Source: Paracoccaceae bacterium (GTDB lineage: Bacteria > Pseudomonadota > Alphaproteobacteria > Rhodobacterales > Rhodobacteraceae). From it: a DNA stretch of 64,000 nt. The DNA lies in contig JAPOTI010000091.1 of the NCBI GenBank assembly GCA_026709265.1, positions 17,451-81,450 of the forward strand. The letters are read 5' to 3'. This document shows positions 1 through 64,000 of this stretch, piece after piece. Positions within the stretch are counted from its first letter, which is position 1. Each line of letters opens with the position of its first letter. A program made the position numbers and the translations under genes. The notes under the pieces were generated by a model. The model saw only the letters and a list, made by a program, of their open reading frames with translations, had not been told where the DNA came from and made no database searches.

Positions 1-350
1 ACATCATAAAGCGGCTTATGTGTTGATTCTTCTCGTGTCTGGTCCCACTCTGACTTTGGAATCTCCATACCCGCCATCTCGGCCAGTCGGTGCAGGGTCT
101 CACGGTAATCGAGATTTTCTGTCTTGCGGATGAAAGTGATTGCGTTGCCCGTCTCATGACAGCCAAAGCAGTAATAGACACCCTTATGATCGTCGACTTT
201 GAAAGAGGGTGTTTTTTCCTGATGAAAAGGGCAACAGGCCCAGTGTTCACCCCTCTGGGGTCGTGATTTCCGTGAGTCCCAGGTGACCCGCCTGCCGATG
301 ACTTCAGCAAGTGACACACGCTCCATCAGTTCATCGGTAAACTGTGACAC
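1..350 (-). CDS. dnaG: DNA primase DnaG, N-terminal part (the gene runs off the left edge of the window)
   Basis: Manual minus-strand translation gives SQFTDELMERVSLAEVIGRRVTW...WACCPFHQEKTPSFKVDDHKGVYYCFGCHETGNAITFIRK. This is the CHC2 zinc finger of bacterial primase. A GTG start at 350 is preceded by GAGAGGAA. The ORF is not in the track because it is open at the edge. Confidence 0.85.
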   Translation of the reverse strand, partial: MSQFTDELMERVSLAEVIGRRVTWDSRKSRPQRGEHWACCPFHQEKTPSFKVDDHKGVYYCFGCHETGNAITFIRKTENLDYRETLHRLAEMAGMEIPKSEWDQTREESTHKPLYD

Positions 351-734
351 GATCAGTTCTGATTCCTCTCGCTTGGTTCGACGTCATGCTGGGATTGATC
401 CTGCACGGCAATCAAAAATGTCTGTCCTGAGAGTTTCCTAATATGGCGGGACCGGGATTGTTATACTCAAGCCTTTGGCCCCAATCCACCCACCGAATCC
501 GGCCCGGAACCACAATGGGCATGGAAGGTGACTCACTGAATCTGGCTGCACCAGAGCACGACACTCCCCGTGAGAGCACACACCCCTTGATACGAAGGCA
601 TGGGACTCCTGTCATTGGCGCACCCCTCCGACTCAACATCCATGGCTTTTCCACTGTTGAAAAAGGCGAAGAAACAATCCGCATATCGACATGCCGGACA
701 ATCGCTTCAGCGCTCTGATCTCCATCCCGGCGCC

Positions 735-1049
735 TCACTGACTGATAATCTCGACTCGTTGGATGAGGGTGTGAGTGACCCGATCAAAGATCAGAATCTC
801 GTTGTTTTCAGTAACGACAGCATACCAACGATCAGTCGCCGTAAAGCTCTGCGCCGCAGTTCCGTCCGGCAAAGCGATTTGCCACGGAAATGTTTGCGTG
901 GGGGGCACACTGATCGCATCAAACTTTGCGATGAACAGCCCAACAATGATAACAAATCCAGCGATGAAGGTCATTGTCATCGTGAAGACAAGAACCTTCA
1001 GCCATCTCAGAGTGCGGGCGTCAATACCCGCTGCCGGAGTGTCACTCAT
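735..1049 (-). CDS. Small single-pass membrane protein, function unknown
   Basis: ORF 735-1061. An ATG at 1049 gives MSDTPAAGIDARTLRWLKVLVFTMTMTFIAGFVIIVGLFIA, with one clear hydrophobic helix. No motif recognised. Its start overlaps the rluD start. Confidence 0.45.
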   Translation of the reverse strand: MSDTPAAGIDARTLRWLKVLVFTMTMTFIAGFVIIVGLFIAKFDAISVPPTQTFPWQIALPDGTAAQSFTATDRWYAVVTENNEILIFDRVTHTLIQRVEIISQ

Positions 1050-2115
1050 GAAGCTGGTCAATCATATCTGGCAAGTTGAGATCAAGGACGGTGCCCCGCG
1101 TCGCCTTGATAAAGCTCTTACCGTCGGACTTCCAGAAGAGGCTGGAATGAGCCGATCGCGCATGACGGGAATGATTCGCGCCGGTTGTGTGAGCCAGAAC
1201 GACATGACGGTCACTGAGCCCGATACCAAGACGCAACCGGGAGACGTCTGGACGATTCAAGTCAAGTTGGCAGACCAGGACAGTTTCCAGCCGGAAGAGA
1301 TTCCGCTTGATGTGATCTACGAGGATGACGAACTCATCGTGGTCAACAAACCAGCCGGACTGGTTGTCCATCCAGGACGGGGAAACTGGGGCGGCACCCT
1401 GGTCAACGCACTGATTCACCATTGCGGTGAGGACATCTGCCGCATCGGCCATAACGCTCGACCAGGAATCGTTCATCGTCTCGACAAGGACACATCCGGT
1501 GTCATGGTCGCAGCCAAAACTGACAGAGCAGTTCTCAGGCTCGCCGATCAGTTCGGGACACGCAGCGTGTCACGCCGCTATCATGCATGTGTGCGCGGCA
1601 TACCTGCCTTGCAGAATATCGCTGCATCATCAGCACATGTCGCCGCAAAACCCGGTGGTTGGTTACGCATTGAAGGTGCAATCGGGCGTCATCCGGTCCA
1701 TCGGACACGAATGGCCGTGGTCGAGGAAGGCGGGCGGCCTGCGGTGACCCGGATGCGCCTGTTGCGTCGACTGGCCAATCACGAGGCCGCACTTGTTGAA
1801 TGCTGTCTTGAGACCGGGCGAACGCATCAGATTCGCGTTCATCTCGAAACTGTTGGATTTCCATTGATCGGCGATCAGACATATGGCGTGGGTTCTCGTC
1901 TTTTGCCTGCCAGTGCGGGCGATACAGCACGCAATGCGGCTGCCGTGTTCCCACGACAGGCATTGCACGCCATATCCCTGGGATTCAATCACCCCAAGGA
2001 CGGGCAGAAAATGTACTTTGAATCGACTTATCCGACTGACATGGATAACCTTCTCGCTGCGTTGTCAGGAAATCATGAAGATGCGGATATTGAAAGCGCA
2101 CCGCGTGGCGCTTAG
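1048..2115 (+). CDS. rluD: RluA-family 23S rRNA pseudouridine synthase (RluD-like)
   Basis: From MKLVNHIW. Has an S4-like N-terminus (RLDKAL...SRSRMTGMIRAGCV), the catalytic motif HRLDKDTSGVMV, and HQIRVH. The track ORF begins earlier at 775, but homology starts near 1048. Confidence 0.85.
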   Translation: MKLVNHIWQVEIKDGAPRRLDKALTVGLPEEAGMSRSRMTGMIRAGCVSQNDMTVTEPDTKTQPGDVWTIQVKLADQDSFQPEEIPLDVIYEDDELIVVNKPAGLVVHPGRGNWGGTLVNALIHHCGEDICRIGHNARPGIVHRLDKDTSGVMVAAKTDRAVLRLADQFGTRSVSRRYHACVRGIPALQNIAASSAHVAAKPGGWLRIEGAIGRHPVHRTRMAVVEEGGRPAVTRMRLLRRLANHEAALVECCLETGRTHQIRVHLETVGFPLIGDQTYGVGSRLLPASAGDTARNAAAVFPRQALHAISLGFNHPKDGQKMYFESTYPTDMDNLLAALSGNHEDADIESAPRGA

Positions 2116-2144
2116 ATATTCACTTTAGACGACAGGAGGTGTGA

Positions 2145-3035
2145 TTGGCACAAATGAAGTCTCTGCCGGCACTGAAAGAAGATGGCGGATTGGCAACTTA
2201 TCTCGCTGAGATCAAGAAGTTTCCGATTTTGGAAAAAGAGCAGGAATACATGCTGGCGAAACGCTGGGTCGAGCATAATGACTCGGCAGCGGCGCACGGC
2301 CTCGTGACGTCGCACCTGCGACTCGCCGCAAAGATCGCAATGGGTTACCGTGGTTACGGACTCCCGGTCTCCGATGTAATTTCAGAAGCCAATGTCGGTC
2401 TGATGCAGGCGGTCAAACGGTTTGACCCTGACCGTGGATTCCGTCTTGCCACCTATGCGATCTGGTGGATACGTGCCAATGTCCAGGAATATATCCTGCG
2501 ATCGTGGAGCCTGGTAAAAATGGGCACGACCCGCTCGCAGAAAAAGCTGTTCTTTAACCTGCGCAAAGCCAAACAACGGATCGGCGCCATTGATGAGAAT
2601 CTGACCGATCAACAGGCTGAGCAAATTGGGCGAAATCTGAGTGTATCGGCCGCAGATGTGATGTCGATGGATCAGCGTTTATCGGGTCGGGATGGTTCAC
2701 TGAATCAGACAATTCGACAGGATGGCGAAGATTCAGGAGATTGGCAGGATCTTTTGGTGGATGAGAATTCTGACCATGTCGCAGACATCGCAGAGAAACA
2801 GGAAGCCGATGTGCGGCGCGGACTCTTGTTACAAGCGATGGATGTGCTGAATGAGCGTGAAGCTGATATTCTCGCGAACCGCCGACTCAGCGATGAACCG
2901 TGCACCCTGGAAGTCCTGTCGGTGAAATACAAAGTGAGTCGCGAGAGAATTCGTCAGATTGAAGAAAAAGCATTTAGCAAGATCAAGGATCGTGTACTTG
3001 AGCTTGCGAAGGAAAAAGGGATCGCACCCGCCTGA
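2145..3035 (+). CDS. rpoH: RNA polymerase sigma-32 (heat-shock sigma factor RpoH)
   Basis: Sigma-70 region 2 (ATYAIWWIRANVQEYIL) plus the RpoH box QKKLFFNLRKAK. AGGAGG lies 6 nt upstream of the TTG at 2145; an alternative ATG is at 2154. Confidence 0.9.
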   Translation: MAQMKSLPALKEDGGLATYLAEIKKFPILEKEQEYMLAKRWVEHNDSAAAHGLVTSHLRLAAKIAMGYRGYGLPVSDVISEANVGLMQAVKRFDPDRGFRLATYAIWWIRANVQEYILRSWSLVKMGTTRSQKKLFFNLRKAKQRIGAIDENLTDQQAEQIGRNLSVSAADVMSMDQRLSGRDGSLNQTIRQDGEDSGDWQDLLVDENSDHVADIAEKQEADVRRGLLLQAMDVLNEREADILANRRLSDEPCTLEVLSVKYKVSRERIRQIEEKAFSKIKDRVLELAKEKGIAPA

Positions 3036-3045
3036 TCTCCGATTG

Positions 3046-4863
3046 TCAACTCTGCATCGCTTCAAGGTCATCAATATAACCTGACAGGACTGAAATTCCC
3101 TTTTTCCAGAAATCCGGATCGGCAACCGAGAGGCCGAAGGGTTTGAGTAACTCACTATGATGTTTGGTGCCCCCCGCGGCCAGTGCATCAAGATATTTGG
3201 GCACAAAATCGTCAATACCGGCTTCGTAAGCGGCGTAGAGAGCGAGCACCAACCCCATCCCGAAAGCGTAAGCATAGACATAGAACGGCGAATGGATGAA
3301 GTGCGGGACATAAGCCCAGTGATTCCGATAATCGTTTGAGAAGGAAAAAGCCGGCCCCAGACTCTCCGTCTGGACCTCCATCCAGATCTGGCAGATTTCG
3401 TCGCCCGTTAACTCTCCCTGGGTGCGTTGTGTCTCATGGATACGGCATTCAAAAACGTGGAATGCTGTCTGGCGTACCATCGTATTGATGATATCCTCAA
3501 CGCGTTCAGCAAGCAGAGCCATCCTTTCACCTTCGCCGGATACCGATTGCAGCAACTGGTTAAAGGTGAGTGTTTCACCGAAAACACTCGCGGTTTCAGC
3601 CAGTGTCAGGGCTGTATCGGCCATCAAGTCACCCTGCCGGGCCGCAAGAGTCTGATGAACAGCATGTCCAAGTTCGTGGGCCAGTGTCATCACATCGCGG
3701 GGTCGCTCCTGGAAATTGAGCAGCACGTAAGGATGAATGGCCGAACCTGTTGACATGCAGAAGGCTCCGGACGCCTTGCCAGGTCGGACCGCGCCATCGA
3801 TCCAGCCGCGTTCAAAAAACTCCTCCGTGATTTTAGCCATCTCAGGCGAGAAATTTCCAAAAGCGGTCAGGACTTGATCCCTGGCCTCTGGCCAGGTGAT
3901 TCGTGTGTCTGAAACCATGGGTGGCGGGGCGTTGCGATCCCATTCTTTGAGCTTGCGCAATCCGAGCCAGCGCGCCTTGAGCCGATAATAGCGATGTGAG
4001 GTATCAGCATAGGCGCTGGTCACCGAAGTTAGCATGGCTTCGACAACGTCTGCTTCAATATCATTACTCAGATGGCGTGCGGCTTGCGGCGTGGCGAAAC
4101 CGCGCCAACGATCGGATATCACGGTTTCCTTGATGACCGTATTCATGACCAAGGTGAACAGCGGCAGTCGTGTGCCAAGCTCTTTACTGATTGCGCGTGA
4201 TGCGGAACGACGCAACTTGCGGTCGGAATGTTGTAGCAAATCAAGTGTTTCAGTCAAATTGCGCGTTTTTCCGGCTGCACGAAACTGCAGGGAGGCACAG
4301 GTCTCATCGAACAATCGGTTGATTGATGCCGCACTTGCCGAGGAAATCTCCAATGCGAATTGCTCAAGTTCAGCAGACAGCTTGTGTTGTCTGGCGGCCC
4401 GCAACTTGCGAAAATACGGTTTGTAACGTGCGAGGTCCGGGTGAGCCCCCAGCCGTTGTTTCAGCTTTTTCTTTTTGAGGGCGCAAATTTCGGTTTCAAA
4501 GAATGTCAGCGGACCCAGCCATGCGGTGATGGCATCGCGAACATCTCCCATCGACTTGCCACGTTCGGGATCCAACGTATCGGCATGGTAACGCAGGGCG
4601 ACAAAAGACGTCACACGGTAAAGCAGCCCGCGAATCGCTTCGTAGTCACGAACGCATTCCAGCAGGTCCGGTGCGCCAAGGCCGGCAATCTTATCAGCGT
4701 AGCGTGTCTTGAATGCCTTGGCTTTTGTCTCAATGGCAGCAAGAGATTCCGTCAACTCAGATGAGTCAATATCCGGAAAAAGATCGCTGAGATCCCACTC
4801 CGGTGCGGTACCAGCAGTAGTGGGTTGCGCATGATGTATGGTTGCTCTCGATTCTTGAGGCAT
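3046..4863 (-). CDS. pepF: M3B-family oligoendopeptidase F
   Basis: Zinc motif HELGHAVH and the size typical of PepF. Start taken at MPQESR (ATG at 4863) rather than the track start at 4923. Confidence 0.85.
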   Translation of the reverse strand: MPQESRATIHHAQPTTAGTAPEWDLSDLFPDIDSSELTESLAAIETKAKAFKTRYADKIAGLGAPDLLECVRDYEAIRGLLYRVTSFVALRYHADTLDPERGKSMGDVRDAITAWLGPLTFFETEICALKKKKLKQRLGAHPDLARYKPYFRKLRAARQHKLSAELEQFALEISSASAASINRLFDETCASLQFRAAGKTRNLTETLDLLQHSDRKLRRSASRAISKELGTRLPLFTLVMNTVIKETVISDRWRGFATPQAARHLSNDIEADVVEAMLTSVTSAYADTSHRYYRLKARWLGLRKLKEWDRNAPPPMVSDTRITWPEARDQVLTAFGNFSPEMAKITEEFFERGWIDGAVRPGKASGAFCMSTGSAIHPYVLLNFQERPRDVMTLAHELGHAVHQTLAARQGDLMADTALTLAETASVFGETLTFNQLLQSVSGEGERMALLAERVEDIINTMVRQTAFHVFECRIHETQRTQGELTGDEICQIWMEVQTESLGPAFSFSNDYRNHWAYVPHFIHSPFYVYAYAFGMGLVLALYAAYEAGIDDFVPKYLDALAAGGTKHHSELLKPFGLSVADPDFWKKGISVLSGYIDDLEAMQS

Positions 4864-4971
4864 GGCAAGATCTTTCGGGTTCAAATACGGGCAGATTGTG
4901 GTGCCGTGGTGACTTTGATGCATTCATGCGTGGCCGCGATTGTTGCAACCTTCCACGCCTGTCAATCAGTC

Positions 4972-5071
4972 GGGGATTATATACTTAACTACCCAAACCA
5001 CTACATATTCTATTATCAATTACTCGTAACCACTACGTATAGTACGATGGGTAGTCAGGTATATAATCCCC
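4972..5071. mobile_element. 100 bp AT-rich MITE (variant family member) with 8 bp target-site duplication
   Basis: Terminal inverted repeats are GGGGATTATATACTTAACTACCCA and TGGGTAGTCAGGTATATAATCCCC (24 bp, 2 mismatches). The element is flanked by a perfect direct repeat AATCAGTC at 4964-4971 and 5072-5079. No coding capacity. Confidence 0.75.
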
Positions 5072-5259
5072 AATCAGTCTATGCTGTCTTGACTGCGGTT
5101 GCACCTCTTTTGCTGTTTGTTCTTGAATAGGAACATAACTGTTTGTTGATAATGAATCTCTGGATTTGATCAAACAACATATGAGATTCTGAGATAGTGG
5201 TGCGGGAGATTGGAGAAATGGATTGAAAGGTCAGAAATCCCTTGCCCACCCGCTCCCAT

Positions 5260-5287
5260 AAATAAAGGGCGGCCAAAGCCGCCCCCT
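5260..5287 (-). terminator. Rho-independent terminator of porin paralog A
   Basis: On the minus strand: GGGGGCGGC-TTTG-GCCGCCC followed by TTTATTT, about 25 nt after the stop codon. Confidence 0.6.
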
Positions 5288-5311
5288 CAAATCTCTTATC
5301 CTGACCAGTGA

Positions 5312-6829
5312 TCAGAATTTCATGGTGATACCCAGATCGGCCACCGCGTTGCTGTCCACTGAGCCCGCACCGGCTTTCAGGGTCGCACCGCCACCCAGAT
5401 CATGGGAGAAACCGACACCGAAAGCGTCGACGGTGGTGGAGGACTTGGCGCCCCATTTCAAGGTTGTGTTGTCACCGTCTTGTTTGAGTGCATCACCATC
5501 ATCTCCTGTGGTTTCGTAATACGCTGCAACGCTTTCTTTTTTGTGCTGTGCAGCAACCAAGACAAGTGAAGTGGCTTCTGACATTTGATAGCTGAGATCA
5601 ACACCCATCGCTTGATTCTTCAGGTCGGGCTTGTTTGCTCGTGTGATATAAGTTTGATCTGCGTTCTCTTTGGCTGCCGCTGGTTTCAAAGCCTCATTAT
5701 CGGCTTCATCATGATCGCTATCGGTTGAGTAGAGAGCGTTCATTGAGATCTGGCCTTGCGTAAAGCCCATACCGATCGACATGACGCCTTTGCTATCGAA
5801 ACCAGCGCCAAAAGTGACCGGCTCAACATTGAAGCTGAAACCTGCGGCCCATTCGGCATCACCCGCTTTATCTCCGTAGGAGATCGCGACTGAGGCGACA
5901 CCAAAGTCCCCGTCATAACGAACCTGTTTGGCCGATTTCCCGTAGACACCTTCGGCCACATCGTCGATGCCGATGCCGTCAAATCCGGGGTCAGCCAGAC
6001 CACCCGCGAGCTTGTCAGCCGCATCCAGATCAGAACCAATCGTCAGCTTGTGCATGTCCATCGAGATATACACTTCGCCGTGATTGCCGACTGTTTGCCC
6101 GGCATCAGGATCGAAAGTCGCGGCTGTCGCGGCTGTCATCGGGCCATCACCGGGACCAATTTTGTAGATGGCCGCCCCGCCTTCAGCGGTTGCATTGTAG
6201 ACCCAGTTGTTTTCATCTCCCGTGAGGCTAACCACCTCAGGCTTACCGTCTATGACAATAAGGGCCTTGTTTTGACCATCCGTACCGGCTTTAAAGTCTA
6301 CTACAAATTGACCTTCGCCCTCTGCAGTGGTGTCTGTGTTCACGAGAATTCCTGTAATCTTTCCATCTTTAACTGTGACAACCCGTTTTCCAGCAGTCGT
6401 CACCGTATCAAAAATAAGAGCTTCGACACTTCCTTGAACTGCTTCCGTTAAGCTGTCCAAGTCTGCAATTGCCGCATCAGGCAAAGGTTCCGGATTCCCT
6501 GGGGTGGTACCTGCTACGAACCCGGTTTTGAGCTTCACTACTTCCATCGCTGCTTTCGCACCTTTTCCGGCACCCGTCACGGACTCCGTGTTATCGATGC
6601 TGACACTTCCACCGAAGCCAATCCCGCCGTCCGTTGTACCGGAAGCCGAGAACTTAATATCGAACTCATGATGAAAGGCCAGGGCACTTTTGCCCGGCAC
6701 ATCATTCGCCTCGTTATACTTCACCCCGAAGTTCGCTTCCCCGCTGATGGAGACGCCACCGCCGTCCATCGCGAAAGCACTGCCGCCTGCCACCATCGCG
6801 GCGGCGGCAAGTAGAGAGAGTTTTCTCAT
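5312..6829 (-). CDS. Outer-membrane porin, paralog A (general porin fold with a large inserted loop)
   Basis: Signal peptide MRKLSLLAAAAMVAGGSAFA. Porin-like ISGEANFGVK start, alternating beta-strand pattern, C-terminal ...DLGITMKF ending in Phe. Start set at the ATG at 6829, not the track start at 6961. Confidence 0.8.
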   Translation of the reverse strand: MRKLSLLAAAAMVAGGSAFAMDGGGVSISGEANFGVKYNEANDVPGKSALAFHHEFDIKFSASGTTDGGIGFGGSVSIDNTESVTGAGKGAKAAMEVVKLKTGFVAGTTPGNPEPLPDAAIADLDSLTEAVQGSVEALIFDTVTTAGKRVVTVKDGKITGILVNTDTTAEGEGQFVVDFKAGTDGQNKALIVIDGKPEVVSLTGDENNWVYNATAEGGAAIYKIGPGDGPMTAATAATFDPDAGQTVGNHGEVYISMDMHKLTIGSDLDAADKLAGGLADPGFDGIGIDDVAEGVYGKSAKQVRYDGDFGVASVAISYGDKAGDAEWAAGFSFNVEPVTFGAGFDSKGVMSIGMGFTQGQISMNALYSTDSDHDEADNEALKPAAAKENADQTYITRANKPDLKNQAMGVDLSYQMSEATSLVLVAAQHKKESVAAYYETTGDDGDALKQDGDNTTLKWGAKSSTTVDAFGVGFSHDLGGGATLKAGAGSVDSNAVADLGITMKF

Positions 6830-6959
6830 GTGTTTCTGTCCTATTATGTCAAGGAATGGACAGAGATCCTCCACCGTCGCAAAGAGACGCAGAATCAGAA
6901 GAAGAGGGTTGGTGAATTGACAGCTGTTGTCGGGTGATGCGGAAAGCTCCGGGATGACC
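6741..6959. repeat. Left arm of a perfect 219 bp inverted repeat (porin promoter, 5' UTR and first ~30 codons)
   Basis: In manual alignment, the reverse complement of 6741-6959 equals 9781-9999 with no mismatch. Weaker similarity continues outward to about 7040 on the left and 9638 on the right. Confidence 0.95.
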
Positions 6960-7189
6960 ACAAGGATCGCATCACGGATTCATGGGGATCTCACAGACAC
7001 GCAATCTTTATGATGACATCCCGTTTCAATGGTCACGGGGAACCGCTCCCCAGGATTCTTACCCTGTTTGTCGCCAATTCTCAGGTTAATTGACGCGCCA
7101 TACTCGCAGCCAAGACACGAAAAACCTATCTGTGGCGGGCGATGATCGGCCCCGCTGCTGAGTTATCAGATCCACAGCTGAGAGATCTT

Positions 7190-7480
7190 CTGGCGTGGAC
7201 TGACTGAGACCCGGCAACGCCCACCCTCAAAGACATCCTCCTCGAACCTTGAACCCCGCCGCCTGCGCGGCCACCTGCCCCCACGTCATCTTCAAAGTCC
7301 ATCCCCACCTTGCCAGTTCATCACCCCACGACGATTCCGCCACCCGGATTCGCTGTGCCGGAACAAAACGATCCGCCAAATGGCCGCGTCAAACGGGCTG
7401 AAACCGGAATTAGCGGGAATTTCTGTAGATGGTGGCGGTGCCTTGTCTTGCCGCGTGCAGCCCTGTAGACTTCGGCCATC
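7190..7480 (+). repeat. Copy 1 of a diverged ~290 bp repeat (its partner is at 53400-53690 on the opposite strand)
   Basis: Manual alignment with the reverse complement of 53400-53690. The core at 7215-7365 matches with only scattered substitutions. The flanks match with indels, including a ~40 nt insertion in copy 1. Confidence 0.7.
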
Positions 7481-7532
7481 ATGATCCGCCCGGCTGGTTG
7501 ACCCTTGGCGGACCCGGGATTAACGTGCGGGA

Positions 7533-7796
7533 ATGGAAGATGAACCGACACCTCACCAACTCTCCGAGCGGATCGTTCGACTGGAAGGTGAACTGAAAGC
7601 GCAGGAGGAACGCATGAACACGGCGAAGGCGGAAAACGAGACGTTGAGAGCGGACCTCGCCGCAACCATGTCCGGAATGCGGACTGATATTGCGGGTTAC
7701 CGCGAAGACGCGGCGCGGCGGGAGACCCGCCTGATCCTGGCCATGGCAGGGATGATTGCCTTGGCAATCACCATTCTCGGCCTGTGGTTGGGATAG
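7533..7796 (+). CDS. Small coiled-coil protein with a C-terminal transmembrane helix (XhlA-like architecture)
   Basis: MEDEPTPHQLSERIVRLEGELKAQEERMNTAKAENETLRADL... followed by LILAMAGMIALAITILGLWLG. This is an architecture call only. Confidence 0.45.
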   Translation: MEDEPTPHQLSERIVRLEGELKAQEERMNTAKAENETLRADLAATMSGMRTDIAGYREDAARRETRLILAMAGMIALAITILGLWLG

Positions 7797-8056
7797 CCCG
7801 TAACTGTGGGTAGATTCCAACGAAGGTACGTCAAGTCCCACAGGATGGGGTTGGTTCAGGAAAGGGCAGGATCCTACGTTAAGGTTTCCTCGCAACAAAG
7901 GTCCATGGTGCGACAGAGGATGGATCCGCGCCGGAAACGTCATGAACTGGCCAAAGGCAAACAGGCAGCGTAAAGAGGCAGGAAACTATCCCGCGATGGG
8001 CTCATTATTGCCGTTTGGACTTCCGCGGGCACGATTGATCACCGGAGGCTGGCCCC

Positions 8057-9628
8057 ATGACCCGTCAACGCCTGCCCATTGGCATCCAGGACTTCGCCCG
8101 GCTCCGGCAAACCGACAGCTACTATGTCGACAAGACGCCGCTGATCCGGGACCTGATTGAGCGGGGCGATCACTGGTTTCTCTCCCGGCCCCGGCGGTTC
8201 GGCAAGAGTCTGCTGGTGGACACGCTCAAGGCGCTGTTCGCGGGGCAGGAGGAATTGTTCCGGGGGCTGGACATTCATGATCACTGGGACTGGTCGGTCA
8301 CCCACCCCGTGGTGCGATTGAGCTTTGACAGGAAGTATGACGGGCCCGAGGATATCGAACGTAACCTCGCCAATCAACTCGGCCTGATCGAACATGCGGC
8401 CGGATTGGATCCTCCCAACCCCGCGGAAGCCCCTCCCGAACGTTTGCGAACTCTCCTCTACCACCTTCATGGGAGGTCAGGACAGCGGGTCGTGGTCCTC
8501 GTCGATGAGTATGACAAGCCGATCCTGGACGGGTTGCCTGACCTGGATCGGGCCCGCGCCAACCGGGAGGCGCTGCGCAGTGTCTACGGCATCATCAAGG
8601 ACAGCGCGGAGTATGTCCGCTTCGTTTTCGTCACCGGGGTCAGCATGTTCTCCAAGGTCAGCCTGTTCTCGGACATGAACAATCTCAAGGATATCAGCCT
8701 GGATCCCCGCTTTGCCACGATCTGCGGCTATACCGATGCCGATATCGACACCGTGTTCGCCCCGGAACTCGCCGGGCTGGACCGGGATGAGATCCGCTCC
8801 TGGTACAATGGCTACAACTGGCGGGGGGAGACGCGGCTCTACAATCCCTTCGATGTCCTCTTGCTGTTGGATAACCGGGAGTTTGAGCCCTACTGGTTCG
8901 AGACGGGCTCGCCGACCTTCCTGTTCGAGACCCTCAAGGCCCAGTCCATCAACCCGATGGAACTGGAGAACCGGATGGCCGACGAGTCGCTGGTGTCAAC
9001 ATTCGAGATCGATGACATTGACGTCAAAGCCCTGTTGTTCCAGACGGGTTATCTGACCATCACAGATGAGCAGAGTGAGGGGTTCGACACGCTCTATCAG
9101 CTCGACTATCCCAACCAGGAGGTGCGGATCAGTCTGAACCGGGGATTGCTGCAGTCTCTGGGCAAGACGGTCACGGAAGCGCGGGGCCAGGGACGTGATC
9201 TCTGTGCGCTTCTCGAAGCCAACGACTTCGCCGGCTTTGCCGAGACCCTCAAGGCTTACCTGGCCAGTATTCCCTATGCGTGGCACAACAACGATCTGGC
9301 GCGCTATGAGGCCTGGTCTGCCAGCCTGCTGCAGATGTGTTTCCGCGCCATTGGTGTCGATATGCGCGCCGAGGAGGCGTCCAGCCATGGGAGCGCCGAC
9401 ATGGTGGTCGAAACAGGCGGGCAGGTGTTCGTGCTGGAATTCAAGATGGCGGAGACGGACGCGGACATTGAGACGAAGATGGCAGAGGCGTTCACCCAGA
9501 TGCGGGATCGGGGCTATGCGAATCGGTACCGGGATCGCGATGAACCCATCCATCGGATCGCGGTGGTCTGCGGGCGCGAGGCGCGCAACCTGCTGGAGGT
9601 GCGGACAGAACAGGTGAACAGCTCCTGA
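8057..9628 (+). CDS. AAA-ATPase-like domain fused to a C-terminal PD-(D/E)XK nuclease-like domain
   Basis: The N-terminus LPIGIQDFARLRQTDSYYVDKTPLIRDLIE...FLSRPRRFGKSLLVDTLKALF and VLVDEYDKP match the predicted AAA-ATPase family. The C-terminus GSADMVVETGGQVFVLEFK fits a D...E.K nuclease core. Confidence 0.8.
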   Translation: MTRQRLPIGIQDFARLRQTDSYYVDKTPLIRDLIERGDHWFLSRPRRFGKSLLVDTLKALFAGQEELFRGLDIHDHWDWSVTHPVVRLSFDRKYDGPEDIERNLANQLGLIEHAAGLDPPNPAEAPPERLRTLLYHLHGRSGQRVVVLVDEYDKPILDGLPDLDRARANREALRSVYGIIKDSAEYVRFVFVTGVSMFSKVSLFSDMNNLKDISLDPRFATICGYTDADIDTVFAPELAGLDRDEIRSWYNGYNWRGETRLYNPFDVLLLLDNREFEPYWFETGSPTFLFETLKAQSINPMELENRMADESLVSTFEIDDIDVKALLFQTGYLTITDEQSEGFDTLYQLDYPNQEVRISLNRGLLQSLGKTVTEARGQGRDLCALLEANDFAGFAETLKAYLASIPYAWHNNDLARYEAWSASLLQMCFRAIGVDMRAEEASSHGSADMVVETGGQVFVLEFKMAETDADIETKMAEAFTQMRDRGYANRYRDRDEPIHRIAVVCGREARNLLEVRTEQVNSS

Positions 9629-9780
9629 ACACGGGGTCCACGTGACCATTGAAACGGGGACCGTCACAGAAACTGAACGTCTGTGCTGTCCCAATGAATC
9701 CTTGGGAACGAAAGTTCAACGTTCCTGCGAGTGAGGCGACCCATCGGGAACTCGTGATGAATCCGTGACGGGGGTCTTCC

Positions 9781-9999
9781 GGTCATCCCGGAGCTTTCCG
9801 CATCACCCGACAACAGCTGTCAATTCACCAACCCTCTTCTTCTGATTCTGCGTCTCTTTGCGACGGTGGAGGATCTCTGTCCATTCCTTGACATAATAGG
9901 ACAGAAACACATGAGAAAACTCTCTCTACTTGCCGCCGCCGCGATGGTGGCAGGCGGCAGTGCTTTCGCGATGGACGGCGGTGGCGTCTCCATCAGCGG
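9781..9999. repeat. Right arm of the perfect 219 bp inverted repeat
   Basis: Reverse complement of 6741-6959. Confidence 0.95.
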
Positions 10000-11608
10000 A
10001 GAAGCCAACTTCGGGGTGAAATTCGCCGAAAGCGATGACGACTCCAAGAGCGAACTGCAGTTCCACCATGAGTTCAAGGTGACCTTTGCGGCCTCCGGCA
10101 CAACGGACGGCGGAATTGGTTTCGGCGGTAAAATGACGCTGGATAACACGGAGAGTGTGACCAGCGGGAAAGTAACCCCGGCGAAGACGGGTTACATTGT
10201 GACCGCAGATGATTTGGATGCTGCCGGACTCAAACGTCTTGCCGCACGTTTTGGATTTAGTCCCGTCGGCTTAAAAGAAGGCGATATCATTGTCAGTGGC
10301 AGCAAGACAAACTTCTCGGGGTTTGAGCAGGTCAAATCGGCTGATATTCCGGGGCATTTCGAAACAAAACCACGGTCTGCCACAGTCGGGGACACGATTT
10401 TCTTGAACACCGGCACTACATTTACCCGAGCAGCAGACGATAGCAGTCCTACTACCTTTACTGTGGTCACTGCTGTTGCTGCGGCTGGCGGTGCAGAGAT
10501 TACTGAAGACGCGGAATTCACAACGGGTAACGTTCTAACTATCAATGCGGCAGGTGACACTCTCACGGTCGTAGCAGATCAAGATGCATTTGATGCTTTA
10601 TCTGCGGAGGCACAAGCAACGTCGATTATTGCCGCAAATGCGAATGCACGTTATCGGATTCTCAATGCTGGTCATACATATACAGTGACTGAAAGTACGC
10701 GCATCAGCGATCAAGACGTCATTAATGCCCGCTCACAAGCCTACATTGATGGCCTGTCCGCATCGGTTGCCGCTTCCGACAAGCAGAAAGTCAACAATCA
10801 CGGCGAAGTCTATATCTCGATGGACATGCACAAGCTGACGATTGGCTCTGACCTGGATGCCGCCGACAAACTGGCAGGTGGTCTGGCCGATCCCGGATTT
10901 GACGGCATCGGCATCGATGACGTCGCCGAAGGTGTCTACGGGAAATCGGCCAAACAGGTCCGCTACGATGGCGACTTCGGTGTCGCCTCAGTCGCGATCT
11001 CTTATGGCGACAATGCCGGTGATGCGGCCTGGGCCGCCGGGTTCAGTTTCAATGTGGAACCCGTGACCTTCGGAGCTGGTTTTGACAGTCTGGGAGTCAT
11101 GTCAATTGGCATGGGCTTTACCCAAGGCCAAATTTCGATGAACGCCTTGTACTCCACCGACAGCGATCATGATGAAGCTGACAATGAAGCCATCGCCGAT
11201 GTCGCAAAGGCGCGGATTAAAGACAGCGCAGATTATAATGCCAAGATTGGCGGTCTGAATAACGCTTCAAAAGTCGGCAATAAACCGGACCTGAAAAACC
11301 AAGCCATTGGCGTGGATGTCAGCTACAAGATGAACGAAACAACGTCCGTTGTTTTGGTAGCCGCGCAGCACAAGAAAGAGTCCGCGCGTTGGAGTCAGGC
11401 TTGGACAGGAACGACTGTAGGAACTGGTGCTGATACAGACCTCAAGAGAGCCCCTGCCGACGACAAATGGGTCACCACCTCCACCACCGTGGACGCCTTC
11501 GGAGTCGGCTTCTCACATGATCTCGGCGGCGGGGCGACCCTGAAAGCCGGTGCGGGCTCGGTGGACAGCAACGCGGTGGCTGACTTGGGTATCACCATGA
11601 AATTCTGA
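9911..11608 (+). CDS. Outer-membrane porin, paralog B
   Basis: Same signal peptide and N-terminus as paralog A. The barrel core is almost identical at protein level (NHGEVYISMDMHKLTIGSDLDAADKLAGGLADPGFDGIGIDDVAEG... differs from A at only three residues) and the C-terminus is identical (...GGGATLKAGAGSVDSNAVADLGITMKF). The ~210 aa middle segment is unrelated to that of paralog A. Confidence 0.8.
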   Translation: MRKLSLLAAAAMVAGGSAFAMDGGGVSISGEANFGVKFAESDDDSKSELQFHHEFKVTFAASGTTDGGIGFGGKMTLDNTESVTSGKVTPAKTGYIVTADDLDAAGLKRLAARFGFSPVGLKEGDIIVSGSKTNFSGFEQVKSADIPGHFETKPRSATVGDTIFLNTGTTFTRAADDSSPTTFTVVTAVAAAGGAEITEDAEFTTGNVLTINAAGDTLTVVADQDAFDALSAEAQATSIIAANANARYRILNAGHTYTVTESTRISDQDVINARSQAYIDGLSASVAASDKQKVNNHGEVYISMDMHKLTIGSDLDAADKLAGGLADPGFDGIGIDDVAEGVYGKSAKQVRYDGDFGVASVAISYGDNAGDAAWAAGFSFNVEPVTFGAGFDSLGVMSIGMGFTQGQISMNALYSTDSDHDEADNEAIADVAKARIKDSADYNAKIGGLNNASKVGNKPDLKNQAIGVDVSYKMNETTSVVLVAAQHKKESARWSQAWTGTTVGTGADTDLKRAPADDKWVTTSTTVDAFGVGFSHDLGGGATLKAGAGSVDSNAVADLGITMKF

Positions 11609-11631
11609 CCACGGGTCAGGATAAGAGATTT

Positions 11632-11665
11632 GAGGGGGCGGCTGAGAGGCCGCCCTCTTTTTTGT
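11632..11665 (+). terminator. Rho-independent terminator of porin paralog B
   Basis: GAGGGGGCGGC-TGAG-AGGCCGCCCTC followed by TTTTTT. The sequence is related to the paralog A terminator. Confidence 0.65.
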
Positions 11666-11949
11666 GAACTTTCAGTTGTGTTGATGGGTGCGCTCCACAA
11701 GCGATGTGTCTTTGGACTGGGTTGAAGTGATCGCCGTTTGCAATTTGATTGATTGAGGGCGGGTGGGTCGGGCCACAATTTCTGAGACTGATGCTGTCCT
11801 TTCGAGCAGATCCGAGCTTTGCCGTGTCATTCCATGGGATCTGGATGATGCCAGGCAGTTTGATGACATGAATTGGACTTGAAACTGTCTGAACTCTGGT
11901 GTAGCTCTTGCATTCGTATGCAAACAGTGGGTCTGGCTTTTCGAGGGAC

Positions 11950-13002
11950 ATGGCCACAATAGAGTTACGAAATATCACCAAACGCTGGGGGAATTTTACC
12001 GGCGTTGAGCGGTTCGATCTGACCGTCGCTGACCGTGAATTTCTCGTTCTGCTCGGACCTTCGGGCTGCGGCAAGACCACCACCATGCGGATGGTGGCCG
12101 GGCTCGAGGATGTGACCGAAGGCGAAATCCGTATCGACGGCAAACGCGTCAATGAACTCGACCCCAAAGACCGGGACGTGGCCATGGTGTTTCAATCCTA
12201 TGGTCTCTATCCCAACATGAATGTCTTCGAGAATATCCGTTTTCCGCTACGTGTGCGCAAGATCGATCCGGCTTTTCACGAGGAACGGGTCCGGCGCGCC
12301 GCGGCGATGGTCGAACTCAATGACTTCCTGCACCGCAAGCCCGCCGAACTTTCCGGCGGCCAACGCCAGCGGGTGGCCCTGGCCCGTGCAATCGTGCGCG
12401 AACCCAATGTCTTTCTGATGGATGAACCCCTGTCCAATCTCGATGCCAAGCTCCGCGTGTCAACCCGCGCCCAGATCAAGAATCTCAGCCATGAACTCAA
12501 GGTCACCACCCTCTATGTCACCCATGACCAGATCGAGGCGATGACCCTCGCAGATCGCGTGGTGGTGATGAATAAAGGCGTGGTGCAACAGGTGGGAACC
12601 CCCTCAGACATCTATGATCGCCCGGCCAATACATTTGTCGCCGGTTTTATCGGCTCACCCGCCATGAACCTGATCAATGGCGAATTGCATGACGGAACAT
12701 TCCGGGCCGAACATATCGAGATCAATGGGCTGACAGCACCGAACGGCAACGTCACATTGGGATTTCGTGCCGAAGACGCGCGCGTGGACACGGGAAACAG
12801 CGAGATTGCCGCGCCGATCTATACCATTGAACTGCTCGGTGAAGCGGTGATGCTCACCCTGCGCGCGGGCGACGCCCTGATATCGGTGAAAGCGACCAAG
12901 AATTACCGGGCCGGGATCGGCGATAGCGTCAATGTCAAGGTGCCACCTGAAATCTGTCGTCTGTTCGACGCGGAGTCAGGCCAGGTGATTGAGACCGGTT
13001 AG
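11950..13002 (+). CDS. ABC transporter ATP-binding protein (MalK/UgpC type)
   Basis: Walker A GPSGCGKTT, signature LSGGQRQRVALARA, Walker B FLMDEPLSNLD, and a C-terminal regulatory-domain extension. Confidence 0.85.
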   Translation: MATIELRNITKRWGNFTGVERFDLTVADREFLVLLGPSGCGKTTTMRMVAGLEDVTEGEIRIDGKRVNELDPKDRDVAMVFQSYGLYPNMNVFENIRFPLRVRKIDPAFHEERVRRAAAMVELNDFLHRKPAELSGGQRQRVALARAIVREPNVFLMDEPLSNLDAKLRVSTRAQIKNLSHELKVTTLYVTHDQIEAMTLADRVVVMNKGVVQQVGTPSDIYDRPANTFVAGFIGSPAMNLINGELHDGTFRAEHIEINGLTAPNGNVTLGFRAEDARVDTGNSEIAAPIYTIELLGEAVMLTLRAGDALISVKATKNYRAGIGDSVNVKVPPEICRLFDAESGQVIETG

Positions 13003-13093
13003 TCGGTCGCATGGAGCCGCCCGATATGGCGGAAAATCAATAGGGCCGGGCAGGTGATGTTTCGGTCACAACGCAATGAGAGGAGAATATCCG

Positions 13094-14302
13094 ATGAGGT
13101 TTTTCAAACTTTTGGCCGTGGGTGCCGTGGCACTGAACTCAGGCGGTGCCTTTGCCGGCTGCGCCTATGAGAATGATGTGCCCATCAAGTCGCTTTCGGC
13201 AGGATTTGAGGCGTGGAAAGCGGTCACAGAGGCGATGGCCGAATGCGGCAATCTCGAAGCGGAACTGGATCAGGAATTTCGGACCAAACAACCCGCTGCC
13301 TTTGCCGCGGACCCGTCTCTCTACCATATCGGTGGAGTCTCGAACGGCACGTTCACCCCGCTTTTCGATGCCAAGACCATCCGCCCGCTGGATGATCTCG
13401 TCGCAAAATACGGCCAGCAACTCAAACCCAACCAACTCATCAGGGTCGATGGCCAGACCTGGGCAATCGCCATGATGGTCAACGCACAGCATCTCATGTA
13501 CCGCAATGATATCTTTGCTGATCTCGGGATCACACCGCCCACGACCTATGAGGAATTCCTGGCGGCGGCAGAGACCATCCAGAATGCCGGTGTCGTCGAT
13601 TACCCGGTGGGCGGCACGTACAAGACAGGCTGGAACCTGGCGCAGGAATTCGTCAACAATTTCTTCGGCCACGGCGGTGATTTCTTCGACGACAACAATA
13701 TGCCGACCATCAACAATGAAGCCGGCATTGCAACGCTCGAGCTGATGAAGGCACTGACAGACTATATGGATCCTGAATATCTGACATCGGACTCCACCTA
13801 TGTGCAGCAGCAGTTCCAGCAGGGAAAAATCGCCATGTCCAATTTGTGGGCCTCGCGGGCAGCCGCAATGGATGATCCCAATGAGAGCACGGTGGTCGGC
13901 AAAGTGACAATGGCCGGTGCCCCGCAAGGGCCGGGCGGGACCGCATCCACGCTCTGGTGGGACGGAATCGTCATTGCCGCCAATATTTCAGATGACGCGA
14001 CCGATGCGGCTTTCCGGCTGGCCATGGAAGGGATGGATACCGACATGGTCACCGCCAATAACGATGCGGCTGTCTGGCTGATTGACGGCTATGTCGCCGG
14101 ACCCGCCGCAGCGGGGGCTGCCGCTACGGCTGCATCGGGCGCACGACCGTATCCATCCTTGGCGGCCATGGGGCTGATGCATACCGCGCTGGGCTCCGGC
14201 GTGTCGGATTATCTGACCGGTGCCAAGGATGCCACGACCACACTGGCGGATATCGAGGCGGAATATCTGACGGCCGCCCGGGATGCCGGTCTGATCAACT
14301 GA
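13094..14302 (+). CDS. ABC transporter periplasmic substrate-binding protein (family 1, sugar/polyol type)
   Basis: Signal peptide MRFFKLLAVGAVALNSGGAFA. Size and position within the ABC operon. Confidence 0.75.
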   Translation: MRFFKLLAVGAVALNSGGAFAGCAYENDVPIKSLSAGFEAWKAVTEAMAECGNLEAELDQEFRTKQPAAFAADPSLYHIGGVSNGTFTPLFDAKTIRPLDDLVAKYGQQLKPNQLIRVDGQTWAIAMMVNAQHLMYRNDIFADLGITPPTTYEEFLAAAETIQNAGVVDYPVGGTYKTGWNLAQEFVNNFFGHGGDFFDDNNMPTINNEAGIATLELMKALTDYMDPEYLTSDSTYVQQQFQQGKIAMSNLWASRAAAMDDPNESTVVGKVTMAGAPQGPGGTASTLWWDGIVIAANISDDATDAAFRLAMEGMDTDMVTANNDAAVWLIDGYVAGPAAAGAAATAASGARPYPSLAAMGLMHTALGSGVSDYLTGAKDATTTLADIEAEYLTAARDAGLIN

Positions 14303-14391
14303 ATGAATGTGAAGGGCACCTGACACGGTGCCCTTCCTGTGATCGCATGGATGTATCGACGGTTCGGACAGATCGCGGGGAGAGCTAGAGA

Positions 14392-15414
14392 GTGAAATTC
14401 AAAACTTTCGCCGCATTTGTTGGCCCATCAATATTCCTGATGCTGGTTTTCATCGCCTGGCCACTGGCCAACGTGTTGTGGCAGAGTTTTCATGTGACCA
14501 GTGTCAAATTCGAGCAATCCGAAGTTGAGGTCTGTACGCCGGGTTTTTTGACCTCAACCTGTACGGTTGAGGTCCGCATGCAGCCGATCCTGGATTCATA
14601 CGGGGATCCTGTCACCGAGACCAAATTTGTCGGCTGGCAGAGCTATCGCAACGTGCTCGAGCCTGCACGATTCCTTGCCGGTTTACAGGATCTGAGTTGG
14701 GAACAGGTGATGGTGATTGATTTTTGGAAAGCCTTGCGATTCACCCTCACCTTCACCCTCATCACACTGCCGCTGGTGATCGGTGTGGGCCTGCTGATCG
14801 CCCTCGCTGTGAATAACGCAATCCAATCGTTGCGCGGGCAGATCATCTTTGTCTCTTTGCTTCCTTTCATCATCACACCGGTGATCGGCGCTTTGTCCAT
14901 CCGCTGGCTGTTTGTGGGTGACGGCATTCTGACAGCGTTCCTGGAATGGCTGCTGAAGGCCGATATCGCGATGCTCGCCAATCCCTGGACCCTCGAACTC
15001 CTGATGATGTTTTACCGTGTCTGGCACGTCGCACCTTTTGCCTTCATTATCCTCTATGCCGGGTTGCAGACGGTCAATCACGATACGCTTGAGAGCGCGG
15101 TGATCGATGGGGCCAGTCGGTTTGAACGCCTGCGTTTCGTGACCATCCCGCATCTTATGCCATTGATCATATTCATTGCGCTGATTCACCTCATGGACTC
15201 CTACAGGGTTTTTGAAGAGATCGTCGGATTCTCTTCGCAGGCACATGTCATTTCCCTGCAATGGCTGACCTATGATCTGCTCACGCCTGATGATGCCGGC
15301 AATCGTGCCATCAGTCGGGCCTCGGCAAGTGCCATGCTGACCATGATCGGTATTGTGGTGATCCTGATTCCGCTGCTCGGCAAGACCTGGCGGGACCATA
15401 AGGGGGTGTCATGA
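14392..15414 (+). CDS. ABC transporter permease
   Basis: Multi-pass membrane protein with an EAA-like loop (ESAVIDGASRFERLRFVTIP). GTG start. Confidence 0.8.
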   Translation: MKFKTFAAFVGPSIFLMLVFIAWPLANVLWQSFHVTSVKFEQSEVEVCTPGFLTSTCTVEVRMQPILDSYGDPVTETKFVGWQSYRNVLEPARFLAGLQDLSWEQVMVIDFWKALRFTLTFTLITLPLVIGVGLLIALAVNNAIQSLRGQIIFVSLLPFIITPVIGALSIRWLFVGDGILTAFLEWLLKADIAMLANPWTLELLMMFYRVWHVAPFAFIILYAGLQTVNHDTLESAVIDGASRFERLRFVTIPHLMPLIIFIALIHLMDSYRVFEEIVGFSSQAHVISLQWLTYDLLTPDDAGNRAISRASASAMLTMIGIVVILIPLLGKTWRDHKGVS

Positions 15415-16574
15415 TGAGGGCGGTCCCGCGCGCCATGCGACAGTCGCCACAGCTTCGGGCCATCTCCGCGATCTTTCTCGTGTCCTGGTGCGTCATCGCA
15501 GCATTTCCAATCTTCTGGATTGCTGTCATGAGCTTTAAATCACCAATTGACGCCTTTGCTTCCAACCCGTTGCATGTGATCTTTGGCCCGGCAACCCGCG
15601 CGGCCGGTCAGGGACTTTCAATCCTTGACATCATTGTTGGACTCGGCGTGTTATGGGGCTTCATCCATTTTGCCATGCGCGATTTGCCGCGTTATGCAAG
15701 GCAGTGGGCACCGTTCGGGAATCTGCTGCTCTACTGGTTGGCCGCAGCGCTCGTTTTTGCTGTCATCTTTATCGCCGTATTTTTCGGGTTGTTGCCGCCA
15801 CTATTGCGGATCGCCAATGGATTGTCAGGGCCCATCGGTTCACCGATTATCGGTTTCACCGTCGAACATTATCAGTCGATATGGATCGACAGCAGCTTTT
15901 ACCGGAACTTCATCAATTCGATGATGGTGACCGCAGGTGTCGTCGTCATCTCCCTGACAGTTGGCACACTCGCCGGCTATGGGATCGCGCGGTCAGGGTC
16001 CCATCTCGCCTTCTGGCTGCTGATCATTGCATTGATATTTCGCGCATTGCCGCACGCGGTCCTGGTGGCCGGATATCTTCCGGTGTTCATCAACTCAGCG
16101 GAATTGCTGCGCCCGATCCTCGGTGACCTGTCACCGACCTTTTATGGCAAGCCGGTTGCCGTGATTGCGGTGATGGTGGCGATCAATCAACCCTTTACGA
16201 TCTGGATGCTGCGGTCTTTCTTCCAGAATATTCCCAGGGATCTGGACGAGGCCGCACGGGTTGACGGCTGTACGCATTTCCAGGCCTTTCGCTGGGTCAT
16301 CATGCCGGTGATGTGGCCCGGTGTCATCACGGCCGGACTGTTCAGCTTTCTCCTGGCGTATAATGACTTTTTGGTGGCTTCACTGCTGCTGGACGCCCAA
16401 AACCAGACCATGGTTCCGGCCATTGCCGGATTCTTCAATCGTGAAACCACGACGACAGATCAGGTGCGGGCCGTCGCAGCCGCTGTCTCAATCACCGCAC
16501 CTTTGTTCCTGTTGATCATGGTCTTTCAGCGCCAGATCGTCAGCGGACTCACCGCCGGTGCGGTAAAAGGGTAG
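15411..16574 (+). CDS. ABC transporter permease (second subunit, long N-terminal extension)
   Basis: Its ATG overlaps the stop of the preceding permease (ATGA). EAA-like loop DEAARVDGCTHFQAFRWVIMP. Confidence 0.8.
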   Translation: MMRAVPRAMRQSPQLRAISAIFLVSWCVIAAFPIFWIAVMSFKSPIDAFASNPLHVIFGPATRAAGQGLSILDIIVGLGVLWGFIHFAMRDLPRYARQWAPFGNLLLYWLAAALVFAVIFIAVFFGLLPPLLRIANGLSGPIGSPIIGFTVEHYQSIWIDSSFYRNFINSMMVTAGVVVISLTVGTLAGYGIARSGSHLAFWLLIIALIFRALPHAVLVAGYLPVFINSAELLRPILGDLSPTFYGKPVAVIAVMVAINQPFTIWMLRSFFQNIPRDLDEAARVDGCTHFQAFRWVIMPVMWPGVITAGLFSFLLAYNDFLVASLLLDAQNQTMVPAIAGFFNRETTTTDQVRAVAAAVSITAPLFLLIMVFQRQIVSGLTAGAVKG

Positions 16575-16579
16575 GGGAC

Positions 16580-17167
16580 ATGACAGATCCATCCCATGAC
16601 ACATGCGGACAGAGGGGAGCCCGGCCCGATCAGGCCCCGCTCACCAAAGGTGCCGACCTGTCTCAAACGGCACAGACCCGTCAGGTGATTGAATCCATGG
16701 TCAATGCACTGAACGACCATCGGATTGACGATATTGGCGAGTTCTTTGCCGATGACATGACCTGGCGGGGCAATTTCGGTTGCGGCGTGAAACGTGGATT
16801 GAAAGAATTCCAGGACAATTGGCAACGCCCGTTTCAGGCCGCTTTCTCCGGGAAAGTCTGTCTTGATGAAGCCCGCCTCTATATGGGTGAGTGGGCCGCC
16901 GCGTTCGGCCGTCAGGAAGCCATCCATAGCGGTGATTTTTTTGGCATTGCGGCCACCGGGAAACGCGTGACCATTCGCTACATGGATTTCTGGCGGGTGG
17001 CAGACGGCAAGATCGCTGACAATTGGGTCATGGTCGATTTCGCCGATGTCCTGCACCAATTGGGGGTTGATATCTTTGATGGCCAGGGTTGGGAGCGGTT
17101 TGACCGCTCCGATGCCGAAGCCCCACAGCCCGACACTGAAACCAAGCCACAACGGGGTGGAAAATGA
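16580..17167 (+). CDS. SnoaL-like / predicted ester cyclase family protein
   Basis: The pattern NDHRIDDIGEFFADDMTWRGNFG...IRYMDFWRVADGKIADNWVMVDF is typical of NTF2-fold ester cyclases. Confidence 0.6.
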   Translation: MTDPSHDTCGQRGARPDQAPLTKGADLSQTAQTRQVIESMVNALNDHRIDDIGEFFADDMTWRGNFGCGVKRGLKEFQDNWQRPFQAAFSGKVCLDEARLYMGEWAAAFGRQEAIHSGDFFGIAATGKRVTIRYMDFWRVADGKIADNWVMVDFADVLHQLGVDIFDGQGWERFDRSDAEAPQPDTETKPQRGGK

Positions 17168-17204
17168 AGCCAAATCCCCATGATCAGACAGGGACGGACA
17201 CGTC

Positions 17205-18524
17205 ATGGAATATCTGAAGCGCGGACAATCGGAAGACGAACGTGCCAGGCAGGCCGCGAAGGTCAGTGACATTGTCGCACGCAGCCTGGAGACCATCGAA
17301 CAGGGTGGCGATGCCGCGGTGCGGGAGATGTCAGAGAAATTCGACAACTGGTCACCGCCGTCTTTTCGCATGAAGGAAAGTGACATTGAGCATTTGGTCA
17401 ATTCACTCTCCAGACAGGACCTGCATGACATTCGCTTTGCGCAGGAGCAGGTCCGAAACTTTGCCCGCATCCAGCGCGAATCCATGCATGATGTGGAAAC
17501 CGAAACCCTTCCGGGGGTAATCCTTGGCCATCGTCATATTCCGGTCCAGTCGGTGGGTTGTTATGTGCCCGGGGGAAAATTCCCGATGGTCGCATCGGCA
17601 CATATGTCGGTTGTCACGGCCGATGTTGCCGGTGTCCAGCGTATCGTCGCGGCGACACCGCCGGTGAATGGCGAACCCAATGCTGCTGTCATCGCCGCGA
17701 TGCATCTTGGCGGCGCCGATGACATCTATCTGCTCGGCGGAATTCAGGCGGTTGGCGCCCTCGCACTGGGAACAGAGACCATGACTCCGGTGGACATGCT
17801 CGTGGGTCCCGGAAATGCCTTTGTGGCCGAGGCAAAACGCCAGCTCTTCGGTCGGATCGGGATCGATTTGCTCGCCGGTCCCACCGAGACTCTGATTGTT
17901 GCTGATGACAGCGTCGATGCCGAACTGTGTGCCACAGATCTGCTGGGGCAGGCCGAACACGGAGACGACTCCCCTGCTGTGCTGATCACCAATAGCCGCC
18001 GGCTGGCCGATGAGACCCTGGCAGAGGTCAAGCGGTTGCTCCGTCAATTGCCAACGGCAACCACCGCTGCGCGCAGCTGGTCCGATTACGGAGAGGTCAT
18101 CCTGTGTGACAGTTATGAAGAGATGTTGCAGGAAGCTGAAAGGATGGCCTCGGAGCATGTTCAGATCATGACTGTGCGCGACGACTGGTTCCTGGAGCAC
18201 ATGACCCATTACGGCGCTCTGTTCCTCGGTCCACGCACGCATGTGGCAAACGGTGACAAGGTCATCGGGACAAATCACACGCTTCCAACGCGCCGGGCCG
18301 GGCGCTACACTGGCGGACTGTGGGTGGGCAAGTTCCTGAAAACCCATACCTATCAGAAGATCCTGACCGACGAGGCGGCAACTCTGGTCAGCGGCTATTG
18401 TTCGCGGCTCTGCGCCCTTGAGGGATTCACCGGTCACGGTGAACAGGCCAATATACGGCTGCGCCGCTACGGCGGCCTCAATATTCCGTATGGCGGTGTG
18501 GCAGCAGCTCAGGACAGGAGTTGA
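17205..18524 (+). CDS. Histidinol-dehydrogenase-family NAD-dependent dehydrogenase (HisD paralog, possibly sulfopropanediol-dehydrogenase-like)
   Basis: HisD-family blocks: [60 protein letters not shown]. The catabolic context argues against the biosynthetic hisD. Confidence 0.8.
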
Positions 18525-18530
18525 TATTCC

Positions 18531-19301
18531 GTGATGTCACACCTGTCGGTTCCCCGGACACCCTCTTTCAGTCTTGATGGCCGCCGTGCGCTGGTCGTCG
18601 GCGCGTCGCGCGGCATCGGGTTTGCATTGGCGGCAGCGCTCGGCGAAGCGGGGGCGCATTTGACGATCTGCGCACGCCAGTCGGCAGCCATTGCCTCGGC
18701 AGGAGAGGCACTGCGGGATGCGGGTTATGGTGTCAGATCGCTCGAGATGGATGTGACCGATGACGCGCAGGTCAAGCGATGTTTTGTGGACGAGGCGCGA
18801 TTCGATATCGTGGTGAATTCAGCCGGAATGGCGCGTCATTCACCGGCCATGGAAACCGATCCGGACAATTATGATCAGGTGATGGCGGTCAATTGTCGCG
18901 GTGCCTATTTCCTGGCCTGCGCGGCGGCGAGATCAATGCGTGAGCATGGTGGGTCAATCATCCAGGTCTCATCCCAGATGGGCCTGACGGGTGGTGTTGA
19001 CCGATCGGTCTATTGCGCATCCAAACATGCGCTCGAGGGAATGAGCAAGGCGATGGCGGTTGAATGGGGACAATATGGAATTCGGGTCAACACAATCTGC
19101 CCCACATTTGTGCGGACCGAACTGACCCGTGAGACCCTCGCCGATCCTGAAAAAGTCAAGTGGATCGAGTCCAGGATCAAACTGGGGCGGATTGCTCGAC
19201 CCGAAGATGTGATGGGTGCAGTGGTCTTTCTGGCCTCTGATGCCTCGTCAATGGTGACCGGTACACATCTCCTGATCGATGGCGGTTGGACGGCAGGATG
19301 A
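18531..19301 (+). CDS. Short-chain dehydrogenase/reductase (SDR)
   Basis: GASRGIG cofactor motif and catalytic YCASKHALEG. Confidence 0.85.
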   Translation: MMSHLSVPRTPSFSLDGRRALVVGASRGIGFALAAALGEAGAHLTICARQSAAIASAGEALRDAGYGVRSLEMDVTDDAQVKRCFVDEARFDIVVNSAGMARHSPAMETDPDNYDQVMAVNCRGAYFLACAAARSMREHGGSIIQVSSQMGLTGGVDRSVYCASKHALEGMSKAMAVEWGQYGIRVNTICPTFVRTELTRETLADPEKVKWIESRIKLGRIARPEDVMGAVVFLASDASSMVTGTHLLIDGGWTAG

Positions 19302-19326
19302 ATCGGCGCGGCGGGACGATCAGGCG

Positions 19327-20352
19327 ATGAGCCGCGTCACCTCCCAGGACGTGGCGCGCGATGCCGGTGTCAGCCAGTCGGCTGTCAGCCGCGTCTTTAC
19401 GCCCGGTGCATCGGTTTCAAAGAAAGTCGCAGCGCGCGTGCGCCGTTCGGCGGCACGTCTCGGATATCGTCCAAACGCCGTCGCGCGCTCACTCATTACC
19501 GGTGAGACCAAGATAATCGGACTGGCCGTCGCTGAGCTCGACAACCTGTTCTATCCGCGCATTCTGGAACTTCTCTCGGAACATCTGCAGCGTGTTGGCT
19601 ATCATATCATGATGTTCTTTGCCGATGTCGATGACGCGGCCAACGAACAACTGTTCTCCAACCTGCTCGATTACCAGGTTGATGGTTTGATCGCCGCGTC
19701 GGCGACGATGTCGGGTGCACCGATCGAACGCTGCCGGGAAGGGAATATTCCGATCGTTCTGTTCAACCGGCACCAGGGCAAGGATGGCCCGACATCCGTG
19801 ACCTCGGACAATTTTGCCGGCGGTCGGCTCGCGGCGACTCTGTTGGCCAGGGAACATGAACGCATTGCGCATATTTCCGGCTGGCAGGGATCATCGACGG
19901 GACGCGAACGCCAGGAAGGGTTTCTGGCAGGGTTGAGGGCGGCTGATCGCGATTTGGTGGCCTGTATTGATGGAAGATACTGTCAACGGGCCGCGCGTGA
20001 AGCGACCCTCAACCTCTACACGGACGGGGGTTGCCACCCGGATGCACTCTTCGTTGGCAGCGATCAGATGGCTTTTGCGGTTATGGATACGCTTCGCGGT
20101 GAGTTGAATCTGCGGATTCCCCAGGATGTCTCGGTCATCGGTTTCGACGATGTCCCGATGGCCGCCTGGCCGCCCTATCGCCTCACCACGATCCGCCAGC
20201 CATTGGAGCAACTCGTGGCAGCAACCGTGGAGCAGCTTCGCGCACGTATCAAAGATCCCAATCTGGATTCCGATCACATGCGTTTGCCATGTGAGATCCA
20301 GGTCAGGGAATCGGCGCGTATCGACAGGGAATTGTACAGCGAGGAACAATGA
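19327..20352 (+). CDS. LacI-family transcriptional regulator
   Basis: N-terminal HTH VTSQDVARDAGVSQSAVSRVF and a periplasmic-binding-protein-like C-terminal domain. Confidence 0.85.
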   Translation: MSRVTSQDVARDAGVSQSAVSRVFTPGASVSKKVAARVRRSAARLGYRPNAVARSLITGETKIIGLAVAELDNLFYPRILELLSEHLQRVGYHIMMFFADVDDAANEQLFSNLLDYQVDGLIAASATMSGAPIERCREGNIPIVLFNRHQGKDGPTSVTSDNFAGGRLAATLLAREHERIAHISGWQGSSTGRERQEGFLAGLRAADRDLVACIDGRYCQRAAREATLNLYTDGGCHPDALFVGSDQMAFAVMDTLRGELNLRIPQDVSVIGFDDVPMAAWPPYRLTTIRQPLEQLVAATVEQLRARIKDPNLDSDHMRLPCEIQVRESARIDRELYSEEQ

Positions 20353-21356
20353 AGACACCCCATTATACGGACTTTCCGTCTTTCATTCTCGGCATCACGG
20401 AGGACATATGGGAAGGACGACATATTGATTGTCTCCATACGGCCTATAGTGACGATATCATCGTCCGTTCGCCGTCTGCGGTGACCCGGGGCAATCGTGC
20501 GGTCATCAGCGCCACCCGCCAGACCCTCAGTGAATTTCCTGATCGACGTTTGTTGGGAGAAGATGTGATCTGGTATCGCGCCGGTGACGACAGCTGGTAT
20601 TCCTCACATCGGCTCTACTGCACCGCAACGCATCTGGGACATGGGATATTTGGTGCACCGACCGGCAGCCGGTTGGCCTATCGGGTGATTGCCGATTGCC
20701 ATGCGCGGAGCCATCCGGAGCTGGGTTGGCAGATAGACGACGAATGGCTGGTGCGTGATTTCGCCGGCATTCTCTCGCATATGGGCATGACATCCCGGGA
20801 TTATGCTGAAACCTGGTGCGCGCAGCAGATGGCGCAGACCGATCAGGTCGAAGTTGACGGTTTCCCCCCGGAATCAATTCCAGAAGGACCTTATCTGGGA
20901 AGCGGCGATGATACGCCGTGCGGCGCACGATATGAAGAGCTGTTACGCCGTATCATGCAGGACGAATTCGCGGTGATTGCCGCGGATTATGACCCCGCCT
21001 GTCAACTTGAATTACCAGGACATGTCACGGCACACGGCATTGCCGCGGCGGAGCGTTTCTGGCTGGGGCTACGGTCATCCTTTCCCGATGCCGCATTCCG
21101 TGTCGAACATCGTATCAGTGGAAATGATCCGGATCATTGTCCGCGCGCCGCCGTGCGCTGGAGTCTGGATGGAATTCATGCCGGTACCGGCATGTTTGGT
21201 GACCCGTCCGGCCAGCGCGTTTCAATCATGGGCATATCGCATGCAGAATTCGGCCCACGGGGTTTGAAGCGCGAGTTTATCCTGTTCGATGAGGTGGCCG
21301 TCTGGAAACAGATTTTTGCGCAGACAGCCAGTCAGACGTCAGGTGAGGAAGGATAG
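20349..21356 (+). CDS. Tandem NTF2/SnoaL-like domain protein
   Basis: Two ester-cyclase-like halves by eye. Overlaps the LacI stop by 4 nt. The family call is tentative. Confidence 0.45.
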   Translation: MKTPHYTDFPSFILGITEDIWEGRHIDCLHTAYSDDIIVRSPSAVTRGNRAVISATRQTLSEFPDRRLLGEDVIWYRAGDDSWYSSHRLYCTATHLGHGIFGAPTGSRLAYRVIADCHARSHPELGWQIDDEWLVRDFAGILSHMGMTSRDYAETWCAQQMAQTDQVEVDGFPPESIPEGPYLGSGDDTPCGARYEELLRRIMQDEFAVIAADYDPACQLELPGHVTAHGIAAAERFWLGLRSSFPDAAFRVEHRISGNDPDHCPRAAVRWSLDGIHAGTGMFGDPSGQRVSIMGISHAEFGPRGLKREFILFDEVAVWKQIFAQTASQTSGEEG

Positions 21357-21360
21357 GGAC

Positions 21361-22329
21361 ATGATATCCAATGGTGATATGGCAGCACGCATCGTCCGCT
21401 ACGGTGAACTGATTCCGTGCCGGACGGCATTTATCGATACGTATAATCCGGGTTCAGACCGCAAGGAAAATTTTACCATCGTGGGTGGCGGTGTGTCGGA
21501 AAACCCGGATCAACATGTCCATATCTGCGACACACCCGGTTTCAACATCGGCGCTGCCGGACAACCGCCCAACTGTCGTAATTCATTGCATTCGCATCAC
21601 ACGGCCGAGGTTTTCATCGTGTTGAAGGGACGATGGCGTTTCTTTTGGGGTCGGTGGGGCAAAGCGGGCGAAGTTGTTCTCGAGGACGGTGATATCTTCA
21701 ACATTCCCACCGGGATTTTCCGCGGATTCGAAAATATCGGACAGTGCCACGGGATGTTGTTCGCAGTGCTCGGCGGCGATGATGCGGGCGGCGGCGTGGT
21801 CTGGGCACCGCAGGTGATCGAAGAGGGGCGGAAAAACGGCATGATACTCTCCGCTTCGGGTAAACTCTATGACCGCAACCGGGGAGAGGAACTTCCCGCA
21901 GGAGAAGTTCCCATGCCGACCCTCTCGGATGCGGAGCTCAGTGCGTTTCCCGAGATTCCCGTGGGACAGGTGGTGCCACGTTTTGTCGCCCGGCGCTGGG
22001 ATATGAAAGCCCTTTCCGCCAACGCCCCCGCGCCGGTCATTGGAGACAATGCGTTGATTGTTGATCGGCCGGGATTCACGGTGGATTTTCTGTCTTGCGG
22101 TGCCACCACGAACGAGATGACGGCTAGTGAAAAACATGAAGTCCTGCTCGTGACCGAGGGGCACTGGAAACTGACATGGCAAGGCGAAGACACCGTGCTG
22201 GCACCGGGAGACACCTGTGCGGTTCCGCCCGACACACCATTCAATATTGCTCCCGCAGTCTCCGGAGAGAACGGCATGTTTCGGGTGCGCGGCACCGATG
22301 ATCCGGCGGGGCCAACCTGGAATTTCTGA
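21361..22329 (+). CDS. Bicupin-domain protein
   Basis: Two cupin-like segments: SLHSHHTAEVFIVLKGRW... and HEVLLVTEGHWKLTW...PGDTCAVP. Confidence 0.6.
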   Translation: MISNGDMAARIVRYGELIPCRTAFIDTYNPGSDRKENFTIVGGGVSENPDQHVHICDTPGFNIGAAGQPPNCRNSLHSHHTAEVFIVLKGRWRFFWGRWGKAGEVVLEDGDIFNIPTGIFRGFENIGQCHGMLFAVLGGDDAGGGVVWAPQVIEEGRKNGMILSASGKLYDRNRGEELPAGEVPMPTLSDAELSAFPEIPVGQVVPRFVARRWDMKALSANAPAPVIGDNALIVDRPGFTVDFLSCGATTNEMTASEKHEVLLVTEGHWKLTWQGEDTVLAPGDTCAVPPDTPFNIAPAVSGENGMFRVRGTDDPAGPTWNF

Positions 22330-22509
22330 GATGACAGATGGACGACAACATGATGTCAACCCGGAACCCTGTCGATTCACATCTTCAGTGTCGGCCCAGA
22401 CGTCTCCCCATGCGATGTCGTTTCACGCGTGGGTGGACGTCAGTCGTGCGCGAGTCCGGTTGGAAATTTTTTTGTGGCGGGTTCTGGGACAGAAACAGGA
22501 GACGAACAG

Positions 22510-23646
22510 ATGTTGATTCGGACGACACATGTTGGCAGCCTGCCGCGTAGCCAGGAAGTGACCGATCTGATTTTTGCGCGTGAGCGTGGCGAGTCATTCG
22601 ATCAGGAGATTTTTGATCAAACCATGTTCCAGGCGGCCGGAGAGACGGTGCGCCGTCAGGTCGAAGCCGGCATTGACATCGTATCTGATGGCGAAACCTC
22701 GAAGATCTCTTATGCGACCTATGTCAAGGACCGCTATACGGGATTTGGCGGTGACTCCCCGCGGCGCCCGCCTGCCGACCTTCGGCTGTTTCCGACATTT
22801 CTCAAGCGGTTGGCAGACTCGGGTGGCACACCCCAATATTCCCGTCCCTGTTGTATCGGGCGGGTGGAGCCGAAGGGGCAGGGGGAATTGTTGAAGGACA
22901 TTGCTGCCCTCAAGGCCGGAATGGTCGCACATGGTGCGGCCGAAGGGTTCATGAACGCGGCGTCTCCCGGCGTGATCAGTCTGTTCCTGCCGAATGACTA
23001 TTATCCTTCACGATCAGCCTATCTGGGAGCACTTGCCGAGGCGATGCGCGAAGAGTACCGGACAATTGTCAATTCAGGGTTGTATCTGCAGCTCGACTGC
23101 CCTGATCTGGCGCTTTCACGTCACATGATGTTCGACGACCTGACCGACGGGGAGTTTATCGCCATTGCCAATGAGAATGTGGAAGCGCTGAACCATGCTC
23201 TGGACGGAATCGATCCTGCCCGTGTGCGCGTTCATATCTGCTGGGGAAATTACGAAGGACCACATGTCTGCGATATCGGCATGGACAAGGTCTTGTCGCT
23301 CTTCTTGCGTGTTCATGCGCAATATCTGCTCTTCGAGACCTCCAATCCGCGCCATGCGCATGAATGGGAAGTGTTTCGGGATCGGCGGGATGAGATTCCT
23401 GAAGATACGATCCTGGTGCCGGGAGTGATCGACAGCACAACCAATTTTGTCGAACATCCACGGGTCGTCAAACATCGATTGCAGAGATTTCTGGAATTCA
23501 TACCCCGTCATCGACTCATGGCGGGAACAGATTGCGGATTTGGGACTTTCGCAGGTTTTGGAGCCGTGGACCCTGAGATCTGTTTCGCCAAACTGAAATC
23601 GCTGTGCGAGGGGACAGGCCTGGTGAATCCGCAACGTTCAGGTTGA
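22510..23646 (+). CDS. Cobalamin-independent methionine synthase II (MetE C-terminal-like) family protein
   Basis: MLIRTTHVGSLPRSQEV... start and C-terminal ...AGTDCGFG, typical of this family. AGGAG lies upstream of the ATG at 22510. Confidence 0.7.
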   Translation: MLIRTTHVGSLPRSQEVTDLIFARERGESFDQEIFDQTMFQAAGETVRRQVEAGIDIVSDGETSKISYATYVKDRYTGFGGDSPRRPPADLRLFPTFLKRLADSGGTPQYSRPCCIGRVEPKGQGELLKDIAALKAGMVAHGAAEGFMNAASPGVISLFLPNDYYPSRSAYLGALAEAMREEYRTIVNSGLYLQLDCPDLALSRHMMFDDLTDGEFIAIANENVEALNHALDGIDPARVRVHICWGNYEGPHVCDIGMDKVLSLFLRVHAQYLLFETSNPRHAHEWEVFRDRRDEIPEDTILVPGVIDSTTNFVEHPRVVKHRLQRFLEFIPRHRLMAGTDCGFGTFAGFGAVDPEICFAKLKSLCEGTGLVNPQRSG

Positions 23647-24090
23647 ACAGACCTGCGAAAATCCGCCTCGCTGCACGGATCAGTTCGTGCCGCATGTGGC
23701 CAATGTCCTGAATGTTCCGTGACCATTCCTCAGCCAACTGCTGAAAGGGAACACATGACCGCATCGACCTGTGGGGTCGCACCGCCCGTATCATGTCTGG
23801 TGATGTGATGGCATCAGGGGAGACAACAGACCGGGCCCGCGAAGCAACTCTCTATGAACCGGCTCGCCCGGGGCTGGAGTTCGCCACCCATTGAAGAGAT
23901 CTCTGGACTGTTTCGTTGTTCAGTTTGATTGTCGCACTACATATGTCCTTTCCACAAGCAGGATTTGTGCCGCAGCCTTTTCGCGGCGAGAGCGCTCTAT
24001 ACCATATGCCGGATGTGCCTTGATCGATTGACCTCTGACATCAGGCACCTCTGGCGGAGTTGCGTCCTCGCAGGATAATGACGTGTGAGG

Positions 24091-25893
24091 TCAGAGTGGC
24101 CAGAATATCGGGATCAGCAGACTGGCCAGGATTCCGACCGAAATATTCAGTGGCAGCCCAATGATCATGTAATCGGTGAATTTGTAACCGCCGGGACCGA
24201 AGACCAATGTGTTGGTCTGATAACCAATCGGTGTTGCAAAACTTGCTGACGCCGCAACCATGACGGCGACAACCAGCGGGCGCGGATCGATCCCGAGTGG
24301 TGCAGCCAGACCGATGGCAATCGGTGTCATGACAACAGCAACGGCACTGTTGGAGACCATCTCGGTCAGTGCCGATGTCAAGAGATAGACGATCCACACG
24401 ATCAGAAACGGGTGCAGACCGAACAGGAGCGGAGTCACGAATTCGGCAATCAGGGTCACCGCACCCGTCGATTCCATTGCCGCGCCGACTCCCAACATCG
24501 AGAAGATCAGTGCGAGCAATCGGCCATCAACGAATGACAGGCCATCTTCGGCATCAACGCATCGCAGGACGAAGACAACCGCAACCGCAATCATCGCCAG
24601 GGCATAGATGGGCATGACACCCAAGGCAGCGAGGACAACCATGGTCGCAAGTGTTGCCAATGCGATGGGCGCTTTTTTCCTGCGATAGGGTCGAACATCT
24701 GGTCTTTCGACTTCCGTCACATCGTGATCAACCGCGAATCTGTGAATGTCTGTCGCTGTTCCCTCAAGCATGAGCGTATCACCAACACGGATCTCCACGG
24801 AATCAAGCTGTCCGATCGAAGCCAGTCCGCGAGGCCTGTGTACGGCGAGGGGATAGACAGAGTAACGGCGCGCCAACTCCAGGGAACCGATCGAAGCACC
24901 CACCAGCCGAGATCGCGGAGAAATCAGGACCTCAACCGTTTCAGTTCGTCGTGAGGAGACCTTGTCGGCCAGACGGAGGTCTTGATGCTCATGGAGCCCC
25001 AGAAGTTCGGTCGCACTCGTGCGTAGAATGACACGATCTCCCTCACGCAAGTCAACATTGGGAAACTGCCGCCGCAGCGGGGTATTTTCACGGACGACAT
25101 CGACGATGCGAACGCCATGACGGCGAAAGATTTCAACCTGCAGCGCATTCTGACCAATCAATTCGCTTCCCTCGGGGATTGCCAGTTCGGTAAAGAACTT
25201 CATTTTGGTCTTGTCGCGCAAAATGCTCGAAAACGACTCTCTGCCGGGCAGAAGTCTGGGACCCAGAATACGAAGATAAAGTATGCCGAAGCCAGCGAGA
25301 ATGATACCCAGCGGGGTGATTTCAAACAGGGTAAAGGGTTCGAGTCCGGCGGCACGGGCCGCGCCATCAACGAGGAGATTGGTTGATGTCCCGATCAGCG
25401 TACAGATACCGCCAAAAATCGACAGATATGATAGCGGGATGAGAAGTTTCGAGGGATCGATATCGAGCTTGTGGGCAATGGCGATCACCACGGGGATCAG
25501 CGCCAGGACAACCGGTGTGTTATTGATGAAAGCCGATGAGACGACCACAATGACCGATAGGAACACGAGTACGCGTACCGGGTGTTCATGGCTTGTACGG
25601 GTGGCGACTCCCGAGAGAGCGGACAATACGCCGGTCCTGACAAGAGCACCCGACAGGATATACATGGCTGCAATCGTCCAGGCCGCCGGATTGGAGAAGA
25701 CGGCCAGAGCTTTTTCATGTGGCAAAAGTCCTGCAGCGATCAGGACACCTGCACCAATCAAAGCCACAGCTTCAATCGGATAGGTCTCGGTCACAAAGAG
25801 AACAAACATTGCGAGCGTGACGGCCAGAACAGCCAGAGCCGACCCATTGACGATGACAAATTCCACGAGATCGTATTCTCCCGCTACCGACAC
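24091..25893 (-). CDS. SLC13/DASS-family permease with two central TrkA-C (RCK_C) domains
   Basis: 600 aa. Hydrophobic N- and C-terminal halves flank soluble repeats (ELIGQNALQVEIFRRHGVRIVDVVRE...; LVGASIGSLELARRYSVYPLAVHR...). Confidence 0.8.
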   Translation of the reverse strand: MSVAGEYDLVEFVIVNGSALAVLAVTLAMFVLFVTETYPIEAVALIGAGVLIAAGLLPHEKALAVFSNPAAWTIAAMYILSGALVRTGVLSALSGVATRTSHEHPVRVLVFLSVIVVVSSAFINNTPVVLALIPVVIAIAHKLDIDPSKLLIPLSYLSIFGGICTLIGTSTNLLVDGAARAAGLEPFTLFEITPLGIILAGFGILYLRILGPRLLPGRESFSSILRDKTKMKFFTELAIPEGSELIGQNALQVEIFRRHGVRIVDVVRENTPLRRQFPNVDLREGDRVILRTSATELLGLHEHQDLRLADKVSSRRTETVEVLISPRSRLVGASIGSLELARRYSVYPLAVHRPRGLASIGQLDSVEIRVGDTLMLEGTATDIHRFAVDHDVTEVERPDVRPYRRKKAPIALATLATMVVLAALGVMPIYALAMIAVAVVFVLRCVDAEDGLSFVDGRLLALIFSMLGVGAAMESTGAVTLIAEFVTPLLFGLHPFLIVWIVYLLTSALTEMVSNSAVAVVMTPIAIGLAAPLGIDPRPLVVAVMVAASASFATPIGYQTNTLVFGPGGYKFTDYMIIGLPLNISVGILASLLIPIFWPL

Positions 25894-26118
25894 GCAACTC
25901 CATATACTCTTTGGCGTGGAACCCCAAAATCTTTCATGAATTCCCGAAATTTCCCAAGATCGATCTCCTGTACCGCTTTTGTTCGATCATGGCCGCAGGG
26001 AAGGGGTTGTCTTGTCGGATGAGCTGATGTCAGTCGGCACAATATTTCTGACTCATCTGGCTCCGGGATATGTCAGGACACCTCACCAGAAAAGTGCACT
26101 CAATCACTGCCAGTGATG

Positions 26119-26667
26119 TCACTGTCTCAATCTGCCAAACTCTCTGCAGGACTGAACCAATGAGTCAGGAACAGGGTTTTGGGATTCTCTTTGACCCTGA
26201 CACATCTCAAGAAGCACATTGACATGTGCCTGGCAATCTCTGGGGCGCAGCAATTTCGGGTAGCGCCGATGATTTTCATCAACGTGCTGCCCATCGAGAT
26301 AGGCTATCCACGATTCAATTTGCCAAGTGGGTACACATATCACCACCATGTCATCACGTGTCCGTGGATCGATACCTTGCTCTCTGCACTCATCGTCAAG
26401 TTGCCGGATCCTGCCCTCAACACCCAACCTGTCCCCATCAATCATCACGACAAGGCTGCAATGGACCCGGTTTCGTCGTCTGCGATAGGCCTTGAGTTCC
26501 TTTGGAAAACGATCGCGTACATGTTTTTCACCGGACCCACTTCCATGCGGAAGCGGGATCTCCCGAATCTTTCGTCGCAACCAACCCATCTTGGTAAAAA
26601 AACGCCGCATGAAGACCTGATGCTGCTCATCTTCACAAAGCAAGATCAACTCCGCCTTGCGGCTCAT
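26119..26667 (-). CDS. Toprim-like (DUF4276/RloB-like) protein, partner of the upstream ATPase
   Basis: Ordered motifs: LILLCEDEQ (acidic E), VVMIDGD (DxD), QIESWIAY (ExW). The ATG at 26667 overlaps the ATPase stop as ATGA. An alternative TTG is at 26676. Confidence 0.6.
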   Translation of the reverse strand: MSRKAELILLCEDEQHQVFMRRFFTKMGWLRRKIREIPLPHGSGSGEKHVRDRFPKELKAYRRRRNRVHCSLVVMIDGDRLGVEGRIRQLDDECREQGIDPRTRDDMVVICVPTWQIESWIAYLDGQHVDENHRRYPKLLRPRDCQAHVNVLLEMCQGQRESQNPVPDSLVQSCREFGRLRQ

Positions 26668-27782
26668 GTCTCCCAACCCCTTGCCATGATTTCAGATAAA
26701 CGCAAGCCATTTGCCGAGTCTGTTGAAATTTGAGAGAGTTTTCTTGTCTTGGTGGCACCGGATGGTTCACGAATCAGGTGCATTCCGTATTCTGCCCCCA
26801 AGAAATCAATCAATTCAGGATGATGGGTACAAATGACTGTTTGTGGAATCAGCCCTCCACAACGGTCATCCAACTCCATCAGCCAAGGTTGGATTTCGGC
26901 CAATGCAACGTAGTTTTCTGGTTCGTCCAGAAACAGGGAGTATCCGAGTCCAGCGGACAGATGAGTCAGCGCATACAGCGCAACCAGAGCTTTCTGTCCG
27001 TCCGAGATCTCCTGCAATGGAAGTTCATAGTGACGACCAGAACCGTTAAATCCAACCATCAATGCACGTCGATTCAAACCGGTCTTCCGGAGGCGGATTT
27101 GATCAAGACCATCAATGACCTCGATCATCGTTTTTCTGAAATCCTCGACCTTGCCTGGATCCTCGAGTTGAACATGCTGATACCACGAGCTGAAATTGCC
27201 CGCGTCCCTGTCGAGCATGAGTTCAGAACACGTCGTCTCACTCTCAAAGCTGGCCGGGTACAGACCACAGACGAGTATTTTTCTGACCGAGTCGAGAAAT
27301 CCAGACATGCGTCGATTATCGTGTCGTGCCGGGACGCGCGCCAAAGCTGATTCCAGCCAGTCCGCAGAATAAGTCGGTCCCTCTGTGTTGTCGTCGCGAA
27401 AAAGCCTGACCTCACCCATTTGAAATTGAAAGAGCGGATTTCCTCTGCTATCTGTTAATGACTCATTCGCGATACGAATCAGGTTCTGTTGCTGGTCATG
27501 TTCAACTTCGAGGCGGTAGCATAATTCATCTCCATTGATGTCGGCGTGGAGCTCGATGGTCTGAACATCAACATGTTGCCAAGCCGTTTTGCTGCTTACG
27601 GGAAACATCATGGGATCTGTGATCTTTGCCCGACCACTGAGCAACTCACGAAGAGCATACATGACATCGAGAACTGAAGTCTTGCCGGAACCATTAAGCC
27701 CGGTCAGACATGTCAATTCCTGCATATCCAGAGTAAAATTGACAAAGCACTTGTAGTTGTCAATGTAGAGACGCTTGAACAT
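26664..27782 (-). CDS. ABC-type AAA ATPase (AAA_21/AAA_15, OLD/RloA/AriA-like class)
   Basis: Walker A GLNGSGKTS at residues ~29-37, signature-like SDGQKALVAL, Walker B/D-loop SLFLDEPENYV, H-loop ICTHHPE. GAGGAG RBS lies before the ATG at 27782; the track start at 27875 is rejected. Confidence 0.8.
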   Translation of the reverse strand: MFKRLYIDNYKCFVNFTLDMQELTCLTGLNGSGKTSVLDVMYALRELLSGRAKITDPMMFPVSSKTAWQHVDVQTIELHADINGDELCYRLEVEHDQQQNLIRIANESLTDSRGNPLFQFQMGEVRLFRDDNTEGPTYSADWLESALARVPARHDNRRMSGFLDSVRKILVCGLYPASFESETTCSELMLDRDAGNFSSWYQHVQLEDPGKVEDFRKTMIEVIDGLDQIRLRKTGLNRRALMVGFNGSGRHYELPLQEISDGQKALVALYALTHLSAGLGYSLFLDEPENYVALAEIQPWLMELDDRCGGLIPQTVICTHHPELIDFLGAEYGMHLIREPSGATKTRKLSQISTDSANGLRLSEIMARGWET

Positions 27783-28123
27783 TGTCTTCTCCTCTGCTGG
27801 CCCTGATTGTCGTGCACGACACCGTCTTTCCGATTGGAGACATAACAAGATTTGTGTTGAAAAACACGGTGGCAATTAGGCTTCAATTCCGCGTGATGAT
27901 GTCGTCGCAGAAAGGTGGCCGAGAGACATCTGTGTCGCACGCCTCATGATGTGACGTCCGGATTGATCCTGGGACCGGTGCCGCCCGGTCGGGGTCATCA
28001 ATCCGTCCTTATGGCTGGATCGTTATACAAATTGCGGCCATCATCACCTTCTGCCTGCACCGGTGTCGCACAGGGCAGGATTGACTCTGGCAGTGAATGG
28101 ATAATCTGGTTGAGGGCCTTGTG

Positions 28124-29365
28124 CTAATTCAGGTTGCGCCTGTTTTGCTGGTCAACAAATTCGAGAACCAATGGCCTGATATTGCGATGCCAGACCTTGC
28201 CGGCGAAGATCCCATAGTGACCGGCTTCCGGCTCAATATGTGATGCCTTGAGTGAATCGGGCAAACCGGTCAGGAGTTTCAGTGCAGCGGAACACTGACC
28301 CGGCGCGGAAATATCGTCTTTGCCGCCTTCGACGGTTTTCACTGCAGTCCGATTGATTCGACCCAGGTCAATCCGGTGCCCACCGAGTGTGAAGCGATTC
28401 TGGGCAAGTTCCAACTTCTTGAACAGTCGCTCCACCGTGGAAAGATAGAATTCTGCAGTCAGATCCATAACCGCAAGATACTCGTCATAGAACCGGTTGT
28501 GACGATCATGCTCGCGTGCCTGGCGCTTTGCGGCACGGATGATCTGCTGTGAAAAGGCTTTGGAATGCGTCGCCAGATTCATGGAAATGAAAGATGCGAG
28601 CTGCAATGTGCCCGGATAGACAAGGCGTCCGGCACCGGCATGGTTAACCCCGACATGCTGAACGAACAGATGTTCGAGCTGTCCCATCGTCACCCGCCGC
28701 CCAAAGTCGGTGACCTCGGTTGGCGCCACATCGGGGCATACGGGGCCACCGATCAGTATCAATGAACGCGGCTGCGAATCGGGCGCAACCTCGGCGAGGT
28801 AAGCTGTCGCCGCGAGAGCCAGAGGTGCGGGTTGGCAAACAGCAATCACATGCAGATCAGCGCCCAAAAGGCGGATAAAATCCGCGATATAACGAGTGAA
28901 ATCTTCAATATCAAATTTTCCAATGGACACCGGAATATCACGTGCATTCTTCCACTCAGTCACAAAAACGTCACAGTCAGGCAGCAGACTGTTCACGGTT
29001 CGACGCAGCAAGGTCGGGTGATGTCCCGACATGGGAGCAATGAGCAGAATCTTTTTGTCGCGTTGCCGTCGCCCGCGGACATTGAAAGCGGTCAGGTCGC
29101 AAAAGGGTTTGGAATCGCGGCATTCAACATTCACAAAATACTCTTTGCCGCCGGTACTTGTCATGTCGATGCCCCAGTCAGGCTTTTGATCCATTCGGCT
29201 GAAAGCGCGTTCAGTCACCTGCCCCCAGGCTGCCAAACTGGCGGGCATGGGATGGGGAAAGAGTCCGAATGCCGGGGACGACCAGAAGGTCCTGGCCGCG
29301 GCACCACAGAGTTCGCCGGAGAGCCGCGCAGACTCGAACGCGTCATAAGTGGGCAAACCTCTCAT
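28124..29365 (-). CDS. phaZ: Intracellular polyhydroxyalkanoate depolymerase
   Basis: Size, N-terminal region and adjacency to phaC. AGGAG lies 5 nt before the ATG at 29365. Confidence 0.75.
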   Translation of the reverse strand: MRGLPTYDAFESARLSGELCGAAARTFWSSPAFGLFPHPMPASLAAWGQVTERAFSRMDQKPDWGIDMTSTGGKEYFVNVECRDSKPFCDLTAFNVRGRRQRDKKILLIAPMSGHHPTLLRRTVNSLLPDCDVFVTEWKNARDIPVSIGKFDIEDFTRYIADFIRLLGADLHVIAVCQPAPLALAATAYLAEVAPDSQPRSLILIGGPVCPDVAPTEVTDFGRRVTMGQLEHLFVQHVGVNHAGAGRLVYPGTLQLASFISMNLATHSKAFSQQIIRAAKRQAREHDRHNRFYDEYLAVMDLTAEFYLSTVERLFKKLELAQNRFTLGGHRIDLGRINRTAVKTVEGGKDDISAPGQCSAALKLLTGLPDSLKASHIEPEAGHYGIFAGKVWHRNIRPLVLEFVDQQNRRNLN

Positions 29366-29471
29366 TTTGACTCCTGAAATCACTAACGTTTATATCGGGA
29401 CCAGTGGCGACCCAAACGGTCGATATCTAATGGTTAATGCCGAAATGGTCTACATAGGAAACGGGTGAATC

Positions 29472-31247
29472 GTGGCAGAATATCAGGAAGCCGAAGCAGG
29501 TGACCGGCTGAACGCAAATCTTGAAAGGCTGGATCAGTTGAATCGGCGCTTTCTCAACGTGCTTGCAAAGCGTAAACCGCCAAATCCAGCGATGCTGGGG
29601 CCGGGTGCCGAATTCTATAGTGAAGCTATGGCTGCCTTCATGCACGAATCGGCAAGTCATCCGGCAAAGATATTTGAGCAGCAGGTGAGTTATTGGGGCG
29701 AGTCACTGCAAAACTGGATGAACCTGTCCGCGTCAATCAACGATGATGAGAAGGATGAGAGCGCAAAGAAGAGCGACAGTCGTTTTCGCAGTGAAGAATG
29801 GCAGGACAGTCCCTTCTTCAAGTTGGTCAGGGAACAGTATCTGACCAATGCCAAGGCCGTGCAGCGTGCTGTTGCGGATATGGAAGGGGTCAATGAGCGG
29901 CAACGGCAGCGTCTCGAGTTTTTCTCCCGGCAAATCGTTGACATGATGAGTCCTGCAAATTTTCTTGTGACCAACCCGGAAGCCCTGCAACGGGCAGCCG
30001 ACACCGAAGGGGAGTCACTGGTGCGCGGGTTGGAGAATCTCGTGCGCGATCTGGAGCGCAACGATGGCGAATTGCTGGTAACCCTCGCCGATACCGATGC
30101 CTTCACTGTCGGGGAAAACCTGGCGACGAGCGAAGGCGAGGTGGTCTGTCAATCCCCGTTATTTGAACTGATACAATATGCCCCGCGCACCGAAAAAGCG
30201 CATCGTATCCCGTTGCTCATCGTGCCGCCCTGGATCAACAAATACTATATTCTCGATCTGAAGCCGGACAACAGTTTTATCCGCTGGACGGTAGAACAGG
30301 GATTCACTGTCTTTGTCATCAGCTGGGTCAATCCAAGCGCCGCGCACCGCGAGGTGGGTATGGACGATTATGCCGCGGAGGGATGTATCAAGGCCATCAA
30401 TGAGGTCAAGCGCATCACCGGTGAGAAACAGATCAACACCATAGGATACTGTATCGGCGGAACCTTGTTGGCCCTTGTGCTCGCTTATATGGCAAAAACC
30501 GGAGACAAATCCGTTCGCGCGGCGACGTTCTTCACGACGCTGACAGACTTTTCAGAACTTGGTGAACTGGGTGTCTTTATCGATGAGGACTTCTTGCGCG
30601 CCATAGAAAGTGAGGTCGCTGAAAAGGGGTATCTGCCGTATATCCACATGTCGCGGACATTTTCTTTCATGCGGGCGGGTGATCTCGTTTATGGCCCGGC
30701 GGTCCGCTCGTACCTGCTGGGAGAAACGCCGCCCGCCTTCGATCTCCTCTACTGGAACGGTGATTCCACCAATCTTCCGGCCAAGATGACGATCGACTAC
30801 CTGCGTCGTCTCTGTCAGGACAACCAGTTTGGCCGTGACGGATTTGAACTGCTCGGTGAAACGGTGAAACTTTCGGATGTCAGGCATCCATTGATCGCTG
30901 TTGCCTGTGAGAAGGACCATATTGCCAATTGGCCGGGTTCGTATCGGGGCATTGCTGCAATGGGTAGCCGGGACAAGTCATTCCTGCTGTCGGAATCGGG
31001 GCATATTGCCGGAATTATCAATCCGCCGACGCGTAATCGTTATGGTCATTACATGTCCGGTTCCATTCCCAAATCCGCTTCCGAATGGCGGGAAAAGGCT
31101 GAATTCCATGAGGGTTCATGGTGGGGTGTCTGGCGGGGTTGGGTGTCCCGGCGTTCCGGAGCCATGATTGATGCGCGTCGTCCGGGAGAGAATGGTGTGA
31201 CGACATTCGGGCCCGCTCCCGGACAATATGTCCATACCTCCGGTTAA
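29472..31247 (+). CDS. phaC: Class I poly(R)-hydroxyalkanoate synthase
   Basis: 591 aa. Lipase-box GYCIGG with catalytic Cys. Conserved PPWINKYYILDL block. Confidence 0.9.
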   Translation: MAEYQEAEAGDRLNANLERLDQLNRRFLNVLAKRKPPNPAMLGPGAEFYSEAMAAFMHESASHPAKIFEQQVSYWGESLQNWMNLSASINDDEKDESAKKSDSRFRSEEWQDSPFFKLVREQYLTNAKAVQRAVADMEGVNERQRQRLEFFSRQIVDMMSPANFLVTNPEALQRAADTEGESLVRGLENLVRDLERNDGELLVTLADTDAFTVGENLATSEGEVVCQSPLFELIQYAPRTEKAHRIPLLIVPPWINKYYILDLKPDNSFIRWTVEQGFTVFVISWVNPSAAHREVGMDDYAAEGCIKAINEVKRITGEKQINTIGYCIGGTLLALVLAYMAKTGDKSVRAATFFTTLTDFSELGELGVFIDEDFLRAIESEVAEKGYLPYIHMSRTFSFMRAGDLVYGPAVRSYLLGETPPAFDLLYWNGDSTNLPAKMTIDYLRRLCQDNQFGRDGFELLGETVKLSDVRHPLIAVACEKDHIANWPGSYRGIAAMGSRDKSFLLSESGHIAGIINPPTRNRYGHYMSGSIPKSASEWREKAEFHEGSWWGVWRGWVSRRSGAMIDARRPGENGVTTFGPAPGQYVHTSG

Positions 31248-31397
31248 GTCCCGGGAGCGCGGTTGACGAAAAGGTGATGAACACGGCTTGGCGCGCGGCA
31301 ACCATCGGGAGACGCCATTCGGGCACGAACAATCATCCTGATCTCGAGGCAAGCCTTGCCCTGCACAACGTATCGGCTTAGGGGGTGCACATTGGAG

Positions 31398-31472
31398 GCC
31401 GCAGTAGCTCAGTGGTAGAGCGCACCCTTGGTAAGGGTGAGGTCGGGAGTTCAATCCTCCCCTGCGGCACCA
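31398..31472 (+). tRNA. tRNA-Thr (anticodon GGT)
   Basis: Hand-folded cloverleaf: acceptor GCCGCAG/CTGCGGC, D arm GCTC-AGTGGTA-GAGC, anticodon arm CACCC-TTGGTAA-GGGTG, T arm GGGAG-TTCAATC-CTCCC, encoded CCA. Confidence 0.9.
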
Positions 31473-31488
31473 TTTGTCTGGGCGGGAT

Positions 31489-33408
31489 TCAACGCGATTC
31501 TGCCCGGGTCTCATCGCTCCAGCGCCAGTTGACATTAAAGGCGCCAAGTATCGCTGACAATTTTTTGTCGTCTTTATGGTGGTTGTACGGGATGATCGCT
31601 TCAAGGCCGGTTGTCGGGTTTTCCACGATCTCTTGAACCCTGACCGCCAGACCCTCTGTCTCAAATCGCGAATTGAGGACGCGGGCTATTGCCAGTTTTC
31701 GGAGATCGGGTTTGAATATCTTGCCGACAGCGGTTTTGGGCAACTCGTCCAGGATCTCAATATGGGCAGGGCGGGCCAGTCGATTGCCAATATTTTTCGC
31801 GGCAAAGGACTGGAGTTCGGATATTGTGCAGGACCTGTCGGCAACCAGTTCGACATAAGCACAAGGCAACTCACCGAGATCGGCATCGGGCTGACCAACA
31901 GCTCCGGCAAATGCGACCGACTCGTGACCGAGCAAGGCATCTTCAATCCATGCCGGATCAACATTCTGACCACCCCGGATGATCAGGTCTTTGGTGCGTC
32001 CGGTAATCCAGACATAACCGTCTTTGTCGATTTTGCCGAGATCTCCCGTTCGCAGCCATGTGTCGTCCATGAACAAACCTGCATTGCGTTGGTCTTCCAC
32101 GTATGTTTTCCCCGCAAGTACGCCGGGACTGGCAATACAGATTTCACCGATCTGATCGGTTTTACATGTCCCGATGACATCTCCACTTGTGGTACATTCC
32201 ACAATACGGACATGCGTATATGGGATCGGAAGGCCGACAGAACCGACCTTGCGAACCCCATGCAAGGGGTTGACGGAGACAAGACAGGTGGCTTCGGTCA
32301 GGCCGTACCCCTCAATAATCCTGATCCCCAGAGTCTCTTCAAAGCGTCGGCAGAGTTCCAGTGGCATCGGTGCGGAGCCACAGATCGCTGTCTTGAGCGA
32401 TGAGACATCGGCATTCACTGTTCGCTGCATCAACGCCGCAGCGGCTGTCGGCACCATCAGGATATAGGAGACCTTCCAGCGTTCAACGAGTTTCCAAAAA
32501 TTGTCAAAAACGCCTTCACCCCGGTATCCGGCTGGCGTTGGAAAGATGAGGTGACAACCTTTGGAAATCGCTGAAAATAGAGCCGGATAAGCGGCAAAGA
32601 CATGGAAGAGTGGCAATGGGCAAAGAACAACTTCGTCGGATTCAAGGCCAACAGTGGTGCTTGCCCAACCATTGTAAATGATTCCTGAACAGGTATGGCG
32701 GGCGAGTTTCGGGATGCCGGTGGTACCTCCGGTGTGAAACAGTGCGGCGACACGATCTCCCGGTGAATCGTCGAAGTTCAGACGCGCGCCTGACTGTGCT
32801 GCACAAAGGGCGTTGAAATCTGAAACATGGGCAGAATGGGGCGTGGTCGTCCCCGGGCGCAGCAGCGGAGCCAACCAGGATTTCGGGGGTGAAAGATAAC
32901 GACAGAGATCCACTTCGAGAATATGCTGAACAGTTGGTGCCATGGAGACCGCTTGCGCTGCGAGCTGGGCAATATTGGTCTTGGGAAATGACTTGAGCGT
33001 GACCATGATCCTGGCCTTGGAAGCGTTCAGGATCCCCGCAATCTGTTCCGCATCCAGCAAGGGGTTGATCGGGCTGACGATGCCCGCAACGGCGGCGCCC
33101 AGCAAGGCCGTGACAGTTTCGGTGCTGTTGGGCAGGAGCAGGGCAACAACGTCACCCTCTTCAATTCCCAGTGCGTGAAATACATTCGCGGCCTGAGTCA
33201 CCTTGCGATGAAGTTCCGCCCAGGTGAGGGTTTCCGCTTTTGATCGCGGATCGGACATGATCTGAAAAGTGACGGCCGGACGGGACGGAGTCTCGTCCTT
33301 GCGTTGCGAAAGAAATCCAAACACTGTCACCGGGAGGCCGCGCTCTTCCCAGCGTACCGATTCCTCGACCCGGACCTTGTCGTCAAGGGTCCTGACAATG
33401 TCCATCAT
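31489..33408 (-). CDS. AMP-forming acyl-CoA synthetase
   Basis: AMP-binding motifs FHTGGTTGIPK, GYGLTE, WLRTGDLG. Start set at MMDIVRTLDD (33408). Confidence 0.8.
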   Translation of the reverse strand: MMDIVRTLDDKVRVEESVRWEERGLPVTVFGFLSQRKDETPSRPAVTFQIMSDPRSKAETLTWAELHRKVTQAANVFHALGIEEGDVVALLLPNSTETVTALLGAAVAGIVSPINPLLDAEQIAGILNASKARIMVTLKSFPKTNIAQLAAQAVSMAPTVQHILEVDLCRYLSPPKSWLAPLLRPGTTTPHSAHVSDFNALCAAQSGARLNFDDSPGDRVAALFHTGGTTGIPKLARHTCSGIIYNGWASTTVGLESDEVVLCPLPLFHVFAAYPALFSAISKGCHLIFPTPAGYRGEGVFDNFWKLVERWKVSYILMVPTAAAALMQRTVNADVSSLKTAICGSAPMPLELCRRFEETLGIRIIEGYGLTEATCLVSVNPLHGVRKVGSVGLPIPYTHVRIVECTTSGDVIGTCKTDQIGEICIASPGVLAGKTYVEDQRNAGLFMDDTWLRTGDLGKIDKDGYVWITGRTKDLIIRGGQNVDPAWIEDALLGHESVAFAGAVGQPDADLGELPCAYVELVADRSCTISELQSFAAKNIGNRLARPAHIEILDELPKTAVGKIFKPDLRKLAIARVLNSRFETEGLAVRVQEIVENPTTGLEAIIPYNHHKDDKKLSAILGAFNVNWRWSDETRAESR

Positions 33409-33468
33409 GCACGGCACCTCTAAATCGCTGTCTCTTGATGCCACGTGTCTCTCAGGTTGGCAAACGAA

Positions 33469-33566
33469 AGGGCTTATCAAGATAAATTGACATACCGCAT
33501 TATGTTGCGCCAGTCTTTCAATTAAAACGCATCATGTTGTATTCTGTCAACGGGTTATTAAGCCCT
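33469..33566 (+). mobile_element. 98 bp MITE, copy 1
   Basis: Termini AGGGCTTATCAAG... and ...TTATTAAGCCCT, flanked by a perfect 8 bp direct repeat CAAACGAA (33461-33468 and 33567-33574). The core is nearly identical to copy 3. Confidence 0.85.
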
Positions 33567-33922
33567 CAAACGAATCAGGCAATGACACACAATGCGCATG
33601 TCGGGGAAACAATCAGGGTGCGATGACGACCATATCATGCCCGGTCTGAGGCGTGACGTCGCGGTGCCTGCGCGCCGATCCTCTCGCGAAAAATATACGA
33701 TACGGACCGTATGGCGAAGTCGAGGCCGGGGACGTGCCAGCGCATCTTGCCGATGAGTCCTCACTGTGGAGGGAGGTGTAAAGGTTCCGTGGCCACGTTG
33801 TTCAAATTGATATTCCGAGGTTATGTCAACGATGGAACCGGCGCGTTGGTATCATGCCCACACCGCAGAGAACACGGCAAGATGTTCGACTGAGTTGTCC
33901 GTATGCACACGGGATTTCCTAT

Positions 33923-34729
33923 TCAGATGATGTCCACATGAAGCGCGCCCATCGGCCCGAAATCTGCGTCCACGACACTGCCTGCCTTGACCGGCATCAG
34001 GCGCGTGCATGAGCCCGTCAGGATGATGTGACCGGCCTCAATGGATCCTTCTCGACCATTTGATTCGGCCAGCCGATTCGCCAGCCAGGCGACGGATGCG
34101 GCGGGATTCCCACCCACACTGCTGGTATTGCTTGTTTCGGTGTCACCGTCGACCGTCATGCTGACCGGGATGTCTGTCAGATCGAATTCATCGGGTGCAA
34201 AGGATGAATCGCTCAGCATCATGCGGCCAAAGAGCACGTTATCGGCCACCATGTCGGCAGCCTTGGCCCTGCGCAAGTCGATCCGTGAGCCGACAATTTC
34301 AATGGCCGGGTGAATTCGTTCCGTCGCCTCCATGACATCGGCGATGCCGATTCCGGGGCCCTCCAGTTCGCGCCCCATCACGAATGCCACCTCCGGTTCG
34401 ACATGGGGCCCGGACAGACTCGCGGCCTCAATCGGCACCCCGGGCTTGATCACAAACTCGGAAAACAAATAGCCGAATTCCGGCTGGAAGATTCCTGTTG
34501 CCTCCTGCATACCCGGCGACATGAACGCCAGTTTGAATCCGGCTGGTTGACCGGCATAACGCGCCAGCAGATTGGCCATGCGTCGACGAATCTCGACGGC
34601 CGCTGCATAGTCGATCCCATAGGTTTCACTGATCGGCGCCAGGGTCGTCTTCTGCTTGACCGCATCATGCAGTTGCAAGGCAATGTCATCAAGGATGATT
34701 TCCGAAAACCGTTTTTGTGATGAATTCAT
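33923..34729 (-). CDS. 2-keto-4-pentenoate hydratase (MhpD/HpcG) family protein
   Basis: Family-like blocks GFKLAF, EPEVAFVMGREL, IHPAIEIVGSRI, AGHIILTGS. Confidence 0.65.
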   Translation of the reverse strand: MNSSQKRFSEIILDDIALQLHDAVKQKTTLAPISETYGIDYAAAVEIRRRMANLLARYAGQPAGFKLAFMSPGMQEATGIFQPEFGYLFSEFVIKPGVPIEAASLSGPHVEPEVAFVMGRELEGPGIGIADVMEATERIHPAIEIVGSRIDLRRAKAADMVADNVLFGRMMLSDSSFAPDEFDLTDIPVSMTVDGDTETSNTSSVGGNPAASVAWLANRLAESNGREGSIEAGHIILTGSCTRLMPVKAGSVVDADFGPMGALHVDII

Positions 34730-35084
34730 GTGACTATGATCCTTTGCCGTCCCTTCTGGCCTTCACCCAATACTACTGTTACCGACTTAAATCCACAGTT
34801 TCAGATCCGACTGACGGTCCGGGAGTCGGGTTCGATCGTTTCTTGCTCATTGGCAGGACAACCGGCTTTTCGTATGGCGGCTGCTCTGGTCGATAGCGCG
34901 GATATCTGGCCATCAAACGGTGTCGTCAGGTCCGATGACCGCATTGGCGACGCTTCGCGGATTCCCAGGGGCTCCGCCACCGGAGCGACGGGTCTTGATG
35001 TCCCGGCCAACCAGTTCAGATTGCAGGGTACCGATGTCGATTGACGACGGGCCTCTAGCTGCGCCTTTTGCATTGATGACGCAT

Positions 35085-36920
35085 TCAATTGCTCACGAAC
35101 TGTAATTCAGCGAGGCGGGTATAGAGCCCACCTTGGCTGATCAGTTCGTCATGATTTCCCTGTGCGATGATTCGCCCGCCATCGAAGACCAGGATTCTGT
35201 CGGCCTTTCTGACCGTGGACAGGCGATGTGCGACAATCAGTGTGGTGCGCGAATGCGACATCACCTCAATGGCGGACTGAATTGCCTTTTCACTTTCAGA
35301 GTCGAGGGCCGATGTGGCTTCGTCAAGGAGGAGGAGTGGCGCAGAGCGCAAAATGGCACGGGCAATCGCGAGACGTTGTTTTTGTCCACCGGAAAGCATG
35401 ACACCACGCTCACCGACAAAACAATCATATCCGTCAGGGAGTGATTGCAGGAATTCGTGGATTTCGGCGAATTGTGCGGCTTCTTCAATCTGATCATCGG
35501 AAGCCCCCGATTTTCCGAAACTGATATTCTCGCGCGCGGTGGCGGCGAAGATGGCCGGATCCTGTGGGACAAGCGCGATTCTTTGCCGAAATTCGGCGCG
35601 CTGCATGTCCCTGATGTCAATTCCGTCGATTGCGATATGTCCCGATTGCGGATCAAAGAACCGCAGCAGCATTTGAAAGATTGTTGATTTTCCGGCGCCG
35701 GAAGGGCCAACGATGGCAACTGTTTCACCGCAATCGACGGTGAACGAGACATTTTTCAGTGCACTGACTTCCGGGCGCATGGGATAATGGAAGGTCACAT
35801 TTTCTAATCGTACAGAAGACGCCGTGCGGATCGGTGCAGGGACGCAGTCAATCGGATCTGAGAGTGTGTCATCGGTTTCCAGAATGTCGACCATCCGCTC
35901 AGTCGCACCTGCGGCACGAACCAATTCACCCCAGACCTCCGACAGGGCGGCAACGGATCCGGCGACCATCACCGAAAAGATCACGAATTGCGTGAGCTCA
36001 CCCGGTGACATCACCCCCGACTGAACCTTCAGGGTGCCATTCCAGACAACCGCCACCACGCCGCAAAAGGCCAACAGGATAATGACGATTGTCATCATGG
36101 CACGAATGCGAATTCGCTTGTGGGCTGACTGTATCGATCGATCGACGATTTCATCGAATTGCGCGCGACTGGAATCTTCGTGGGTATTGGCCTGTACAGT
36201 CTGCAACGAGAGCAGGATTTCTGATGCCCGCGCCGAACTTTCGGCAATACGATCCTGATTCTCGCGGCTGACATTTCGCAGTTTTCTTGCCAGTGCCAAA
36301 GTTGGAAAAACGACGACCGGCACCACGAGCAACGCGAGGACAGTCAGGCCAAAGCTGGTATACATCATCAATGCAAGACCACCGGCAAGGATGAGCAGGT
36401 TGCGCAAGGCGACAGAAACTGTCGAACAGACCACAGTCAGCACCAGCGTGGTGTCGGTATTGATGCGAGACAGGACGTCGCCAGTCATTACTTTTTCATA
36501 ATAGGCCGGGCTGAGAGAAATGGCCTTGGCAAAGACGGCGCGGCGAATATCGCCGATCACATCTTCCCCGGTCATCGTCACAAGGGCGTAACGCAATCCG
36601 CTACCCAGCGCGAGCAAGGCGGCAACGGCCATTGCCGCCCAGAATAATGGTGCGGAACCTGTTTCAGATATGGTTTCGAAATCGTCGACAAACGTGCCGA
36701 CAAAAAACGGCATCGCCAGTGACAAGGCTGCCGTTGACACAAGAGCCAGACCTGCCGCAGCGATCCGGCGGCGGTAGGGTTTGAGGAAGGGCAACAGGCC
36801 GCGCAAATGCGCGACGGACCGTGTTTTGGATATTTTACGAGAGCTGACCCTCGCATCGTCGTGAGACATTCGATTTGCCGCGAGCGCGTGTTCGGCCATC
36901 ATCTCTCTCGACGGTGTCAT
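35085..36920 (-). CDS. ABC exporter, fused permease/ATPase (MsbA/ABCB-like)
   Basis: Six-helix N-terminal domain, Walker A GPSGAGKST, signature LSGGQKQRLAIARA, Walker B LLLLDEATSALD. Confidence 0.85.
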   Translation of the reverse strand: MTPSREMMAEHALAANRMSHDDARVSSRKISKTRSVAHLRGLLPFLKPYRRRIAAAGLALVSTAALSLAMPFFVGTFVDDFETISETGSAPLFWAAMAVAALLALGSGLRYALVTMTGEDVIGDIRRAVFAKAISLSPAYYEKVMTGDVLSRINTDTTLVLTVVCSTVSVALRNLLILAGGLALMMYTSFGLTVLALLVVPVVVFPTLALARKLRNVSRENQDRIAESSARASEILLSLQTVQANTHEDSSRAQFDEIVDRSIQSAHKRIRIRAMMTIVIILLAFCGVVAVVWNGTLKVQSGVMSPGELTQFVIFSVMVAGSVAALSEVWGELVRAAGATERMVDILETDDTLSDPIDCVPAPIRTASSVRLENVTFHYPMRPEVSALKNVSFTVDCGETVAIVGPSGAGKSTIFQMLLRFFDPQSGHIAIDGIDIRDMQRAEFRQRIALVPQDPAIFAATARENISFGKSGASDDQIEEAAQFAEIHEFLQSLPDGYDCFVGERGVMLSGGQKQRLAIARAILRSAPLLLLDEATSALDSESEKAIQSAIEVMSHSRTTLIVAHRLSTVRKADRILVFDGGRIIAQGNHDELISQGGLYTRLAELQFVSN

Positions 36921-36933
36921 TCATTCGAAGAAT

Positions 36934-37007
36934 TGGAGCGGGTGATGGGAATCGAACCCACGTATTCAGCTTGGAAGGCTGCTGCTCTACCATTGAGCTA
37001 CACCCGC
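36934..37007 (-). tRNA. tRNA-Gly (anticodon TCC)
   Basis: The reverse complement folds as GCGGGTG...anticodon loop CTTCCAA...4-nt variable loop...GTGGG-TTCGATT-CCCAT-CACCCGC-T-CCA. The U73 discriminator and short variable loop are typical of tRNA-Gly. Confidence 0.85.
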
Positions 37008-37231
37008 AACGCGACTGCGTATAGTCTCGACCGGACGTTGCTTCAAGCCAATTTTGACCTGGGCCCTGTTGCGCCCATTGCGTGAGATCTCGGTCATGTG
37101 GTTCCCAATCGGCCCATGGTCCCGCATTCGGGCAAACAGGCACAGGCGTGGCTGCCTCAATCGACGCGTACCACAAGATCATTGCCGGCATGTCGCATCA
37201 CGGCCTCAGAATTTGTGACTTATGGAGATAA

Positions 37232-38296
37232 TTAATCGTCTGACGCGCCGGAGACCCCGGCTTCGGCGAAGGTCGCCATTCCCGTGTGACAGGCGAGAGC
37301 ACTGATCAGGATATGGATGGCGACCGCTGCACCTGACCCCTCACCAAGGCGCATGCCGGCATCGAGAAGGGGGGTCTTGCCGAGCTTCGATAAAAGCGCC
37401 CGATGCGCGGGTTCCGCCGACAGGTGCCCGGCGATCATGTGATCCATGATATCAGGAGCACAGGCGTGAAGACAGGCGGCAGCGGCGCAGCAGACATATC
37501 CGTCAAGCATGACCGGAATGCGCAACATGCGTGCGCGTGCCATGGCCCCGGCCATGGCAGCGATCTCGCGTCCACCAAGTGCCTGCAGGATTGCAAGTCC
37601 ATCTCTTGCCGAAAAGGGTCCGTTTGCTTTGAGCGCTGCGGTGACGACCTCCCGTTTACGCTGCAACCCGTCGTCATGGACTCCCGTTCCCGGTCCGACC
37701 CAATCTTCAGCCCGGCCTGCATAAAGTGCAAGGCAAATGGCGGCTGCCGAAGTCGTATTGCCGATCCCCATTTCGCCGCAGATCAACAGGCCAGCCTGCG
37801 ATCTGACTGAATTCCATCCGACGTTGAGAGCCGCAATGCACTCAGTTTCGGTCATCGCAGCGCCAACGGAGAGATCTGATGTTGGACGTTCTAAATCCAG
37901 TGGAAAGATGTCCAGTTGCGCCTGGGCCGTTTCTGCCAACTGGTTGATTGCTGCCCCACCGGCCGTGAAGTTCCTGACCATCTGCTCTGTGACATCGCCG
38001 GGATAGGCGGAGATACCGTGCCGCGTGACCCCATGATTGCCTGCAAAGATCACAATCTGTGGCGAAAGACTCTGCGGTGGGATGTGGCCTTGCCATGCCG
38101 CATACCAGATGGCCAGATCTTCGAGACGGCCCAGTGCCTCCTTTGGTTTTGTCAATTGCGCGTTGCGTTGCTCCGCTGCGCGCTTCTGGCTTGGATCAGC
38201 GACTGGCAGATGTTTGAGTAAAGCCGCGAACTCTGTTAGGTTCGTAAAGGCCGGTCCTGAGGATGGCTGTCCGGTGATTGGCAACGGTTGGGTCAT
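37232..38296 (-). CDS. cobT: Nicotinate-nucleotide--dimethylbenzimidazole phosphoribosyltransferase
   Basis: CobT blocks, including GEMGIGNTTSAAAI and the C-terminal GEGSGAAVA. Confidence 0.9.
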   Translation of the reverse strand: MTQPLPITGQPSSGPAFTNLTEFAALLKHLPVADPSQKRAAEQRNAQLTKPKEALGRLEDLAIWYAAWQGHIPPQSLSPQIVIFAGNHGVTRHGISAYPGDVTEQMVRNFTAGGAAINQLAETAQAQLDIFPLDLERPTSDLSVGAAMTETECIAALNVGWNSVRSQAGLLICGEMGIGNTTSAAAICLALYAGRAEDWVGPGTGVHDDGLQRKREVVTAALKANGPFSARDGLAILQALGGREIAAMAGAMARARMLRIPVMLDGYVCCAAAACLHACAPDIMDHMIAGHLSAEPAHRALLSKLGKTPLLDAGMRLGEGSGAAVAIHILISALACHTGMATFAEAGVSGASDD

Positions 38297-38317
38297 TATT
38301 TACCTGCTGTAGACTGA

Positions 38318-38414
38318 AGAGCTGATAAAGGTGAATTGACAGACCACATTATATTGCGCCAGTCTTTCGATCAAACGCATCATGCTGTATTCTGTCGACA
38401 ATTCTTGATATACC
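38318..38414 (+). mobile_element. Degenerate MITE, copy 2
   Basis: The core GTGAATTGACAGACCACATTATATTGCGCCAGTCTTTCGATCAAACGCATCATGCTGTATTCTGTCGAC aligns with copies 1 and 3. The termini are eroded and no clear TSD remains. Confidence 0.55.
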
Positions 38415-38436
38415 CGGCAAAGTCGGAGAGCAATGC

Positions 38437-39207
38437 ATGCTGTTAAGGAACAGATGGCTTAATTTCCCTGATCGTCTGGAAGATCTTGCGACAGCGACAA
38501 GTTTACTGACACGTTTTCCCATCACCACCGCACATCATGGTGACAATTTGGGAGAATCGGCATGGGCGTGGCCAGTCGTTGGTGCCATTGTCGGTTTGCT
38601 CACGGGGTTGATCGTTTGGCAGCTCCACAATGTTGGAATTGGCAGCAGTGCCGCTGTTGTCCTGGGTCTTATGGCCGCGATTCTGATGACCGGATGTCTC
38701 CATGAAGACGGTCTCGCCGATACGGTTGATGGTTTCTGGGGTGCCGACAATCCCAAGAGACGGCTGGAAATCATGAACGACAGCGGTATTGGTGCATTCG
38801 GGGCCTGTGCAATCGTGCTGATCCTGATGGCACGTTTCACGGCGACTGTCCAAATCATGGAAACACTCTCTCCGATCGCCGTGCTGGTCGCTTCGGGCGC
38901 AGTCTCGCGTGCGGTCATGCCAGTTTCACTTCACGTATTTCCGCTTGCCCGCAAGGATGGACTGGCGCGGCTCTGTGGACGCACTGACCTTGATGTGGTT
39001 TCCATCAGCGCAGCCATTGCCTTGTTTTTGACGATTATGGTGTTGGGTTGGTCTTCGATCGTTGCCATCATTACCGCCGCATTGGCGGGTTTCGCTGTCG
39101 GCGTATTGTCACAGCGCAAGATCGGTGGCATCTCCGGCGACACTCTTGGCTGCACGCAACAGGTCTCGGAGACCATTTTTTTGCTGACGCTGGTGATGAT
39201 TGTCTGA
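38437..39207 (+). CDS. cobS: Adenosylcobinamide-GDP ribazoletransferase (cobalamin synthase)
   Basis: Polytopic membrane protein with a CobS-like HEDGLADTVDGFWG motif. Divergent from cobT. Confidence 0.85.
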   Translation: MLLRNRWLNFPDRLEDLATATSLLTRFPITTAHHGDNLGESAWAWPVVGAIVGLLTGLIVWQLHNVGIGSSAAVVLGLMAAILMTGCLHEDGLADTVDGFWGADNPKRRLEIMNDSGIGAFGACAIVLILMARFTATVQIMETLSPIAVLVASGAVSRAVMPVSLHVFPLARKDGLARLCGRTDLDVVSISAAIALFLTIMVLGWSSIVAIITAALAGFAVGVLSQRKIGGISGDTLGCTQQVSETIFLLTLVMIV

Positions 39208-39270
39208 ATTGATATTCCCGCTTCGCGGTGAATGTCAGCAACTGTTGCGCAAGACTCCAGTTGTTTTTGA

Positions 39271-39780
39271 CTATAGTTTTCGTGCAACCAGGACCTTTTG
39301 CATCTTTTCACTGGCATCGTCCTGGCTGATACCGGTGACGACAGCGATTTCCCGTCCGAGTCGATCAAACGCCGATTCAAAAAGCTGGCGCTCCGAGTAA
39401 GATTGTTCGGTCTGATCATCGCGTCGATGGAGATCCCGGACCACTTCTGCGATCTGCATGATTTCTCCAGAATTGATCTTCTCATCAAATTCCTTTGCAC
39501 GGCGGGACCACATCAGTTTTTTTCGGACCGGCTTTCCCTTGAGGGTGGTCATTGCCTCTTCAACCTCGTTGGTCGAGGCCGTCTTGCGCATGCCGACTTC
39601 TTTTGCCTTCTTGGTCGGAACAAGAAGTGTCAATTTGTCCCGTTCGACATAGATCTCGAACATCTCGATCATGGTGCCGGCAATCTCCTGCTCTTCAATC
39701 TTGCGGATTTTCCCGACGCCATGCGAGGGATAGACGACATGTTGACCGACGCGGAAACCGCGTGCTCTTTTCTTGACCAT
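39271..39780 (-). CDS. carD: CarD/CdnL-family transcriptional regulator
   Basis: FRVGQHVVYPSHGVGKIRKIEEQEIAG...LLVPTKKA is the CarD N-terminal Tudor-like domain. Start at MVKKRARG (39780). Confidence 0.85.
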   Translation of the reverse strand: MVKKRARGFRVGQHVVYPSHGVGKIRKIEEQEIAGTMIEMFEIYVERDKLTLLVPTKKAKEVGMRKTASTNEVEEAMTTLKGKPVRKKLMWSRRAKEFDEKINSGEIMQIAEVVRDLHRRDDQTEQSYSERQLFESAFDRLGREIAVVTGISQDDASEKMQKVLVARKL

Positions 39781-39891
39781 TTTAGATATTTCCCCCGCTC
39801 CGTACGCGGTCTGTCCATCCACAGCACATCATGTCCAGGCCACGATTCAAGTCAAAAACAGGATTAAATACCAGGACGGCATCAGGGTCGT

Positions 39892-40230
39892 TCACGTTCC
39901 TTGGCCCGGTTTCTCGGAAAAGTACTTTTCCAGTTTTCCATCTTCACCTTCATGACTTTCCGCATCGGGTAACGGATCGCTTCGTTCAAAAATCACCGGC
40001 CAGATTTCTGAATATTTGCGATTGAATTCCACCCATGTTTCCATACCCGGCTCGGTGTCTGATCGGATCGCATCGACAGGGCATTCAGGCTCACAAACGC
40101 CACAATCAATGCATTCATCGGGGTGGATAACGAGCATATTTTCGCCTTCATAGAAGCAATCCACCGGGCAGACTTCGACACAGTCGGTATATTTGCAGGC
40201 AATACAACTGTCGATTACGACATAGGTCAT
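39892..40230 (-). CDS. fdxA: 7Fe ferredoxin (3Fe-4S/4Fe-4S)
   Basis: [29 protein letters not shown]...[16 protein letters not shown]. 112 aa. The track ORF is over-extended to 40584. Confidence 0.9.
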
Positions 40231-40456
40231 TATGAATCCGCAAAGTGAGTGATCAACCGCAGTTAGGTAATGATTTTTGTTCCGCCAATCAAGTTCTGTA
40301 GGCATCTGTTTAGCGAACCGGCTTTCCATGCAGGTCATTCTTCTCGATAGCGATCTGCATCGATATCGTCTATGAAGACATGCAGCGCAGCAGCATATGG
40401 CTTTCAGTACCATTTGCTCAGCTGATTGTTGTGTCGCGAAATGAGCGGGGCGGCCC

Positions 40457-41491
40457 ATGACCGAGTCAATGCTTGCTGCAGTTCTGGTTAAACCGGGTCG
40501 CTTTGATTTGCGCGAAGTTGCACGTCCGGTTCCAGGGCCACATGAAGCCCTTATTCGCGTCGCACGTACCGGCATTTGTGGCACCGATATTCACATTTTT
40601 CACGGGCATTACGCAGCTGACAGGCTGCCGCTGATTCCGGGACATGAATTCACCGGGCATGTTACGGCATGCGGGCAGGACGTGACGAATTTGACCGAAG
40701 GTCAACCCGTTGTTGTCGATATGAATATCGGTTGCACGCGATGTTATTGGTGCCGCCAGAACGAAATTCTGAACTGTCCCGAGATGCAGCAGATTGGTAT
40801 CACCATTGACGGTGCTTTTGCCGAGTATCTTTCATTACCCGCAAGATTGGTCATTCCGGTCTCAGAAGAGGTGCCTGCCGAAACCCTGGCTTTGGCTGAA
40901 CCGTTATCCTGTGTCGTGCGCGCTGCCCGTAAATCATCAGTGACATTTGGTCGATCCGTCGTCATCATTGGCGCCGGGCCCATGGGTAATCTGCATGTTC
41001 AGCTGATGCGCACGATTGGCGCCGCCCCGATTATTGTCATGGATGTCGTGCAGCAGCGGGTCGATATGGCGCTCGAGGCCGGTGCTGACATTGGTGTGAC
41101 CGACCTGACAGAATTGCGAGATGCAATTGCACGGGCAACTGACGGGCGCGGTGCGGATATCGTCATTGAAAGCGTCGGTCGCCGTGATCTTTATGCCGAG
41201 GCGCAGACCTTGGCGCGTAAAGGCGGGCATTTGATGGCTTTTGGTTTGACCGGGCAGGGGGAGACACTCAATCTGGAAATTCTCTCGACGATTCTGGAGG
41301 AAAATTCGGTTCGTGGTTCGGTTGCTGGCATGGGCGAAGATATGCACGATGCCCTCACGCTTTTGACTCACAAGCGAATCAATACCGATTTCTTCACTAC
41401 ATCTGCTTGGCCGCTGACAGATATCCAGGCGGCATTCGACAGTTTTGCCGACCGGCCGCAAGATCTGAAGACTCAGATCGTGATGTCATAA
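40457..41491 (+). CDS. Zinc-dependent medium-chain alcohol/threonine-dehydrogenase-family oxidoreductase
   Basis: [16 protein letters not shown], structural-zinc CTRCYWC, GAGPMG Rossmann motif. Confidence 0.8.
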
Positions 41492-41888
41492 AAGCGTTTG
41501 AGAGGACGGCCATACAGTCCGATTGGCAGCTGAGGATCTGTACATCCTGCGGGAGCAAGGTCTGGGGACACGACCAGATCGAGTCCTTTGGCTCATTCCA
41601 GTTCGATCATGGCTGCCATCGGCGTGGCAACCAATGTCTGTTCGTTGGTTATGCATCCGGTTTTGAAACATTGCGGTGCAATTGCAGAAAGATATTTGAA
41701 TGGCTTGGCGCTGCTCGACCGTGGCGCGTCAATCAGCCCGGGAATTTGCGACACAGTTCAGGATCAAGCCGTGCGACAACCTGGTTTGATTTTTTGAACG
41801 AACCCGCATGATGGTGGGCGAACGGTGCGTATCCATCAGCCATCAGTCATGCTGCCAGAGATATGCAGCTGTATCACGAAACCATCTT

Positions 41889-44714
41889 TCACGGGTCGGG
41901 TGACTCTTTCAGACGGGCGAGGATTGCAAACGGGCTGTCGGGGTCCGGCGGTGCCGGTTCACGCAATTTCCGTTGTTTTGCGGGCTTGTCTTGTCCGGAC
42001 CCTTTCTGTTTGTGGCGTCGTCCGCGATCAGATTGACCAGCCGCTCGTTTACCAGGGCGTGTCTTGAACTTCCTGTTTGACGATTTTGGTTTCACCTTCC
42101 AGAGAAACCTGAACCAGTCCTCATATTCAACTTCAGCGGCAACGGCGGTTTTTTCATCGCGATGATCTGCGGTCGCAGCGGTGACCCTCTCAGGTTGGTT
42201 TGCATCGCGCGGCTGAGCTGGGCTGTCACTTGTCACCTGTGCTGATTGATCGTTTTCAGACTGCTGACTGCTGTTCTCGCTCTGCGGATCCAAGGGAGAT
42301 GACGGATCCTGTCGTGTCGGGGTCATGCGCCTCTTTTCGCGTCTGCCGCATTCCACCTGATAGCCAAGCCCTTTCATCAGATCGGCAAACCCGGCTACTG
42401 ACAGGCCGGTCAGAGACAGCATATCGGCGTCCGCCTCAAAGCCGCACCGGCTGTCTTTCTCACGCAACAAATTTGACAGTCGATCCAGCATGTCAATGCG
42501 GAGCGCACGCGCGCCGGCGGGGAAGTAACCTGCCACCAGATAATAGTCCTTGGCCAAATGATCTTCTGTGGGAATCGTGACATGCCCGGCAGGCGGAGGT
42601 GTCGGGACGTCGGCAATTTTTTCCTGCAGAGCCCACAACAACAGTCTGATGCGTGTGGATTCCGGCTTGAGAGCGGAGTGGATAAAAATGGTGTGCTGTC
42701 CGAATCGGACGCCATGCGCGCGCAGCAGCTTGCGATCATCCTGGCCCAGTGCCTTGAGGTCAGTGGCAATTTCCGTTCGCGCGAGCACGCCGAAAGATTC
42801 ATGAATTCGATATGCAATGCCGCGGGCAAGCCCGATAATGGTCTCATCTTTCCTGAGATTCAACAAGGATTCGCAATGGGTTGAAATCTTGTGGTCGATA
42901 TAGGCCCTGAGGCGCCGCGCAACCTGTTGCTTCGCCTGTTGTCCCGCCTCGTCATCAACAAACACTTCGATCTCGGGGCTGTAAAGGTCACCACCGGCAA
43001 CCAATTTGCCAACAGCGATGTCACCCCACATCAACCCGCCCTGATCCGTCAAGCCGATTTCATTATTGGGCGCGTTGGTAAATCGCAGCGCGCGTTTTGA
43101 TAATTCCTGGACGAGAGAATGGGTCGCTGCCTGACGCAAGGTCTTGGCCTCATCAATGGTCTTTGTTGCCCCAGGAAGAAACCGGAATCCCTCAATCCTG
43201 CCGATATTCTCTCCTTCAACGGTCAGCTGGCCCTGTTCACTTATTTCTGCCAAAAAATCTTCCTTTTTCTTCATATTTCGTATCAGCACGCTAATCCGGC
43301 GATCAACAAATCTGCGTGTCAGCCCCTCGTGAAGCGCGTCGGAAATCCTGTCCTCAACTGACCGGGTGCGCTCTCGCCAATAATCTGAATCCACGGTCCA
43401 GTTCGATTTCTGCGACAAATAGGTCCACGTTCGGACAAATGCGACTCGCCTTGACAGGGATTCGAGATCGCCATCGGTACGATCAATCCTTCTCACTTGA
43501 TGTTCCAGCCAGTCATCGGGAATGCAACCCGTTTCCTGCAAAAAGAAAAACAATTTTGCCAGCAGTTCACAATGGTAATGCCGGGATAATTTGCGAAAGT
43601 CAGGAATTTGGCAAATATCCCACAACAGCCTGACATCGTCAGAAGTGCCGAGACGGCTGCGAATTTCCGGCATGTCCGACATCATTTGCAGGGCCAGCGC
43701 ATCATCGGCATCACGGGCCAGCGCCAGCAATGGCGTGTCACTTGGCTGGTGCAATGATTCGATCAAGGTGTCCGTTGACTGGAAGGACAGTCTGTCGTTC
43801 CGCCATTGCAGGCATTTGAGAGGCCGGAAACGACTCGTCTCCACCGCCGATGCAAGCACGGAGTCGAAGGGTTCGGCACCCGCGGTGACACCAAAAGTAC
43901 CGTTGGTCCGATACCGCCCGGCACGACCTGCAATTTGGCCGATTTCGTGTGGGTGAAGCTGCCGCACGCGGCGGCCATCGAACTTGGCCAGTTCGGCAAA
44001 TCCCACATGGTCAATATCAAGATTCAACCCCATGCCAATCGCATCGGTTGCGACAAGCACCTCCACATCGCCGTTCTGATAGAGTTCGACCTGCGCATTG
44101 CGGGTTCGCGGACTGAGGGCACCGAGGACAACCGCCGCCCCGCCCCGTCTGCTGCGGAGCGTTTCTGCAATAGCATAGACTTCCTCAACGGAGAACGCGA
44201 CCACTGCCGTGCGTGCCTTGATGCGGGAGAGTTTCCTGCTGCCAACATAACTCAATTGCGACAGGCGCGTGCGCCGCTTGAACCGTGCTTCGGGTATCAG
44301 TTGTCCAATCAGGGGGCGCATTGTATCCGCACCAAGAAACATCGTTTCCCGTTGGCCACGCGCTGACAACAATCTCTGTGTAAAGACATGACCACGCTCA
44401 GGATCGCCGCAGAGTTGAATTTCATCGACAGCCAGAAAATCAACGCCAACTGACTGGGGCATGGCTTCGACAGTGCACACCCAGTAGCGAGTCTGTTTCG
44501 GGATAATACGTTCTTCGCCGGTCACCAGAGCGACAGATTGTGACCCTTGGGCGCGGCAAACACGTTCATAGACTTCACGCGCCAGGAGTCGAAGCGGCAG
44601 CCCAATCATCCCTGTCACATGGTTCAGCATTCGGTCAATCGCGTGCCAGGTCTTCCCGGTATTCGTGGGTCCCAGGACGGCAATCACGCGGCACGCGTCG
44701 GGCTCTGGTGGCAT
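41889..44714 (-). CDS. Suv3-like ATP-dependent helicase-related protein
   Basis: VIAVLGPTNTGKTWHAIDRM (Walker A), DEIQ box, helicase C-terminal motifs (IAGRAGR), and a long basic C-terminal tail. Confidence 0.8.
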   Translation of the reverse strand: MPPEPDACRVIAVLGPTNTGKTWHAIDRMLNHVTGMIGLPLRLLAREVYERVCRAQGSQSVALVTGEERIIPKQTRYWVCTVEAMPQSVGVDFLAVDEIQLCGDPERGHVFTQRLLSARGQRETMFLGADTMRPLIGQLIPEARFKRRTRLSQLSYVGSRKLSRIKARTAVVAFSVEEVYAIAETLRSRRGGAAVVLGALSPRTRNAQVELYQNGDVEVLVATDAIGMGLNLDIDHVGFAELAKFDGRRVRQLHPHEIGQIAGRAGRYRTNGTFGVTAGAEPFDSVLASAVETSRFRPLKCLQWRNDRLSFQSTDTLIESLHQPSDTPLLALARDADDALALQMMSDMPEIRSRLGTSDDVRLLWDICQIPDFRKLSRHYHCELLAKLFFFLQETGCIPDDWLEHQVRRIDRTDGDLESLSRRVAFVRTWTYLSQKSNWTVDSDYWRERTRSVEDRISDALHEGLTRRFVDRRISVLIRNMKKKEDFLAEISEQGQLTVEGENIGRIEGFRFLPGATKTIDEAKTLRQAATHSLVQELSKRALRFTNAPNNEIGLTDQGGLMWGDIAVGKLVAGGDLYSPEIEVFVDDEAGQQAKQQVARRLRAYIDHKISTHCESLLNLRKDETIIGLARGIAYRIHESFGVLARTEIATDLKALGQDDRKLLRAHGVRFGQHTIFIHSALKPESTRIRLLLWALQEKIADVPTPPPAGHVTIPTEDHLAKDYYLVAGYFPAGARALRIDMLDRLSNLLREKDSRCGFEADADMLSLTGLSVAGFADLMKGLGYQVECGRREKRRMTPTRQDPSSPLDPQSENSSQQSENDQSAQVTSDSPAQPRDANQPERVTAATADHRDEKTAVAAEVEYEDWFRFLWKVKPKSSNRKFKTRPGKRAAGQSDRGRRHKQKGSGQDKPAKQRKLREPAPPDPDSPFAILARLKESPDP

Positions 44715-44726
44715 GATTGTCGAACT

Positions 44727-45293
44727 TCAAACTGACGTGGCAGCGAGTTTCTGTCGCAGACGGTTCATCGTTTCTGTCAGGCCAGGCCGATTCGGTTGCA
44801 AGGCCTCGACATCCTGATAGATGCGGAGTGCCGCCTGATTGTCGCCAAGCTTTTCGTAGATCATCGCCAGACCCGACATCGCGCCGAAATGTCGTGGATT
44901 GAGTTGCAGGGTGATGGCAATATCCGAACGGGATTGTGCATATCTGCCCATGAGGAAATAGGTGGTTGCCCGTGCATTCCAACCCTCTGCGAATTCAGGA
45001 GCGCGACGGGTCAAGATGTTCAAATATCTCAGTGCCAGATTCAAACGACGCGCGGCCATGGCGCGGCGACCCAAATGTAAGAGCAGATTCAACTGCGGTG
45101 AGCCGGAATCCGACCATCGGGTAACGATCTGAGACTCAATGCGCAGGGATTCTTCGGGCGAAGCCGTCAGAAGGTCAATAAACAACTGGTCTGTAATCTC
45201 GTCGGCAGTACCCGTTGTTCCGTTCAGGAACACAGCCGAGGTTGCAAGAAGGAGGCCGGCACAGGCTGAACGCAGATCTGCCAAATCCAGCAT
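44727..45293 (-). CDS. Secreted tetratricopeptide-repeat protein
   Basis: N-terminal hydrophobic signal-like segment. TPR-like repeats (AEGWNARATTYFLMGRYAQSRSDIAITLQLNPRHFGA...). Confidence 0.7.
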   Translation of the reverse strand: MLDLADLRSACAGLLLATSAVFLNGTTGTADEITDQLFIDLLTASPEESLRIESQIVTRWSDSGSPQLNLLLHLGRRAMAARRLNLALRYLNILTRRAPEFAEGWNARATTYFLMGRYAQSRSDIAITLQLNPRHFGAMSGLAMIYEKLGDNQAALRIYQDVEALQPNRPGLTETMNRLRQKLAATSV

Positions 45294-45343
45294 TTCCGTC
45301 TCCTGTTCGCATGCGTTAAACCAATGCTATTGTCTTATGGAAC

Positions 45344-45640
45344 ATGGAATTGTCCATGACTGCAAGTCTATCCGACGCCAAACGCGCCCTCGAGCGGGTT
45401 TTCCCCGGGGGGTTTGACGGATGCGTGACATTTCATATTGAAGATCTTGGGATCCTGACCCTGGATTCACGTGGCGTGCATTTGGGTGCAAGACGCGCGG
45501 ATACCATTTTGCGTGCCGATGCCAGGACATTTGCCGCTATCCTGTCCGGACGAAAGAACCCGATGCAGCTTTATCTCAAGAATGGCCTCAAGATTGAAGG
45601 AGATCTCAAGATTGCCATGCAGCTTGCGCGTCAATTGTGA
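45344..45640 (+). CDS. SCP2 sterol-binding-domain protein
   Basis: ILRADARTFAAILSGRKNPMQLYLKNGLKIEGDLKIAMQLARQL is a typical SCP2 C-terminus. Confidence 0.7.
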   Translation: MELSMTASLSDAKRALERVFPGGFDGCVTFHIEDLGILTLDSRGVHLGARRADTILRADARTFAAILSGRKNPMQLYLKNGLKIEGDLKIAMQLARQL

Positions 45641-45830
45641 TCTCGGCACCAGGCATATGCGGCAGTTCGGGTCTGTCACCGCGACGAGTGATCGTGTCAA
45701 TAAAGCTGACAGCACCTGCGGCATGATTGCGGATCAGAACTGCGCCAGGGGCCGGCGTCGGATCGGTTTTGTCCCTGAGTTCCAGAACATCCCGGCTGCC
45801 GGTCCCGGGAATGACGATTGCTTGCCCCAT
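45606..45830 (-). pseudogene. N-terminal remnant of an NADPH:quinone oxidoreductase-like (MDR) gene
   Basis: MGQAIVIPGTGSRDVLELRDKTDPTPAPGAVLIRNHAAGAVSFIDTITRRGDRPELPHMPGAE then terminates. Only about 70 of the expected ~325 residues remain. The 3' end overlaps the SCP2 gene. Confidence 0.5.
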
Positions 45831-46385
45831 CGGAAACCCCTTGTTTGCGAATGAAGCGAAGGGGCTCAAGACATGGATGCTTTGCGGGACTCTCCCATTA
45901 CGCACGAAAGGGGCAAAAAAGGGTGCCCCGAGCCTGCACATCCAGTATCGGTCCCGCTCCCGGCATCAATAGCAGAGCAAATGCTGGATGATGCAATTGA
46001 CTCCATGACGAAGAATTGATCAGGAGACGTATCTGAGGAACGAATCCAGGCCCACCCTGATGCCAAAACACTCCACCCCCATGTGCCGCTCCTCTACGAG
46101 GTGGCCGTGTCGTTTTTCGACATGGCCAAAGAAAACCTCGAGCGGTTTCTGCACGCAATTGATGGATACAGGGAGTGAGAGGTTGACTCGCAGGATCGAC
46201 CGGGTCTGCCCCTCTTTGTTCACCCTTGGCGGAACTGAACATGCAGACTATACGATGCCCCATGAAATACAATTCTCGAGGCCACTCCGGGCTTCCCTGA
46301 TAGAAAATCCGCAACATGTTGCGCTCGAGCTCACTCTGTTTCACTCTTTAGCCGGGCCAGACTTGTGCCTCCCGCGTTGATCGCG

Positions 46386-47204
46386 TCAACCGTTCCCTGC
46401 ATTCAACACCTCAAGTGCCAAACGGTGTAACCTGACATTGGCAGCTGCGATGATTTGTCCTCCATGGTGGGCGGGGCCGCCGCTCCAGTCAGTCACGACT
46501 CCGCCTGCAGCCGTGACGACAGCAATCGGCGCGTGCACGTCGTAAGGCGCCAACCCAGCCTCGACAACAAGGTCAATCTGGCCAATTGCGGTGAGCGCGT
46601 AACTATAGCAGTCAAGTCCATATCGCGTGATTCGTGTCATCCCGGCGAGCCGCTCAAAGGCCTGTCTCTCTGCATCGGTCCCGACTTCAGGAAATGTTGT
46701 GAACAAGGCTGCATCCCGCAGCCGGGAGGTTTCTCGGGTGGCGAACGCACGTTTGGCACCATGACCATGCATGACTGCGCGGCCGAATCCACCTTCATAT
46801 CTTTCGCCGATATATGGCTGATCGATAATTCCGAAGAGGGGGGCGCAATCATCGGATACGCTGATCAACACTCCCCAAACAGGTGTCCCACATATGAAAG
46901 AACGGGTGCCATCAATGGGGTCAAGAATCCAGGTCAGCCCCGAGTGGCTTTCCACATTGGCGAATTCTTCTCCCAGGATGCCATCGTCCGGTCGACGGCG
47001 AGACAGGATTTCGCGCATCGCCAACTCGCACTGCCGGTCAGCCTCTGTCACCGGATCCCAATCCTGTTTGGACTTGTTCTCGGAACTCAAGGAAGGTGAG
47101 CGAAAATGCCGGAGGGTGACCTGGCGCGCTGTGTCGGCAAGCGTGTGCGCAACATCCACAAGCTCTGTTTCCAGCTGCGAATCGAGACGTCGTGGTGCGA
47201 TCAC
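46386..47204 (-). CDS. Inositol-monophosphatase-family protein (HisN-like histidinol-phosphatase candidate)
   Basis: IMPase motifs: DPVTEADR, WILDPIDGTRSF, GLDCYSYALTAIGQIDLVVE. Confidence 0.8.
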   Translation of the reverse strand: MIAPRRLDSQLETELVDVAHTLADTARQVTLRHFRSPSLSSENKSKQDWDPVTEADRQCELAMREILSRRRPDDGILGEEFANVESHSGLTWILDPIDGTRSFICGTPVWGVLISVSDDCAPLFGIIDQPYIGERYEGGFGRAVMHGHGAKRAFATRETSRLRDAALFTTFPEVGTDAERQAFERLAGMTRITRYGLDCYSYALTAIGQIDLVVEAGLAPYDVHAPIAVVTAAGGVVTDWSGGPAHHGGQIIAAANVRLHRLALEVLNAGNG

Positions 47205-47559
47205 TCCGCCTTCTCCTGTCTCCGACCGGGAATCATAGGGTCTCCCGAGTGATCATAGGTTCGAATGAGTTCAATGAACACAGCCATAATGGGGTTCATA
47301 CACCCATAATCACTGGATCTCACGATGAGAATTCCACCGGCGATGACAGATGCGCAATACAATCGGATACGCCACGCGTTGCTTCGGCTCGGATTTCACG
47401 GCCCGGAAAGCAAGGGAGGTTTCAACATATTCTGATGCCTGAATTATCGTACGAATCTGTGGACGTGATCGGGTGGCATCTTGAAATCGATGCGTCTTGG
47501 TGCCATATTGTTGGCAAGAAATTCTATTGCGAGTCAATGTGAGATACTGGAGAACAGAA

Positions 47560-48282
47560 ATGAAGTTTACCGATACAGTCAGTCGCGGATTTGATCGTGT
47601 AGACAGCGTGCGGATCGACGCGGGCCTTCGCGCTCATATGAATAAGGTGTACGGCATGATGTCAGCAGCAATGCTGATCACCGGTGTCGTCGCATTCTTC
47701 GTCGGAAACAGCCCGGCACTCCTGTCAGCTATTTTCACCACGCCGTTGCAGTGGGTCGTTATGCTGGCACCTCTGGGTGTGGTGTTCTTTTTATCTGCGC
47801 GCGTGCACAAGTTGACTCTTGCGACTGCTCAATCCGTCTTCTGGGGATTTGCCGGTCTCATGGGGCTGTCGATCTCCTACATCTTTGCAGTTTATACCGG
47901 GATGGCCATCGCGCAGACATTCCTCGTCACAGCGATCGCTTTTGCCGGTCTCAGTCTCTATGGTTACACAACCAAGAAAGACCTGAGCGGGCTGGGCTCA
48001 TTCCTGATCATGGGTGTCATCGGAATTCTTGCTGCCGCGATTATCAATCTCTTTATCGCATCGGCAGCCCTGGCCTTTGCCATTTCGGTGATCGGGGTGC
48101 TGGTTTTTGCCGGTCTGACGGCCTACGATACGCAGAATATCAAGAACACGTATCTTCAAATGGCCCATGCGGGTAACTCCGAGTGGCTTGGGAAGTCTGC
48201 GGTGATGGGGGCGTTGAGTCTTTACATCAACTTCCTCAACATCTTCCTGTTCCTGCTCGCTCTGTTCGGACAACGCGAATAA
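47560..48282 (+). CDS. BAX-inhibitor-1/YccA-family membrane protein
   Basis: RAHMNKVYGMMSAAMLITG start and seven hydrophobic segments. GGAG lies before the ATG at 47560. Confidence 0.85.
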   Translation: MKFTDTVSRGFDRVDSVRIDAGLRAHMNKVYGMMSAAMLITGVVAFFVGNSPALLSAIFTTPLQWVVMLAPLGVVFFLSARVHKLTLATAQSVFWGFAGLMGLSISYIFAVYTGMAIAQTFLVTAIAFAGLSLYGYTTKKDLSGLGSFLIMGVIGILAAAIINLFIASAALAFAISVIGVLVFAGLTAYDTQNIKNTYLQMAHAGNSEWLGKSAVMGALSLYINFLNIFLFLLALFGQRE

Positions 48283-48320
48283 ATTTTGTGGACTTGGGCT
48301 CAACCCGGGCCCAGAGAAGG

Positions 48321-48350
48321 AAACGGTCGGATTTTCCGACCGTTTTTTTT
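48321..48350. terminator. Rho-independent terminator between convergent BI-1 and rpmG genes
   Basis: ACGGTCGG-ATTTT-CCGACCGT followed by a T8 run on the plus strand. An A-run sits on the other side. Confidence 0.7.
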
Positions 48351-48392
48351 GCCAGGGAGTTTGCCGTCAGTTGGCCTGCTGGCAGAAAGGCA

Positions 48393-48560
48393 CTATTTGA
48401 TTTTGCCTTCCTTGTATTCGACATGTTTACGGGCAACCGGGTCAAATTTGCGTACGGTCATTTTCTCGGTCATCGTTCGTGCATTCTTCTTCGTCACATA
48501 AAAGTGACCGGTCCCGGCAGTCGAATTGAGCCGGATCTTGATTGTTGCTGGTTTTGCCAT
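48393..48560 (-). CDS. rpmG: 50S ribosomal protein L33
   Basis: Manual translation gives [55 protein letters not shown] (55 aa, too short to appear in the ORF track, whose shortest entries are 60 aa). AGGAG RBS. Confidence 0.9.
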
Positions 48561-48924
48561 TGCGCAGTCTCCTTGCTTTCGTGTCCGATCAGATCTTTCA
48601 AAGCTGCCCCGCCAAGCCCCGCCGATCGTGATCAGGAATAGACGTTCATTTTTGGCCTGGATGCGTTTGCGGAGTCACGGAAAAATCCGAAATCCTTTTC
48701 GGGTCGACTTTCCTTGTGCCATATGAGCATCTGGACGTCTTCATGAGACCCATGCCACTCATGTCCTGTGTATGAACCGATCACACCCTCGTCATCAAAT
48801 GGTTGTCACATAACGGGTGGGAGCAATAACATGAGATGCGCAGAATATGAAAGTCAGAATCAGTGAGTCAAGCCTGCCAACGGCGTTGCTGCTGATGTCG
48901 ATGACACATCAAATGATCAATTTT

Positions 48925-49302
48925 GTGCGGATGGCACGTAAGCCGGATTCTGTCCCAGGCAGGTGAACTGCCCTTCAGCGGTCATTCATCTTGCCGACAT
49001 GTTACCATGCCGGTCATGCTGCCAACCCGGATCACTTGGCCCAGGACGAGCTTTCGGCACAGCCGATCACGATCCCTATTTGGCATTGCTCCCGGTGGGG
49101 CTTGCCGTTGCCGTTGCCGTTGCCGGAAACGCGGTGGGCTCTTACCCCACCGTTTCACCCTTACCTCGTGAGAGGCGGTCTGATCTCTGTGGCGCTTTCC
49201 CTCAGGTTACCCTGGCCGGGCGTTACCCGGCACCGTTGTCCTGGTGGAGTCCGGACTTTCCTCACGACACAAAATGTCGCGCAACCGCCCAGCCATCCGC
49301 AC
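48925..49302 (-). ncRNA. rnpB: RNase P RNA, bacterial type A
   Basis: The minus strand contains GAGGAAAGTCCGGACTCCAC, GGGTAACGCCCGG, GGTAAGGGTGAAACGGTGGGGTAAGAGCCCACC and ACAGAATCCGGCTTA. P1 is closed by GTGCGGATGGC/GCCATCCGCAC. Confidence 0.9.
49101..49128. repeat. Tandem hexamer repeat inside rnpB
   Basis: CTTGCCGTTGCCGTTGCCGTTGCCGG, i.e. about 3.5 units of GGCAAC on the RNA strand. Confidence 0.9.
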
Positions 49303-49334
49303 GATCTATGAACTATGCACCAAAGCAATGCGGG

Positions 49335-50036
49335 TCAAGCCGTGTCGTGGGCAGCAAGAGCCGCAACCGTAGCCATGTCGCTTTCTGTCAACGGGCCCTG
49401 ACGCCAGGGTGCAAAGCGGAGTCGAAAAGCCTGCAACAGCAACCGGAACCTGTCAGGTGTCGCGTGGGGGTCAATCATCGGGTAGCCAAAACGCGCCGCG
49501 TCAACGGCAAACTGCGCCGCGTCGATCATGCAATGACCCGTATCACGTGGCCAGACCGACAGGTTCAATTCGGCCAATCTTTGCCAGTTAAACTTTGGGC
49601 CAGGATCAGTCTTGCGCCCCAGGGCAAAGTCAGAATGTGCAATCACACTGGCTGGATGCAGATTATGGCGTTTAAGAATGCAACGCAGCAATCCTTCCAA
49701 GCATGACATTTGCGGCTCGGAAAACGGCTCATCACCTGAATTGTCAAGTTCGATTCCGATGGACCGCGAGTTGATGTCATCTCGACCCTGCCACTCGCCA
49801 TCTCCCGCATGCCAGGCACGTTTGTCCTCGGCCACCAGTTGAAAACAGGTCCCGTTTGCGGCAATCAGATAATGCGCCGAAACATTGAAGTGATCGCTGC
49901 ATAATCGTTCCAGTGCCGCTTGCGGACTTGTCATCGCCGTATAGTGAAGCACGACCAGCGTTGGTGCATTAACGACTCTTCGGTCGCCAAAATTGGGTGA
50001 CGGATGCCAGATGGCACCCGTCGAAGCGGACTTCAA
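49335..50036 (-). CDS. ampD: N-acetylmuramoyl-L-alanine amidase (AmpD-like, amidase_2)
   Basis: VVLHYTAM...SAHYLI...RAWHAG...NSRSIGIELDN...AHSDFALGRKTDPGPKF. Confidence 0.8.
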   Translation of the reverse strand: MKSASTGAIWHPSPNFGDRRVVNAPTLVVLHYTAMTSPQAALERLCSDHFNVSAHYLIAANGTCFQLVAEDKRAWHAGDGEWQGRDDINSRSIGIELDNSGDEPFSEPQMSCLEGLLRCILKRHNLHPASVIAHSDFALGRKTDPGPKFNWQRLAELNLSVWPRDTGHCMIDAAQFAVDAARFGYPMIDPHATPDRFRLLLQAFRLRFAPWRQGPLTESDMATVAALAAHDTA

Positions 50037-50887
50037 TTGATCATGTTGCGATAAATATCCGGTGTCCAGCCGCAGGCAAACCCATCTCCGTCAGGATCCA
50101 GCCGCAACTTGTCTGTCGCAGGTCCACCGGCGTCGAGAAAAGCCTGCTGCGCGGCATAGTCATTGCCAAATTCCGCACATCTCTGTGCCAGCGAATGCTG
50201 GGCAAAAAATGAGCCGAAGCGACTATAGGCCTTGGTTCCGACCTGGTTTGTGGTGTTGAATGCAAAATCGGCGACGCTTGAAATTCCTGGACTTTGCGGA
50301 ATCTCTTCCGGCAGGAAGTCCAGTCGGGCAGATCGTTGCCGCTCCAGCCTTGCAGCGTCGGACTCAATCGATTCACGATCTGATACCGCAGCAAAATCTT
50401 GCTCGTCAGAGATCAGGTTTTGTGATGACACCTGGTGCCGTGGGGGCACTCCGTCCAATCCCGTGGCGGCGGCGATCGCCAGAATTGCATTGACATTGGC
50501 TTCACCAATCTCGCCCGCCGGCGTCCCGCTGCTGCCGGCAACCACACTCTCGATCGATTGATCAGCAGCACGAATCTCGGGTGGTGTTGTTGTCGCAGGC
50601 CGAACCGTGCCACTGATCGCATCCGGTCCATCGCGTTCGACATACAAGACGGGTGATGTCTCAGGAATCACATCGAGGGCGGGCACCCTTTGGGGATTGT
50701 CGTCCCGAGTCAAATCTCGCTGTTGAGGTTGAATCACCTTTTCGGTCTCAACTCGTAGGGGCAGTTCCTCGACCTGGCCGGGTGAAGATGCCGTCTCCAT
50801 ACTGGTACCGCAGGCTGACAATGCACCCAGGAACGACGAGAAAAGAACGGCGCGGCACAATGCTGGTTGATGAATTTTATACTGCAT
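50033..50887 (-). CDS. Lipoprotein, function unknown
   Basis: Lipobox FLGALSAC after [19 protein letters not shown]-terminal [11 protein letters not shown] motif. Start set at 50887. Confidence 0.5.
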
Positions 50888-52382
50888 CGAATGACCACCA
50901 TTTGTCTGGTTTGTTGTTGAATTGGAGGGCTGTCTCAAGCGCATAGGCGCAGTTTAACAGATCTCCTTCTTCCCATGGCCGACCAATAAGCTGAAGTCCC
51001 AGCGGTAAACCGTCTGAACTCAAAGTCGCAGGAATTGCGATTCCTGGCAATCCCGCCAGATTGACCGGAACAGTAAAGACATCGTTCAGATACATTGTTA
51101 TCGGATCATTGTCTCCTATTTCTCCAATACGAAATGCAGATTTGGGAGTTGCAGGTGTCAAAACTGCATCAATCCCGTCATGGAACACCCGATCAAAGTC
51201 CTGTTTGATCAGAGTGCGGACCCTTTGCGCACGGCGATAATAGGCTTCGTAAAATCCCTGTGACAGTACGTAGGCTCCAATCATGATTCGTCGCCTGACC
51301 TCCGGGCCGAACCCTTCAGCCCGCGTTTTCTCATACATTTCGATAATTCCGTCGCCGCCGGCGAGTGTGGCCCGTCGACCATAACGCACACCATCGTAGC
51401 GTGCCAGGTTCGAGGAGGCTTCCGCGGGTGCGATCACATAATAAGCAGGCAGCGCAAATTCAGTGTGTGGCAGCGAGATATCAACCGTCTCGGCACCCGC
51501 TGCCCTGAGTCGATGAGCCCCTTCCGACCAGATATCATCGATTTCTGTCGGCATATTCTCTGCCCGGTACTCGCGCGGAATGCCGATTCTCTTGCCGCGG
51601 ATGTCGCCATCAAGCAAGGCTGCGAAGTCAATCGCCGGTTGATTGGCCGAGGTCGAATCCTTGCTGTCATGGCCACTGATTGCCGAGAGCATGATCGCCG
51701 CATCTTTGACCGAACGTGTCATGGGTCCGGCCTGATCAAGGGATGATGCAAAGGCAATGATCCCCCAGCGTGAACAACGACCGTAGGTTGGCTTGAGACC
51801 GACAATTCCTGATAACGAGGCGGGTTGGCGGATCGACCCACCGGTATCAGTGCCCAATGCGGCGAGACAAAGGTCGGCTGCTACCGCCGCGGCGGATCCT
51901 CCGGACGATCCCCCCGGGGTACGTTTGTCGGACGATTCACGGGCTCTCCATGGATTGACAGCGGGACCATAGATTGAATGTTCAGTCGATGATCCCATCG
52001 CAAATTCATCCATGTTCAGTTTGCCGATCATCACCGCACCACCATCGAGGAGTTTGTTGGTGACTGTGGATTCATATTCCGGAATGAATCCCTCGAGGAT
52101 GCGGGATGCCGCCTGGGTCGGAACTCCTTTGGTACAGAACAGATCCTTGATTCCAACCGGAATACCGCAGACCGGAGATTGATCTCCCTGGGCGAGGCGC
52201 TGATCGGCGGCAGCAGCGCGACTCATCGCAATGTCTTCGGTAATGTGACAGAAAGCGTTGAGCTCCGTCGCAGCCTTCGCCGCTTCGAGGCATGCTTCTG
52301 CCAGTTCTGTTGCGGTAAAGTCACCATTTCTCAAACCGGCCCTTGCCTGCGAGATGGTGAGACTATTCAGCGACATGCTCAT
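50877..52382 (-). CDS. gatA: Glutamyl-tRNA(Gln)/aspartyl-tRNA(Asn) amidotransferase subunit A
   Basis: Amidase signature [17 protein letters not shown] overlap with the gatC stop at 52379-52382. Confidence 0.9.
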
Positions 52383-52669
52383 TCGACAACTTTTGGCACG
52401 ACGAAGAAACCTTCGCGTGAATCCGGAGCGTTTGTCACGACATGAGCGCGTTCGATTGTGGGATCGACATCGTCTGATCTCCATTTGAGTTGCATCGGCG
52501 TCGCCGATGACATCGGCTCAACATCCGCGACATCCACGTCGTTCAGGCTCGACATGAAGCCGAGGATCGCCTGCAGTTCAGACGCGATGCCCGGTAACTC
52601 GTCTTCGTTGACACGAATTCTCGCGAGATGTGCCGCCTTGCGTGCATCATCAATGTCAATGGCCATCAA
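52379..52669 (-). CDS. gatC: Amidotransferase subunit C
   Basis: 95-96 aa: [44 protein letters not shown]. Immediately upstream of gatA. Confidence 0.85.
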
Positions 52670-53358
52670 TTACTCTCTCTTCCTTGATGTGAAACCTTCT
52701 GTCCCTCACTGCGGCTCAAATGGGCAGCGAGTGCATATATCAGCCACCCAAGTAACACGGCATTCACAATATGCCAGATGAAATGCGTGCCAATTGGGAC
52801 GGAAGAACAAACTTTCAGGTCAAGCCAGCGAAAAAATATGGATAAAGCGAGCAGGATAAATCCGTATCCCAGGTCTCTTGCCACGATTGGCAGACGATGT
52901 CTGAGAAAAACTGCATAGCCGAGAATGAGCAGTGCGATTGGAATATATCCGGACGATTCGCCAATCCATGGAAACAGATACAGTGTGGCCCAGATGACGA
53001 TGAAGGAATAGGGAAAGAAGAGCAAGCAAATCGCTGTTGCCACAGGGGGTCTGACCTCGAGAAAATGTCGGTTGGTTGCGTAAAGGTACACGAGGACAAA
53101 AAGCACGATTGCGAGCACATCGATGATTCCTGTGAATCGATTGGCAAATGTATGAAACAGCATTGATCCGGCACCGATGAGGCATACGAGGACGGACAAC
53201 GCAATCGTGACTGAATGCCGCCGCGTTTCCGGTCGTGCCAAAGACCAGGCTGCGGCGATGAAGAATGCCAGATTGGTCAGCGCATTGAGAGGTTCCGAGA
53301 ACAGGCCCGGATGCAATCGCTCACAGTAGCCATCTACATATGTGAAGAGATTTTCCAT
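52666..53358 (-). CDS. Ceramidase-like (alkaline phytoceramidase family) membrane protein
   Basis: N-terminus MENLFTYVDGYCERLHPGLFSEPLNALTNLAFF and seven hydrophobic segments. Confidence 0.6.
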   Translation of the reverse strand: MENLFTYVDGYCERLHPGLFSEPLNALTNLAFFIAAAWSLARPETRRHSVTIALSVLVCLIGAGSMLFHTFANRFTGIIDVLAIVLFVLVYLYATNRHFLEVRPPVATAICLLFFPYSFIVIWATLYLFPWIGESSGYIPIALLILGYAVFLRHRLPIVARDLGYGFILLALSIFFRWLDLKVCSSVPIGTHFIWHIVNAVLLGWLIYALAAHLSRSEGQKVSHQGRESN

Positions 53359-53399
53359 CTTGTCACGACGAATGTTGATGAATCACTTTTTGGCGGGTT

Positions 53400-53690
53400 C
53401 ATGCAGGGCGTATAACCGATCAGAAGCTGACGCGATATAGGCCGACTGTTTTGGCAGCAATTCCCGCTCATTCCGAACGCGTTCGATTTTGTCCAGGTGT
53501 TTTGCTGGCGGTTTGGGTCCGGCACAGCGAATCCGGGCGGCGGAATCGTCGCGGGTTGATGAGTTGGCGATGTGGGGGATGAACTTTGAAGACGACGTGG
53601 GGGCAGGTGGCCGCACAGGCGGCGGGGTTCAGGGTTCGGGGAGGATGTCTTTGCGGGCGGGGCGTTGCAGGGCCGCATCGGCGCGTTCCC
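53400..53690 (-). repeat. Copy 2 of the diverged ~290 bp repeat (its partner is at 7190-7480)
   Basis: See copy 1. It spans the stop of ORF 53629-54099 and the whole intergenic region up to the ceramidase-like gene. Confidence 0.7.
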
Positions 53691-54099
53691 CCCGCATCTC
53701 CGGGTCAAAGCAGAGCAGCGAGGGATATGTGAAATGAAACATCGCGACATCGGCCATCAGACAATCCATCACGGTGATCCCACAGCTGGCCACCGGGTCC
53801 GGAATCTTCTGAAACACCCATGCCGCCGGGACATCATCACGTCCATTTTTTGCAGATGGCGCATGGTCTTTGGGGGCAGGACACGACTCGATTGTGTGCG
53901 TTGTTGCCACCAACAATAAACAAATCACCGGGCACGGCCAAGACGCGCCCCAGAGAGACCCGAAGAGTTTACGAAAAAATATTTTCGCAAACAACTCGTC
54001 CACTGAAATCACAGCAGAAAATACATGAGCGGGAACTGCTGCTGTTTTGGACGCATCATGTCGGTCAATCCTGACGGGTTCTCCCTTGACCCTCTTCAT
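53629..54099 (-). CDS. Hypothetical protein (weak call)
   Basis: Only a long ORF in the tadA/ceramidase gap. Cys-rich, with no recognisable motif. Its last 14 codons (...RPARKDILPEP) are echoed at 7208-7252. Confidence 0.25.
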   Translation of the reverse strand: MKRVKGEPVRIDRHDASKTAAVPAHVFSAVISVDELFAKIFFRKLFGSLWGASWPCPVICLLLVATTHTIESCPAPKDHAPSAKNGRDDVPAAWVFQKIPDPVASCGITVMDCLMADVAMFHFTYPSLLCFDPEMRGERADAALQRPARKDILPEP

Positions 54100-54123
54100 T
54101 CCCCGAATTGCGAGACAAGGGGT

Positions 54124-54564
54124 TCAGGAATCCTTTCGCAATCGGGCAAAAAAATCCTGCAACAAACCTCTTGCTTCTTTTTCGCCCGTTCCGACGTAAA
54201 TTTCGGGCTTGTGATGAATTTGCCGATTTTCAAAAATCCGCGGTCCGGATTCGATCGCCCCTGATTTTGGATCCGATGCAGCATAATGGAGACGAGCAAT
54301 CTGTGCCAATGAGATTGCGGTCGCACACATCGCACAGGGTTCAAGTGTGACGTAGAGGTGATAGCCCGGAAGACGTTCGCTTGACACGCGTTTGCAGGCG
54401 GCTCGGATCGCAAGGATTTCTGCATGTGCAGTTGGATCGCGATATTCGCGGACCCGGTTCCCGGTCGCGGCGATCAGTTGACCCTTTGGATCGGCGATCG
54501 CCGCACCCACCGGCACTTCCCCACGACGATAAGCGGCGCGGGCCTCGGCAAGTGCAACCGACAT
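54124..54564 (-). CDS. tadA: tRNA-specific adenosine deaminase
   Basis: GEVPVGAAI, HAEILAIR, TLEPCAMCATAI deaminase zinc motifs. Start set at MSVALAEA (54564), which gives a typical ~147 aa protein. Confidence 0.85.
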   Translation of the reverse strand: MSVALAEARAAYRRGEVPVGAAIADPKGQLIAATGNRVREYRDPTAHAEILAIRAACKRVSSERLPGYHLYVTLEPCAMCATAISLAQIARLHYAASDPKSGAIESGPRIFENRQIHHKPEIYVGTGEKEARGLLQDFFARLRKDS

Positions 54565-55285
54565 ATGGCCGGCAAACGGAGAGGGTGGCCCCCAGCGTAT
54601 CTCACCCCGGTTCGAGTGGTTATTTTTCACCATCTCGCTCGGCGCGCGTACCAATCAGACGTCGCGCGATATGGGTGATGGGCCATATCTGGAAGAATGC
54701 TGTGCGCCGATTGTCTCGTTGATCACCTTCGAATAGCCGCGCCCACCGCCGCACCGCGACCTCGTCAAAACTGTTGTGGCGGAGTTTGCCAACCTCCGTG
54801 CATCTGCACCGTTCAATCTGGTATGCGGCACGTTAACGCGGACCTTCATCTGCCGTTCCCAATCCCATCGGTATGTGTCAGCATGACCCAGACTGTAGCC
54901 TTGCGGGCGTCCGGGTGCGCCTCGCGACATGGCCGGGTTATCTCCCCGATCCACCCTGGCGGTGTTCTGGTGTTATGACTTGACAGACGACAGGGCTTCG
55001 CCTTACCCGCCCGATCAAACCAGAGAGTTTGACCTAAAATTCCAGACCACAGGCAATATATTGTATTAATTGGCCACTTTCTATCACATCTTATACAATA
55101 TATAGTATTTTGATTCAGCCTCTAAGGGATTCACACTGATCTTGGCGACGGAACATAACTGCCGTGGCCAGTAAACTCAACCGAAGTTGCTGTCATGTGA
55201 TATTAGTCGCACAGGCTTGTGCTCGTCTTCAGGTTTTTGTTTGTCCCTGCAGGGAATAAAGTCTCGTGAGAGAATTACGCGCGGT

Positions 55286-56140
55286 ATGTTCATGTCGAAC
55301 CCGATAGATTTGCCAGAGACGGAAGATTCAGGTTCCGTGAACCGGGGTCAGCGTCTGGCCAAGCTCATCTCCAGATCCGGTATTGAGTCCCGGCGTGGCG
55401 CGGAACGCCTCATCGAAGCCGGGCGGGTCAAAGTCAATGGTGCTGTCGTTCTCAGCCCCGCCACCAACGTCACGCAGCGTGATCGAATTGCCGTAGACGG
55501 GCAAATTCTGCCTGAGGTCGAGCCTTCTCGGCTATGGTTGCATTATAAACCACGTGGACTGGTGACGACTGCACGCGATGAAAAGGGGCGGGACACGGTT
55601 TTCGACCGACTGCCGTCCGGATTGCCTCGTCTGATGCCCGTTGGTCGGCTGGATTTGTCATCGGAGGGGTTGTTATTGTTGACCAACGATGGAGAACTCA
55701 AAAGTTGGTTGGAACATCCGTCCACGGGGTGGATGCGCAAGTATCGGGTCCGCGCCTTTGGCAATCCTGACACGGCTTGGTTTGAAGAACTCAAGAATGG
55801 TGTCAGGATAGACGGGCAACTCATGGGTCCGATGACAATTGATATCGACAGTCGGTCCAAGAACAATATGTGGTTCACCATTGGTTTGCGGCAGGGCCGT
55901 AACCGGGAAATCCGTCGCGCGATGGAGGCGGCAGGCATGATGGTCAATCGGCTGATTCGTGTCTCCTATGGGCCTTTTCGACTGGGCCAGTTGAAACCTG
56001 GTGACGTGACGGAGGTGCGTCGCAAGGTTCTTCGCGATCAGATCGGACATATGATACCGGTGGCGATGGCACAAAAGGTGCGCGCCGATCGTAACACGCA
56101 TCCGAAACAGAAAAAACAGCGGCAAAGGAGAAGGTCATGA
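55286..56140 (+). CDS. rluB: RsuA/RluB-family pseudouridine synthase
   Basis: S4 domain (RLAKLISRSGIESRRGAERLIEAGRVKVNG), catalytic VGRLDLSSEGLLLLTNDG, basic C-terminal tail. Confidence 0.85.
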   Translation: MFMSNPIDLPETEDSGSVNRGQRLAKLISRSGIESRRGAERLIEAGRVKVNGAVVLSPATNVTQRDRIAVDGQILPEVEPSRLWLHYKPRGLVTTARDEKGRDTVFDRLPSGLPRLMPVGRLDLSSEGLLLLTNDGELKSWLEHPSTGWMRKYRVRAFGNPDTAWFEELKNGVRIDGQLMGPMTIDIDSRSKNNMWFTIGLRQGRNREIRRAMEAAGMMVNRLIRVSYGPFRLGQLKPGDVTEVRRKVLRDQIGHMIPVAMAQKVRADRNTHPKQKKQRQRRRS

Positions 56141-56274
56141 GCACCACGTGTTTTATGGGGCGCGACAATTTTTTCGGCACTTGCAGTTTTGTCACGCCGA
56201 TAACGTCAAGGTGCGGCGACATTCGGTTTTGTTCGTGGTGGTCGACCGAGACTGCCGGTACGAAAGCCTGATAT

Positions 56275-57168
56275 TTGAGAAATGGTGGATTGATGTTGCG
56301 TGCCCGGGATATGGATAAAACAGGTTTTTCGGCAATTCGATTGATATGTTGTGTCGCAGTGTCATGCGCCATATCCGGATGCCAGTTGCTGCCTTTCTCA
56401 TCTCAGAGCGGTGTCTCTGCGCGTTCAGACTATGCGCGGCTGACATCTCGCCAGGCGATTGAACAGGCAACCTTACCAGGAAACGCGATCGTCGGCGGTG
56501 ATGACGCCATGCGGGTGTCGTGGCCATCGGCAACGCTCGCCAGTGAATTTCAGGAGTTGGTTTTTTCCGGATCCGCATCAGATCGGCGCCAGGATTCTGT
56601 TCCGCTGCAAAAGTGGACCGTGCCGGTACGCATCGTGACGTTCTTTGACGATTCAGTGCCACGCGCCATTCAGGAAGCTGATCGACGATTCCTGCTCTCT
56701 CTGGCGTTGCGACTCGAACATTTCACCGGTCACCCCGTCAAGTTGGTGGAATCACGGCCGAATATGCGCGTGTTTGTGATGAATGAAGCCAAAATTGCAA
56801 ATGCCGGAACAGCCGGGCGGACACTTGCCGCGCGTGACCGGTCGCAGGCTTGTACATTCAAGGCCACATCGGGGGAACCACCTGAGTCCGGTCTGAAGGA
56901 GGTCAGTATCTATATTCGCTCAGAACTGCCGGAACGGCTTCGCCACCGTTGCTATCGTCAGCAAATGACACGCGGAATGGGTTTTTTGGGAGTGAGCGGG
57001 GATATCAGCCCCACGGTTTTGTCGACAATTGATGCTGCAGATGAATTCACGAGTTTTGACGACCTGATGTTGCGGATGCTGTACGATCCCCGTTTGAAAT
57101 CTGGCATGACCCGTTCTCAGGCGCGTCTTCCGATCCACGATCTGTCCACAGAACTGGGTCTTCGCTGA
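56275..57168 (+). CDS. Lipoprotein, function unknown (DUF2927-like by recollection)
   Basis: Lipobox CAISGC. No catalytic motif recognised. The start is uncertain (several Met codons between 56275 and 56311). Confidence 0.5.
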   Translation: MRNGGLMLRARDMDKTGFSAIRLICCVAVSCAISGCQLLPFSSQSGVSARSDYARLTSRQAIEQATLPGNAIVGGDDAMRVSWPSATLASEFQELVFSGSASDRRQDSVPLQKWTVPVRIVTFFDDSVPRAIQEADRRFLLSLALRLEHFTGHPVKLVESRPNMRVFVMNEAKIANAGTAGRTLAARDRSQACTFKATSGEPPESGLKEVSIYIRSELPERLRHRCYRQQMTRGMGFLGVSGDISPTVLSTIDAADEFTSFDDLMLRMLYDPRLKSGMTRSQARLPIHDLSTELGLR

Positions 57169-57228
57169 CAGATGAGCAAATGCGACCCCGCGCGGTGTCA
57201 ATTGGTCCGATTGTGATCCGGGGAGTGA

Positions 57229-57303
57229 TGGTGCCTGGGGGCGGATTTGAACCACCGACACGAGGATTTTCAGTCCACTGCTCTACCCCTGAGCTACCCA
57301 GGC
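57229..57303 (-). tRNA. tRNA-Phe (anticodon GAA)
   Basis: The reverse complement folds as GCCTGGG-TA-GCTC-AGGGGTA-GAGC-A-GTGGA-CTGAAAA-TCCTC-GTGTC-GGTGG-TTCAAAT-CCGCC-CCCAGGC-A-CCA. Confidence 0.9.
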
Positions 57304-57389
57304 ACAAGGTGACGTTCACTACGACAGACCGTCAATCCTGTCCATAGGTGAATTGTCATGGCATACCGTTTCGAAACCGCGTTGCATTT

Positions 57390-57587
57390 TCAGGCCGTTT
57401 CTGGCTCTTTGAGAGTCCGAAGGTCCCGATCTGCAGTATCGGGACCGCGACGCTCTTCTGGTGGAATCACGTAGCTTCCGTCCAGCCAACGGCCAAGATC
57501 AATATCGGCGCAACGGCGCGAACAAAAGGGACGAAAACGCTGTTCCGCGACGTCATTGCAAACCGGGCAGTTCATTCTTCGAGCCAT
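57390..57587 (-). CDS. yacG: DNA gyrase inhibitor YacG (zinc-binding)
   Basis: CPVC...[21 protein letters not shown] is the YacG zinc-ribbon signature. 65 aa. Confidence 0.85.
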
Positions 57588-58624
57588 CGACAGAGCGGAT
57601 ATCTCTCACGATGCCGGTGTATTTCATAATGACCAAGCCGTGTCCAGCCGACCAGCGTGGTTGCGACGCGATCAGCAAGGAAGGCCTGACGGAGTGTATC
57701 TTCAACCTGTTGCCGCCCTCTATCGGTGAGAGGTACAAAATCAATCACGATCTGTCCTCCGAGGCCACGAATCCGCATATGTCGCGGCAACTCCCGGGCG
57801 GCGGCCAGGTTCGTATGCAGCCCTGACTTTCCTGACAGGTCCCGGCCACTATTGACGTCAATCGCAACAAATGCATGCGTTGGCTCCACAACGAGATTTC
57901 CGCCGTTGGAAAGTGGCGCTTTCCGATTGATGAAGGGTTCAAGCATCTCGAAGATGCTCTCTTGATCGAATGTATCCCCTCCAGAAACGATGTCGAGGGA
58001 CGCCGTATCTCCCCAGTTTGCGATCATGCGATCCAATATTGATGGTGGAAAGCCGAGGATTGTGAATTGATCTCCCGGACCTTGTTTCATGATCTGTCCG
58101 TAGTCACGCGACAATCGGTCGAGATCATCGGTGAGCTGTCTGTCACTGGCAAACATCGCCGAACTGCGGACAATGAATCCGAGCGCATCATCATGGTGGG
58201 TCGTTGCACGTTGTACGCGTTGCCGAATTCTCTCTCTGGCTTCCGGATCATTGATTTTTCCTGATATCGTGACAGCGCGGCGGGAATTTGTCGCGACCAG
58301 GTAGCGACCACGGATTTCCAAACGGGTTGTGAGCGGGATCAGTTTTCCCTGATCGGCGTAGCCGCTGACCTGTACACGAAGTGGTTCTCCCTCTCTCAGG
58401 GGGCTTGCGCATCGCAAAAAGCCGCGGCGCTGTTTGCCAAGCCGCACGATCCAGGCGCCTTGACTGCTCAGCGCACGCTCGACGATGCCCGACAGAATGG
58501 TTCCGGGCTCGATCTCGCTCGCGGGGGGTTGAAACACGAAATCGTCAAGAACGCCGTCAGTGATGACGGCGACGGCCTGACGATTGTCAAGTCGTGTCTG
58601 GACGATTCTACGAATCAGCACCAT
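57572..58624 (-). CDS. rng: Ribonuclease E/G-family protein
   Basis: S1-like N-terminus ([12 protein letters not shown]...AWIVRLG), the VAIDVNSG catalytic block, and GGQIVIDFV. Confidence 0.8.
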
Positions 58625-59195
58625 ACTCCCGGTCGAATTGATAACCGGCGTTTTTCAGGAGTTGAAATGTCTCTGTCAACGGGAGTCCGACGACTGACGT
58701 GAATGAACCGCGTAGCCATGGAATGAAGCGCCCCGCCTTTCCCTGAATGCCATATGCACCGGCTCGACCTTGCCATTCCCCTGACCGGATATAGGCATTG
58801 ATGTCTTGATCCGACAAATGGCAAAACTTCACCACGGTCAGCACGTCGCGTTGCCACATATATGCGACTGTTTTGACGGCCACAGCGGTGATGACGCGGT
58901 GGCGTCGCCCCGACAGTCTGCGCAAAAATGTTTGTGCCATCGCTGCGCTCTCTGGCTTGCCAAGAATGAGTCGACCAACGGCAACAGTTGTGTCGGCTGC
59001 AAGGATGATGTCACCAGATGTGATATCGATCGCATTCGCCTTTTCTGTGGCCAGACGGCGGCAATAGTGCCGTGGCTTTTCGCCGACAAGCGGCGTTTCA
59101 TCAATATCGGGGCAGAGGATCCTGTCGGGTCGGGCACCGATCTGCAGAAGAAGATCCTTTCTCTGCGGACTGGCAGAGGCCAAAACAAGGCGCAT
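58608..59195 (-). CDS. maf: Maf-like nucleoside-triphosphate pyrophosphatase
   Basis: MRLVLASASPQRKDLLLQIG..., GAYGIQG motif. Confidence 0.85.
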   Translation of the reverse strand: MRLVLASASPQRKDLLLQIGARPDRILCPDIDETPLVGEKPRHYCRRLATEKANAIDITSGDIILAADTTVAVGRLILGKPESAAMAQTFLRRLSGRRHRVITAVAVKTVAYMWQRDVLTVVKFCHLSDQDINAYIRSGEWQGRAGAYGIQGKAGRFIPWLRGSFTSVVGLPLTETFQLLKNAGYQFDREYGADS

Positions 59196-59200
59196 TCCCG

Positions 59201-59419
59201 CTATTTGTACCTGAAGTTGATACGCCCCTTGGACAGGTCATACGGTGTCATTTCGACGCGGACGCGATCTCCAGCCAGAACCCGAATTCTATTCTTGCGC
59301 ATTTTTCCTGCCGTATGCGCGATGATCTGATGGCCGGTTTCCAACTCGACCCTGAACGTCGCATTCGGCAGGAGTTCTTTCACGACGCCGGGAAATTCGA
59401 GCAGTTCTTCCTTTGCCAT
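59201..59419 (-). CDS. infA: Translation initiation factor IF-1
   Basis: [72 protein letters not shown] (72 aa). Confidence 0.95.
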
Positions 59420-59608
59420 CTTGACTCCTGATTTCACAATGATGATCGCCAGTCTTGGCGAACAGGCCATATTTATATAGGCCTGTGCGAGTTTTCAACC
59501 GGCTTGCATCTGTTCACGACACTTCCGACCGGGTGCCGGTGTTGACGTACTGCGATGTGTCTTCCTGCCGGATTGAACGGGTAAAATTGTCGCAGATATG
59601 TTGTGGAA

Positions 59609-60898
59609 TCAGAGTTGCGGGTAGAGTGGAAACCGGGCGCACAGTTCTTTGACCTGTGACCGAACCGATTCTTCAATCTTGGCATTGCCGGCAGAGCCGT
59701 TGTTCTGAAGACCATCGAGCGTGGTCGTGATCAGGTCGGCGGTCAAGGCGAATTCATCTGCCCCGAAACCGCGCGTGGTGCCAGCGGGTGAGCCCAAGCG
59801 CAGACCGGATGTGATGGTCGGTTTTTCTTCGTCGAAGGGAATCGCATTCTTGTTGCAGGTGATGCCGGCGCGCCCCAGGGCTTCTTCACTGGCGTTTCCC
59901 TTCAGATTTTTCGGGCGCAGGTCAACCAGCACAATATGTGTGTCAGTGCCACCCGTGACGATGTCAAATCCTGACTCTGACAAGCGTTCGGCCAGAATCT
60001 GGGCATTGGTGACAACATTCCTGGCATAGTGCTGAAATTCCGGTTGCAAGGCTTCACCAAATGCCACTGCCTTGGCGGCAATCACATGCATCAAGGGGCC
60101 ACCCTGAATGCCTGGAAAGATCGCGGAATTGACTGTCTTGGCAATGTCCGCGTTGTTGGTCATGATGGCACCGCCGCGTGGCCCGCGCAGGGTCTTGTGT
60201 GTGGTCGTCGTCACAATATGGGCATGGGCGAAGGGAGATGAACAGACTTTGCCGGCAACAAGCCCGGCAAAATGCGCCATATCGACAAGCAGGTAAGCAC
60301 CAACTTCGTCAGCAATACGTCGAAATCTTGCAAAATCGATTTGCCGCGGAATCGCCGAACCACCCGCAATAATGATTTTCGGTCGATGGGCTCTTGCTGT
60401 TGTTTCGACCTGGTCATAGTCGATCATGTGGTCTTGCCTGCGCACACCATAATGCACAGCATGAAACCATTTGCCAGACTGATTTGGGCGGGCACCATGA
60501 GTGAGATGACCGCCTGCCGCGAGTTCCATCCCGAGAATGGTGTCGCCGGGACGCAGCAGCGCGGTAAACACCGCCTGATTGGCCTGGCTGCCTGAATGCG
60601 CTTGGACATTGGCATATTGACACCCGAACAACTGGCAGAGTCGTTCAATGGCCAGTTTCTCTGCAATGTCGACGAATTCGCAGCCACCATAATAGCGTCG
60701 CCCTGGATAGCCTTCGGCATATTTGTTGGTCATGACCGAGCCTTGCGCTTCAAGCACTGCACGCGAGACGATATTCTCCGAGGCGATCAACTCGATTTCA
60801 TCACGTTGTCGACCGAGTTCTTCACCAATGGATGCGAAGATCTCGGGGTCGGTATCCGCCAGCTCGGCGTGAAAACCTTTGGGCATCTGTTTGTTCAT
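59609..60898 (-). CDS. glyA: Serine hydroxymethyltransferase
   Basis: 429 aa. The PLP site [14 protein letters not shown] and overall SHMT blocks. Confidence 0.95.
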
Positions 60899-61127
60899 GG
60901 ATCATTCAGTTGAGGCAGGTCGATGAGAGGATTGTGCGGCAATCTGACGTGAAATTCAACTGAAAGATGAAAGGCGACGGGATTCCTGGCCGATTTCATG
61001 GTATATTCGATAGCCGGAGGGGTCATGCCGGTGCGACCATCTGCATATGCTGCGCCGCGGACGGCTGACATGCTGTTATGTCGCAGATGGTTTTGTGATA
61101 TGACGAACATGGAGTGAGTGAGGAAAT

Positions 61128-61895
61128 ATGGTTGATCTGCGGCAAATCCGGTTTCTATCCAGTGAAACCCCGCACGCAATCGCGTCAAGACGGCGGTTGG
61201 TTGAGATCTATGGTAATGCCGCAGAAGACGATGCTGACGTGATTGTCGCCCTGGGGGGCGATGGATTCATGCTCCAGACATTGCACGGGGCACAGAAATT
61301 GGGCCGTCCCGTTTACGGAATGAATCGTGGCACTGTCGGTTTTCTCATGAATGGGTATCAGGAAGAGGATTTGCATGACCGCCTGGCGGCAGCCGGGGAA
61401 GAAGTGATCAACCCGCTGCGTATGCGTGCAGTTGACCTCGATGATCATGAGCATACGGCTTTGGCGATCAATGAAGTGTCATTGATCCGCGCTGGACCAC
61501 AGGCATTGCGGTTACGGATTTTTGTGGATGGGAAGTTGCGCCTCGAGGAATTGGTCTGCGACGGAGCCATTGTCTGCACGCCAGCCGGTTCCACGGCCTA
61601 CAACTATTCGGCGCATGGGCCCATTCTGCCGATTGGTTGCAATGTGCTGGCCTTGACTCCAACTGCACCGTTTCGCCCCCGCCGCTGGCGGGGGGCCCTC
61701 TTGCCGATGTCAGCACATGTTCGTTTCGATGTGCTGGATACAGAAACACGACCGGCGATGGCAGATGCGGATGCCCGTTCGGTGGACCGGATCCGTTTGG
61801 TCGAGGTTACCAGTGAGCCGGCAATTTGTCACCGTCTGCTGTTTGACCCTGGGCATGGTCTTGAAGAACGATTGCTCAGCGAACAGTTCCGCTAA
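61128..61895 (+). CDS. nadK: NAD kinase
   Basis: DVIVALGGDGFML motif and TPAGSTAYNYSAHGPI. Confidence 0.9.
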   Translation: MVDLRQIRFLSSETPHAIASRRRLVEIYGNAAEDDADVIVALGGDGFMLQTLHGAQKLGRPVYGMNRGTVGFLMNGYQEEDLHDRLAAAGEEVINPLRMRAVDLDDHEHTALAINEVSLIRAGPQALRLRIFVDGKLRLEELVCDGAIVCTPAGSTAYNYSAHGPILPIGCNVLALTPTAPFRPRRWRGALLPMSAHVRFDVLDTETRPAMADADARSVDRIRLVEVTSEPAICHRLLFDPGHGLEERLLSEQFR

Positions 61896-62591
61896 TGAAC
61901 AGCCTGCAGAAACAGGGACTGCGATGTATCGTGTCCGGAAGGCAATCTCCGGGCTTCGTCCACCGCCACGATCACCGGCATCTGCCACATGTCCGCTGGA
62001 GCCTGTTTCTGCGGGGACAAAATGTCTTGGGCCTGCGGAGTTTCAGGCATATCTTTCAAGCCGACTCCAGAACCGAACGTGCTGACCTGATCAATTCTTT
62101 GAATCCAACTGGCCCCGTACTGGGAAACAGTGTGCAACCAGTTCTCCTTGGATGTGGATCCGGCAAAGGCCGGAGCCGGCACGACACGCGGCAAAGCCTG
62201 CTGCAAATGGACTTTCGATATGGGGCTTATAAAGATGAATTGACATACCGCATTATGTTGCGCCAATCTTTCAATAAAAACGCATCATGTTGTATTCTGT
62301 CAACTGGTTTTTATAAGCCCCTTCGATATCAGGACCGTACGCGAAGTGCCCCTTGGTCCGAACGAGAGAACGGTTCATTCAAGATCGAGGATTTGCCCGC
62401 GCCGGGCGCACCGTGGATAATGGCAGTGTGACCAGGGGACATCTGTTTTCCCGCTTGAACCCGTTCCATGATGCGCCGTGACTTGGTCAGAATTCCCCCG
62501 AGTAGATCCTCACGTCCAATAAAACCCGGGGATGATCCCTGGCAACGTCGTCGACAAAGTCCGGTAGCGGGGCGCGCTGAAGCGCAGTCAT
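61892..62591 (-). pseudogene. Decayed P-loop ATPase (AAA_16/AAA_22-like), broken by frameshifts and a MITE insertion
   Basis: GGAGGTG RBS and an ATG at 62591. After a frameshift the reading is FIGREDLLGGILTKSRRIMERVQAGKQMSPGHTAIIHGAPGAGKSSILNE (Walker A). After the MITE and in a third frame, ...MPVIVAVDEARRL (Walker B). No single frame is open. Confidence 0.6.
62222..62321 (+). mobile_element. 100 bp MITE, copy 3 (best preserved)
   Basis: Termini GGGGCTTATAAAG... and ...TTTATAAGCCCC, flanked by a perfect 8 bp direct repeat TTCGATAT (62214-62221 and 62322-62329). Confidence 0.9.
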
Positions 62592-62876
62592 GATGTCACC
62601 TCCGGGGAAGAATTGTGCTTGACTTTTGTGCGCGTGGCATTAGGTCTTTTGTGAGCGGTCAGATGCTTTTGTCAGCTGGCTGCGCGCTAAATCTACGCTA
62701 AACGTAACTATTCAGCACCTCAACAGTTAATTTTTTAGCGGAGTATCATCATCCGTGCCACAGACTGTGGTGCTGAATGATGACGGGTCGTACAGTGACT
62801 CTCGGTGACTGCGATGCTGTGACCGGTGCCTGTGATTGGACGCTACGGGCGGAAGGGTCGAGGCGGATATGTCGAA

Positions 62877-63655
62877 TTATCTCTGGGCGTCCGTGACCAG
62901 CGCGGTGGACAGTTCATGTGGGGAACGATGGAGCGTGTCTAACATGTTCCACCCTGTTTGTCGCGCACCTCTCACCCAGATTGACGCGCTATAGGTCCCC
63001 TGAGACATCGTGACTCCAAAGAGATCCCGGAAGGTCTCGACCAGCCGTTGCGTCGGAATCAACTGATAGGTATTCAGATACACCATCAGGCTACTCAGAG
63101 TGGGACCGTACTGGACGGTCGCCTTGATCCCGTCTGGAAAGGACGCCTGCGTTGTCTTCTGACAGCCCGGACAGACACAGCGATGCGCAATGTGATCGGT
63201 GACGATCAGAGAGGCCGGCTCTGGAAGATCGTGCACCTGCCGGATGGCCTGGGCAATCGACGTATGTTCGGTGAACACGGTGCCGCAATGAGAACACACC
63301 TCTGGAAAATAGTGCGCGATCCGGTCCGGCGTCTCCGTCCGGCGCAACGTGGTCCCGTCATGACCTTTCTGACCGCCGGGCCTTCTCTTGGGATCGTCGC
63401 CACGCTTCGGGGCGGTCGGCGGCTTGCGCAACCCATCGCTTGACGGCGGCTTGCTGCTGTTGGAACTGGTCAATCCAAGACGCCGCTCCAGCTCCGGCAG
63501 ACGTTCGCCCTGCCGTTGCAACTGCGCCTCCAACTCCTGGATTTTCGCATTCTTGATCCGAAGCTGGTCCTCTTTCTGATGGAGTTGCTCATTCCTTTGA
63601 CGCAACGCCTCCTCCAAGTCCCGGATCGACGCATTGGCAACAACCGGACGATCCA
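62877..63655 (-). pseudogene. IS66-family transposase (TnpC), N-terminal half only
   Basis: Leucine-zipper region (LEEALRQRNEQLHQKEDQLRIKNAKIQELEAQLQ), SSKPPSSDGLRKP, GGQKGHDG, and zinc-finger cysteines CSHCG...CPGC. Homology stops before the DDE domain, leaving roughly 250 of an expected ~500 aa or more. Confidence 0.75.
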
Positions 63656-63801
63656 CACCGTCACTGCGAGACGCCAAACGGCCCGCACCTGTTCCACTGA
63701 GGCCTGTTGACAATTGCCGTGCGTTTTGAGCGCTGGGCGTGTCTTTGTGTCGGCATTGCACGCCGAAGGTGGCGGCACGAGCCGACGCGGTGGGTGACAG
63801 G

Positions 63802-64000
63802 ATGAATGCAGATCGCACAGTTTTGACGGATGAGATGGGGGCGCGGGTGGTGCCGCTGTGTCCGGGCCAGGTGACGGATCCGGGGTGCACGGCGGTGGAC
63901 AATCGTCTGTGTCTGGAAGGGGTTCTCTGGCGGTTCCGGACAGGCACACCCTGGCGTGATCTCCCGCCGCATTTCGGGCGGTGGACCCGTGCCGTCACGC
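63802..64000 (+). mobile_element. IS5-family (IS427/IS1031-like, DUF4096 N-terminus) transposase gene, 5' part, running off the window
   Basis: Manual translation from the ATG at 63802 gives MNADRTVLTDEMGARVVPLCPGQVTDPGCTAVDNRLCLEGVLWRFRTGTPWRDLPPHFGRWTRAV, the hallmark N-terminus of this transposase group. Confidence 0.8.

Follow-up and report, generated by a model that had tools for sequence, protein, structure and literature searches.

Opposed porin genes of a sponge-associated Paracoccaceae bacterium as probable members of a recombining multi-copy family

Two divergent genes, porin A and porin B, in a 64,000-nucleotide stretch of DNA from a Paracoccaceae bacterium (hereafter, the window) very probably belong to a lineage-specific, multi-copy porin family in which a constant frame carries variable extracellular segments and the copies recombine with one another. 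Both open reading frames matched the Pfam family Porin_4 (PF13609; cut-off of 27 bits), in keeping with the two divergent porin genes of 505 and 565 amino acids described in an earlier note on this DNA.

5312-6829, minus strand: porin A, open reading frame of 505 aa starting MRKLSLL, with a type II L2 insert (Porin_4, 54.6 bits; AlphaFold2 model)
9911-11608, plus strand: porin B, open reading frame of 565 aa, with a type I L2 insert (Porin_4, 54.1 bits; AlphaFold2 model)

Both proteins start with a signal peptide and end in Phe, and the AlphaFold2 models gave a 16-strand barrel for porin A (mean pLDDT 78.8) and 16 strands for porin B (mean pLDDT 77.0), each with the L2 insert between strands 3 and 4 and two short helices on L3. 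The top Foldseek matches of porin B were the Rhodobacter porins 2POR and 1PRN (target-normalised TM-score ≤0.72). A and B are 16-stranded general porins of the Rhodobacter type and, by analogy with the Rhodobacter porins, may be trimeric. On the basis of the models and strand parity, the variable segments (L2, between strands 3 and 4, plus L6 and L7) are predicted to be extracellular, as the earlier note had supposed for a surface loop; the constriction loop L3 lies on that side too. An ordinary 311-aa relative (P0068) has ~15 residues at the position where A and B have 168-216.

The constant parts of the two genes comprise a 5' arm, a barrel core and a 3' block.

6741-6959, minus strand: 5' arm of A, reaching from -130 to +89 relative to the start codon and taking in the leader, the signal peptide and the beginning of strand 1
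9781-9999, plus strand: 5' arm of B, -130 to +89, an exact match to the arm of A
5687-6088, minus strand: conserved core of A, strands 4-11 and the constriction loop L3 (residues 248-381)
10793-11194, plus strand: conserved core of B (residues 295-428)
5266-5442, minus strand: conserved 3' block of A, made up of the final ~43 codons and a terminator hairpin at 5266-5288 (inverted repeat I3)
11478-11659, plus strand: conserved 3' block of B, the stop-proximal part and a terminator hairpin with T-run at 11632-11659

Between A and B, the core is 96% identical at the protein level, L3 is invariant, and 58 of the 65 DNA differences fall at third codon positions, with a longest exact run of 35 bp. 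A dS of ~1.25 against a dN of 0.03 in this segment bears out the purifying selection proposed earlier, to which the barrel is strongly subject (omega ~0.03, A versus B). The C-terminal 41 codons have a dN of 0 and a dS of 0.52, and 5277-5442 and 11478-11643 are 92% identical through the stop-proximal region, a GC-rich hairpin and then a T-run; the 3' UTR and terminator are thus duplicated, as noted earlier.

Between the arms and the core lie 168 aa in A and 216 aa in B that cannot be aligned to each other. The central segments are unrelated, as first described, and L6 and L7 differ in addition to L2.

6089-6574, minus strand: L2 insert of A, all-beta domain spanning residues 86-247
10163-10792, plus strand: L2 insert of B, mixed alpha/beta domain spanning residues 85-294
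5438-5686, minus strand: variable loops of A, L6 (5633-5686) and L7 (5438-5527), with conserved strands 12-13 between them
11195-11482, plus strand: variable loops of B, L6 (11195-11281) and L7 (11387-11482), with conserved strands 12-13 between them

Two types of L2 insert (I and II) occur in the family, as folded domains of 120-290 aa. Type II inserts have a start and end conserved among members and a hypervariable middle; that of A is 37% identical to its closest relative (P0032), against 99% in the core, and had no family match in Pfam. The insert of B has a conserved N-terminal subdomain and closing helix around a variable middle (compared with locus L002, omega was 0.66 in the middle and 0.05-0.10 at the ends), and a search of 1.84 billion representative proteins returned only family members and one weak match to a PDZ-repeat protein. 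Among the loops of B, L6 is nearest to P0002 (90%) and L7 to P0003 (75%). Since omega for the variable insert as a whole stays under 1, these values do not establish positive selection, and relaxed constraint with recombination would give the same pattern.

The 67 close relatives were all from metagenome-assembled genomes of Paracoccaceae/Rhodobacteraceae, after which matches dropped to E 1e-17 (normal porins), and the sequencing runs holding the sequence were sponge metagenomes. The family loci returned, 11 in number and all from one 3.38-Mb genome, contain 12 intact and 2 broken copies. Related sponge-symbiont Paracoccaceae have at least 14 family genes per genome, a copy number extended to the window's genome from relatives at ~95% identity; A and B are thus members of a large family with two insert types, and not the products of a single old local duplication, as had been suggested. 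All copies examined are full length with a start codon and the conserved leader, which argues against silent cassettes, and a search of the window for partial porin cassettes found none.

Comparison of assemblies provided the evidence for recombination. Types of signal peptide, L1, L2, L6 and L7 are reassorted among family genes, nearest relatives differ segment by segment within one gene, and dS differs strongly between segments within a single gene pair. The N-terminal part of porin B, for example, is 96% identical to its positional orthologs, and its L2, L6 and strands 12-13 are nearest to L002, which is at another locus (81-94%). On the A side, flank identity to L018 is ~95% over 5071-5428 and then collapses, and on the B side orthology with L003 (95.1%) runs from 11470 onward; in both genes the ~95% orthology of the flank reaches no further than the terminal ~120 bp, and the entire body must therefore have been replaced. 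Next to pepF, four strains have four different porins. These reassorted loop types and differing bodies between 95%-identical flanks accord with the exchange of surface cassettes, and the loop diversity among strains, envisaged in the earlier note. Breakpoints are scattered (~-36, ~-80, -130, +89, the strand 3/L2 border and the C-terminal block), and their differing positions point to homologous rather than site-specific recombination.

A recent exchange is recorded in the 5' arms, where 6741-6959 is the reverse complement of 9781-9999 at 219 of 219 bases and not one base further on either side, exactly the mismatch-free inverted tract first reported. Beyond its edge, ~8 mismatches occur in the next 24 nt. 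Given a pS of ~0.6 in the adjoining conserved coding blocks, the chance of identity at the ~22 synonymous sites in the tract is ~0.4^22, or ~1e-9 (arithmetic from pS), and the identity therefore exceeds chance. Of the contents first assigned to the tract, the signal peptide and the start of strand 1 were recovered, together with the leader; the promoter and 5' UTR are putative, and a promoter search located none. Weaker similarity between A and B reaches ~7055 and ~9623, with a 63-bp indel, giving ~230-290 bp of related upstream sequence.

6960-7055, minus strand: older, diverged arm extension of A, which belongs to upstream class U1 and runs as far as the motif CCCGTGACCATTGAAACGGG (alignment; inverted repeats I2 and I5)
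9623-9780, plus strand: older, diverged arm extension of B, which is the 3' flank of an AAA-ATPase-like gene

The minus-strand porin of module L003 has a different upstream class in place of U1. The arm haplotype shared by A and B is a derived, specific mosaic that is absent from the counterparts in L003 and L013 (~11-12% from the window in this region and ~5% from each other) and from the other copies compared; its absence from both related strains dates the conversion as recent, in line with the recent 5' homogenisation postulated earlier. A second paralog pair, L002 and L006, separated by over 1 Mb, likewise has an exact match of 223 bp, from -111 to +112.

The DNA between the arms contains two further features.

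8057-9628, plus strand: cargo gene of 523 aa, AAA-ATPase_like and PD-(D/E)XK (PDDEXK_9) (Pfam E 2.5e-57 and 1.1e-12)
7429-7860, plus strand: small inserted element with an 87-aa coiled-coil/transmembrane open reading frame at 7533-7796

The cargo gene has a GC3 of 0.79, versus 0.56-0.68 in its neighbours, and a counterpart, decayed in some cases, in each of the six related modules; it had no match in NCBIfam or PADLOC. The small element is missing from modules L003 and L005 and, in L013, is 96% identical, inverted and adjoins a Tn3 transposase fragment.

As the earlier note pointed out, a pair of identical inverted arms could in principle allow inversion of the intervening 2.8 kb. The arms might accordingly be the crossover sites of a programmed DNA-inversion switch that changes the expressed porin or forms a chimaera, either RecA-dependent (as in Campylobacter fetus sap) or run by a site-specific recombinase (as in shufflons and Mycoplasma vsa). 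We consider such a switch unlikely. It would fit the perfect 219-bp inverted repeats over the leader and 5' coding end, the tyrosine recombinase gene (PF00589) that modules L005, L014 and L015 carry 234 bp upstream of their plus-strand porin, the co-resident strains in which a 99.5-99.9% identical porin gene is joined to different upstream DNA, and the relative orientation of the pepF and MalK flanks, which is opposite in the window and in a 3.55-Mb genome. However, open reading frames and Pfam revealed no recombinase gene inside or next to the arm-bounded segment of the window; the AAA gene points toward the plus-strand porin in six of the six assembled modules; each porin gene has its own ATG and the same 130 bp upstream, such that a flip within the arms alters neither product nor proximal leader; copies with their own start and leader leave no silent cassettes to switch in; and the scattered breakpoints share no single core site. 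With no recombinase between the arms, a single orientation and genes neutral to a flip, a programmed switch is unsupported, and the six modules give no evidence of the inversion itself. The recombinase gene directly upstream in three related modules may indicate a site-specific component elsewhere in the family.

Selection at the DNA or RNA level (on a promoter, operator, sRNA target or mRNA structure), rather than conversion, could also keep 219 bp identical, although we regard this as very improbable. Across 11 copies from three genomes, including copies with unrelated upstream sequence, a stretch of ~45 nt at the start codon (TTGACATAATAGGACAGAAACAC-ATG-AGAAAACTCTCTCTACT) shows almost no variation, and it holds a 6-bp inverted repeat (CTGTCC...GGACAG) overlapping the likely ribosome-binding site. 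Such selection could account for this ~45-nt core but not for 219 bp without any change, given the divergence of the L003 and L013 counterparts in the same region, the synonymous variation of signal-peptide codons among other copies and the sharp tract edges, which are the signature of a conversion tract. Unitigs from short-read de Bruijn graphs of three sponge metagenomes (different samples, one of which may be the window's own source) span all four arm borders with zero mismatches, and at the inner and outer borders one and the same arm unitig has an overlap of exactly k-1 bases with the flank unitig of the A side and with that of the B side. An assembly or polishing artefact, with paralog reads collapsed onto both copies, is thus hardly credible: the family has many near-identical 5' ends, metagenome depth over conserved parts is several-fold above single-copy depth and the shared 90-bp unitig has ~0.8-1.5x the depth of either flank unitig instead of a clean 2x, but against these stand the mismatch-free overlaps in all three metagenomes, the specific mosaic of the arm haplotype and long exact 5' tracts in the complete 3.38-Mb chromosome assembly.

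We favour recombination between family copies. The constant blocks (leader, signal peptide, barrel strands, L3, C-terminal strands and terminator), with the variable extracellular parts (L1, the L2-inserted domain, L6 and L7) set between them, would serve as homology arms for ordinary homologous recombination, which we infer to be of the RecA type. One visible outcome is non-reciprocal gene conversion that makes short tracts alike, here in two steps: the region upstream of B, which is the AAA gene's 3' flank, was probably copied to the front of A, the copy now being 82-86% diverged outside the core, and a very recent event then rendered -130 to +89 identical. The other is a swap or reassortment of whole variable bodies or single loops, leaving strains with 95% identical flanks but different porins at the same site. 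This variation may serve surface diversity, whether for escape from phages, for escape from recognition and phagocytosis by the host, or for varied adhesion; the phage-receptor or antigenic role proposed in the earlier note is plausible.

Among known systems, the porins of Rhodobacter capsulatus (2POR) and Rhodobacter blasticus (1PRN) share with A and B the Porin_4 family, a predicted 16-strand barrel, an internal L3 with short helices, the signal peptide and the terminal Phe, but A and B are longer (505-565 aa, compared with ~290-300), have a folded 168-216-aa L2 domain and larger L6 and L7, and come from genomes with a dozen or more paralogs rather than one or two. In Campylobacter fetus, RecA-dependent inversion occurs between the conserved 5' regions of opposed sapA homologs, and a single promoter on the invertible segment means that a flip changes the expressed gene. 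Opposed paralogs with conserved 5' regions around a few kilobases are common to sap and the window, whereas A and B each keep the same 130 bp upstream and six modules revealed no alternative orientation. Msp2/P44 of Anaplasma and Tpr/TprK of Treponema pallidum are beta-barrel multigene families with conserved ends and hypervariable segments swapped by segmental gene conversion, drawing on many promoterless donor cassettes for one expression site. Conserved ends flanking exchanged surface segments recur in the A/B family, in which, by contrast, the copies examined are full length with their own start and leader and the window holds no partial cassettes (the Anaplasma and Treponema families are reviewed in PMC4534519). 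The Bab/Hop proteins of Helicobacter pylori (babA, babB and babC) have N-terminal homology, variable middle and C-terminal homology regions, and the bab paralogs occupy several fixed chromosomal loci at which the resident paralog varies between strains (PMC4552749). The A/B family has the same region layout and the same locus-by-strain swaps, by analogy only, the protein families being unrelated; Bab is phase-varied by CT dinucleotide repeats, whereas the only CT run in the porin copies is a (CT)4 of constant length. H. pylori is a pathogen with a vertebrate host and the bearers of the A/B family are sponge symbionts, such that surface variation by paralog exchange, so far known mainly from pathogens, would here concern a sponge-dwelling bacterium.

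The inverted pair consists of two divergent ORFs, porin A (505 aa, starting MRKLSLL) and porin B (565 aa), separated by a middle segment of ~2.8 kb.

Features of the porin region (window coordinates)
5312-6829, minus strand: porin A
6741-6959 and 9781-9999, inverted relative to each other: the arms, a 219-bp tract
7429-7860: small element of 432 bp, with an 87-aa coiled-coil/transmembrane ORF (7533-7796)
8057-9628: gene of 523 aa with AAA-ATPase_like and PDDEXK_9 domains (Pfam)
9911-11608, plus strand: porin B

By HMM match and predicted fold, both proteins are Rhodobacter-type general porins that depart from that class in length, in their L2 domain and in copy number. Porin_4 was the only Pfam match of either protein (A, 54.6 bits; B, 54.1 bits; cut-off 27). 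AlphaFold2 models built on family alignments predicted a 16-strand barrel (mean pLDDT of 77.0 for B and 78.8 for A, with the barrel mostly at 85-95), for which the best Foldseek matches in the PDB were 2POR (Rhodobacter capsulatus porin) and 1PRN (R. blasticus porin), at target-normalised TM-scores of up to 0.72. Both porins carry a Sec signal peptide, MRKLSLLAAAAMVAGGSAFA, followed by MDGGG, and both finish with ...GITMKF, that is, on a C-terminal aromatic residue. Their lengths are far above the ~290-360 aa usual for porins with short loops: L2 alone occupies 168 aa in A and 216 aa in B, two segments that cannot be aligned with each other, where an ordinary relative (P0068, 311 aa) has ~15 residues.

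Predicted connections of porin B (AlphaFold2 model, residue numbers)
41-46, strands 1-2: L1
81-292, strands 3-4: the giant insert (L2)
313-349, strands 5-6: L3, conserved, with two short helices and a DPGFDGIG motif
418-462, strands 11-12: variable segment L6
496-518, strands 13-14: variable segment L7

The connection at 313-349, which we take to be the pore-constricting loop L3 of classical porins, is predicted to fold into the pore with its two helices. The variable segments are odd-numbered connections like L3, and the model, together with this strand parity, would thus place L2, L6 and L7 on the extracellular side.

The giant inserts fall into types, each with conserved ends and a hypervariable middle, and at least two further types exist besides those of A and B.

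L2 types of the two porins
Type I (porin B): 210-293 aa, starting TESVTSGKVTPAKTGYIVT and finishing SQAYIDxLSASVAASDKQKVN
Type II (porin A): 150-170 aa, starting TESVTGAGKGAKAA and finishing GPGDGPMTAATAATFDPDA

Pfam assigned no family to the inserts, with nothing credible at E values of up to 1, and a search of the B insert against 1.84 billion representative proteins returned family members plus one eukaryote-like PDZ-repeat protein, whose weak, repeated match runs through a GLKEGD-type motif and is a weak lead only. In the type I insert, the N-terminal subdomain (10190-10330; B residues ~94-140) is conserved, is modelled at a pLDDT near 90 and contains the motif GLKEGDIIVSG; Pfam did not call a PDZ domain there. 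Foldseek searches against the PDB and a viral library used whole models, in which the barrel dominates the matches. On these models and searches, L2 is best described as a predicted folded domain of 120-290 aa without relatives outside the family.

Conserved 5′ and 3′ blocks enclose the variable middle in both genes, and the conserved blocks have diverged almost exclusively at silent positions (global protein alignment with Nei-Gojobori counts). In the core (A 248-381, B 295-428), dN is 0.03 and dS 1.25, with 58 of the 65 DNA differences at third positions and a longest exact run of 35 bp; in the C-terminus (last 41 codons), dN is 0 and dS 0.52. The 3′ end is duplicated as well (5277-5442 against 11478-11643, 92% identity), together with its GC-rich hairpin and the T's after it. 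When porin B was compared with the porin at L002, a locus elsewhere among the related Paracoccaceae genomes, omega reached 0.66 for the middle of L2 and 0.39 for L7, versus 0.05-0.10 for the barrel and the conserved insert ends; omega is therefore raised in the variable parts, yet not above 1 overall.

Different segments of one porin have different closest relatives. We compared the window with loci of related Paracoccaceae genomes, among them L003, the right-flank syntenic locus in the 3.38-Mb chromosome OZ244915.1 (flanks 95.1% identical to the window); L013, a left-flank syntenic locus (95.3%); and L018, the left-flank ortholog (95.2%) in a 3.55-Mb chromosome. From the signal peptide to strand 3, the DNA of porin B matches that of its positional orthologs in L003 and L013 at 95-96% identity, but in L2 these two reach only 54-59%, and L2 (81%), L6 (91%) and strands 12-13 (94%) are instead closest to the porin at L002, whereas L7 is closest to another relative, P0003 (75% in protein). 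In the protein P0002, the L1 is of A type and the L2 of B type. The closest relative of porin A, P0032, lies in a different chromosomal context (L012) and is 99% identical in the core versus 37% in L2, with dS rising from 0.25 (core) to >2 (L2) along the same gene pair. At the flanks, identity to L018 is 95% through 5071-5428, which takes in the terminator and the final ~40 codons of A, and then drops to 74%; on the other side, the 95.1% identity to L003 starts at 11470, within the C-terminal block of B. Orthology thus stops inside both genes. Next to pepF, three porin alleles (505, 502 and 575 aa) were found in four genomes (the window; L013/L017; L018; and L019, which has the same allele as L018), and no two of them have the same DNA beyond this porin.

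Between pepF and porin A lies a 100-bp AT-rich element (4972-5071) with 24-bp terminal inverted repeats. It is absent from L013, L018 and L019, where the 95% flank alignment skips from 4971 to 5071, and is therefore a recent MITE-like insertion in the lineage of the window.

The two porins belong to a large family confined to related bacteria. Back-translated porin B motifs hit 11 loci in a collection of species-representative genomes, all in OZ244915.1, a Paracoccaceae metagenome-assembled genome, and the copies at these loci number at least 14 (12 intact, 2 disrupted), as against two in the window. Among 5.8 billion protein clusters we found 67 close relatives (E below 1e-48), every one from Paracoccaceae/Rhodobacteraceae metagenome-assembled genomes and at least 14 of them from the 3.55-Mb chromosome; beyond these, scores fall to E 1e-17, the level of ordinary porins. 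The runs containing the sequence of the window are sponge metagenomes, and one relative bearing the family reached 1367-fold coverage in a sponge sample; no RNA runs holding either L2 insert were found. A full-text literature search returned no description of such a porin family. Since A and B carry two different L2 types, they are different members of this family rather than two copies that diverged after a simple local duplication, and the single old duplication that the earlier note had proposed is accordingly abandoned. Its other proposals for the body of the genes held: purifying selection on the barrel agrees with the low dN of the core, the variable segments are extracellular in the predicted topology, and a cassette-like exchange of surface segments is borne out by the nearest relatives, which differ from segment to segment.

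The arms are exact reverse complements over 219 of 219 bases, no further base matching on either side, and span −130 to +89 in gene coordinates. Upstream of the tract, A and B retain a diverged homology with a 63-bp indel, which stops at a common motif, CCCGTGACCATTGAAACGGG, at ~7020-7055 and 9623-9658. Over the first 37 codons, A and B differ by three synonymous changes (dN 0, dS 0.12), all beyond the tract; given a pS of ~0.6 in the adjacent conserved blocks, the probability that its ~22 synonymous sites are identical by chance is ~1e-9. A polishing artefact as the source of this identity was ruled out with Logan short-read unitigs (seven sponge metagenomes and three further runs), which are broken at every repeat: in three sponge metagenomes from different samples, the flank unitigs of the A side and the B side join one and the same arm unitig with zero mismatches, at both the inner and the outer arm borders. 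The depth of the shared arm unitig is about 1-2x that of the flank unitigs.

An alignment of −160 to +111 in ten copies from three genomes (all MRKL-class, that is, family porin genes whose signal peptide starts MRKL) showed one haplotype common to A and B, a mosaic of two upstream types, which is absent from L003 and L013. The L013 porin pair is 94.8% identical across this region, and the minus-strand porin of L003 has a wholly different upstream class. This distribution indicates that the arms formed in two steps. The upstream region of B, which is also the 3′ flank of the AAA gene, would first have been copied in front of A, and a second, very recent event would then have produced the 219-bp identity. 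Both the exact inverted identity and its origin by gene conversion, as first suggested from the window, are thus upheld, the latter by a derived haplotype missing from both syntenic loci. Long exact 5′ tracts also occur elsewhere: in OZ244915.1, two copies separated by over 1 Mb, L002 and L006, match exactly across 223 bp (−111 to +112).

Around the start codon, ~45 nt are nearly invariant in 11 of 11 MRKL-class copies, including those with unrelated upstream DNA. Within this stretch (−38 to +20, about 6810-6867 and 9873-9930), the likely ribosome-binding site is overlapped by an inverted repeat, CTGTCC-N16-GGACAG, that could be an operator or a translational hairpin. A consensus scan of the arms found no promoter; a conserved TTGACA is too near the ATG (18-23 nt) to be a likely −35 box. 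Rfam gave no match in the arms or the middle segment, even at E values of up to 1.

Inversion of the middle segment as a functional switch is unsupported. After a crossover within the identical arms, neither the coding sequences nor the 130 bp upstream of each would be altered; only the distal upstream DNA would be swapped. The middle segment of the window holds only the AAA-ATPase_like/PDDEXK_9 gene and the 87-aa ORF, with no recombinase gene. The former has a GC3 of 0.79, versus 0.56-0.68 in adjacent genes, and a metagenome depth ~10-20x the single-copy depth, and it had no PADLOC or NCBIfam match. The module as a whole (minus-strand porin, AAA gene and plus-strand porin) recurs in L003, L013, L005, L014 and L015, and in six of six modules, which are not independent of one another, the AAA gene points toward the plus-strand porin; in L013 all that is left of it is a PDDEXK_9 remnant, with a Tn3 transposase fragment alongside. 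The 432-bp element, absent from L003 and L005, is 96% identical but inverted in L013 (9451-9020 of that locus). A flip of the whole segment was rejected as the explanation, because the PDDEXK_9 remnant keeps its orientation; the inversion of the element is therefore local, next to the adjoining Tn3 fragment.

Two further mechanisms were considered and set aside. A single expression site serving silent copies is contradicted by the finding that each of the 11 copies examined has its own ATG and conserved leader; A and B have the same 130 bp upstream, and the window contains no partial or silent donor cassettes. A diversity-generating retroelement was rejected, as the window holds no second copy of the variable regions that could serve as a template repeat and L2 variation includes large indels rather than point changes; inspection of the window's ORF list by eye revealed no reverse-transcriptase-like ORF.

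Larger rearrangements around the porin genes are seen among the relatives. In L005, L014 and L015, a BrnT toxin gene and a tyrosine recombinase gene (PF00589; 306 aa; 8847-9767 in L005 and 8001-8921 in L014 and L015) stand directly upstream of the plus-strand porin, the latter at a distance of 234 bp; the window and L003 lack both. The recombinase copies of two genomes are 99% identical, and the protein has more than 1800 homologs at E values of up to 1e-20, the few named ones mostly from Alphaproteobacteria metagenome-assembled genomes. L014, in the 3.55-Mb genome, is the right-flank ortholog (10733-17599 at 92.5%, into the MalK locus) and lies on the same chromosome as the left-flank ortholog L018. 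The pepF and MalK flanks are ~65 kb apart and on the same strand in that chromosome, versus 7 kb apart and on opposite strands in the window; these coordinates and strands suggest that the two genomes differ by at least one inversion whose endpoints lie near porin genes. Within one sponge sample, L013 and L014 share a porin and a 3-kb island at 99.9% identity and are wholly different upstream of about −36; in a second comparison from that sample, the 99.5% identity of L018 and L019 stops at about −80 of the pepF-side porin, past which no similarity is left. Breakpoints at varying positions in the conserved 5′ region favour general homologous recombination over a site-specific core.

Because co-resident strains join porin genes of 99.5-99.9% identity to unrelated upstream DNA, and because the spacing and relative orientation of the pepF and MalK flanks differ between the window and the 3.55-Mb genome, one may ask whether the conserved 5′ block (about −40 to +110) of all MRKL-class porin genes is a portable recombination handle for chromosome-wide shuffling of porin bodies in sponge symbionts. 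We consider this improbable. Were it so, porin bodies would be joined to other leaders within a host-associated population, and large parts of the chromosome would be inverted there; the tyrosine recombinase of L005, L014 and L015 would help the process, and a contribution might also come from the AAA-ATPase/PD-(D/E)XK nuclease that lies between each divergent pair of porins.

Two other observations concern repeated DNA. Upstream arms of class U1, the upstream type of the A arm, occur as orphans without a porin in L010 (6032-6671, an inverted pair ~280 bp apart) and in L013 (16591-16749), and were probably left behind by earlier rearrangements. The last 300 bp of the window (63696-63997) match locus L001 twice in opposite orientations (18084-18385 and 19010-19298, 85-88% identity), which suggests a repeated or mobile element.

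Surface-protein families that vary by gene conversion are textbook matter in the vertebrate pathogens Helicobacter, Anaplasma, Treponema and Neisseria, for which adaptive immunity is the presumed driver. The same architecture in a sponge symbiont, built on a classical Rhodobacter-type diffusion porin, is unusual in both host setting and scaffold. We infer the function of the variation: as sponges, to our knowledge, lack antibodies, selection would have to come from phages, from phagocytosis or lectin recognition by the host, or from attachment. The family is thus a candidate for how symbionts are told from food bacteria, or for how they evade the many phages in sponge tissue. Since its genes mark differences in gene order between close strains, it is also relevant to binning and assembly.

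No homology to Hop, Msp2 or Tpr proteins was found for either porin; the likeness to these families is one of mechanism, not ancestry. In Msp2/P44 and TprK, a single expression site is combined with silent cassettes, whereas every porin copy examined here has a start codon and leader; and, unlike the Campylobacter fetus sap locus, porins A and B both retain the same upstream sequence. Closest in genetic behaviour is the Bab family of Helicobacter pylori, in which N- and C-terminal homology regions surround a middle variable region, fixed loci hold different paralogs in different strains, and gene conversion breakpoints lie ~60-240 bp from the start codon (PMC4552749).

Follow-up and report, generated by a model that had tools for sequence, protein, structure and literature searches.

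A translationally coupled ABC ATPase and Toprim-like partner in a Paracoccaceae genome: a plausible defence-type module remotely related to DUF4276 pairs

Modules that combine an ABC ATPase with a Toprim domain, such as OLD, Gabija and PARIS, are a major theme of bacterial immunity. [quoted passage not shown] When tested in E. coli, it gave no defence against the phages used; this is the one direct test within the DUF4276-like branch. DUF4276 has been placed in the Toprim superfamily in the literature. Mad4 is named as a DUF4276 homologue in one paper, and a separate paper reported that knock-outs of mad3 and mad4 each lowered the protection conferred by MADS. In addition, OLD-ABC + TOPRIM modules are known from the BREX loci of at least 1,242 taxa, where they were proposed to act as PARIS-like backups. 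The sequence-only reading of the locus studied here knew of no experimental characterisation of its DUF4276-like pairing, which is overstated at the level of the class, since the class is already catalogued in these three forms. The pair described below extends this class and overturns no concept.

The window analysed in this study is a stretch of 64,000 nucleotides from the chromosome of a marine Paracoccaceae bacterium (assembly GCA_026709265.1, contig JAPOTI010000091.1, positions 17,451 to 81,450), and the pair with its flanking gaps has the following features, numbered from the first letter of the window.

25894..26118, no strand: downstream intergenic gap of 225 nt, from the partner stop to the start codon of the same-strand SLC13-type permease gene
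26119..26667, minus strand: small partner gene, 182 aa, ATG at 26667 and stop at 26119-26121; Toprim-like, unnamed family, remote relative of DUF4276
26308..26316, minus strand: partner motif 3, E118-S-W120, where alpha4 begins after beta4; E118 and W120 invariant in a 73-sequence alignment
26431..26439, minus strand: partner motif 2, D77-G-D79, after beta3; both Asp invariant in the 73-sequence alignment
26623..26643, minus strand: partner motif 1, LLCEDEQ, residues 9-15; its E12, putatively catalytic, lies where beta1 ends and is invariant in both family alignments
26664..26667, minus strand: ATGA stop/start overlap, read from the sequence; translational coupling
26664..27782, minus strand: ATPase gene of ABC type (AAA_15/AAA_21, OLD/PtuA-like), 372 aa, coordinates including the stop; ATG at 27782, stop at 26664-26666
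26814..26834, minus strand: ATPase H-loop ICTHHPE, residues 317-323; C318, H320, H321, P322 and E323 invariant in 59 homologues
26916..26939, minus strand: ATPase Walker B / D-loop SLFLDEPE, residues 282-289; L283, D286 and P288 invariant and E287 nearly so in 59 homologues
26994..27005, minus strand: ATPase ABC signature SDGQ, residues 260-263; D261, G262 and Q263 invariant and S260 nearly so in 59 homologues
27675..27701, minus strand: ATPase Walker A GLNGSGKTS, residues 28-36; G28, N30, G31, G33, K34 and T35 invariant in 59 homologues
27783..28123, no strand: intergenic gap of 341 nt upstream of the pair, in which its promoter is presumed to lie

Both minus-strand ORFs that had been read from the sequence were recovered at their proposed positions and lengths, as was the ATGA shared by the ATPase stop and the partner start. 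The neighbours are also those claimed before, a CitMHS/Na_sulph_symp (SLC13-type) permease on one side and phaZ (PHB_depo_C) and phaC on the other, with non-coding gaps of 225 and 341 nt (previously given as 226 and 340 bp) and with no integrase within about 10 kb of the pair. No sigma-70-type promoter-like match was found in the upstream gap, and matches in the scanned region were not above those in shuffled sequences; a scan of the downstream gap found no terminator-like site beyond chance. A 13-nt inverted repeat (26101-26113 / 28087-28099) brackets the pair, and was rejected as a cassette boundary and judged to be due to chance because it did not recur over 71 loci, in which the best inverted repeat around the pair averaged 11.3 nt, compared to 10.8 nt in shuffles. 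No BREX gene or methylase was found within the window, and the pair is a stand-alone module here; for window positions 1-16 kb, annotation look-ups gave no exact gene product.

The sequence-only reading had described a low-GC island. The pair has a GC content of 49.8%, compared to 55.1% for the window and 55.2% for phaZ. No other 1.66 kb stretch of the window is as low in GC (0.16% quantile, some 2.5 SD under the mean), and the GC3 of the pair is 0.52-0.53, compared to 0.59-0.62 in the neighbouring genes. The dip is therefore real but modest, and the earlier figures overstated it: only a third of the 60-nt lines lie at 40-47%, and phaZ is at 55.2% rather than 58%.

The upstream protein had been proposed to be an ABC ATPase of the OLD/PtuA/AriA type, and the Pfam, PADLOC HMM and Foldseek matches agree on this. 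It scored above both Pfam gathering scores (AAA_21, 48.2 bits with a cutoff of 27; AAA_15, 43.3 bits with a cutoff of 32.1). The best match among the PADLOC HMMs was HEC-01A (6.5e-22, nearly full length), further matches were to the PDC-M25A, mad3, AriA and PtuA models, and GajA, AbiLi and OLD (6p74) were matched weakly. With the AF2 model (pLDDT 87), Foldseek retrieved PtuA and Rad50 heads (E about 1e-13), and the closest solved structure was PtuA (9nnb, 8sux, 8eea; TM about 0.5; identity 12-16%). We found 2,334 homologues of the ATPase, and the identity across phyla was 55-60%. All of the motifs quoted earlier are present and invariant or nearly so in the family, and the alignment shows that the ABC-type catalytic site is complete.

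The small partner belongs to a large family of 1,642 representatives, or some 1,600 clusters when grouped at 50% identity. The partner residues that had been singled out (E12, D77/D79, E118/W120) are present and conserved across it. In the AF2 model (pLDDT 94), a core of four beta-alpha units (beta1, residues 7-11; beta3, residues 71-75) places E12, D77/D79 and E118 at the C-terminal ends of beta1, beta3 and beta4; E12 and D77xD79 would thereby supply the Glu after strand 1 and the DxD after strand 3 by which Toprim domains are recognised. The partner had been assigned to DUF4276, RloB or DUF4435. A Pfam search with the window partner gave no match to any family, with none to DUF4276 at E<=1 and nothing for DUF4435, RloB or Toprim, and an NCBIfam search gave no match to these four either; direct membership of any of these families was thus rejected. 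Among 48 family members, weak matches were found to HEC-01B (15/48), DUF3226 (13), mad4 (5) and DUF4276 (5), and to RloB and OLD-like_TOPRIM (1 each). The DUF4276 matches were sub-threshold, with a best E of 1.3e-4; the gathering threshold of PF14103 is 30.2 bits, and true DUF4276 proteins score 72-180 bits on this model.

A remote relation was detected by hhalign. The partner-family profile aligned with a DUF4276 profile of 10 sequences, built in this analysis, over 70 collinear columns with a score of 29.3 (P 0.0011). As controls, the reversed profile scored 16.1 and the shuffles 13.7 +/- 2.5, and 0/200 shuffles reached 29.3. The alignment paired E12 with E9 and D77 with D74 of DUF4276, and in global mode E118 also paired with E126 of the DUF4276 HEFEAL motif. 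Alignments against templates of one or two DUF4276 sequences, which were too shallow, showed no signal and are superseded by the 10-sequence profile. The acidic set of the partner (E12, D77xD79, E118) is thus strictly conserved and collinear with the DUF4276 motifs. As judged from the profiles, the partner represents a distant sister of DUF4276 and does not belong to that family itself, so that the earlier assignment holds as remote homology to DUF4276 and fails as membership. By analogy with PARIS and OLD, the partner is probably a small metal-dependent nuclease.

HEC-01 has the same two-gene layout, with the nearly full-length ATPase match to HEC-01A given above and with matches of partner-family members to seven HEC-01B models, the best of them being the model matched by 15/48; HEC-01 is embedded in Hma, and relatives of the window pair occur in Hma and BREX loci. 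The HMM scores differ, however, since the ATPase reached only 76 bits and the window partner matched with an E of 5e-4 over HEC-01B positions 34-103 of 204. These scores are far below the within-family expectation, which suggests that the pair is a clade distinct from HEC-01 that has no dedicated PADLOC or Pfam model. Canonical pairs of AAA_15/21 and DUF4276 (PF14103) likewise have the ATPase upstream and a small partner that overlaps its stop codon, with partner motifs collinear with those of the window partner (E after beta1, D after beta3, ExW or ExL after beta4), and their neighbours include methyltransferases, helicases, Mrr and HNH genes. In contrast to the window partner, with its 182 aa, DxD and a different C-terminal half, the DUF4276 partners have about 215-225 aa and a DxY.

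PARIS, with its ABC ATPase AriA and its DUF4435/Toprim nuclease AriB, is likewise split into an OLD-like ATPase and a Toprim-type partner, and is the best mechanistic analogue, in that a sensor ATPase frees a tRNA-cleaving nuclease; PARIS-like modules are also recruited into BREX loci as proposed backups. The window ATPase matched the AriA models partially (6.8e-15, C-terminal residues 232-326). However, the PARIS proteins are about 55 and 35 kDa, compared to the much smaller 372 and 182 aa of the window pair, and, in contrast to PARIS, no phage- or satellite-borne copies of the window pair's family were found in the collections searched. Membership of PARIS was rejected, as the window partner has no AriB or DUF4435 match. 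Septu and retron-associated PtuA-PtuB also consist of two genes for an ATPase and a nuclease, and among solved structures the window ATPase comes closest to PtuA, but PtuB is an HNH nuclease; the window partner has no HNH match and is a predicted Toprim-like alpha/beta protein, so Septu membership was rejected as well. OLD, Gabija GajA (a fused ABC ATPase-Toprim protein) and AbiL/RloAB share the same broad ATPase family and a Toprim-type module. In OLD and GajA the modules are fused, whereas in the window they are separate genes with no GajB helicase; AbiL/RloAB differ in that the window partner has no RloB match in Pfam. MADS was rejected using the criterion of mandatory mad6, mad7, mad8 and a methylase, together with an equivalog-level MAD3 match: the NCBIfam MADS3 score of the ATPase was 49 bits against a cutoff of 420, there were no other mad genes and no methylase, and the flanks are the permease and phaZ.

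The coupling of the two genes that had been read from the window is kept across the family, and their pairing is obligate. The partner lies directly downstream of the ATPase in 76/82 loci from at least 15 phyla, and a stop/start overlap is kept in 62/70 scorable loci, 40 of which have the 4-nt form. A pattern-limited scan of 185,579 species genomes detected 103 relatives, and the window shares no synteny with the other pair-carrying genomes. The pair is missing downstream of phaZ in 80/80 phaZ-anchored family-level relatives. Every genome close to this one (96-100% identity) contains the pair, and the phaZ of the next relatives is only 62-67% identical, so that no precise empty site could be obtained. 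In the sister strain L084, an IS with DUF4096 and DDE_Tnp_1 ORFs is inserted in the upstream gap. Variable presence between relatives, which the sequence-only reading had named as a check, is thus borne out by the lack of synteny, the absence from the phaZ-anchored relatives and the dip in GC and GC3, and horizontal acquisition of the pair is supported.

The surroundings of the relatives bear on function. In six unrelated genomes (L001, L028, L029, L037, L042, L059), the pair lies within BREX in the order pglX-pair-pglZ-brxL, and elsewhere its defence neighbours include HmaA/B/C, DrmA/D (DISARM-like), pAgo, LmuB and SoFic. Roughly 80% of the loci have ordinary housekeeping neighbours and are not in defence islands. 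The idea of a candidate anti-phage module is plausible from the BREX, Hma and DISARM-like neighbourhoods.

The reading that we prefer, at slightly better than an even chance, is that the pair is a horizontally acquired, coupled two-gene module of defence type, of the class that joins an OLD-like ABC ATPase to a small Toprim-like nuclease. On the model of PARIS AriA/AriB and OLD, the ATPase would assemble with the partner and keep it inactive, and would sense a sign of infection, which may be an anti-restriction protein or a nucleic acid in aberrant form. Its binding or hydrolysis of ATP would then release or activate the partner, which may cut tRNA or DNA in a Mg2+/Mn2+-dependent reaction, and the phage would be stopped or the infection aborted. 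The nuclease substrate and the trigger in this scheme are entirely inferred. The points against this reading are the negative HEC-01 test, the housekeeping neighbours in about 80% of the loci, the lack of phage or plasmid relatives in the collections searched, the unusually strong conservation of the ATPase, and the failure of the partner to match a solved Toprim in Foldseek or anything relevant among PDB sequences.

It is possible, although improbable, that the pair serves methylation-based immunity as an accessory that works only alongside a methyltransferase system, comparable to Mad3/Mad4 or to a BREX/Hma helper, and that the window copy has been left orphaned and does little or nothing by itself. 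The recurrence of the same pglX-pglZ slot in the six BREX loci and the nearby Hma and DISARM-like genes point this way, as do the weakening of MADS by either knock-out and the failure of HEC-01 to defend alone, and the partner gene is frameshifted at a T7/T8 tract in a sister strain, through either real inactivation or an assembly error. However, the roughly 80% of loci that stand alone have both genes, the overlap and the catalytic residues intact, which argues for selection on an autonomous function, and the window lacks a methylase or BREX gene and has a MADS3 score well under the cutoff.

A joint reading, which we regard as doubtful, is that the partner is the founder of a separate enzyme family, whose chemistry or target may be unlike that of classical Toprim nucleases, and that the module guards a conserved host or BREX-type process and does not recognise variable phage proteins, as a universal 'integrity sensor' for methylation-based immunity that is also able to work alone. 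Behind it are the 55-60% identity of the ATPase over at least 15 phyla, a degree of conservation unusual in a sensor of phage proteins that evolve fast, and the fixed pglX-pglZ slot. The partner family, despite its many clusters, has no counterpart in Pfam, PADLOC, PHROG or PDB.

The tight two-gene operon and its patchy horizontal spread are also what a selfish addiction cassette would present, in which the ATPase neutralises a toxic nuclease partner and the outcome is post-segregational killing rather than immunity, and AAA_21 carries a historical 'AbiEii toxin, type IV TA' label. We consider such a toxin-antitoxin-like cassette quite unlikely. No phage, satellite or plasmid carriage was found in IMG/VR patterns, INPHARED, PLSDB or PHROGs, whereas addiction modules are common on such elements, and its repeated insertion within BREX operons speaks for immunity. 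Since its mechanism overlaps with abortive infection, this alternative is not fully exclusive of the preferred defence-module reading.

Structure searches with the partner bear on whether it is a nuclease at all. Solved Toprim domains (OLD 6NK8, RNase M5, DnaG, AriB; sheet order 2-1-3-4) were set as the structural reference. Against the PDB, Foldseek gave a best E of 0.027, TM values of at most 0.4 and no Toprim in the top 50; the matches were to folds of a generic kind, namely flavodoxin-like, receiver (CKI1 receiver domains among them) and small alpha/beta folds. The family profile searched against PDB sequences returned noise only, with nothing relevant. In BFVD, the top fold match was an RloB-like protein (E 0.05, probability 0.75) and DnaG TOPRIM ranked 11th, neither being significant. 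In receiver domains, too, beta1 and beta3 end at acidic residues, and those of the partner suit either fold type, so the partner could instead have a receiver- or HAD-like acidic pocket for metal or phosphoryl binding and act as a regulator or adaptor, with the ATPase as the effector. We give this little credence, since the collinear DUF4276 match was above all controls, the weak matches of the family include HEC-01B, mad4, RloB and OLD-like_TOPRIM and no receiver family, and the top viral fold match is RloB-like. The check for a Toprim-like fold or profile was positive for the calibrated profile-profile match to DUF4276, but Foldseek recovered no solved Toprim.

Least likely is a housekeeping role in DNA repair or chromosome maintenance, in which a RecF/Rad50-like ATPase and a nuclease would have nothing to do with conflict against mobile elements: the ATPase is similar to Rad50 heads in structure and has weak RecF and Rad50 profile matches, and its neighbours are mostly housekeeping genes, but the few relatives in the pattern-limited genome scan, the absence at the phaZ locus of all family-level relatives, the lack of synteny, the atypical GC and the embedding in BREX speak against it.

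Because the partner family, which is large, conserved and spread over phyla, escapes the current Pfam, PADLOC and PHROG models, defence censuses probably miss it, and they are probably blind to it especially in marine and sponge-associated MAGs. Cultured carriers of the pair (Planctomicrobium sp. SH661, Desulforhabdus sp. TSK and Microcoleus spp.) provide a route to experiments. Taken together, the repeated placement between pglX and pglZ leads to the testable hypothesis that the defence-type module may serve as a PARIS-like backup layer for BREX.

The pair was borne out as two minus-strand ORFs of 372 and 182 aa that share an ATGA, and domain assignment of the neighbours placed it, as the sequence-only reading had, between an SLC13-type permease (CitMHS/Na_sulph_symp) and phaZ (PHB_depo_C), which is divergent from phaC. 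The gaps flanking the pair are 225 and 341 nt. The mechanically called ATPase ORF reaches TTG 27875 (26664-27875, 403 aa), but the homologues all begin at an MFKRLY-type start, and thus the real start is ATG 27782. The remainder of the window is core chromosome of a Paracoccaceae/Rhodobacteraceae MAG, with an RNase P RNA, three tRNAs and housekeeping genes. The features are as follows.

ATG 27782, stop 26664-26666, minus strand: ATPase gene, ORF of 372 aa
ATG 26667, stop codon 26119-26121, minus strand: partner gene, ORF of 182 aa
26664-26667, minus strand: ATGA stop/start overlap of the two genes
31398-31472, plus strand: tRNA-Thr(GGT)
36934-37007, minus strand: tRNA-Gly(TCC)
48923-49300, minus strand: RNase P RNA, bacterial class A
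57229-57303, minus strand: tRNA-Phe(GAA)

At 3.6 kb from the pair, the tRNA-Thr is no obvious integration site, since phaZ and phaC stand in between. The low GC noted earlier is a real dip, although the figures first given were too extreme: the pair has 49.8% GC, whereas the whole window has 55.1% and phaZ 55.2%. Of all 1.66 kb stretches in the 64 kb, this one is lowest in GC (0.16% quantile, about 2.5 SD under the mean), and its GC3 is 0.52-0.53 compared to 0.59-0.62 in the neighbouring genes.

The larger gene encodes an ABC-type ATPase, as its motifs had indicated. The protein passed the Pfam thresholds for AAA_21 and AAA_15. Across 59 homologues there is little or no variation in Walker A (G28-S36), the SDGQ signature, Walker B/D-loop (D286, E287) and H-loop (H320, H321). 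Its best PADLOC matches were HEC-01A (6.5e-22, nearly full length), PDC-M25A, mad3, AriA and PtuA; with the NCBIfam MADS3 model it scored 49 bits, far under the cutoff of 420. The AF2 model (pLDDT 87) matched PtuA in Septu and retron complexes and Rad50 heads (E about 1e-13, TM 0.5-0.57). Homologues are detectable in 2,334 cases, with 55-60% full-length identity in Planctomycetota, Armatimonadota, Gammaproteobacteria and other phyla (at least 15 phyla), and the mean column identity of an alignment of 59 sequences (loci L003-L082) is 74%. Sponge-associated or marine MAGs are frequent among the carriers. This conservation of the ATPase is unusually strong for a presumed immune sensor, and its extent across phyla speaks against a protein that directly recognises fast-evolving phage proteins.

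The window partner had no match in Pfam, NCBIfam or PHROG, and it is annotated as hypothetical protein in all public sources. A word-indexed search returned only 8 relatives, compared to 1,642 representatives (50% clustering; 1,260 at E<=1e-10) in an exhaustive profile search, partly because gene calls often miss the small gene or start it wrongly (as at L002 and L087, two of the compared loci). The residues C11-E12-D13, Q15, D77, D79, E118, W120, E131 and C145 are invariant or near-invariant. The confident AF2 model (pLDDT 94, pTM 0.89) has a core of four beta-alpha units with E12 after beta1, D77xD79 after beta3 and E118 after beta4, a modelled placement of acidic residues as expected for a Toprim-type site. 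In sister-strain contigs (L083/L084, about 10025-10035), a T8 replaces the T7 of the small gene (26575-26585), shifting the frame after about 22 codons, and the called product lacks E12; this could be a long-read homopolymer assembly error, real inactivation or phase variation.

The partner had been read as a DUF4276/RloB-like Toprim protein. Membership did not hold, since it does not match PF14103 (DUF4276), which true DUF4276 proteins match at 72-180 bits, but remote homology did. We aligned the partner family with a DUF4276 profile built from eight plasmid-borne pairs of "AAA family ATPase" and "DUF4276 family protein" and two metagenomic examples. The hhalign results show 70 collinear columns (P 0.0011-0.0025) that pair E12 with E9, F19 with F16 and D77 with D74, with a score of 29.3. 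The reversed profile scored 16.1, and 200 column shuffles gave 13.7 ± 2.5 with a maximum of 26.5, so that not one reached 29.3. In global mode, the alignment additionally matches E118 to the glutamate of the HEFEAL motif in DUF4276 and brings the C-terminal Cys motif into register. Weak evidence of kinship came from 48 diverse family members: a family scan matched DUF3226 (13), DUF4276 (5), RloB (1) and OLD-like_TOPRIM (1), and PADLOC matched seven HEC-01B models (the best one in 15/48), mad4 and PDC-M38B. On the other side, Foldseek against the PDB found no significant solved Toprim (best match E 0.027), and the top viral match, an RloB-like protein (E 0.05), is only suggestive. We conclude that the partner is a remote sister family of DUF4276, which the literature places in the Toprim superfamily (PMC12065111); for this particular protein, the Toprim fold is so far putative.

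The pair is one unit, and it is mobile. The partner lies directly downstream on the same strand at 76/82 loci with an ATPase homologue, and the two genes overlap at 62 of the 70 scorable loci, 40 of these in the 4-nt form (ATGA, GTGA or TTGA). These loci span at least 15 phyla, and none in other genomes shares the window's neighbouring genes, including those in three other Paracoccaceae MAGs (ATPase 52-76% identical). The pair stays at the phaZ-permease site in conspecific assemblies (96-100% identical) from several samples, and it is missing from all 80 family-level relatives located through the conserved phaC-phaZ genes. In one family-level relative (L113, 9231-13899), the phaZ...MetE-like/cupin synteny is kept with neither permease nor pair, and the slot is occupied by a 191 aa P-loop ORF and a fragment of a type I R-M specificity subunit (EcoR124II HsdS, E 2e-24), which suggests a variable slot that gathers defence-type cargo. 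No integrase or flanking repeats were found at the cassette boundaries, and no copies of the pair in phage, viral-contig and plasmid collections. A 13-nt inverted repeat in the window was rejected as a boundary as it is not recurrent. In sample ERZ25070844, a 3.5 Mb sister-strain contig (L084:7741-8501) carries an IS (DUF4096 and DDE_Tnp_1 ORFs) between phaZ and the ATPase gene, corresponding to the gap at 27783-28123, while a second contig (L083) does not; thus, the population is polymorphic upstream of the module.

In six unrelated genomes (L001, L028, L029, L037, L042 and L059), the pair is flanked by pglX on one side and pglZ-brxL on the other in a type 1 BREX locus. In two of these, another, different OLD-ABC module stands upstream of pglX; its partner is a DUF4276 protein in Planctomicrobium (L001, 1-1487) and an HNH protein in a Cloacimonadota MAG (L059, 4437-6565), so that two ABC-ATPase effector modules are stacked in one BREX operon. 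At L028 (3436-4128), the gene of a 231 aa Schlafen AlbA_2 and wHTH protein is also embedded, between pglX and the ATPase gene, and may encode a regulator. Further neighbours include HmaA/B/C, DrmA/DrmD-like helicases, mad2/mad3-like genes, pAgo, LmuB, SoFic and type II methylases; at most loci the neighbours are housekeeping genes, counts from a simple gene caller being lower bounds. This placement is the embedding signature by which Payne et al. defined HEC and PDC candidates, and a 2026 BREX survey reported at least 1,242 taxa with modules of OLD-ABC and TOPRIM, which it read as backup effectors akin to PARIS (PMC12839542).

It is established that the ABC ATPase is intact, that the partner has a conserved acidic metal-site constellation homologous to the one in DUF4276, that the two genes are obligately coupled, and that the pair has spread horizontally and is embedded in BREX loci. 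By analogy, a PARIS/OLD-like logic is the best-supported reading: the ATPase would bind and restrain the partner, sense an infection cue and then license the partner's Mg/Mn-dependent cleavage of tRNA or DNA. As a rival, the pair may serve methylation systems as a non-autonomous accessory, in the way of Mad3/Mad4, whose separate knock-outs each lowered protection by MADS. Alternatively, it may be an addiction module, the partner may be a non-nuclease regulator, or the two may form a housekeeping repair pair. The ATPase and Toprim class is already known and catalogued, and HEC-01, a two-gene candidate in PADLOC, was tested with no defence seen (Payne et al.). With this test and the mad3/mad4 knock-outs, the earlier claim of no experimental characterisation needs qualifying: it fails for the class and stands for this partner family and ATPase clade. 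What is new here is this partner family together with the ATPase clade that goes with it, neither of which has a dedicated Pfam, PADLOC or PHROGs model, a structure or an experiment.
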